From: a virus | Taxonomy: Duplodnaviria; Caudoviricetes | Strand: one strand, 5' to 3' | DNA: 33,735 nt | Virus record (IMG/VR): IMGVR_UViG_3300044267_002985 | Span: 1 to 33,735 of that record | Shown here: positions 1-33,735 of the stretch, one piece after another | How the letters are laid out: every line of letters begins with the position of its first letter | Numbering within the stretch: position 1 is the first letter of the stretch | Program-made: the position numbers and the translations under genes | The notes under the pieces: model-generated | Database searches by the model: none | What the model saw: only the letters and a program-made list of their open reading frames with translations | What the model was told of the DNA's origin: nothing

Positions 1-258
1 GCGAACTTGATTTATAATAAAAGATTGCGTTTCTTTCGTGGAAGCACTGAACCGATAGTTGACTCGTTGTTGAGTCTTCAGCGACATACAAGAAATCCTG
101 AAGACGCTTCAAGTGGAGATGACCACGGTGCAGATGCTTTGCGATATTGTGTTAATCATTGCTACAAACCTCGTTATGTAGACGAGAGAAAAGAAAACGA
201 CGGTGGACGATTGATCGACCAGTTGTCAACCGATCTTATCGAAAGTAGATATGGATGA
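1..258 (+). CDS. terL: Terminase large subunit, C-terminal end (5' truncated by window)
   Basis: Frame is open from base 1. It contains DDHGADALRY, typical of the end of the TerL RNase H-like nuclease domain, and lies directly before the portal. Confidence 0.85.
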   Translation, partial: ANLIYNKRLRFFRGSTEPIVDSLLSLQRHTRNPEDASSGDDHGADALRYCVNHCYKPRYVDERKENDGGRLIDQLSTDLIESRYG

Positions 259-2372
259 ATAAATACGAGATCAGATGGTATAAGACCGAAGGTGAAATGT
301 TGGATCGTCTTTACGCAGACCGACAGGAAGAATGGCAGAAACTTTACGATGCTTACGAGTTGAAGTTTGACAAAAAGATTCGTGACCTTCGTGCAGAGGA
401 TGTTGTTAAGGTTTCAAGGTTTTATCCGATAGTTCGACAAGTGCTTGGAACGATTGCACACAACTATCCAGTGATGGCGTTCAATGTTGAGGATGAGGTC
501 AACGAGGGAGCGTCAACAGTTTTGGAACGGGCTGCAAATGGATACATGAACATCACGAACCTCAAGTCACACATTCACCAAGCAATTTTCGATGCGTTGT
601 TTACTGGCGTGGGTTGGATACGTTTAGATTACAATCCACCTGGAGATGACATGATTGCACCTTATACTACCAACGATGATTTCGCAGAAGATTTGGTTGT
701 CCCACAACGAGTAGCTCCAGGATTTGTTCACGTTGATCCGACGGGTTCGCCACATAGACTTGGCGACAAGCGATACATACGAGAAAAGTTTTGGACTCCG
801 ATTAAATATTTGCAAGACGATCCAAGAATACAAAACAAAAAGAAAATCAAACCAACGCAGATGACGAGAGAAGATTCTGTTGGTTACGGTGAGGTGATGG
901 GTGATCGTTACGACTCGTCAGAACAAGAGGCGATGCGTGAGGCGATTGACAACGGTGAATTTGTTTTGGTTGAACGTTGGCACAATAGAATGGAACGACG
1001 CGAGGTAATGTTTGTTCAAGGTGTTGATGAACCGATACTTGATGTTCCGCACCCATTTAGAAAAATGATATTTCCACAAGTGACGGACATGCTCGGTCAA
1101 CCAGTGTTCGACATTGATCCGATTACGGGAGAGCCAACAGAGCCAACGCTTGATTTAGAAAATGGTGAGGAAGCGTCGGGATGGTTGGTCGAACAAGGAT
1201 TTCCTTTTGCAGCGATTAAGTTTGATTTGTCGCAAGAATCATTTTATCCGTTGGGACATTTGCGATACATAGAAGATATTCAGAATGCGATTATTGAGCA
1301 GGTGTCTCGTATTAGTGATATGTTGAAACGCACTTCAAGGATGACGGCTATCCGATCAAGTGAGTTAGAAAACAATCCTGAGATTGGTGAGATATTGCGA
1401 ACGGGTCGAGACGGTGAGTTCATTGGTGTTGAAGATTTGTCTTCGATACGTGAGTTGAATTGGGGAAGTGTTCCTGGAGATGTTTATAATTATTTCCAGA
1501 TGATGATGGGGATGGAACAAGAGATCTCTGCACTTGCACCACAGAAACCAGGAGATTCCGAGACGGCAACCGAAGCGTCGATAGTTGCTGCAGCTTCTCA
1601 GATTAACGGGAACTGGATGGAAGCTGCTGTAAATGAGTTTTACGAAAACATTGTAAGGAATGCTTTTCAAATAATGGGCGACCCAAGATATACTCCAGAA
1701 AACTTTGTAGAGAACATTGCACCAGAGGGAGATCAACGAGTGGTTCGTGCTTTGACGACAAGTGACTTCTTATACAATTATCGAATTGAGACAAAGGTCG
1801 GATCAACACAACCACTCTATGCACAACTGGAACGTGACAGGACTATGGCGTTTGTTGGTTGGGCTTCTAATCGTCCTAACTACGATCAAATGGAAATCGA
1901 CAAACTCGCTGCAGAGGCGAACGGAATACAAGATGTCGATAAGGTTTTGGTTGACCAAGATAATGTCGAAGCTCAACGGGCAGCTCAGTATGAAAATGAT
2001 CGGGTGATGGTTGGACAAGGAATAGAAGTATTACCACAACAAGATCATGCTGCACATATGGAAGTTCACAACATGTATCGTGAGCACCCTCAATACATTC
2101 AGTTGATGCAACAAGCACAAGCGATTGATATGGTTGGGAACCCTGCGAACCCTCAAGCGGGACAACAGATACAAGCGATTGACCAAGCTATCGGTCAGCA
2201 TGTTATGCAACATCAGCAAGCAATGGAGCAAGAGCAACAAGGTGAGACGACTCTTGGCGGTGGAGCGGAGGCGGTTCAAGCGTCGCAGACTCAACCTGAT
2301 TTGATTTCGCAAGTTCAGAGTAATGCACAACGGACTGCTGATTCAATACAAAATCAAACAGAAGGAATGTAG
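255..2372 (+). CDS. Portal protein
   Basis: 705 aa, overlaps the terL stop (ATGA). Has DALFTGVGWIRL and TATEASI motifs like podovirus/P22-type portals and a Q-rich C-terminal tail. Confidence 0.8.
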   Translation: MNKYEIRWYKTEGEMLDRLYADRQEEWQKLYDAYELKFDKKIRDLRAEDVVKVSRFYPIVRQVLGTIAHNYPVMAFNVEDEVNEGASTVLERAANGYMNITNLKSHIHQAIFDALFTGVGWIRLDYNPPGDDMIAPYTTNDDFAEDLVVPQRVAPGFVHVDPTGSPHRLGDKRYIREKFWTPIKYLQDDPRIQNKKKIKPTQMTREDSVGYGEVMGDRYDSSEQEAMREAIDNGEFVLVERWHNRMERREVMFVQGVDEPILDVPHPFRKMIFPQVTDMLGQPVFDIDPITGEPTEPTLDLENGEEASGWLVEQGFPFAAIKFDLSQESFYPLGHLRYIEDIQNAIIEQVSRISDMLKRTSRMTAIRSSELENNPEIGEILRTGRDGEFIGVEDLSSIRELNWGSVPGDVYNYFQMMMGMEQEISALAPQKPGDSETATEASIVAAASQINGNWMEAAVNEFYENIVRNAFQIMGDPRYTPENFVENIAPEGDQRVVRALTTSDFLYNYRIETKVGSTQPLYAQLERDRTMAFVGWASNRPNYDQMEIDKLAAEANGIQDVDKVLVDQDNVEAQRAAQYENDRVMVGQGIEVLPQQDHAAHMEVHNMYREHPQYIQLMQQAQAIDMVGNPANPQAGQQIQAIDQAIGQHVMQHQQAMEQEQQGETTLGGGAEAVQASQTQPDLISQVQSNAQRTADSIQNQTEGM

Positions 2373-2377
2373 GCTGA

Positions 2378-4525
2378 ATGAATCTTCCTAATAATTCTTC
2401 GGCAAGAATTGAAGATCAAATTTTAGATATAATTAGAGAGCAGGGTGCAAGTGATTATTTTAGAAAAGGAGCCAAAGATTTTAAAAGATCTGTTGGCGAA
2501 ACTAAAGACACTATTGGGAAAAGTATGTTTGATGCGGGGACTTCTCTTAAAAGTTTTCAAAAAGAAAAAGTAAAAACTCCGCTTGACGAAGGATTAAATC
2601 TTGCGTTTAAAACATTGCCAGGAAACTCGTTAATGTTTGGCGGTAAGATAATGCAATTAAATGATGAAGAAGCAGTTGAACTTGCTAAGACTATTGGGTT
2701 GCAGGGAGCAGAGTTAGCAAATAGAGTTACACAAGCTACGAAGTCTCCAGAGGGAACGGGGCAATTAGTTTTAGATACTATTTCTTGGATTAAAGAAAAC
2801 GCCCCTGGTTCAACAGAAGAGTTAATAGAAATGTTGAACAATTTTACAATAGGCGATCTTACGGGGTTTGGGTCTTTAGCTATGGCTCCTATTAAAAAAG
2901 GATTAAAGAAAACTTTAAAAGACGCTGACGAATCTTTGCCTATTGCCCAAGCCTTTCAAGGTGCGTTATCTGTTGCTGAAGAAAAAGCTCGTAAAGTTTC
3001 ATTAGAAGATATTAAAAAGAAAATGATAGACGTTAAAAATGCACCTGATTCAAAAACAGCCCAAAAACTTAACGGTCAAAAAAATAAATTAATTGAAGAA
3101 CATGTAACTGAATATGGCTACGGTGACTTTGATCGTGATGAAGTAATAGATTTAATGAGAACAGACATAGATAGGTTTAAAGCACTAAGTTCGGATTTTG
3201 GTATTGGTAAAGCCTCAAGAATAAAAGAGAAAAAACGTTCTAAGAAATTAGATGATGGAACAAAAGTAGATGCAAATATTATTGTTGGAGAAGATAGGGG
3301 GCTGTTAAATCCCGCTGTCCTTGAACGCGAAGCAGGTAGAGGTAATGTAGAGCTTTTAGGAGATAGTTATGATAAACCTTTTACACCAGAATTTGATATA
3401 GTTGACGAAGATATAACTCGTAGAATTATTAATCCTTCAGAGCTTGAAGGAAAAGTTTTAATTCCTTTTGCGGGAGATAGAAGCAGAGTTGGACTTCTTA
3501 GGAGGATTGGTCAAACTCAGTTTGATTCTCCGATTGACATTCAAGGAGGACCAGATTTTCCTGGTTCAGAATTAGCAAGAAAACAAGGTGCTGTTTGGGC
3601 TTCTATGGGAGGAGTGTTACAACGTAAATACGATCAAGCAAAACGAATTGCTGATGCAGGGTTTGAGCCAGTAGGAGTTTACTCTGCAATGCACCAAAGT
3701 GCTGTTAATTTTAGTACTCCAGTTATTGAAACTATAATAGAATCAATGGCTAAGAGTGGAACAAAAATTTCTCAAAGAGCACTTGAAGGTGCGAGTGATA
3801 CTATTAACTCTTCTATAAGACAAAAGAATAAAAAAGATTTGAGTGATTGGGAAAAGAAAGTTAAAAACGCCAAAAAGAATAATACGTCTTTGCCAGAAAA
3901 GCCTGAACCTACTCCTGAATTTGTAGGTCTTACCAACCCAGACATGTATCAACAATTAATGGGAATTGGTAAATATCCAAGAGAAGGAAGTGGTGCTTTA
4001 CGTAAATCAGTAATTGAGGTATTGCAACAAGGACAATGGCAAGAATTAGGATTTCCTAACGTAAGAGACATTTTGACCGTTGTTAATGATCCTGACTTAT
4101 ATAATATCAATCGTGCTGATGTAGGTGCTTCGTTTTTTGATATTGATACGACCAAGCCGATTTTTAAACCTACGGGAGAAGGTAATGTTCATAGGTCTTA
4201 CGATTCTATGATTTCAGGAGAAGATATAGGTAAAACCGAAAGACCAGACATTCCTTCTCAAGTTGCATTTCCAGATATGTATGATGAAGCTCGTCTTAGA
4301 AAAACTTCTCCAAAAAGTGGAGATCCTAAACCATTAGACATTTCTGAACAAACAGGTCATGCTCAAATGAGAGGCGACGTAGGTCAGTTAATGACACCTC
4401 AAGTTGTAGACAGTTGGTCAAGGTGGATAGAACGAGCCAAAGAAAAAGGTATTCCAATAGGAGCAGAAATGCCATTAGCTTTAGCATTAATTGCTATAGT
4501 AGCTGCAGAAGGAGAAACTGAATAA
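2378..4525 (+). CDS. Large hypothetical protein between portal and scaffold
   Basis: 715-aa uninterrupted ORF, tightly packed with its neighbours (TAATG overlap downstream). No function recognised. Confidence 0.7.
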   Translation: MNLPNNSSARIEDQILDIIREQGASDYFRKGAKDFKRSVGETKDTIGKSMFDAGTSLKSFQKEKVKTPLDEGLNLAFKTLPGNSLMFGGKIMQLNDEEAVELAKTIGLQGAELANRVTQATKSPEGTGQLVLDTISWIKENAPGSTEELIEMLNNFTIGDLTGFGSLAMAPIKKGLKKTLKDADESLPIAQAFQGALSVAEEKARKVSLEDIKKKMIDVKNAPDSKTAQKLNGQKNKLIEEHVTEYGYGDFDRDEVIDLMRTDIDRFKALSSDFGIGKASRIKEKKRSKKLDDGTKVDANIIVGEDRGLLNPAVLEREAGRGNVELLGDSYDKPFTPEFDIVDEDITRRIINPSELEGKVLIPFAGDRSRVGLLRRIGQTQFDSPIDIQGGPDFPGSELARKQGAVWASMGGVLQRKYDQAKRIADAGFEPVGVYSAMHQSAVNFSTPVIETIIESMAKSGTKISQRALEGASDTINSSIRQKNKKDLSDWEKKVKNAKKNNTSLPEKPEPTPEFVGLTNPDMYQQLMGIGKYPREGSGALRKSVIEVLQQGQWQELGFPNVRDILTVVNDPDLYNINRADVGASFFDIDTTKPIFKPTGEGNVHRSYDSMISGEDIGKTERPDIPSQVAFPDMYDEARLRKTSPKSGDPKPLDISEQTGHAQMRGDVGQLMTPQVVDSWSRWIERAKEKGIPIGAEMPLALALIAIVAAEGETE

Positions 4526-4995
4526 TGCCACTACATAATTACATATGCACCTCTGGACATGTAGAGAAAGACGTATATTTTTCTTCTAATAGCGGAGGAG
4601 CCAAAAAAACCAAACGTTGCCCGAAATGTAAATGCAAGAGTGAGATTCATTTTGGTTCGATGGGGGATTATAATCGGTTGATGTCTACGCAGGGACACAA
4701 CAAAGTTATTGCAGACCCGCAGACGGGAATGTTTTACGAAAACGCAACCGATAAAAAGGTAAAACTAAAAGCGTTAGGTTTAGAAGAAGGAAACAACCCA
4801 ACAAAATCACAAATCGAAGCTGAAACTTATGATGCAAAACAAAAATTAGAAAAACAAAAAGACGCTGTTGATACGAGCGGAGTTTTGAGTGCCAATAGCT
4901 TAGATGAGATTATGGATAAGGTTGAGTGGGATAAAGTTGATAGAGGTGCTTCGGGTGATTTAAATAGAAATGTTGAAGATGGGTATGGATTTTAA
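4525..4995 (+). CDS. FmdB-like zinc-ribbon protein
   Basis: N-terminus MPLHNYICTSGH...CPKC matches the MP.Y.Y.C..C/H...CP.C pattern, which is often found between portal and scaffold genes. Confidence 0.7.
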   Translation: MPLHNYICTSGHVEKDVYFSSNSGGAKKTKRCPKCKCKSEIHFGSMGDYNRLMSTQGHNKVIADPQTGMFYENATDKKVKLKALGLEEGNNPTKSQIEAETYDAKQKLEKQKDAVDTSGVLSANSLDEIMDKVEWDKVDRGASGDLNRNVEDGYGF

Positions 4996-5069
4996 TTTGT
5001 AAACGTATTATAATAATAGTATGTAACTTTTTCCGTATGGTGCGGAAGAAATAACATGAAGGAGATAGT

Positions 5070-5996
5070 ATGAGCGAAATCGCCACGGACTTCACTGCTG
5101 ATTCAGGGCAGACCGAATCATCTGGTTCGTCAGACGGATCTACAGACAAATCATTTCAAGATATGCCTGAAATGGGTCTGGGGATGCTTGAGACGGATAC
5201 GGACTCGGACCCTGTTGAAGCGTCGGAGCAGACCGATGGAGGAACGCAAACGCAACAACCCGCTAATGATAGCGGTAATCAATCAAACAATGATCTATCA
5301 GAGTTTGAAAAAGGTAGACGCGAAGCTGATCGTTACTTCCAACAGAAGAACGAAGCGTTTTTGGCTGAACGTAGACAGTTTGAAGAAGAGCGTAGAAACT
5401 ATCAGCAACAGCAACAACCGACGCAACCTCAACAGGGAGCGGATTTGGGAGATGCTGAAACGTTGCGACAAAGGGCGATGCAAGTTAACGACCCTGAACA
5501 GCAACGTGCGTTGATGGAACAAGCTGCAGGTATTGAGTATGTTGATAAGATGGTAGAAGATCGACTTGCATCTACATTAGAAAAGATGGGGTTGAACAAC
5601 TACCAACAAGATCGTCAGTTGTTTGCTAACATGGCAGAGCAACAACGATCATCACGAGAGTCCGAGTTAAAAGATCAGATTGAAGAAGCCAAAGGGTTGT
5701 TTGGTGAAGAATCACTAAAAGATGAATTAACTTTGCAGTTCATTACCAACAACAGGACTTTGCTTTCAACGGTAAATCCAGATACAGGTAAAAACTTTAC
5801 ACTGTCGGAGTTGGTAGGACGTTGGACGGGGAAACCTGCACAACAAGCACAACAAGCTCGTGACAATCAACGCACTCAAAGAAATGTAGCTAAGGCGGGA
5901 GCTTCTAATCGTGGGAGCACTTCTGCTATTAGAGATTCTTCAGGCGGTCCGATAAGTCAATCACAAGCTATTGCGGAAATCGCTTCAACTATGTGA
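5070..5996 (+). CDS. Capsid scaffolding protein (putative)
   Basis: Acidic disordered N-terminus and helical Q/E-rich body. Lies directly upstream of the capsid gene, with RBS AAGGAG. Confidence 0.7.
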   Translation: MSEIATDFTADSGQTESSGSSDGSTDKSFQDMPEMGLGMLETDTDSDPVEASEQTDGGTQTQQPANDSGNQSNNDLSEFEKGRREADRYFQQKNEAFLAERRQFEEERRNYQQQQQPTQPQQGADLGDAETLRQRAMQVNDPEQQRALMEQAAGIEYVDKMVEDRLASTLEKMGLNNYQQDRQLFANMAEQQRSSRESELKDQIEEAKGLFGEESLKDELTLQFITNNRTLLSTVNPDTGKNFTLSELVGRWTGKPAQQAQQARDNQRTQRNVAKAGASNRGSTSAIRDSSGGPISQSQAIAEIASTM

Positions 5997-6023
5997 TAGA
6001 GAAACTTTTTTCGGAGAATTAGA

Positions 6024-7007
6024 ATGGCTCAAACCACAAGTGAGGTCTGGGATTCGCGGTGGAGTTCAACTCGTCGCACGATAGACCCAAAAGTTATTGA
6101 CAATATTTTTGAGCCGTACAACGTTATCAATGCACTACGGAAACGTGGTATGCAGATGGTAGACGGAGGCGGTAAAGAAATACAAGTCATCTTAGAAAGC
6201 AGTGCAGGAACGGCAGAAGCATTTGATAAATACGATCCACTCTCAAAATCACCTCGTGATCCTTTTGAGTCGGCATTTTACAAGAGACGCTATTACGCGA
6301 TTCCTATTGTTTTAAGCGACACAGAAGATTGGGAAAACAGTGGAGCAGAACAAATATTCTCGTTGCTTTCTGCTTTGGGTGACAACGCAATGAACTCGTT
6401 GCTCAAGACGATCAACGAAGATGCTTGCGGTTCTCAGTCGGGTAAAAAGATGCTCGGTCTTCAGGATCTTATAGCTGATGCGGGAACGGGTACTGTTGGC
6501 GGTATTAATAGTAGCACTTCTACCTTCTGGCAGAATCAGTCTGACACAACGACTGCAACGTTTTTAGCCCAATCGACTACTAATATTTTTGACGGTGTTA
6601 CAGAATTTAATACTGTTATGGATAGTGTTCGTAAACAGGGCGGTCGTACTGATGCTATTATTACAACGTATTCTATTGCGGGTGCTTATCGCACTGCGTT
6701 AACTTCTCAAGGTTACGTAGAGTTGAACGGCACAAAACTTAACGGGCTTAATGGTCAAGAGTTCCCAGGATTTATGGGAGCAGAGATTATTGCTGACAAC
6801 GATGTCTCTTCTGGTAAGGCTTACTTTGTAGATAAACGTTCGCACCAGTTGCGTGTTATGAAAAACGCAAACTTTAAGAAGACTCCGTTTGTATCACTTC
6901 AATCGAACGGGCAGTTGGGGCAACTTAGTTACATGGTAGCGGGGGTTCAGCAAATCACAAATAACCGACGTAGGCTCGGTGTTCACACTAACCTAACAGG
7001 TATATAG
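6024..7007 (+). CDS. Major capsid protein
   Basis: 327 aa after the scaffold. GLQDLI...GTVGGINSSTSTFWQNQ motif is typical of one phage MCP family; GGAG RBS. Confidence 0.85.
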   Translation: MAQTTSEVWDSRWSSTRRTIDPKVIDNIFEPYNVINALRKRGMQMVDGGGKEIQVILESSAGTAEAFDKYDPLSKSPRDPFESAFYKRRYYAIPIVLSDTEDWENSGAEQIFSLLSALGDNAMNSLLKTINEDACGSQSGKKMLGLQDLIADAGTGTVGGINSSTSTFWQNQSDTTTATFLAQSTTNIFDGVTEFNTVMDSVRKQGGRTDAIITTYSIAGAYRTALTSQGYVELNGTKLNGLNGQEFPGFMGAEIIADNDVSSGKAYFVDKRSHQLRVMKNANFKKTPFVSLQSNGQLGQLSYMVAGVQQITNNRRRLGVHTNLTGI

Positions 7008-7019
7008 GAGATTAGCTGA

Positions 7020-7517
7020 ATGGCAAATTGGGATATCATAGGAGCTTACGGTGGAGGTCAGAACATTGACGAAACTTCTACCACGCAAAAGTTTCCTTTA
7101 GGATTGGTTGTGCAAGGAAACGACATAGATCCAGACACTGGTTACGGTGTAGGTGAATTTATTTACGCCAAAGGTGTCGCATCTACAGTGGTCGGTAGTG
7201 TTGCATTGATTGATACAAACGGTTGGACAACTTCGTTGGCTACTGCTAACGATATTGGTCAGCTTGGTTGTTCAATGAGTATAAACGTTGCCAATCAGTT
7301 TGGTTGGTATCAGATTACTGGTAACGGTGTTGCAAAAGGGTTGGCAAGTCTTGCCGACAATAAAGCCGTTTATCTAACATCTACGGCAGGTAGTATTGAT
7401 GATGCTGTAGTTAGCGGTGATCTTATATTCGGCATGAGTACGGTAAGTGCATTAGACACGCCAAGCTCAGGATTGGCTTTGGTCAGTCTTGCTCGTCCGT
7501 ATGTAGTTGATGTTTAA
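7020..7517 (+). CDS. Capsid decoration/cement protein (putative)
   Basis: 165 aa, beta-rich, directly after the MCP. Motifs GEFIYAKG and ANQFGWYQITG. Confidence 0.65.
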   Translation: MANWDIIGAYGGGQNIDETSTTQKFPLGLVVQGNDIDPDTGYGVGEFIYAKGVASTVVGSVALIDTNGWTTSLATANDIGQLGCSMSINVANQFGWYQITGNGVAKGLASLADNKAVYLTSTAGSIDDAVVSGDLIFGMSTVSALDTPSSGLALVSLARPYVVDV

Positions 7518-7523
7518 TTAACT

Positions 7524-7560
7524 TGATGGGGTGAGGGCATTCGTGTCCTCACCTGCATCA
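7524..7560 (+). terminator. Stem-loop after the capsid genes (leaky terminator or mRNA-stabilising hairpin)
   Basis: GGTGAGGGCA-TTCG-TGTCCTCACC stem, extended by TGATG/CATCA. There is no real U-tract. Confidence 0.6.
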
Positions 7561-7579
7561 TTAACTGAAGGATAATGTT

Positions 7580-8227
7580 ATGGCAAAACGCCAAACAAAA
7601 AAGAAGCAAGAGCAAGAGCTTGATTATGAAAATGGATTCGACGCAATGGGTCAAGCAATCGGAGCAAAAAAAATTGACCCAGACGCAGATGCTTTGAAAA
7701 TTGTTGAAGAAGCTAATGCTGAAGAGGTGAGCGACTTGGAACCTTTAATAGATGTTCAAGAGGCTGTTGAAGCAGAAGCAAAACCTTCTTTACTTGAGCA
7801 GATCCTTAGTGAAGCTAAAGACGATCCTGATGCAAAAAAGCGTCTTGTTGAATTACTTTCTACAGCACCTAATGCAAAAGAAGTTTTAGGAGTTGAAGCA
7901 GGTAAGGGTGTCCCAGATGGAACTTACAAAAGAAACTATCGTGGAGAAGAAGCGTTACGAGTTTACGGTGGAGTTGAGGTAGAGCACCCTCCAGGATTTG
8001 AACCGTCACCGCCAAGTTGGTTGCCAATGTATTATTCGGAAAACGGTGGTACTACTTACTTAAAAGATAAAGCGGTAAAAAATGAAGATGGGACTCCTCA
8101 AAAGACGGAAGAATACAAAACGTGGTTGGATCATCACAAAAACGGCACTTCAATGGACGGCAATATTAGGTTCGATATTGCTGCTGATCAAACCTTGCGT
8201 GACGATGTTGGAGCGGTTCACGGATGA
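7580..8227 (+). CDS. Hypothetical acidic protein
   Basis: 215-aa ORF with AAGGA RBS; overlaps the next gene (ATGA). Confidence 0.75.
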   Translation: MAKRQTKKKQEQELDYENGFDAMGQAIGAKKIDPDADALKIVEEANAEEVSDLEPLIDVQEAVEAEAKPSLLEQILSEAKDDPDAKKRLVELLSTAPNAKEVLGVEAGKGVPDGTYKRNYRGEEALRVYGGVEVEHPPGFEPSPPSWLPMYYSENGGTTYLKDKAVKNEDGTPQKTEEYKTWLDHHKNGTSMDGNIRFDIAADQTLRDDVGAVHG

Positions 8228-8448
8228 ACGAACGTAGTCCTGTTGTTGGGGGCAATCAAAAAAGTGCAACGTCGTTTGGTTCGATTGCACAATTTGACGT
8301 AGTAGAAGCGGGAACAGTTTTAAGTGCTCCTCAGATGACTACAACGCAACGTGACGCTTTGACTCCAACAAATGGTTGGATCATATACAATACAACCGAT
8401 AACAAGGTTCAAGTAAGAGAAAACGGTTCGTGGTCTAACATAACCTGA
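8224..8448 (+). CDS. Small virion structural protein (fibre-like motif)
   Basis: MTTTQRDAL...NGWIIYNTTDNKVQ..NGSW resembles a motif common in phage fibre proteins; GGAG RBS. Confidence 0.6.
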   Translation: MNERSPVVGGNQKSATSFGSIAQFDVVEAGTVLSAPQMTTTQRDALTPTNGWIIYNTTDNKVQVRENGSWSNIT

Positions 8449-8463
8449 TAGGTAATAACATGA

Positions 8464-9375
8464 ATGTTACTAAGTGAAGGAATTGATTTAACATTAAGTA
8501 GAGTTGGTCTTGACCAAGCAAATACTGATTTTAAAAACAGGGCAAGACAATATCTAAATATTACTGCGGTTGAGATCGCAAGCTACCTGAAATGGTGGTG
8601 GCTAAATAAAACTACGACTTTTCGCACAACTAAAACGTTTACTGTTGCAGGTGTAAGTGGAACGTTTACAGCGGGAGAAACAATTACAGGTTTTCCTTCA
8701 GGTAAGACTGCGGTTGTAGATTCTTATGACGCTACAAACCTATTGCTTTATGTTTACAGCGAGAGCGGAGACTTTACCGCAGACGAATCAATATCTGGGG
8801 GTTCAAGCTCTGCTACTGCTACTTATAAATCTTCTGTCAATACTCGTGTTTATACTCCAATAGATGGATACGTTGGTGCGTTTTGGTCTTTCATGGACGA
8901 AACAAATGAACAACCAATTTCTATTGTTGGTCCTGATAAATATGATTTACTTGACGAGGATAGGTCTTTAACGGGAAACGTTTATAAAGCGTTGATCGGT
9001 GGAGTTGACGAGACTACAGGCTATCCCGTCGTTGCATTGTATTATACTCCAGATACAACCAATGTAATTATTAGAGTTCGTTATCAGGTAGCAATATCGA
9101 CTTGGGCAGAGGCTAACGATAGCGAATCGTTTATGAAGTTGGGCATACCACAAACTGGAGAGAGTGCGTTAGTCTACGGGGCGACTAAATTATTTCTACA
9201 AGAAAAAGGTGACGAACAAGGAGCACAAAGAGAAGCGAACGAACTTGAACGTGCTATTGTTTTAATGAAACGTCAAAACTTATTGCAACAAGGTAATCGC
9301 AGATATCTTTCTTCGGACGACGACACAGACTTTACTGTAAGAACTGATACGTCGTTAGTTGTTGAGGTTGGCTAA
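8464..9375 (+). CDS. Head-tail adaptor (tail tubular protein A-like)
   Basis: Helical N-terminus, WWWL motif and ALVYGA near the C-terminus. Positioned just before the nozzle gene. Confidence 0.65.
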   Translation: MLLSEGIDLTLSRVGLDQANTDFKNRARQYLNITAVEIASYLKWWWLNKTTTFRTTKTFTVAGVSGTFTAGETITGFPSGKTAVVDSYDATNLLLYVYSESGDFTADESISGGSSSATATYKSSVNTRVYTPIDGYVGAFWSFMDETNEQPISIVGPDKYDLLDEDRSLTGNVYKALIGGVDETTGYPVVALYYTPDTTNVIIRVRYQVAISTWAEANDSESFMKLGIPQTGESALVYGATKLFLQEKGDEQGAQREANELERAIVLMKRQNLLQQGNRRYLSSDDDTDFTVRTDTSLVVEVG

Positions 9376-10946
9376 TGCCTATACAAGCTCAAACCGTTCA
9401 ATATGGTCCGTGGAACATGGGGGTAAGATACGATGTCCCTGCTGAAGATGTCCCTGCAAATGGCCTACATGGAATGGAGAATACTCGACTAACGCAATCT
9501 GCAGCGATTGAACGTGTATTAGGGACTGCGAGTTATGGGAGTCAATCTGCTATTAGCGGGAATCCGACATTAACTGCTTGCGGAGAGTTTCGGGTTCCTG
9601 GAGGATCTGAGCAGGTGTTTATTGTTGCGGGCGATACAATGTATCGTTACAACTCGGGTTGGTCTGAGATTATGCCCTCGTCGGGTGTTACCATTACAGC
9701 GGGTGACGACAATACATTTGAATGGTGCAGAGCGTTTAATACGTTGGTATTAACAAACGGGGTAAATGGTCCGATCAAGTGGGTTGGAGGTTCAAGCGAT
9801 TGTGGTGCATTAGATGTTGATAGTCGGTTTACTACGGCAGAACATTGTGCATTTTTCGACAACAGAGTTTGGATGGCAAACACAAACGCAAACAAAGATC
9901 GTGTTTGGTATTCTGACATAGGTGATCCTGAAACGTGGGGAGCTTCAAGTTTTTTTAATTTCGGTTCGCCAGTTACGGGGATACAAACTGTTCAAAATTC
10001 TTTAGTTGTTCATACGGAAGATTTTATAAGCGTTTTGATTCCTACAGGAAACGCAACGATACCATATCAACAACAACAAAAAACATCTACTGACCCACGC
10101 AACCCACAACATGGTGGAAGTATTTCTGGTCGAGCAATAGTAACTATTCCAGGAATGAATGCTCAAGTATTTCCAATGGACGACGGAATATATATGTGGT
10201 CTGGTGGAGAAGTTATTGAAAAAGTTTCTTATGCGTTAGACGTTTATTGGGATAAAATAAACAAAAGCAGACTTCACCAATCTCACGCAGTATATTTTGC
10301 GGATCAAAACGAGGTATGGTTTTGGTTGCCTTATGAAGGGTCAACAAACATGAACCACGTTATGGTTATGTCGTTGAAGAATAGATATCAAGATGAGAAT
10401 ACGGGAGAAGTTAGGTTTGCTTGGTATGGTCCTTTAACGGGAGCGACTACGACGTTTGAAAGAAATTGTTCGGCATTAGTTTCTGATAAACCTCATGCGG
10501 GGACTTTTGGTGGTAAATTATTAGACCATCAACCTACTGGGACTAATCGTTATAGCCATGAAGATGTTGCTTATAACAGTAATTTTGAAACTGGAGCACC
10601 TGCTGCATTTGGGGGTTCGGTTGATTTGCGTTGGCTTTATGCAAGGACGTATTACGACGGGATAGGAGATTATGAACTAACGATAGATCAAGATTCCCAA
10701 GGAATCTCTGGTAGTTCAGGGAAGATAACTACTACTGGAGGTGGAGGTTCTTTTCCTTTTGTTTTAAATACGGATACTGTAGGGACACTTAGGATGGTTT
10801 CAAAAGATATAGACTTGAGTGGTTACGATGCTCATTCAAGTTTAAAATTTACGAACAATGAAAAAGATCAACCGTATCGTGTGCGTAGGACGTTGTTGCA
10901 AGCAAAAGTCTTAGGACTTCATAGAAAACCAAAGGCGGGAACTTAG
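9375..10946 (+). CDS. Tail nozzle / tail tubular protein B-like (beta-propeller)
   Basis: 523 aa, beta-rich. FDNRVWMA...RVWYSDIGDPETW motif is like P22 gp10-type stabilisation proteins. Confidence 0.7.
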   Translation: MPIQAQTVQYGPWNMGVRYDVPAEDVPANGLHGMENTRLTQSAAIERVLGTASYGSQSAISGNPTLTACGEFRVPGGSEQVFIVAGDTMYRYNSGWSEIMPSSGVTITAGDDNTFEWCRAFNTLVLTNGVNGPIKWVGGSSDCGALDVDSRFTTAEHCAFFDNRVWMANTNANKDRVWYSDIGDPETWGASSFFNFGSPVTGIQTVQNSLVVHTEDFISVLIPTGNATIPYQQQQKTSTDPRNPQHGGSISGRAIVTIPGMNAQVFPMDDGIYMWSGGEVIEKVSYALDVYWDKINKSRLHQSHAVYFADQNEVWFWLPYEGSTNMNHVMVMSLKNRYQDENTGEVRFAWYGPLTGATTTFERNCSALVSDKPHAGTFGGKLLDHQPTGTNRYSHEDVAYNSNFETGAPAAFGGSVDLRWLYARTYYDGIGDYELTIDQDSQGISGSSGKITTTGGGGSFPFVLNTDTVGTLRMVSKDIDLSGYDAHSSLKFTNNEKDQPYRVRRTLLQAKVLGLHRKPKAGT

Positions 10947-10947
10947 A

Positions 10948-13788
10948 ATGGCATACATGGATCAGTTTGAATCAAGATACAAAGAACAGGCAAAACAAAA
11001 AAGACAGCCTACAATGTTTGAGGCTCAAAATAAAAAAACGAAAAAAACTGTTCGCAAACCATTTACTCGGCCTGTAGACCCTATTGAAGAGGCTGTTGGT
11101 ATTGGCACATCTGGTCAGATACAACAAGCGGTTGGGGACTTTGGTCAAGCTACCATTCAAGGTATGCAACAGGTAGGCGGTGCTACTCAATTTCAACCAC
11201 AAACATATGCACAAACGCAACCAGGACAACCTGCTAATCGCCCATCTACGTTGAGTGCGTCGGCAACAGGGTCTATGGGTGGAGATACTACTCAAGTAGA
11301 TACTACTCAAGATGATACTGCTAATCAATTTACTCTTCCTAAAGTTACAGGAGCAACTCTTCCACAAACTCAACCTGCCAATTTATCTCAATTAGCGGAT
11401 CAGCAATTACAAAGTGCGATACAGTCAGGAACTGGTGCAGGTGCTTTTTTAGGCGGGCAAGGAACATTAGATACGGCTGTTGAACAAGCTAAACAAAGAG
11501 AAGCGTTAGGGCGTGAGTTTGGATATACTGATCCTACAGGGCAAAGGGGTTCAGGATTAATAGGTCAAGCTGAAGATGTTTTACGTGGTCGGTTGCAAGG
11601 TGGAGAAAATCCTTTAGTAAGACAACAAAGAGAAGATTTCTTGCGTCGTTCGGAACAAGAAGAAGATGCGTTGATGCAACAATTAAGTAGTTTGGGAGTT
11701 TTACGAGGCGGTGATACTTCTGAAGCTCTTGGAGATTTTATTGGGCAACGTGAGAGGACATTAAATGATATAAACGCTTTGGGTTATGACATGCAGACCC
11801 AAGCACTTCAAGGTGCGTTAGGATTTCAAGGTAGACGAGATGACTTAGGGTTAGCAGAAGAAGGAATGCGTCGTCAATCAGTGCAAGATTTAGCTTCATT
11901 GGCAAATCAACAAGCTGCAATGACTACTGCAAGACAAGATGTAGCAAGAGGATTAAGGTCTGATGCGTATGGTCGTCAATCTCAATTAGATGATTTAGCT
12001 ACTTCTGGGTTGTCGAGGGATCTTGCACAACGAGGTGACGTAAGATCAGAGCAAGCGTTAATAGGATCAGAAGGTCGAGCAGAAAGAGCAGAAGAAAGAG
12101 CACTGCAAGCGTTAACGGGATCAGAAGGTCGAGCAGAAAGAATGTTGGATTCTGATTTAGCTACCGCAGGGTTGTCGAGAAACATAGCGACAAGTGCTGA
12201 GGGTCGAGCTTTGGGTGCAGAGAATCGTCAAGACCGATTAGCACAACAAGAAATATTAGATCGTATTTTAGGAAGAGATATTTCTGGTCGTCAAACTGAC
12301 ATGCAAGCAGAAAGACAAGCAAGAGAATTAGGGTTGGCAGGTTCTGCCGATCAACGAGCAGAAAGAGCATTGCAATCTCAATTAGGGTTAGCAGGGTCTG
12401 CGGATGAACGAGCAGAAAGAGCACTGCAACAAGATATTCTTGGTCAATCGTTAGCTCGACAAGCCACAAGAGCGGGAATGACGGGAGAGTTTGAAGGGCG
12501 TGATACGTTGCAGGGTATTGCTGCAAGAGGGGCAGAAGGAAGGGCTGAGAGGGCTTTAGCAGAAGACTTGAGGACTTCAGGTCTTGCAAGGGAAATAGCC
12601 GAAGCGGAACAAACGGGAGTATTTAGAAGAGATGCGACTGAGAGGGCAAGAAGACAACAAGCAGAACTTGCTGCGTTGGCGGGAGGAGAAGGTAGGGCAG
12701 AGCGTCAGTTGGATTCTGCTATTGGTGCTCAGAATTTACAAAACCGAATAGCCCAAGCGGGTGTTACGGGAATGTTTGAAGGCGAAGGATCTCAACCTCC
12801 ACAACGGTCAATGGCACTACAAGCATTAGAAGCGGAACAAGCGTTGCGGGGAGATGAGTTTGATCTTAGAAGAAGATTAGCTGAAGCAGAGCAAACGGGA
12901 AGATATGCTTTTGGAGATCAAGCTGACGCAATGGCTTCAGGTCAGGGAGAAATAACGAGAGCAGAAGAAGCAGACCGAAGATCAGAACGAATGTTAGAAT
13001 CTGATTTAGAAAGCAGAGATCTTCAACGTCGTTTAGCTGAAGCAGGTCAAACGGGTAGATTTGTTTTTGCAGATCCAGGAGATGAAATTGAGTCAAGGCA
13101 ATTAGGCGAAACAACGCAAGACGCTGAAGAAAGAGCTTTTCGTAGGCAGTTAGCTGAAGCGGGACTTACTGGTCAATTTGATGGAGAAGATACTCTTCAA
13201 AGACAATTAGCAGAAGGAGAGTTGTTAGGGGAGTTTGACAACAGAACTACATTGCAACGTAGATTGGCTGAAGCAGATCGAACGGGTAGGTTGGCAATGA
13301 CTCCAGGAGAACGACAAGAAAATTTAAGAGGAGTAACTACTCAAGATTTTAAAGACAGGTATTTAAACAGGCAAGCAATAGAGGCAGGGTTGACAGGAGA
13401 ATTTGGTGGTGACCCTACAATGCAAAGAGAAGCGTTAGAATCTGATTTAGAAACTCAAAATTTAGCGAGAAGGTTATCGGAGGCAGAAGCTACTGGAGAG
13501 TTCCGTGATGGAGCAAGGATGCGAGATACAATGCAAAAGGAAGCAATGGACTTTGAAAGAGATAGAAGTAGAATAGGTTCAATGTTATCTGCAATAGATC
13601 TTTTAGATAAAGACTCTAATGAGTATAAAGCTATTGTTGAAGATTTAGGAGATACTACAAGCGGTGGAGATTTTAAAGCAAGACTTAGAAAACTGTTAGG
13701 TGTAGGTAGCCCTTCGGGTTTGACTCAACGTGAAATAGAATATTTATATGAACAGCAAGACCCAGACCTTCAAGGTAGATTCTCATAA
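10948..13788 (+). CDS. Internal virion/DNA ejection protein with tandem repeats (putative)
   Basis: 946 aa, A/Q/E/R-rich and helical, with GSEGRAERA and LQRRLAEAG.TG.F repeats. Follows the nozzle gene. Confidence 0.6.
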   Translation: MAYMDQFESRYKEQAKQKRQPTMFEAQNKKTKKTVRKPFTRPVDPIEEAVGIGTSGQIQQAVGDFGQATIQGMQQVGGATQFQPQTYAQTQPGQPANRPSTLSASATGSMGGDTTQVDTTQDDTANQFTLPKVTGATLPQTQPANLSQLADQQLQSAIQSGTGAGAFLGGQGTLDTAVEQAKQREALGREFGYTDPTGQRGSGLIGQAEDVLRGRLQGGENPLVRQQREDFLRRSEQEEDALMQQLSSLGVLRGGDTSEALGDFIGQRERTLNDINALGYDMQTQALQGALGFQGRRDDLGLAEEGMRRQSVQDLASLANQQAAMTTARQDVARGLRSDAYGRQSQLDDLATSGLSRDLAQRGDVRSEQALIGSEGRAERAEERALQALTGSEGRAERMLDSDLATAGLSRNIATSAEGRALGAENRQDRLAQQEILDRILGRDISGRQTDMQAERQARELGLAGSADQRAERALQSQLGLAGSADERAERALQQDILGQSLARQATRAGMTGEFEGRDTLQGIAARGAEGRAERALAEDLRTSGLAREIAEAEQTGVFRRDATERARRQQAELAALAGGEGRAERQLDSAIGAQNLQNRIAQAGVTGMFEGEGSQPPQRSMALQALEAEQALRGDEFDLRRRLAEAEQTGRYAFGDQADAMASGQGEITRAEEADRRSERMLESDLESRDLQRRLAEAGQTGRFVFADPGDEIESRQLGETTQDAEERAFRRQLAEAGLTGQFDGEDTLQRQLAEGELLGEFDNRTTLQRRLAEADRTGRLAMTPGERQENLRGVTTQDFKDRYLNRQAIEAGLTGEFGGDPTMQREALESDLETQNLARRLSEAEATGEFRDGARMRDTMQKEAMDFERDRSRIGSMLSAIDLLDKDSNEYKAIVEDLGDTTSGGDFKARLRKLLGVGSPSGLTQREIEYLYEQQDPDLQGRFS

Positions 13789-13810
13789 GTTTTACTAAGG
13801 GAGATAAAAA

Positions 13811-15502
13811 GTGACAGGAGCCGAATTAGCATTAATAGCTTCAGGCGTTGGAACAGTTGCTAATATAGGGGCGGGGTATTTTGGCGGTAAAGATGTTAAG
13901 AAAGCCAATAAAGAAAACCGTCGTCGAGCAGCAATGTCTAACCTTATTAGGTCTTTTGGCGTAGACCATAGGCCCGTCCAACAAGATGTTGAGCTTGGAA
14001 AAACTACAAGGCTCCTTCAAGGTATAGGGAAAGGTGCGAATACTATTGGCACTGGATTAAATCTTTATAATACCATGAAAGGGCAAGCATTAGCAAGGGA
14101 ATCAGCAAAAAAAGCTGACGAGCTAAGAGGGTTACAAATTGACGAGCTAAAAAGATCTTCAAGAGCAGAAGAAGGTGCGAGGGCTGCATTAGGAGCAGGT
14201 ATGACTTCAGATCGACTTCCTACTCCTGATCCTATGTCTATAAGGGGAACTGCTTCTGAGGGTTTCACTTCTAACATTCCAAGATATAACCTTGATGATG
14301 CTCCGTCTCTTAGGACTTTGGGTAGAAGCAAGACTCCATCTCTTGATGTTTTAGGTGAAATGGTTACAAAGAAGACTCCTTCTGTAACAGATGCAACTTC
14401 AGGTTTAGTAGAAAAACTAACTTCTTTAGCTAAGATGCGTTCGGATCAAGGGCTTACTGGGGATGGAACTCGTATAACTCCTCGGATGCAAGGACCAGAA
14501 GATTTTGGTTTTGATCCTGGGTCTATTGAGTCTTTGTCTTTCTCGGCTACAATGGCTGAAAGGTTGGCTAAAGAACAAAAAGAATTAGCAGATCTTGAAA
14601 ACACAAGAGCAGACACAGAATATAAAAACATGTTAGCCAGTAAAGATCCGAAACAATTAACTGCGGTACAACAAGCTCAACTGGATCTTGCGTCGAGAGA
14701 GCTTTTGTATAACTCTTTAAAAGAGGGGATGCCAAATTATATTTATGAAACTTTGGGAGAAGGTACGTGGGAAGAATTTTCAGCAGACTCCTCAATCGCA
14801 CAATCTTTAAAAAAATTAACTCCAACAGAAATTGAAGGATTACAAAATAATTTTAAATCTGCACAAGACGGATGGGCAGAAATATTAGATAAAGACACAA
14901 AAGACGTTTTACGTTCAGACATAAAGCCACTGCTTGATAAAGATCAGTTGTTTAAATATTCTGGAGGGTTGCGGTTTGCCTATCTTTCTATAGCAAGAGG
15001 TTATCTTGAACAAACAGGTCAAGGTGACATTGCTATGATTATTGGTCTTGCAAGACTAAAAGATCCTGGCGTTTCTGTTCGTGCTGAAGATGTAAACACT
15101 GAAGAAAAAGCTATCACTAAATTAGAAAGCCTTAAGTTGTTAGCGTCAGGCGAAAGAATCTGGGGTGAAGGTGGAAGGATGCTACCAGAAGTTCGTAAGC
15201 GATTTATGAGCATGGGACAATCCTTGTATCAAGGAGTTGTTGACGCTGTCAACGATGAAGATACAGGTCTTCCATCTATAAGAAAAGCAGCCGAAGCGTT
15301 AACGAAGTCTGGAGCAGATTTACGTGGTATTAATTTTGTTATAAATAAATTTAATATGCCAGACTTAAAAAGTTACGGAGTGCCAGTAATAGATTTAACT
15401 GAAAAAGATAGAAATCAAATAGGTGTGTCAAGAGCACTTACAGATAGATATAGAGATGCTGTTAGTGACTCAGCGTATAATTCAATTTTGCAGGGTTATT
15501 AA
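13811..15502 (+). CDS. Internal virion/ejection protein (putative)
   Basis: GTG start with AAGGAG RBS. Gly/Ala hydrophobic N-terminus typical of pilot proteins; GDIAMI...LKDPGVSVR motif. Confidence 0.6.
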   Translation: MTGAELALIASGVGTVANIGAGYFGGKDVKKANKENRRRAAMSNLIRSFGVDHRPVQQDVELGKTTRLLQGIGKGANTIGTGLNLYNTMKGQALARESAKKADELRGLQIDELKRSSRAEEGARAALGAGMTSDRLPTPDPMSIRGTASEGFTSNIPRYNLDDAPSLRTLGRSKTPSLDVLGEMVTKKTPSVTDATSGLVEKLTSLAKMRSDQGLTGDGTRITPRMQGPEDFGFDPGSIESLSFSATMAERLAKEQKELADLENTRADTEYKNMLASKDPKQLTAVQQAQLDLASRELLYNSLKEGMPNYIYETLGEGTWEEFSADSSIAQSLKKLTPTEIEGLQNNFKSAQDGWAEILDKDTKDVLRSDIKPLLDKDQLFKYSGGLRFAYLSIARGYLEQTGQGDIAMIIGLARLKDPGVSVRAEDVNTEEKAITKLESLKLLASGERIWGEGGRMLPEVRKRFMSMGQSLYQGVVDAVNDEDTGLPSIRKAAEALTKSGADLRGINFVINKFNMPDLKSYGVPVIDLTEKDRNQIGVSRALTDRYRDAVSDSAYNSILQGY

Positions 15503-15504
15503 TA

Positions 15505-17556
15505 ATGGACGAAAAACAACAAGCCTTTCAATTTTACAAAGACTTAGAAGCGGTTACAAATAAACAAATTACTGCTGATGATTTTCGTAGTAAATATTCT
15601 AAAGAACAAACAATATATTTAAAGTCTGTTTGGGATAAATTAAAAGTAGAAATTGAAGACGAAGATCCAGGATTCTTTGCTCGTATGGCTGCAGGTTTTG
15701 CAACGACTCCAGAGGGTGAAGCTAATATATACAAAAACTTTGGCGTTGATGCAGAAGTAAATCCCGCTACAGGAGAAGTCGAAAGAAGAACAGGCTTTGA
15801 AGGTTACAGTAGACCTGTTGATCCTGAAGGTTTTGATTCGGGTGACATTGCAGATATGGTTGGTCGTGCTCCAAGAACATTAGGTTCAATAGCGATGAGT
15901 ATTCCAGGATTAGCAACTACTCCCTTTACAGGGCCAGCAGGTCTAATTGGAGGGGCTACTGCAGGTGGAGTTTTAGGGGCGGGAGTTGAACAAGGAATAG
16001 GGAACCTTTTAGGATCACAAGAGGGTGTTAATGCTGAAGATTTGTTAACGGAAGCTGCAATAGGAGCAGTTTCTGGAAGTGCAACTGAACTGGGGATCAA
16101 GGGGTTAAAGGGGTTAAACACTTTACTTCGTGGTAAAGGAATGACTCCAGACCTTAAAAAAAATATTACTGATAAAGCAAGAAAACTAAAAGAAGCTACT
16201 GGTGTTGAAATGCCTATACCTTTATCCTCTTTAAGTGAATCTCCAACGGCTGCATCTTTTGAACGTAGAGGTGCGGAAGGTATTTTAACTTCTGATAAAT
16301 TTAAAAGAAATTATGGAGATCCAATAGAGCAAGCGTCTGAAGAAGCTATTGAAAAGATAGGTGCTCCATTTCAAGGTGCAGTTGGAGCAGACGATGCTTC
16401 GGAACAAATATTTAGGTCTGCTGAATTAGCTAAAGAAGCACGTTCAAAAACTATAGAAGATGCTTACGGAAAATATAGAAGTTTGATCCCTTTTGATACT
16501 CCAATAACAACTAATCAAACTCAACTTGCTATAGACGAAATGAGAGATCGAACAGGGTCTACTGCTTTTGGTAAGGCTCGAAATATAAATTTAGATTCTA
16601 TTCGTGTTGGTCCTAAAAATATTGAAATTGGAAAAAGAATACAAAAAATAACAGATAATTTTTCTAACGACATAAAACAATTAGAAACATTTGGAGAACT
16701 TGATGCGTGGAGAAAGAGAGTTGGTCAACTAACCGCAGACGCTACATATGAGAATATGGGGCTTACTCCATTTATAAAAAGAATATACGGTGCTATAAAC
16801 GAAGACCTTGATATTCTTTTTAAAGAAGGTTCTTTGCCAAGTTCAGTTTCTGAGTCAGCAAAAAAAGCTACTAAGTTAGCTGAAGAAGACAAACTTTTAG
16901 ATAAAACGGCTGCTTCTCGTTGGTTAAGAGACGAAGAAAAAGGAGAAGGATTAGTAAGAAAAATATTAGGAAATAATACTACAGCAAAACAACTTCAAGG
17001 CTTAAAGCAGGTCATAGGAGCACAAGGCACACCACAAGGGCAAGTCGCACAACAGTATGGGTTAAATGCTATTCAGGCGTTACAGTCAGAAGCATTAGAA
17101 GAAATTCGTGACGCTTCTTTTGAAGCAGGGACAAAAAGCGGAACACCTATTATTAGTGGTTTTAAATTGCGAAAAAAGTTAGATTCTATTGGCGTTAATA
17201 AATTAAATGAATTGTTTAGTGAACAATTTACAGAACAGATATATAACTTTACAGACTTACTTTCAAACATTCAAAAAAGAGGACAAGTTGCTGCTAACTT
17301 TAGTGGAACAGCACAAGCCAATGAAGCTTTGGGTTTTTGGAATGAGATTTTTAGTAACCCTCCAAGAGCTATACTCGGTAAATTGGCTAACTTCTTAACT
17401 TTTGGAGGTGCAGTTACTCCAGGATCAAGGACTCAAAGATATTTTACTGAACCTTCTTTTCAAGATGCAACGGGGAGAGGTCAACAATCTTTAAGAGTTT
17501 TGGGTAGAGCTTCACAACAACTTGCCTCAAGAAAAGCAGAAGAGCAAAGACGATAA
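15505..17556 (+). CDS. Internal virion/ejection protein (putative)
   Basis: 683 aa with a Gly-rich hydrophobic segment (GPAGLIGGATAGGVLGAG). Third large gene of the ejection block. Confidence 0.6.
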   Translation: MDEKQQAFQFYKDLEAVTNKQITADDFRSKYSKEQTIYLKSVWDKLKVEIEDEDPGFFARMAAGFATTPEGEANIYKNFGVDAEVNPATGEVERRTGFEGYSRPVDPEGFDSGDIADMVGRAPRTLGSIAMSIPGLATTPFTGPAGLIGGATAGGVLGAGVEQGIGNLLGSQEGVNAEDLLTEAAIGAVSGSATELGIKGLKGLNTLLRGKGMTPDLKKNITDKARKLKEATGVEMPIPLSSLSESPTAASFERRGAEGILTSDKFKRNYGDPIEQASEEAIEKIGAPFQGAVGADDASEQIFRSAELAKEARSKTIEDAYGKYRSLIPFDTPITTNQTQLAIDEMRDRTGSTAFGKARNINLDSIRVGPKNIEIGKRIQKITDNFSNDIKQLETFGELDAWRKRVGQLTADATYENMGLTPFIKRIYGAINEDLDILFKEGSLPSSVSESAKKATKLAEEDKLLDKTAASRWLRDEEKGEGLVRKILGNNTTAKQLQGLKQVIGAQGTPQGQVAQQYGLNAIQALQSEALEEIRDASFEAGTKSGTPIISGFKLRKKLDSIGVNKLNELFSEQFTEQIYNFTDLLSNIQKRGQVAANFSGTAQANEALGFWNEIFSNPPRAILGKLANFLTFGGAVTPGSRTQRYFTEPSFQDATGRGQQSLRVLGRASQQLASRKAEEQRR

Positions 17557-17614
17557 ATAATCGTGGTATACGGCCCACGCAAAACTCATAAGACCGTAGA
17601 CAAAGGAAAGCTGA

Positions 17615-19933
17615 ATGAATCTTAGTCCAGTAAAAAGTTGGGCAACAGGTGAGACGTTAACTGCGTCGGATTTAAACGCAGAATATCTCAATATATATAA
17701 CCATACCATAACAACATCAGACATGAACCAAACTACTGATTATGTTTTTGGTGGAGTTGTTGTTGGTTCGGGTATTACTTCTCCAGACGGAGAATTACAT
17801 GTTCACACAGCCAGTGCGGGATCAGTCGCTGCTTCAGGGGACGGTGACGAGTTAGTCCTTGAGAATAGTTCGACTACGGGTTTGACTATTTTTTCTGGAA
17901 CATCTGGAGCGGGTAATATTTTCTTTGGTGATTCTGGTGATAATGATATTGGTAAGATTTCTTACTCTCATTCTTCTAATGCGTTAACATTTACAACTAA
18001 TACTACAACAGCGTTAACGTTGTCGAGTTCTCAAGTTGCAACGTTCGCAGGTTTAGTTACTGCTAATGTTGGAGCGGAGGTTAAAAACGGAGCTACCAGT
18101 GCGGGGTTTGTAAAGTTTTACGAAGATAGCGACAACGGATCTAATGCGGTTACGTTAATTGGTCCCGCTTCTACTGCTGATGTCACTCTTACGCTACCTG
18201 CTTCTACGGATACACTTGTAGGAAAAGCAACTACTGATACGTTAACCAATAAGACGTTAACCAGTGCGGTGTTGAATACTGGAGTTTCTGGAACAGCGGT
18301 ATTAGATGAAGATAATATGGCTTCTAATTCCGCAACAAAACTTGCAACACAACAATCTATTAAAGCCTATGTTGATTCGACGGGGTCAGGGACGATTGGT
18401 GGAACGGTTGGCTCTACAGACAATGCGGTTCCTCGTGCTAACGGAACGGGAGCCGTAACTCTACAGGCCAGTTCGGTTTTGATTGACGATTCAAATAATA
18501 TTACGGGAGTCGTTAACCTTACTGCGTCGGGAGAGTTGGACGGTGCGACGTTAGATATATCAGGTGATGCCGACATAGACGGGACGACAAACCTTGATGC
18601 AGTAGATATCGACGGAGCAACTCAAATCGACGGAACGGTAACAGTTGGAGTTGATGATACTGGTTACGATGTAAAATTCTTTGGTGCTACCAGTGGTTCA
18701 TCAGTTCTGTTTGACGAGTCAGCCGACGATATGATTTTAACCAATTACGGGTTAGCGGTAGGGAGCGATGCTACTGGAGATTTATATTATCGAAATTCTT
18801 CTGGGTTTCTTGCTCGACTTGGTAAAGGAACTGCGGGACATTTCTTAAAGCAAGGGTCATCTATACCTGAATGGTCGGCTGTTAGTGGAAGTGGGGTAGG
18901 CGACTTTAGTGGTCCTGGATCGGCAACTGATAATGCTATTGTTCGTTTTGACGGGACGGGTGGAAAGACGGGACAAAATTCTGGAGTCACTATAGACGAT
19001 AGTAATAATGCCACAGGATTTGCAAACGTTACGTTGAGCGGTGAATTAGATGCAGGGTCGTTAGATGTTTCAGGCGATGCAGATATCGACGGGACGTTGG
19101 AAGCGGATGCAATTACTTTAGGAGGAACCGCATTAGGATCATTGTATCAAGCATTAGATGCTGACCTAACAGCTATTGCAGGTTTATCAAGTTCAGATGG
19201 AAACTTTATTGTTGGTTCGGCAAGCGGTTGGGTAGCTGAAAGCGGAGCTACCGCAAGAACGTCATTAGGACTTGGAACAATGGCAGTTGCAGCTACTGGA
19301 GATTATTCTGTTGTTGCGGGAAGTAGCTCTATTGTAACAACTGGTGCTCTTAACTCTGGAAGTATTACTTCTGGTTTTGGCAACATCAACATAGGATCGT
19401 CAACAATTACAACTACTGGAGCGTTGGCTTCTGGAGCAACTACTGTTACAGGAACATTGGCAGTCGGTAACGGAGCAACATCAGCAGGTAAGATTGAAAT
19501 TTACGAAGACACTGATGACGGAGCACATAAGCTTACACTTACAATCCCTGCACTTGCAGGTGATGTAACGCTTACGTTTCCTAATACTGACGGTGATGCC
19601 GATCAAGTTTTAACGACAAACGGATCTGGAACATTATCGTGGGCTGATGCAGGTGGTGGAGCTTACAGTGATTGGACAGTAATTACAGATTCTGCGACAG
19701 TAGCAACTAAAGCACAAGTTATTTGCAACAAAGCAACAGCAATGACAGTAACACTACCGTCTTCTCCGTCCGCAGGTAATACAGTAACAATAAAAAATTG
19801 CGGTGCAGGGGTCGTAACCGTAGGACGTAACTCGCAAAAAATAAACAGTGAATCTGCTGATGGAACATTATTTACGGACGTTGGAATACAGCTTGTGTAC
19901 GTAAATGCTACTATTGGTTGGACAACATTATAG
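17615..19933 (+). CDS. Tail fibre protein
   Basis: N-terminal attachment-like motif (WATGETLTASDLNAEY) followed by a G/S/T/A/D-rich body with internal repeats. Confidence 0.8.
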   Translation: MNLSPVKSWATGETLTASDLNAEYLNIYNHTITTSDMNQTTDYVFGGVVVGSGITSPDGELHVHTASAGSVAASGDGDELVLENSSTTGLTIFSGTSGAGNIFFGDSGDNDIGKISYSHSSNALTFTTNTTTALTLSSSQVATFAGLVTANVGAEVKNGATSAGFVKFYEDSDNGSNAVTLIGPASTADVTLTLPASTDTLVGKATTDTLTNKTLTSAVLNTGVSGTAVLDEDNMASNSATKLATQQSIKAYVDSTGSGTIGGTVGSTDNAVPRANGTGAVTLQASSVLIDDSNNITGVVNLTASGELDGATLDISGDADIDGTTNLDAVDIDGATQIDGTVTVGVDDTGYDVKFFGATSGSSVLFDESADDMILTNYGLAVGSDATGDLYYRNSSGFLARLGKGTAGHFLKQGSSIPEWSAVSGSGVGDFSGPGSATDNAIVRFDGTGGKTGQNSGVTIDDSNNATGFANVTLSGELDAGSLDVSGDADIDGTLEADAITLGGTALGSLYQALDADLTAIAGLSSSDGNFIVGSASGWVAESGATARTSLGLGTMAVAATGDYSVVAGSSSIVTTGALNSGSITSGFGNINIGSSTITTTGALASGATTVTGTLAVGNGATSAGKIEIYEDTDDGAHKLTLTIPALAGDVTLTFPNTDGDADQVLTTNGSGTLSWADAGGGAYSDWTVITDSATVATKAQVICNKATAMTVTLPSSPSAGNTVTIKNCGAGVVTVGRNSQKINSESADGTLFTDVGIQLVYVNATIGWTTL

Positions 19934-19945
19934 GAGATTTCAGTA

Positions 19946-20923
19946 ATGGCAATATTAGGAATTAAAGGCGGTACAGACGGTATCCCAAATATGATTTTTA
20001 CAACAGGCGAAACATGGTCGCCAAATAAGACAGTGCAAGCCTATGTTTATGTGGTAGGTGCAGGTGGATCTGGAGCAGGTGGTGGTTCTAATTCCAACTA
20101 TGGTTTTAGCGGAGGTGGAGCAGGTGGCTGTGCTGTTAGTCTGTTGAAATTGACGGCAGGAGTCACGTATACGGCTGTAATTGGAGCAGGTGGTGGTTAT
20201 GCAGGTGGCAGTAGTCAACAAGCAGGGAATGCAGGGGGTAATACAACATTTAATGGTAGTGACATAGACATAATGACAGGGAATGGTGGTTCAGCAGGAG
20301 CTATAGCATCAGGTGCAAGTGCAGGTTCTGCTTCTGGTGGTAGTGCATCTGGTGGAAACCTAATGAACAATACTGGTGGTGCAAGTCTTGCCAGTGGTGC
20401 AACTCGTCAAGTGTCTGGAGGTGGTGCAGTTGGACTCTGGGATACAGGTAGGCAAGGAACAATGGTTAAATCTGCTAGCGGTGCTCCTTACTCTTTTTAT
20501 GCTGATGGTGGAAATTTATCAGGGCCACCTATAGGTGACTATCCATCCAGTACGCGATACGGTGATGATACATTTGTGGCAGGTGCTCCGTTTCCAGACA
20601 TTTACAGTGTTACATCGTCCAGTTTGCGTAGCCGTGGTGATACTATTTTTGATGTTAATCCAAGTTTTCAACCTGCAGGTGTTCAGCCTTACTCCTACAA
20701 GGGTGAAGATGTTGCATACAGTGGGAACACAAGGGCTTACCCTGCTCCACCCTTTAGCGGTGGCAACGGATATATAACAGATACAGACACTTATGTTTAT
20801 GCAGGTAGTGCAAGTCTTGGTGGAGGGGGTGGAGCCGTATTAGCAACAGATAGTAGCGGTGAAGGTTTTTCAGGTAAAGGTGGTATGGGAGCAGTTCTCA
20901 TTTTTCCGACATCAATAGGATAA
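19946..20923 (+). CDS. Glycine-rich tail-associated protein
   Basis: YVVGAGGSGAGG...GGGAGG pattern of phage Gly-rich domain proteins; follows the tail fibre. Confidence 0.7.
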   Translation: MAILGIKGGTDGIPNMIFTTGETWSPNKTVQAYVYVVGAGGSGAGGGSNSNYGFSGGGAGGCAVSLLKLTAGVTYTAVIGAGGGYAGGSSQQAGNAGGNTTFNGSDIDIMTGNGGSAGAIASGASAGSASGGSASGGNLMNNTGGASLASGATRQVSGGGAVGLWDTGRQGTMVKSASGAPYSFYADGGNLSGPPIGDYPSSTRYGDDTFVAGAPFPDIYSVTSSSLRSRGDTIFDVNPSFQPAGVQPYSYKGEDVAYSGNTRAYPAPPFSGGNGYITDTDTYVYAGSASLGGGGGAVLATDSSGEGFSGKGGMGAVLIFPTSIG

Positions 20924-20928
20924 TCAAT

Positions 20929-21225
20929 ATGCCAGAATACAAAGTTACATATGCAGACGGATCAACGAATAATATACGAGCCTTAGAAAGCCAAGTCGAA
21001 GAGCTAACTAAAGACGGAGGTTCGTACGAGAAAATTGAAGTAACTCTGACAGATGGTCAAATACGAGGCAATGCACGATCATGGCGTGATATGGAGCTAT
21101 TAGCCACGGATTATATCGTGCCATTAACCGATCACTCACAACGCGATGCGTATCTCAACTATCGGGATCGTCTTCGGGCGTGGCCGTCTACGGATAGCTT
21201 CCCTGACACCAGACCTACATTGTAG
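20929..21225 (+). CDS. Tail fibre assembly chaperone-like protein
   Basis: RSWRDMELLATDY...YRDRLRAWP...FP..RP matches the phage tail assembly chaperone pattern. Confidence 0.7.
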   Translation: MPEYKVTYADGSTNNIRALESQVEELTKDGGSYEKIEVTLTDGQIRGNARSWRDMELLATDYIVPLTDHSQRDAYLNYRDRLRAWPSTDSFPDTRPTL

Positions 21226-21239
21226 GAGATTAAATATGA

Positions 21240-21659
21240 ATGGTTGGAAAATATAAACCAGTTGAACAAATACGATCAAGGGACGAACAGGAACGTTTAT
21301 ATCGTGATGCAGTGCGTGAAATAGAAACATTGAAACGTGCTGTTAGCAATGAAAATATTGTTGCCAAAGAATTTAAACATGAAAGAGATGATTTAAAAAC
21401 TACAAACAAACGTATTTCAAAAAACTTAATTACCATGACTAAACGCGAAGAGCTTTCTAAGGCTTCGTTGAAAAGTGGAATGTGGTCAGGTGCTGCAGGG
21501 ACGACGGTTTCTATTGCCTACCTGTATTGGGATCATGCAGGTTTTCCTGGAGGCTATAACTGGGAAAGTTTCTGGGAGCACGACCAAGTTTTTGGTTTGT
21601 TAATGTTTGTGACTACTGTAGTTTATGGTGCAGTTTGGAAAGCGTTGCACGAAGGGTGA
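21240..21659 (+). CDS. Coiled-coil membrane protein (holin candidate)
   Basis: N-terminal coiled coil and two C-terminal hydrophobic segments. Confidence 0.45.
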   Translation: MVGKYKPVEQIRSRDEQERLYRDAVREIETLKRAVSNENIVAKEFKHERDDLKTTNKRISKNLITMTKREELSKASLKSGMWSGAAGTTVSIAYLYWDHAGFPGGYNWESFWEHDQVFGLLMFVTTVVYGAVWKALHEG

Positions 21660-21662
21660 TGT

Positions 21663-22067
21663 ATGGAAACAGAGGCTACGGAAGCGTTGCAAAAATTCTC
21701 AGACTCAAGTGGTCTGGGGTTATTAGTCGAGCAGTATTGGTGGTATTTTATTGTGCTTACTGTTTTGCTTTGCTTGCGACAATCGGTGGAAAATTTACTT
21801 GCGGGAGCAAGCGTTTTCCTCGGTTCGGAATATACTGAAAACCAAACGGTTTACCTAACGGTAGGAGGGCAACGTCGAGGGGGTAGGATTTCTAAATGCG
21901 GGGTTTTGTCTACAACGTTTTACTTGTATGACATTGATCCAAAAACTGGAGTGCCTACAGGTGGAACGCTTTTGAACGTTAGCAATTCAGAATTAAAGAA
22001 CTTGCTAATTGAACGACAATTAGACAAATTAGATTTAGGTAATTTACATCCTAAACAGGAGATTTAA
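21663..22067 (+). CDS. Miniature MscS-like membrane protein
   Basis: TM helix followed by VENLLAG..VF...G.I.K.GV.STTF...VSNSEL, which resembles MscS TM3 plus the middle beta-domain. Confidence 0.55.
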   Translation: METEATEALQKFSDSSGLGLLVEQYWWYFIVLTVLLCLRQSVENLLAGASVFLGSEYTENQTVYLTVGGQRRGGRISKCGVLSTTFYLYDIDPKTGVPTGGTLLNVSNSELKNLLIERQLDKLDLGNLHPKQEI

Positions 22068-22069
22068 TT

Positions 22070-22183
22070 ATGCCAATGGTTGGTGGAAAAAAATACGCAT
22101 ACACAAAAGCAGGTAAAGCTAAAGCTAAAAAAGCTAAAGAAAAAATGAAAGCAAAACCAAAGAGTAAACCACGAGGTAGGTAA
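22070..22183 (+). CDS. Small Lys-rich protein (37 aa, MPMVGGKKYAYTKAGKAKAKK...)
   Basis: Absent from the ORF track. Has an AGGAG RBS and a TAATG overlap with the next gene. Confidence 0.7.
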   Translation: MPMVGGKKYAYTKAGKAKAKKAKEKMKAKPKSKPRGR

Positions 22184-22473
22184 TGCCTGTAAAAAAAGAT
22201 TCTCGGTTAAAACGAGCAGGTGTTAGTGGCTACAATAAACCTCGTCGAACTCCGAGTCATAAAACTAAATCTCATGTTGTTGTTGCTAAGTCTGGTGGGA
22301 AAGTTAAGACAATTCGATTTGGTCAACAGGGAGCTAAGACAGCAGGTAAACCTAAGTCTGGTGAATCGCAAGCAATGAAAAGCAAACGATCAAGTTTTAA
22401 GGCTCGTCATTCTGCAAACATAAAACGTGGTCCGATGTCAGCAGCTTATTGGGCTAATAAGGTGAAATGGTAA
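22183..22473 (+). CDS. Small basic phage protein
   Basis: 96 aa, K/R-rich, with KTIRFGQQG...FKARH...SAAYWANKVKW, a motif I recognise from phage hypothetical proteins. Confidence 0.75.
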   Translation: MPVKKDSRLKRAGVSGYNKPRRTPSHKTKSHVVVAKSGGKVKTIRFGQQGAKTAGKPKSGESQAMKSKRSSFKARHSANIKRGPMSAAYWANKVKW

Positions 22474-22628
22474 TGGCGAAAAGAGGTTTATACGCAAACA
22501 TCCACGCTAAGAGAAAAAGGATTGCAAGTGGGTCTGGCGAGAAAATGAGAAAAGCGGGAGCCAAAGGTGCTCCATCAGCTAAAGCATTTAAACAATCTGC
22601 TAAGACTGCGAAGCGTAAAAAGAAATAA
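22473..22628 (+). CDS. Small basic phage protein (51 aa, MAKRGLYANIHAKRKRI...)
   Basis: Absent from the ORF track. TAATG overlap with the upstream gene; GLYANIHAKR motif. Confidence 0.75.
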   Translation: MAKRGLYANIHAKRKRIASGSGEKMRKAGAKGAPSAKAFKQSAKTAKRKKK

Positions 22629-22629
22629 T

Positions 22630-22932
22630 ATGGCAACAAAAAAACGACGAGGAAACTCCCGTCAAAAAACTCCGATGGTGCATAAAGAATTTTTCCCATC
22701 GAACAACAAAGGAACGAATGTGTCTACGAATGGTAAAACATCTGGTGCAAGCGTTGACCAATTAGAGTCAATTAAAAAAGATCTTGAACGTCAACGAGAC
22801 GAACGTATAGACGCTATATTAACCGCAGACGCTACCCTCAGAGAAATAAACGGTGCGTTAAAGGGGATACAGTTTGCGTTAGAAGGACCAACAGAAGAAC
22901 CCGAAGCGGAACTTGAAAAAACATCAGAGTAA
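22630..22932 (+). CDS. Hypothetical coiled-coil protein (100 aa)
   Basis: ATG at 22630 lies just after the upstream stop (22628). Basic N-terminus, coiled coil and acidic tail. Confidence 0.65.
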   Translation: MATKKRRGNSRQKTPMVHKEFFPSNNKGTNVSTNGKTSGASVDQLESIKKDLERQRDERIDAILTADATLREINGALKGIQFALEGPTEEPEAELEKTSE

Positions 22933-22937
22933 TGTGT

Positions 22938-23011
22938 CGCGGAGTAGATTAAAAGTAAATCATTCGGCTCATTCCCGAAAGAAACAGGAGCATTACCTGT
23001 CTCCGCTACCA
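22938..23011 (+). tRNA. tRNA-Met(CAT), initiator-like, atypical loops
   Basis: Cloverleaf: acceptor CGCGGAG/CTCCGCT, D stem GATT/AATC, anticodon stem TTCGG/CCGAA with CAT at 22970-22972, T stem ACAGG/CCTGT, encoded ACCA end. Confidence 0.8.
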
Positions 23012-23028
23012 TTTAGGAAGGATTAAAA

Positions 23029-23325
23029 ATGTTTGATTTTTTAAGCGATATACCCTCTGCAATAGTTGGTGGAGGAGCAGTAGTTGGTGCAGTTAGTGCT
23101 GTTGCAGTTAAGCAAGCCAAGAGAATATCCGACGCTAAAAAGGCTTGGAAAGAGGTGCATGACGCATTTATTTCTCTTAACCTTTTGAGCGACAAATATA
23201 GAATAGCTTTAGCCGACGACGGAAAAATAAGCCCAGAAGAATCCGAGTATCTTTGTCAGACTTTGGGACGGCTTGTAAAAGACACGCTTGAAGCAAGAGA
23301 AGCTCTAAATAAAGTCATTAGTTAA
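23029..23325 (+). CDS. Small membrane-anchored protein (holin-like candidate)
   Basis: One N-terminal hydrophobic helix and AAGGA RBS. Last gene of the late operon, convergent with the primase. Confidence 0.5.
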   Translation: MFDFLSDIPSAIVGGGAVVGAVSAVAVKQAKRISDAKKAWKEVHDAFISLNLLSDKYRIALADDGKISPEESEYLCQTLGRLVKDTLEAREALNKVIS

Positions 23326-25588
23326 TTCCTCGTTGATTCCTCTGTAGTAAACTTTGGCTTTCCTCATTAAGAGCAATCCCTTTATAGACTCGCATTCTCG
23401 CTGAACCTACGCGAGATGCTTTGTATCCATGTTCGGACATCGCTCGTCCAAACCAAACTGAACTCTGGTCTTCTCCTGTGTAGGCGTTGTATGCCTCGCG
23501 TAGATCGGTAACGCTGATCGAAAGTATATCATCGACTACACAGGAGGAGGAGATAAACTCAAGTAATGGATCTTGCTCCTCTCGGTAGCTTCTGGTCGCG
23601 TTGTCTACAGCGTCTGGTTGTATCAATCCTTCCTCACGATACATTGCAAAACCTCGCATCATCCAATTCAATATCCCAGACGATTCTGATTTTAACTTTG
23701 CAATAATCTCGTCCTTCTTACCTGCAACGGGGTGACCAGGAGTTCCAAATTTTACTCCAAACTCAATCAGGTGTAGTCGTCTCCATGTTCCATGTGTTGC
23801 ACCTGAGATTTCGGGTTTGTTATTTGTTGCTAATAGTATTTTGTATTTTGGTCGGAATTGAAAAAACTCCTTATGAAGGAATCGTGCGGTTTCAAGATCA
23901 CCGCTTACCGTACGCTTGATAACAGATTCGTCGAGCGTGGAACCTTTGTTTGTTTCACTCACCGTAACTAATCTTGATGAACGTAACATGGCAAGGTCAT
24001 TCCGTATGGATTCATTTCTCGACGACGATAAAAATGTATGGGCGGGAGCGTTGCTCAGATAGTCTCCCATAAGATAAGCCAACGCTTCCAACAATAATGA
24101 CTTACCATTTGCACCATCTCCAAACAAAATGAAAATTGCTTCTGCGGTCATGTCGCCAGTAAGCGAAAGACCAAGATATTTTTGTAGGTGACGGACAACT
24201 TTTTTGTCGGGTAATATTTGAGATAAAAATTCTTCCCAGTATGGACAAGTTGCTTCGGGGTTATATTTCATTCTTGAAACTTGAGTCAACCTATGGGTGG
24301 GATCAGGGTCAATCGCTTCTTGTTCAATTAAATCCAATGTTGTATTCGATGCGTTAAATAAATATAAATGTTTGTCGAGGTCATTGACGCTACTGACTAT
24401 AGACGGGTGCGATTCAGCAAGCGTGGTCATTGCTTTTATTTTTGGCAATGCTTCGGAAGCGTAGCTCCATTTCTCTGCTTTATCAACTCCCTGTTTATCG
24501 ACTACTCCCGTCTGCTCCTCCGCTCGTATAACTCGTGCAGTGTCGAGTGCCATTTCCGTTACGCGATTAGTCTGATCTTTTTCCCAACATACACCAGACC
24601 AGAGTTTCCATCCTTCTTCTGGGACATAGAGTATTTGTTTTCCGTATCTCGCAACTAATCTATCGCGGTTACCTGCGTCGGTTAGTGGTAGACCCGATGC
24701 CAATAGAGGAGCGTTGGCAGTAACTCCAATTTCAGGATCTATAGTTGATGGTGGAGGAGGCTCTGGTTCGTAACGCTCCATTGATTGAGATATTCTGTCA
24801 ATCTCCGTAGCGTCTAATGGAGGGTCGCAAAATCTCTGGTTATACTGGTGTAGCAATAATGATATCTCGTCGGAGTTCAAACCTCGACGACGTAACCCTC
24901 CCGCAACGGACGTTAGTTTAGAGTTGCGAGATCCTTCTGAAATTACTCGTGGGACTTCCTTTAATTCTGGTGTTGTTGGCACTCGTTCGTTTTGTGATTC
25001 TACAATATAACTATAGAGTTTGTCGTTTGTTACCGATAGGTTAATAACTGGAGTATCGAACGGTTCCAGAATCAACTCCCATTCGTACGATCCCATAACA
25101 TGGTTCGACGGTTCCGCTAATACGTATCCACCGTCGGATTTAACGTCAACTCCCTGTAGCGTTTCATTTTGCGAATGCAGTTTACCAGTGTATTCAATAT
25201 ATATGTGTGTCCCGCCTCCACCAGTTGTAGCCATTGGCGTTGAGTCAATAGGACCATACTCACGCTCAAGGTCAGACCAAGTTTCTTTTCCTCCCGATCT
25301 CTCGTCGATGTCTATAACATCTATTCCGCTAATCTCTCCAGTTCGGATACCGACGTTTGCGTAGGGTTGTTTTCTCCACCACTGAGTAATTCTTTCGATG
25401 TCGGTTGTTGCGTCGTTTAATCCGCTTATGCTAATTGGGTGTTTGCCTACGCTGTTGCAGTTGCTATGTCCACAACTACATTCGTTTTTAGTCGTAACAA
25501 AATGAATTGGAAAAACATACCATCCCATCTCCGCATATTTTATCGCAGAGGTTAATCTCGGATTTGATTTATCAGATGTCGTCAACAT
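23318..25588 (-). CDS. Primase-helicase (Prim-Pol + PriCT + D5/P4-family SF3 helicase)
   Basis: Prim-Pol motifs (GWYVFP, GKHP, NVGIRTG, VIDID, TGGGGTH), PriCT GSRNSKL, Walker A GDGANGKS, plus LATNNKP and WRRL. Confidence 0.92.
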   Translation of the reverse strand: MLTTSDKSNPRLTSAIKYAEMGWYVFPIHFVTTKNECSCGHSNCNSVGKHPISISGLNDATTDIERITQWWRKQPYANVGIRTGEISGIDVIDIDERSGGKETWSDLEREYGPIDSTPMATTGGGGTHIYIEYTGKLHSQNETLQGVDVKSDGGYVLAEPSNHVMGSYEWELILEPFDTPVINLSVTNDKLYSYIVESQNERVPTTPELKEVPRVISEGSRNSKLTSVAGGLRRRGLNSDEISLLLHQYNQRFCDPPLDATEIDRISQSMERYEPEPPPPSTIDPEIGVTANAPLLASGLPLTDAGNRDRLVARYGKQILYVPEEGWKLWSGVCWEKDQTNRVTEMALDTARVIRAEEQTGVVDKQGVDKAEKWSYASEALPKIKAMTTLAESHPSIVSSVNDLDKHLYLFNASNTTLDLIEQEAIDPDPTHRLTQVSRMKYNPEATCPYWEEFLSQILPDKKVVRHLQKYLGLSLTGDMTAEAIFILFGDGANGKSLLLEALAYLMGDYLSNAPAHTFLSSSRNESIRNDLAMLRSSRLVTVSETNKGSTLDESVIKRTVSGDLETARFLHKEFFQFRPKYKILLATNNKPEISGATHGTWRRLHLIEFGVKFGTPGHPVAGKKDEIIAKLKSESSGILNWMMRGFAMYREEGLIQPDAVDNATRSYREEQDPLLEFISSSCVVDDILSISVTDLREAYNAYTGEDQSSVWFGRAMSEHGYKASRVGSARMRVYKGIALNEESQSLLQRNQRGIN

Positions 25589-25949
25589 AAATTACAACCT
25601 CTATCCTCGGTTTAATCTTATCAATTATAAATGTATGGTGTAATGATTTTATATATCTCATCGTGTCGTCGGGTAACACTCCCGCTGTAACAAGACCATC
25701 CAATATCATTTTCTGAGCACCTCCCGCAACGTTGTCAGGATCTTTTCGTTTAGACTTACGATAGTGTGCAAATAAAATTGATACGGGTTTGTCTATTGGT
25801 TTTAATTCTTGGACTCTACACTCTAACGCTACAAGATTTGTGTTTGCTCGTTTTACTCGTGCATATTTTGAGTAATGAGATTTGGAAGCTGCAATGATCT
25901 CATTAATTGCGGGCAACTCACCTTGTAGCGTTAACGTTTGTTTTGTCAT
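25572..25949 (-). CDS. rusA: RusA-family Holliday junction resolvase
   Basis: DPDN...KMILDGLV.AGVLPDD catalytic pattern. ATG at 25949; the ORF track starts at the TTG at 25955. Confidence 0.8.
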   Translation of the reverse strand: MTKQTLTLQGELPAINEIIAASKSHYSKYARVKRANTNLVALECRVQELKPIDKPVSILFAHYRKSKRKDPDNVAGGAQKMILDGLVTAGVLPDDTMRYIKSLHHTFIIDKIKPRIEVVIYVDDI

Positions 25950-26016
25950 ATTCAACGCCCGTAGTTAATTATACGGGTCGTCGAATATAACAATTTTTAG
26001 AGTTTAGAGAAAGTGA

Positions 26017-26634
26017 TTAAAACGGCAATTCTTCTCCGTCAATACCATCAACGACATCCTGTTTGGCTTGCTCTGCTACAGGGTCGATACGTTCAGGTAT
26101 CCACTGGTCAAACTCCTCTGGACGGGCAATCCATTTTGCGATTCCCCATTTGGGAGCGTAGTTTGTACTTTTCCCCGCCTTGATCGGGATAGATCCCGTG
26201 ACGGTGACGACAGGAACTTTCGTCTTGTCTTGAGAGTTTTTGTGTGCTTGCCAAGCGTCCACGAGTTCGTCGAAAGCTCGACCAATCGTTAATCCCTGCT
26301 TGCCAAACTTACGAACCGATCCGTCGAAATCTCCACCAATCAATTTGACGGTGACTTCAAATCCTGGTTTGTGTTCGGGCGACGGTTGAGCGGGCATCCC
26401 GTCCTCTTGATGGTGCATAATGCTATCGGGACGGTTGTCGATAAATGCGGTGTAGCCGATAGCAGTGTTGCCAATATCTACGGCAAACGATGGAGACTCA
26501 ACTTCAATTTTTTCTGATGTCCATTCGCCATCCGCACCCTGTGTTCTCTCGACTGCAAAAAACCTACCTGCTCGTAGATCAAGGTCGAAACGTGGTAAGA
26601 ATTGTTGCGTTGTGTTTAAGTCTAAAAATCCCAT
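26017..26634 (-). CDS. Single-stranded DNA-binding protein (putative)
   Basis: Beta-rich, with an acidic C-terminus ending DGEELPF (SSB-type tail). Lies in the replication module. Confidence 0.6.
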   Translation of the reverse strand: MGFLDLNTTQQFLPRFDLDLRAGRFFAVERTQGADGEWTSEKIEVESPSFAVDIGNTAIGYTAFIDNRPDSIMHHQEDGMPAQPSPEHKPGFEVTVKLIGGDFDGSVRKFGKQGLTIGRAFDELVDAWQAHKNSQDKTKVPVVTVTGSIPIKAGKSTNYAPKWGIAKWIARPEEFDQWIPERIDPVAEQAKQDVVDGIDGEELPF

Positions 26635-26767
26635 TTTTTCGTTCTCTTTCTGTCGTTGACATGTTGTCGTTGACTGTTTTGGTTTTTGTAAAAAATAAAA
26701 GTCAAAAAAATCGTGGTCTATTTCACATAGAGCCTCAAAATTTGCAAGTGAAAACTTTTAGCCGTTT

Positions 26768-27862
26768 CTATTTCCCCTCCGTTTCGGCACTGAAAAATAA
26801 ATCTCCCTCTAATCGTTTGTCGATAATCTTTTTGTAGTCAGGGTTGAGTTCGATGAGTATCGCGGATCGGTTGTGTTTACCTGCTACTAATCCAGTTGTC
26901 CCTGATCCCGCAAATGGATCTAATATTGTATCGTTAGATTTCGTTGAAGCCAAAACCATTGGTAGTATAAGTTTCTCAGGGAAGGTAGCGAAATGTGCGT
27001 CTTTTAAATTTGCAGGGTTAACCTTCCAGACGGATCGTTTGTTTCTTGTTGCATAAGATTTTGTTAATCCCGTATGTGGCGATAACCCACTTCCCTCGTT
27101 ATGGTATTTGCCATTAGTTCGATCCCGTGTTCCCCAATCAGTTGCCTGCTCCTTAATTGCCTCGTTATCATAATAATAATTCCTATTTTTACTCAACAGA
27201 AATATATACTCGTGCGATTTAGTGCAACGATCCCTAACTGCTTCTGGCATAGGGTTTGGCTTATGCCAAATAATATCTTGTCGGAGATACCATCCGTCGT
27301 TGCGTAACGCAAAGGCTACCATCCACGGTATGCCGATCAAATCTTTTTCTTTTAGGTTTTTTAATTTATTGTTGCGTTTAGCACTTACACTTGGTAAGTC
27401 TTGATCTGTTTTGCTAACAGTTTGCTTCGGATAACTTTTACCAACGCTTGGCCTATAATTATAATAACTATCTCCAAGATTCAACCAGAGCGTTCCGTCG
27501 TCGGATAACGTTTCTCTTACCTCACGAAATACCTCGACAAGATTTGCAACATATTCCTCTGGCGTTTCCTCTAATCCTATTTGCTCGTCCTCTCGGACTG
27601 CTCCGCATAATGGACAAACCGATTTGTAGATAGCGTCACCTACTACACTACCAACATCATTCATGTCACCGTGTCCAGTTATATTTGCGTCCGTTTGTTT
27701 GTTCAATCTTTTGTGTGGACAACTCGGATCTCCACCAATCCACGATGCGGTTCCGTAGTCTCGCAGTCCGTAATACGGTGGAGAGGTTATGGTAGATTGA
27801 ATTGACCTCCTCGGTATTTCTTTCAGTAACTTTCGGCAGTTACCGATTTTTATTTGTATCAT
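26768..27862 (-). CDS. DNA methyltransferase, beta class (N4-C/N6-A family)
   Basis: Catalytic TSPPYY near the N-terminus; HFATFP and DPFAGSGTT SAM-binding motifs near the C-terminus. Confidence 0.92.
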   Translation of the reverse strand: MIQIKIGNCRKLLKEIPRRSIQSTITSPPYYGLRDYGTASWIGGDPSCPHKRLNKQTDANITGHGDMNDVGSVVGDAIYKSVCPLCGAVREDEQIGLEETPEEYVANLVEVFREVRETLSDDGTLWLNLGDSYYNYRPSVGKSYPKQTVSKTDQDLPSVSAKRNNKLKNLKEKDLIGIPWMVAFALRNDGWYLRQDIIWHKPNPMPEAVRDRCTKSHEYIFLLSKNRNYYYDNEAIKEQATDWGTRDRTNGKYHNEGSGLSPHTGLTKSYATRNKRSVWKVNPANLKDAHFATFPEKLILPMVLASTKSNDTILDPFAGSGTTGLVAGKHNRSAILIELNPDYKKIIDKRLEGDLFFSAETEGK

Positions 27863-27905
27863 TTTTTAGCTGTCCTTGACGGTTGTCTTTGACGATTTGT
27901 TCACG

Positions 27906-28121
27906 TTAATCTTTTACATACCAGTGTTCAATTAATCCGTTTCGTAAATTCTCTGAAGTGAATTTTATTATCTCACTCAGGACTACAATGTCTTCTATTA
28001 CCTTTTCATTGACTAACGCAGGTTTTTTTCTTTTCTGGTCTTTCTCTGTTAATTCTTGTTTTATTTGGCTTGCTTGATCCATTATGTCGGCAGTTGCTTT
28101 TAACATTTCTATTCTATTCAT
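27906..28121 (-). CDS. Hypothetical protein
   Basis: 71 aa, preceded by the AACCGAGGA RBS. Confidence 0.7.
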   Translation of the reverse strand: MNRIEMLKATADIMDQASQIKQELTEKDQKRKKPALVNEKVIEDIVVLSEIIKFTSENLRNGLIEHWYVKD

Positions 28122-28142
28122 TTTAGTTTCCTCGGTTAATGA

Positions 28143-28239
28143 TGGGCGGTGCTCGGATTTACCAGACGTTTTCTGGCTCCCCTAATCCTACGCAAAGTTG
28201 AGAGTCTTCCCCCAAGCAACTCTACGATTGCACCGCCCA
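28143..28239 (-). ncRNA. Putative structured ncRNA (three-way junction)
   Basis: 10-bp closing helix TGGGCGGTGC/GCACCGCCCA enclosing two hairpins. G-U pairs form only on the - strand, and the element fills most of an intergenic gap. Confidence 0.6.
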
Positions 28240-28244
28240 ATAAT

Positions 28245-28460
28245 TTAATCTATCTCGTCGATACGTTGTGCGATTTGGTTTGTCCTATCAGTGATTAGTT
28301 GAAAATATTTTTCGTAAAAAGTTTTGTAGTCATCATTGACGGCTGTCGGAATTGTTTTTTTAAGATCACGAATTAATTCTGCGATGCTCGTTACGTTGTT
28401 TTGTAATGATCCGTATTTTGATTGGTGTAACATCTCCTCTATTTCGTCTCGTGCTTTCAT
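28245..28460 (-). CDS. Hypothetical protein
   Basis: 71 aa, GAGGTG RBS, ATGA overlap with the upstream gene. Confidence 0.7.
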   Translation of the reverse strand: MKARDEIEEMLHQSKYGSLQNNVTSIAELIRDLKKTIPTAVNDDYKTFYEKYFQLITDRTNQIAQRIDEID

Positions 28461-28855
28461 ACCGTCACCTCTTCGGTTTTTAATGATTCGTAAACTCCCT
28501 CCTGGATTTCCAAACTTATATCGACGGGGTGAATTTTTAATTCGTCAAACTGTATTGGACGGTTTTCAATGTTTCGTTTTATAAGTTTAACCAATCCATC
28601 CATAACGTCTTTTTCCAACAATCCAATCGTATTGTATTCTTGTAATACCTCAGTTCCCATTTTCTTTTCATGTAATACTCGCATAACCTCTACTGCTGAC
28701 AACCAGTGGATACTCGTGCGTATTGCACGTTTTTGTTCGTTGTCAAATTGATCTGCTTTGTATTCCGTTTCCATTTTAATTATCCTTGTTTTTATTAATT
28801 TGATCTTGGTCAAGGCACCTACGATTTTGTTCTTGTCTCCATGTTTCGGTTGCAA
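28457..28855 (-). CDS. Hypothetical protein (start uncertain)
   Basis: Long ORF in the operon. The true start may be the internal METEYK ATG (~28774), which removes the overlap with the upstream gene. Confidence 0.6.
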   Translation of the reverse strand: MQPKHGDKNKIVGALTKIKLIKTRIIKMETEYKADQFDNEQKRAIRTSIHWLSAVEVMRVLHEKKMGTEVLQEYNTIGLLEKDVMDGLVKLIKRNIENRPIQFDELKIHPVDISLEIQEGVYESLKTEEVTV

Positions 28856-28973
28856 AATCGTTCGCTACTTTTATAACCGTATACATATAGTCGTAATTTT
28901 TTGCGATGGATTGTGGATTGATATTGCTGACCATCGCTGATGCAAACTTAACTGTCATCTCCAAATGTGTCAT
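28776..28973 (-). CDS. Hypothetical protein
   Basis: 65 aa, preceded by the AACCGAGGAG RBS. Confidence 0.7.
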   Translation of the reverse strand: MTHLEMTVKFASAMVSNINPQSIAKNYDYMYTVIKVANDFATETWRQEQNRRCLDQDQINKNKDN

Positions 28974-28974
28974 G

Positions 28975-29505
28975 TTATTTCTCCTCGGTTAATTCTGAGA
29001 TCATATAGTTTATACCTTCTTCTGGTGTTAATGACGCGACTTTAACAAGTGTTTTTTCGGCTGAGTTGTCGATCAAAGATTTAATAACTTTTTCCCAAAC
29101 TTTGGCAACGAACTCCTCCTGAGTGCCAGTGTATTGGTTCATGTTGGTGTAGTGTTCGTAATGGAAATCGTCATACCTATCAGTTGGTTCCATACTCTGC
29201 GATTCGCTTAATACTGTTATCAATGTGTTGATATCTCCAACAGTTAATGGCCCAACCTCCTCTCCATTGTGTATGGAGAGTTTCGCTTCTAAACTGTCAG
29301 GATCGAAAGGAGGTTTTTTTCTGCATATGTTGCTAACATATATATTATTGATTATAGCAGTTGTAGCTCCGTCTTCGGCTAATGCGTTGTGGTCAACGTC
29401 CTCGCTGAAGTCTACCTTTATAACGCTGACGTGGCTGTCGAACCATTCGCCAGTGTTGGTTTCGTCTTTGAGTTTCTTTGTGAGTTGTTCGGTGAAGTCG
29501 GTCAT
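28975..29505 (-). CDS. Hypothetical protein, first gene after the second promoter block
   Basis: Start reassigned to the ATG at 29505 (MTDFTEQL), which follows AACCGAGGA. Confidence 0.7.
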   Translation of the reverse strand: MTDFTEQLTKKLKDETNTGEWFDSHVSVIKVDFSEDVDHNALAEDGATTAIINNIYVSNICRKKPPFDPDSLEAKLSIHNGEEVGPLTVGDINTLITVLSESQSMEPTDRYDDFHYEHYTNMNQYTGTQEEFVAKVWEKVIKSLIDNSAEKTLVKVASLTPEEGINYMISELTEEK

Positions 29506-29525
29506 TTTTTCCTCGGTTCGGTTTG

Positions 29526-29644
29526 GGTTTCTCTCTCTCAACTATATATAATAACGCTAATTTTCCTTGTCTTGTCAAGTGCTACACAATGTTTTTTTTA
29601 GTCGGTATCCCGATTTCTATAGTATATTTCTTTGTATCTGTCAA
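29526..29644 (-). promoter_or_regulatory. Tandem sigma70-like promoters plus conserved leader
   Basis: TTGACA(29639-44)-17-TATAGA(29616-21), and TTGACA(29573-78) with TATTAT at a long 19-bp spacing. Followed by leader TATATAGTTGAGAGAGAGAAACC. Confidence 0.7.
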
Positions 29645-29652
29645 GCGTAAAA

Positions 29653-29799
29653 TTAGTAATAATCACTGCTCCCAAAGACGAGTAATTCTATTAGCGGGGG
29701 GAGGATCGTAGCACAAAAAAAACAAATAGCTACAAACAATACACTACGCAAAATCCGCTCTACTTTACCTGGCTCGTCAAAACGTTTTGTCATTCTCAT
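29653..29799 (-). CDS. Small single-pass membrane protein (48 aa, MRMTKRFDEPGKVERILRSVLFVAICFFCATILPPLIELLVFGSSDYY)
   Basis: Absent from the ORF track. GGGAG RBS 7 nt upstream, hydrophobic core, fills the intergenic gap. Confidence 0.6.
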   Translation of the reverse strand: MRMTKRFDEPGKVERILRSVLFVAICFFCATILPPLIELLVFGSSDYY

Positions 29800-29803
29800 T
29801 TTA

Positions 29804-30289
29804 TTACTCCCAATTAATTTCATAGTGAGGAACTTTTTTTGGATTTGGAAACAATATTCGCTTTAAAAAAGATTGTTGTGTTCCATCCTCCTTTGTGTAA
29901 TTAAAATATTCATTTTGTTGCACATCTTTTCTAAATTGATAGACAGAGGCAGTTGCATGGTCGCAAAAAAATCCATTAGATAAATCCCATTCCTTATAAT
30001 ACACCTCAAAAAATCTTTTTTCCTCGTCTGGATCTTGACCTCTATCATAATATAGTTCGATTTGAAATTTGTTTGGTATTACTTCGGTTATATATTCAAA
30101 GACATCTTTTTTCTTTGCATGGTAGCTAACATTAAGCGTTTCAGAAAATTCGTCATGGATCATAACCCGTGACAGAAAAGATTTGAAAGCATTTAAGTTA
30201 ATAAATTTATATTTTATAATCTCGACATTTACAAAATCAAAATCGTGACCTTTTTCTATTGTCAGTTCGTAGTATCCAGAAATATTCAT
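29804..30289 (-). CDS. Hypothetical protein (AT-rich)
   Basis: 161 aa, AAGGAG RBS, ATGA overlap. Confidence 0.7.
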   Translation of the reverse strand: MNISGYYELTIEKGHDFDFVNVEIIKYKFINLNAFKSFLSRVMIHDEFSETLNVSYHAKKKDVFEYITEVIPNKFQIELYYDRGQDPDEEKRFFEVYYKEWDLSNGFFCDHATASVYQFRKDVQQNEYFNYTKEDGTQQSFLKRILFPNPKKVPHYEINWE

Positions 30290-30753
30290 TTGGAATTCTC
30301 CTTGTAGGTTCGGTTCCCCTCTAATTGGTCAATGGCTTTTTGGTAAGACGATTTTATTTGGTGAACTCGTTGTCTACTTACACCAACAGCATTTGCAATA
30401 GATGCTTGTGAATGTTTTCCTTCCATCAACAAATTGATAACTGCTTTTCTCCGATCAGAAAATCTTCGTGGTCTTGGTAATCCTCGTGCCATAACTAATT
30501 TTGAAAGTTGAAATCTTGAGACTCTCGTCAACTGAGACAGTTTGGTTAAGCTCATTCCTTTCAAATAAAATTCTTCAATATTTTGTCGGAAGAAATATTT
30601 TAATTCGTTAGTTTCTTCGTCGTAACGACCTGCCGAAAATGGATCAAAAAAATTATTAAACATTTTTCGCAGAGTTACATGAGGAGTAGTTAAAGCGTAT
30701 TGAAAAAATTCCTCGCATTGTTTTTCGTTAGTCCAGTTTGAATTAAAATTCAT
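30286..30753 (-). CDS. Helix-turn-helix DNA-binding protein
   Basis: C-terminal HTH SQASIANAVGVSRQRVHQI, and a possible second HTH SLTKLSQLTRVSRFQLSKLV. Confidence 0.7.
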   Translation of the reverse strand: MNFNSNWTNEKQCEEFFQYALTTPHVTLRKMFNNFFDPFSAGRYDEETNELKYFFRQNIEEFYLKGMSLTKLSQLTRVSRFQLSKLVMARGLPRPRRFSDRRKAVINLLMEGKHSQASIANAVGVSRQRVHQIKSSYQKAIDQLEGNRTYKENSK

Positions 30754-30959
30754 TCTATTTCATCTCCTAACAAATCCTCGATCATAGCCATGTCGTGAGG
30801 ATATATTTCTGATGTAACATCAATTTTTCCAAAAAAAACTTTTACATTATCGGCATACACACTCTCACCTGGAGAGTAAAAATCTGGTGAGATGTTTTCT
30901 CCCGCTTCTGTTCCAGTTGCGGTGATCGTTATTTTTATATCGGTTTCTATTTCTAACAT
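30750..30959 (-). CDS. Hypothetical acidic protein
   Basis: 69 aa, GAGGTG RBS, overlaps both neighbours. Confidence 0.7.
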   Translation of the reverse strand: MLEIETDIKITITATGTEAGENISPDFYSPGESVYADNVKVFFGKIDVTSEIYPHDMAMIEDLLGDEIE

Positions 30960-31114
30960 TAAAACACCTCTCTATTCTCGTCGAAATGTATTTCGATCTG
31001 ATCGTTGTTGTAATTAATTTCAACCACTTCATAGTCTGAGCAGTTTTCATTTAGTGCAACGACGTTAGTTTTTTTTAAAAAGCAAACTAAAACTTTTGCT
31101 AATAATTTTTTCAT
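30959..31114 (-). CDS. Small hypothetical protein (51 aa, MKKLLAKVLVCFLKK...)
   Basis: Absent from the ORF track. Starts right after the repeat RBS and has a TAATG overlap with the next gene. Confidence 0.65.
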   Translation of the reverse strand: MKKLLAKVLVCFLKKTNVVALNENCSDYEVVEINYNNDQIEIHFDENREVF

Positions 31115-31174
31115 TTGAGTCTCCTCGGTTAGTGTTGGGAGAGAGGAGCGGTTCCTCCCTCCCGTTTTATTTGT
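31115..31174 (-). repeat. Intergenic hairpin+RBS repeat, copy 1
   Basis: AAATAAAACGGGAGGGAGGAACCGCTCCTCTCTCCCAACACTAACCGAGGAGACTCAA-ATG. Confidence 0.95.
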
Positions 31175-31450
31175 TTATTTTAAGTAGTTCCTTTTGAAGT
31201 TCTTTATTTTTGCAATTTCTTCTTTGTAATATTTTAAATTCCTTTTATCACCATCGTCTCTTGCGTCACCAATCCACCTTGGAAATGCCTCGTCAAGTAG
31301 ATATTCAACCCCGTCTCTAATATCTTCGATTGTTGTATTCTCGACATTAACATCTTTGTTATCAATACCTGATTCTGGATCTCTCATCAACTCATCTTGC
31401 AAGTGATCAATTTTCATTGCAGCTTCTAAAATTTCTTTATGGGTTTTCAT
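31175..31450 (-). CDS. Hypothetical protein (cassette)
   Basis: 91 aa, bounded exactly by repeat copies. Confidence 0.8.
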   Translation of the reverse strand: MKTHKEILEAAMKIDHLQDELMRDPESGIDNKDVNVENTTIEDIRDGVEYLLDEAFPRWIGDARDDGDKRNLKYYKEEIAKIKNFKRNYLK

Positions 31451-31507
31451 TTTGAATCTCCTCGGTTAGTGTTGGGAGAGAGGAACGGTTCCTCCCTCCC
31501 GTTTTAT
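31451..31507 (-). repeat. Intergenic hairpin+RBS repeat, copy 2
   Basis: Near-identical to copy 1 and fills the whole intergenic space. Confidence 0.95.
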
Positions 31508-31675
31508 TTATTCTTCGTCTCGCTCTGGTTCTGAAAAACGAGCCATTGAATTTTTTGCAGTGGTAAAATATTTTGGATCTACCTCACGGTTCCCCGCAAG
31601 TTTTCCGAGCATGTGACTTGTAAATTCTTCGGGCGAACATTCTGCCAAAAACTTTTCTTCTTTTTTGTTTTCCAT
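31508..31675 (-). CDS. Small hypothetical protein (55 aa, MENKKEEKF...)
   Basis: Start reassigned to the ATG at 31675, after CCGAGGA. Confidence 0.65.
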   Translation of the reverse strand: MENKKEEKFLAECSPEEFTSHMLGKLAGNREVDPKYFTTAKNSMARFSEPERDEE

Positions 31676-31676
31676 T

Positions 31677-31820
31677 TTAGTTTTCCTCGGCTTCAGTTTC
31701 GTCTTCGTCGTCGTCAAAATTAAAATCCACGATCAAATGTTTGTCCATCCATTCCTGACTCGCTCCTGTTTCCTCTTGCAATTTCTTTTTGAATGCGTCT
31801 GCAAATTTCTTGTCTACCAT
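31677..31820 (-). CDS. Small acidic protein (47 aa, MVDKKFADAFKKKLQEETGASQEWMDKHLIVDFNFDDDEDETEAEEN)
   Basis: Absent from the ORF track. Follows the RBS of repeat copy 3 and resembles the N-terminus of 28975-29505. Confidence 0.75.
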   Translation of the reverse strand: MVDKKFADAFKKKLQEETGASQEWMDKHLIVDFNFDDDEDETEAEEN

Positions 31821-31881
31821 TTTGAATCTCCTCGGTTAAATGTTGGGAGAGAGGAACGATTCCTCCCTCCCGTTTTATTTG
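31821..31881 (-). repeat. Intergenic hairpin+RBS repeat, copy 3
   Basis: Near-identical to the other copies. Confidence 0.95.
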
Positions 31882-32235
31882 TTAGTCTCTGATTAAATCA
31901 GAATCTTTTATTACCCAACCTTCCCATCCTTTAAACCTATCCTTCATACATGGAACCAATTCTTTGTAAACGTCTTCTACTGCATCGTTGACGAAATTTG
32001 CTGAAGCGACCGAGCAACCGTTGTATATTTCTGGGTAATTTAAGATTGCTACGTTGGTCGGGTAATATTTCATCAACGCTCTTTCCGCAACTTCATACAT
32101 TGCATTTTCTAAATTTTCTTTATTTCGTTCTTTTATCATATCTTCGATTTCGTTGAGTTTGAAATTATTTTCAATAAATTTTTTCAACGTCGAAGTTCTT
32201 TTAAGTTCTTTTCTGATTTCTTTGAAACTTTTCAT
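31882..32235 (-). CDS. Hypothetical protein (cassette, 117 aa)
   Basis: Start reassigned to the ATG at 32235 (MKSFKEI), after the repeat RBS. Confidence 0.8.
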   Translation of the reverse strand: MKSFKEIRKELKRTSTLKKFIENNFKLNEIEDMIKERNKENLENAMYEVAERALMKYYPTNVAILNYPEIYNGCSVASANFVNDAVEDVYKELVPCMKDRFKGWEGWVIKDSDLIRD

Positions 32236-32297
32236 TTGAGTCTCCTCGGTTAGTGTTGGGAGAGAGGAACGATTCCTCCCTCCCGTTTTATTTTTCT
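32236..32297 (-). repeat. Intergenic hairpin+RBS repeat, copy 4
   Basis: Near-identical to the other copies. Confidence 0.95.
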
Positions 32298-32603
32298 TTA
32301 GAAGTTGTAATTGTTTTTTACTTTGTTCCAATCAACATCACCTGCTTCTTTAATCCATTCATACATCAAGCATCTTTTTTCTTCTAATTGTCTTTCTATA
32401 AAAAGCGTCATGCCTTCTTTTACTTGATTATCAAGAATATCTATGTAAGGATGTCCTAATTCTTCGTGATATATTTTTTTACCCATAATTTCTCCCTTGA
32501 TCGTATGGAAATCGTTTTCTGCGGTGAACTTTCCAGAGGCGACCTTGACGTTCCAGTTTCCGTTTGATCCGTCTATTTTGAAGTTGAAGTTTGTTTTATC
32601 CAT
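32298..32603 (-). CDS. Hypothetical protein, first gene of the early operon
   Basis: 101 aa, preceded by TAACCGAGGAGATTCAAA (the RBS half of the repeat). Confidence 0.8.
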   Translation of the reverse strand: MDKTNFNFKIDGSNGNWNVKVASGKFTAENDFHTIKGEIMGKKIYHEELGHPYIDILDNQVKEGMTLFIERQLEEKRCLMYEWIKEAGDVDWNKVKNNYNF

Positions 32604-32626
32604 TTTGAATCTCCTCGGTTATTAGT

Positions 32627-32758
32627 GGTTTCTCTCTCTCAACTATATATATAATACAAAACATTCTTCATCTTGTCAAGGGTTTTGCAATGTTTCTTAT
32701 ACGATTGTTATAGCTGAAAAAACCGATTTTCTATAACACATTTCTTTTGTTTTGTCAA
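32627..32758 (-). promoter_or_regulatory. Tandem sigma70-like early promoters plus conserved leader
   Basis: TTGACA(32674-79)-17-TATTAT(32651-56) and TTGACA(32753-58)-17-TATAGA(32730-35). Same leader as the block at 29.5 kb. Confidence 0.8.
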
Positions 32759-32822
32759 GGGTTAAATGAACTATAAATATAGCCTTGAATCTTGGTGGTT
32801 AAATAGTTATATTCATTACCCA

Positions 32823-33068
32823 ATGAGTAAACAATTATTGGTAGAGTTGTCGAACGGAAGACAGAGAAATATTTATTCTGGCAATGTGACTGATATAATT
32901 ATTAGTCCAGATTTAAAACGGGAATCGAACAAAATAATTTTACGCCAGAATATTTCTGGTGCATTTTATAATTCGGAATCGTTAGAGCAGATCGAACTTA
33001 GCGAAGATACAAACGTAACATCAATCATAGATTGGTGGAGAGATAACGAGTTGCATAATATTTTATAA
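32823..33068 (+). CDS. Divergent hypothetical protein (81 aa; alternative start at 32766)
   Basis: TTGAAT(32785)-17-TATATT(32808) lies just upstream of the ATG at 32823; no SD is visible. Confidence 0.55.
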   Translation: MSKQLLVELSNGRQRNIYSGNVTDIIISPDLKRESNKIILRQNISGAFYNSESLEQIELSEDTNVTSIIDWWRDNELHNIL

Positions 33069-33079
33069 TTAACTATCTT
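33051..33079 (+). promoter_or_regulatory. Sigma70-like promoter of the putative sRNA
   Basis: TTGCAT(33051-56)-17 bp-TATCTT(33074-79). Confidence 0.55.
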
Positions 33080-33084
33080 GGGTT

Positions 33085-33162
33085 ATCATCTCTCTCAACA
33101 AGACATGATACCTCCTCGGTGTCCCTCGCATTGCTCCTCGGTTATGCGGGGGACACTTTTTT
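33085..33162 (+). ncRNA. Putative trans-acting antisense sRNA against the early-gene RBS and leader
   Basis: Has its own promoter, two hairpins and a U6 tail. Carries TCTCTCTCAAC, CCTCCTCGGT and CTCCTCGGTTA, complementary to repeated early mRNA motifs. Confidence 0.65.
33119..33162 (+). terminator. Intrinsic terminator
   Basis: 13-bp stem GTGTCCCTCGCAT/ATGCGGGGGACAC (one G-U), 12-nt loop, followed by TTTTTT. Confidence 0.8.
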
Positions 33163-33175
33163 GCCTAAACACATA

Positions 33176-33451
33176 GACCAGTAAAAAGACTTGCGACCAG
33201 TATTTTTAGCTTTACTCGTCTACCTTAACTATTTTAAAAAACAGGTCGTTGTAAAAAAGTGGTCAAGTAAAAAAGTAAATTCGTATAAGTTTTACTAACG
33301 AAGAAAAAACACATTTCTATACGTAGCGTATAATTTACCTTGGATACCTTGGAGTAAATAAATAAGTAGTATAAAAAACAAAAACTTAAAGTAGACCAGT
33401 AAAGAAAAAAATACCCTACACTTACCCTACCATACCCTACCATTACTGGTC
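33176..33451. repeat. AT-rich non-coding region with short iterated motifs (candidate origin or packaging region)
   Basis: GACCAGTA at 33176, 33195, 33394 and inverted at 33444; TACCCTAC at 33412, 33423, 33433. Confidence 0.45.
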
Positions 33452-33507
33452 ACCTTGCTTTTTGATATTGATAAATCTATATTAGTAAAATAAAACGGAG
33501 GATGTCA

Positions 33508-33735
33508 TTGATCGAATATAAATTGAAATCTGCTTGGCCTAACAAGCGTTACCCTAATATTAGTTTTGATGAATGGGCTTGCAGTCATTCGGGTAAGTGC
33601 GTTGTTGATAAAGACTTTCTTGATCGGTTGCAAGCGTTGCGAACATTACTGGGGTTCCCTTTAATAATTACTTCTGGCTATCGGTCGGAGACTCATCCAG
33701 TAGAAGCTAAGAAAAAAAAATTGGGTGCTCATACA
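33508..33735 (+). CDS. Peptidase M15A-family endolysin (3' truncated by window)
   Basis: Absent from the ORF track. GGAGG then TTG start (in-frame ATG at 33502). Translation includes DEWAC...FLDRLQALR...PLIITSGYRS..H...GAH. Confidence 0.8.
   Translation, partial: MIEYKLKSAWPNKRYPNISFDEWACSHSGKCVVDKDFLDRLQALRTLLGFPLIITSGYRSETHPVEAKKKKLGAHT

Follow-up and report, generated by a model that had tools for sequence, protein, structure and literature searches.

A predicted small RNA mirroring the ribosome-binding tag and transcript leader of early genes in an uncultured marine podovirus-like phage

The DNA analysed here (hereafter the window) is the whole 33,735-nt record of an uncultured, podovirus-like marine phage. 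Positions 33085-33162 of its + strand form a real, conserved, RNA-like unit that is predicted to be a small RNA. The reading retained, to which we give a probability of roughly 0.6, is that this unit is the gene of a trans-acting small RNA that would damp the translation of the early cassette genes as a group. A + strand, trans-acting antisense role is partly supported by conservation, by strand-specific wobble pairs, by target discrimination, by the repressor slot that the unit occupies and by one analogous unit in the distant relative L160.

The rightward (late) genes of the window (255-23325) encode portal, capsid, head-closure and tail-fibre-assembly proteins. The leftward (early/replication) genes (23318-32603) encode a prim-pol primase, RusA, a methylase, an HTH protein and the products of many small unknown ORFs. 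Three very basic small ORFs (37, 96 and 53 aa) lie in tandem at 22070-22628 (+), and two of the three match PHROG families of unknown function. An M15 peptidase gene begins at the right end of the window; in the close relative L003, a further stretch of about 2 kb leads on to the terminase. The 42 window proteins scanned and the four ORFs scanned from this L003 stretch yielded no recognisable integrase or Cro/C1 repressor. No antirepressor family was found among the 42 proteins compared with PHROGs or the 24 compared with Pfam; most small early ORFs had no match and could include a divergent one. The closest isolated phage shares only 33% terminase identity. Related terminase (49%) and capsid (48%) genes are carried by a Latescibacterota genome, which hints at a host in this phylum and nothing beyond, the prophage capsid protein being only 48% identical.

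The unit is composed of a 5' hairpin, a single-stranded linker and, at 33118-33162 (+), an intrinsic-terminator-like hairpin with a U-tract, the G-U pairs of which work on the + strand only. Its fold was predicted at -31.2 kcal/mol (z -6.57; 0/200 shuffles), in agreement with the two-hairpin, U-tract-ended unit proposed in a preliminary description made from the letters alone. A putative sigma-70-type promoter (33051-33079, +) overlaps the end of ORF81. As described before, its hexamers (33051-33056 and 33074-33079) are present, 17 nt apart and conserved; but they fit the consensus at just 7/12 positions, and the site was not among the 28 retrieved by a promoter scan, the total of which was at the shuffle level (mean 24.7). 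The 5' end of the RNA is therefore putative. In a longer form, starting at 33080 or earlier, hairpin 1 is extended and part of seed 2 (see below) is sequestered. The sole RNA run (X1, with a word share of 0.06) gave nine contigs on 27000-33735 and none on 33000-33200, a blank that counts neither for nor against the RNA. The Rfam search, proposed earlier as a check of novelty, returned no family: there was no match at the gathering score in the window, and the three matches in 32500-33500 were at chance level (E up to 10) and to unrelated families.

Three seeds were distinguished in the RNA. Seed 1 (33089-33099, +) covers the stem top and the 7-nt loop of hairpin 1 and is complementary to the early 5' leader. 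Its exact 11-nt complement recurs only at two places on the - strand, 32633-32643 (the putative 5' end of the first early transcript; promoter 32679-32651) and 29532-29542 (the leader of the second early promoter block; -35 at 29578-29573). The duplex was calculated at -17.5 kcal/mol, with opening costs of 3.7 and 3.2. The core of seed 2 (33110-33117, +) is an anti-Shine-Dalgarno stretch, unpaired in the 78-nt form (fully so at 33111-33117). The earlier placement of seed 2 mostly in the linker holds for this core, but not for the next 3 nt (33118-33120), which are polymorphic: they lie in the stem of the terminator and are missing from L002/L007, L003/L005 and L011 (three of the four aligned alleles), while no deletion is listed there in the contigs of runs X2 and X3. 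The conserved portion of seed 2 is thus the anti-SD octamer only. Seed 3 (33134-33144, +), at the top of the terminator hairpin, is invariant in all alleles. It is the exact 11-nt complement of the RBS tag found at six early genes. The 8-nt core occurs 13 times on the + strand and never on the - strand. Seed 3 had been placed mostly in the terminator loop, but the minimum free energy structure leaves only CCUC and U33143 unpaired; the remainder forms a weak apical helix, with an opening cost of about 3.2 kcal/mol. The CCUC of the loop and the CCUCCUC of the linker were unpaired at 0.97-1.0.

All motifs of the preliminary description were found in place, and the complements of seeds 1 and 3 were exact. 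Only 1 in 20,000 dinucleotide shuffles of the RNA held at least 9 nt of both complements, and none of 269,268 78-nt windows taken from other phage loci did. The seeds stand in the reverse of the order seen in the promoter block and are separated by unrelated sequence. Cofolding with the first early leader engaged seed 1 alone; the two seeds cannot pair colinearly, as had been pointed out.

The six RBS tags with an 11-nt match to seed 3 all lie on the - strand, at 32611-32621 (ORF 32298-32603), 32242-32252 (ORF 31882-32235), 31828-31838 (ORF 31677-31820), 31458-31468 (ORF 31175-31450), 31121-31131 (ORF 30959-31114) and 28981-28991 (ORF 28776-28973). The shorter matches reported earlier at 28129-28138 (10 nt; ORF 27906-28121) and 29510-29518 (9 nt; ORF 28975-29505) were recovered, and a variant that had been missed, with one G-U pair, was added at 31684-31692 (ORF 31508-31675). 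The 9-nt match at 25604-25612 (-) had been assigned to a position just upstream of the primase. It belongs to the coding sequence of RusA, some 17 nt ahead of the primase ATG, which has a separate SD closer by; it is a doubtful target. The possibility that the tag is the extended SD of the host was discarded, given the standard 16S tail of the genome with related prophages and the rarity of the tag in the candidate host phylum (0-8 occurrences before ATG per genome in 101 genomes).

Pairing of the RNA with the start regions was scored with opening energies, using our own ViennaRNA approximation and not IntaRNA. Energies of -10.1 to -13.5 kcal/mol were obtained at 10 of the 18 leftward starts; none of the 13 rightward (late) starts reached -10, the best being at -7.1 kcal/mol. 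A ranking of ungapped helices over 43 starts agreed with this scoring, and its 12 best were all at leftward starts. In both rankings the start of the ORF ending at 28457 was placed 3-6 nt off, with its RBS inside the scored region. The ranking over phage start regions that had been suggested as a check thus confined strong pairing to leftward starts. When both anti-SD cores were fixed and the rest was shuffled, only 1/300 trials equalled the observed pairing, which argues that the non-SD half matters. The starts of the SSB-like, methylase, RusA and HTH genes were not among the predicted targets. The proposal of an antisense RNA against the whole early/replication regulon therefore has to be narrowed to the cassette set, with the primase doubtful.

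Four copies of a 65-nt cassette junction lie on the - strand within 31108-32293 (at 31108, 31445, 31816 and 32229), each with an 11-bp hairpin on the mRNA strand followed by the RBS tag. The early genes of relatives differ at these junctions (13 copies in three genomes) and at the promoter blocks (8 copies). Across the eight promoter blocks of the three genomes, the leader does not vary (11/11 columns) and the 9-nt RBS tag is always present, its column count of 3/9 being an artefact of a 1-nt difference in the linker; the promoter spacer (6/17) and the leader-tag linker (1/7) of the same blocks vary. Selection on the two words that match the RNA would fit this pattern better than blanket homogenisation. 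The tags lie in recombining repeats, and their uniformity may in part be homogenisation.

Other features of the early region were recorded. Each early promoter block (32651-32759 and 29550-29645, -) contains promoter-like sites with a perfect -35 as a tandem pair, spaced by about 70-80 nt. In the junction hairpin (31108-31172, 31445-31509, 31816-31880 and 32229-32293, -), an SD-like 5' arm is locked by the 3' arm, a G-U pair works on the mRNA strand and an A-rich stretch precedes the hairpin. Together with 3 further nt, the 3' arm is similar to seed 1, and 11/12 positions could pair with the early leader. Two junction copies of L005 precede a promoter instead of an RBS. The hairpin is possibly a processing or stabilising element.

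For conservation, four distinct alleles were aligned (the window, L007, L005 and L011), and contigs of the two runs X2 and X3 were added. Seeds 1 and 3, the fold and the promoter hexamers are retained in three related sequences while the flanks drift. Compared with L011, the most distant allele, the 78-nt RNA has two substitutions and one 3-nt deletion; the flanks (ORF81 end, spacer and downstream tract) match at 71/86, 13/17, 85/98 and 185/241 positions. In the contigs of X2 and X3, 2 of the 11 listed variant positions and no listed indel fall within the RNA. The -10 hexamer is identical in 4/4 alleles, the -35 has one change in L011, and the spacing of 17 nt is kept as the spacer and the ORF end diverge. 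One substitution in the RNA (C33090T) alters an internal mismatch and keeps the pairing of seed 1 by G-U; the other replaces a U-A pair by U-G, a pairing possible on the + strand alone. Over the 26 pairs in the four alleles, 100% of the 95 cells can pair, with one one-sided and no two-sided (compensatory) change. Seeds and tags do not vary within the close clade. The distribution of the RNA appears narrow, the RNA model having found no homologue outside this clade (6 matches in 164 sources). Pattern and protein scans of viral contigs recovered only a few close contigs.

The unit stands in a slot occupied by a repressor gene in relatives. In L092, L099, L100 and L013 (~60-71% terminase identity), a rightward Cro/C1-type HTH gene (PF13443) lies between the early block and the peptidase gene (L092:8418-8636, L099:7503-7721, L100:8488-8700 and L013:561-794). 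Its counterpart in the window is ORF81 plus the RNA. ORF81 (32823-33068, +) encodes an unknown beta-rich protein and is nearly leaderless, with a promoter-like site in front (32785-32813). No family was found for it; its atlas match was at 0.76, with no fold match at E 0.001 or better. Like ORF81, the HTH genes of L092, L099 and L100 appear (nearly) leaderless and back to back with early promoters. A similar small gene, followed by a repeat tract, was seen by eye in the slot of G002. Elsewhere in this relative (L251, ~5400-5520, reverse complement), a stretch between the late and early blocks resembles the 3' part of a tRNA and is a possible attachment site or tRNA gene. Downstream of the RNA in the window, an AT-rich tract (33163-33501; 69%) without a called gene contains an 8-nt repeat in three direct copies and one inverted copy. 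Tracts of a similar type, with different repeats, precede the M15 peptidase gene of relatives. This tract is likely a replication origin, used by the prim-pol primase.

A second unit of the same design was found by eye, in one lineage. L160 (46% terminase identity) has a promoter-like site, a hairpin, a linker and a terminator on the + strand (L160:6381-6520) ahead of the same peptidase gene, with relatives at L161:523-660, L165:639-775 and L159:1180-1320. The L160 tag differs from that of the window and is longer; it is common to three early starts (2563, 3634 and 4323 on the - strand). The L160 linker is predicted to form a 17-nt duplex with its own tag that reaches the start codon. Pairing was at -17.4 to -17.9 with its own three tags, at -3.2 to -10.5 with six other starts of its own (the terminase start was misplaced in this accessibility-corrected scoring) and at -4.1 to -12.6 with the ten tagged starts of the window. 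With the anti-SD core fixed, 3/500 shuffles did as well. In L161 and L165 the promoter and first hairpin are shared with the L160 unit (76% over 83 nt) and the linker is changed. Specificity is not reciprocal: for the window RNA, pairing with the L160 tags (-10.2 to -12.5) is roughly as strong as with its own. One L092 start also gave -12.0 with this RNA, and the L092 locus had no match to the RNA model. The window tag is present as single copies in L092 and L099, and no RNA of this kind was found in either.

Scans of relatives for mirror units were of limited sensitivity. The exact-word scan recovered the window clade and missed L160; a looser scan missed both and gave noise. L149, L061, L145 and L064 have strongly tagged early genes and no mirror unit by the exact 10-mer test, which also missed L160. 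The exact-word matches of L149 and L061 were rejected as mirror units, being the cassette junctions themselves. These four contigs contain arrays of 10-12 repeats of about 100 nt (L149:669-6456, L061:350-6014, L145 and L064), in which two hairpins and a central palindrome are followed by an RBS. The repeats separate short leftward genes and gene content differs among the contigs, as in an integron-like or PeSL-like cassette array. In L107 (9210-9304, +), the ends of two 43-nt repeats are complementary, with one wobble, to the RBS tag of three leftward genes; with no clear terminator, they are a weak lead to another candidate mirror unit. In L132 (2170-2275, +), a strong terminator follows three short repeats, of which two form hairpins whose 5' arms are C-rich.

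The following mechanism is proposed. Host RNA polymerase would produce the RNA from the modest promoter of the unit, as the 3' end of ORF81 transcripts, or in both ways. Contact with the SD would begin at the CCUC exposed in the terminator loop; opening of the weak apical helix would then let pairing spread into the phage-specific half and block loading of the 30S subunit. Seed 1 would be a separate site that captures the very beginning of every primary early transcript, with seed 2 as a generic anti-SD helper. Each seed would act on its own, in the manner of the two C-rich motifs of RsaE as presented in the available part of PMC6158497. As early messages turned over, the stable RNA would accumulate and exert a delayed negative feedback on the early genes, from the slot where relatives hold a Cro/C1-type repressor. 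If the RNA regulates, a brake on the lytic cycle is modestly favoured over immunity because no integrase or repressor was recognised. A wider proposal is that an RNA-addressed regulon has replaced the Cro/C1-type protein repressor, that tag-bearing junctions enrol cassettes and that unrelated mirror RNAs have arisen more than once in the family; taken jointly, these three points are tentative and stand slightly below even odds.

Other explanations were weighed against the trans-acting RNA. The unit might be only the terminator or 3' UTR of ORF81, shielding the origin-like tract from read-through, its words being leftovers of duplicated repeats without action in trans. The unit does lie directly behind ORF81 and ahead of the repeat tract, in an early region rich in shuffled repeats, and the G33080A allele retains the extended stem that only a longer transcript would have. 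We nevertheless consider this explanation unlikely. Leftovers of a promoter block do not account for seeds that stand in reversed order and are separated by unrelated sequence; drift would be expected in the loop of a plain terminator, whereas seeds 1 and 3 are fixed between diverging flanks; a terminator needs neither the 5' hairpin nor the kept hexamers; and an independent mirror exists in L160. An origin of the RNA as a 3' UTR is in itself compatible with a trans-acting small RNA. It is less probable still that the RNA is real and acts mainly through seed 2 as a generic anti-SD on host messages, or through seed 1 as a stabiliser of early transcripts. The one genome with related prophages has a 16S anti-SD core that the conserved stretch of seed 2 matches, and seed 1 would bind at the putative 5' end of the transcripts. 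Activation through blocked 5'-3' decay has reportedly been observed for RoxS and was counted for the stabiliser. Generic action is at odds with seed 3, which runs 5-6 nt past the SD with an exact fit to a phage tag that is rare before ATG in the candidate host phylum. Stabilisation is at odds with an 11-bp duplex over the SD, which should block initiation, as is established for anti-SD sRNAs in the available part of PMC6158497.

The two remaining explanations use the - strand. A - strand RNA could present the tag in a 12-nt loop as a decoy for an RBS-reading protein or nuclease, CsrB-like or RegB-like. This strand also folds (z -4.22, against -6.57 for the + strand, which has the U-tract) and leaves the tag unpaired in the loop, and T4 RegB is a precedent in which a shared SD motif marks early mRNAs for a protein (PMC3014915, as far as its available part goes). 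Read as the - strand, however, the stem contains a C-A mismatch and loses a pair through the L011 change, and an A-tract at the 5' end takes the place of the U-tract; no RegB- or CsrA-like match was found in the 42 proteins scanned. A decoy is accordingly quite improbable. Finally, the motifs could be the ribosome-binding sites of short - strand ORFs, an outcome that the preliminary description had named as fatal to the antisense idea. An ATG does follow both RBS-like copies in the window. One of these ORFs has 20, 16, 6 and 30 codons in the four alleles, with its ATG only 2 nt past the tag; the other has 3 codons, and its ATG is ACG in L011 and in the X2 and X3 contigs. Since the - strand ORFs range between 6 and 30 codons or have lost the ATG, this explanation was removed as largely refuted, and its remaining chance is very small.

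The trans-acting RNA was compared with known systems as they are presented in the available portions of the cited papers. The c4 RNA of P1/P7 is phage-encoded, about 77 nt long, and acts in trans on phage mRNA around an RBS through loop seeds; it is processed and has one target operon, ant (PMC12197685, PMC8546580). The window RNA resembles c4 in its size, its phage origin and its loop seeds predicted to pair in trans around phage RBSs. It differs from the c4 of these accounts by its roughly nine start regions with a common tag, its separate divergent unit, the lack of a recognised antirepressor and of an Rfam match. The CI RNA of P4 is processed from the transcript that it controls, between seqA and seqC, and acts by premature termination (PMC4825925). 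Here too, a small RNA is predicted to pair with the leader at the 5' end of an early/replication transcript of its own phage; but it is on the + strand and all targets are on the - strand, the nearest about 450 nt away, unlike the CI arrangement described. The mRNA-strand hairpins of the window have no U-tract, and termination at them, if any, would be factor-dependent. RNAs of the RsaE/RoxS type are host metabolic regulators of Firmicutes with C-rich seeds each able to act alone (PMC6158497). The window RNA likewise has repeated C-rich seeds complementary to the SD, one in a stem-loop and one in a single-stranded linker; it has no sequence or Rfam relation to those described, and its targets are genes of the encoding phage with a private SD extension.

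T4 RegB is a protein nuclease that requires ribosomal protein S1 and shuts off early mRNAs (PMC3014915, available part). An extended SD motif common to early genes, through which one factor could inactivate the class, is found in both cases; in the window the motif reader would be RNA. The SAS/ESAS of cluster K mycobacteriophages are repeated start-linked tags with an upstream inverted repeat; in the available part of that paper it is left open whether the binder is RNA or protein, and rare copies are in the opposite orientation (PMC3203893). In T4-type phages, PeSL cassettes are promoter/stem-loop cassettes found where small early genes shuffle (PMC2839356). Both are unrelated in sequence to the window, and no complementary small RNA is named in the available parts of either paper (PMC3203893, PMC2839356). 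As far as the available descriptions go, the phage antisense RNAs c4, CI, sar, OOP and aQ each control one phage gene or operon. Unlike the cis-encoded sar, OOP and aQ, the window RNA has no conserved ORF on the opposite strand, and its matches of 9-11 nt are at distant sites. The unit belongs to none of c4, CI, RsaE/RoxS or RegB by Rfam, target or gene arrangement. The analogy first drawn with c4 and CI is thus kept as a functional likeness and not as membership in those families. No phage RNA mirroring a tag of its own early genes was found in the literature searched, most subscription papers and the large structured-RNA screens being outside this search. A supplementary table of 38 uncharacterised sRNAs in PMC12197685 may bear on novelty.

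Class-wide shut-off of early messages is known through a protein, T4 RegB (PMC3014915, in its available part). If the proposed role is true, one RNA that reads a tag in mobile cassette junctions would be an RNA-only timing of a whole early gene set. Newly shuffled-in cassettes would come at once under a small RNA that mirrors both the tag and the transcript leader. This would offer an answer to the purpose of repeated start-associated sequences in phages.
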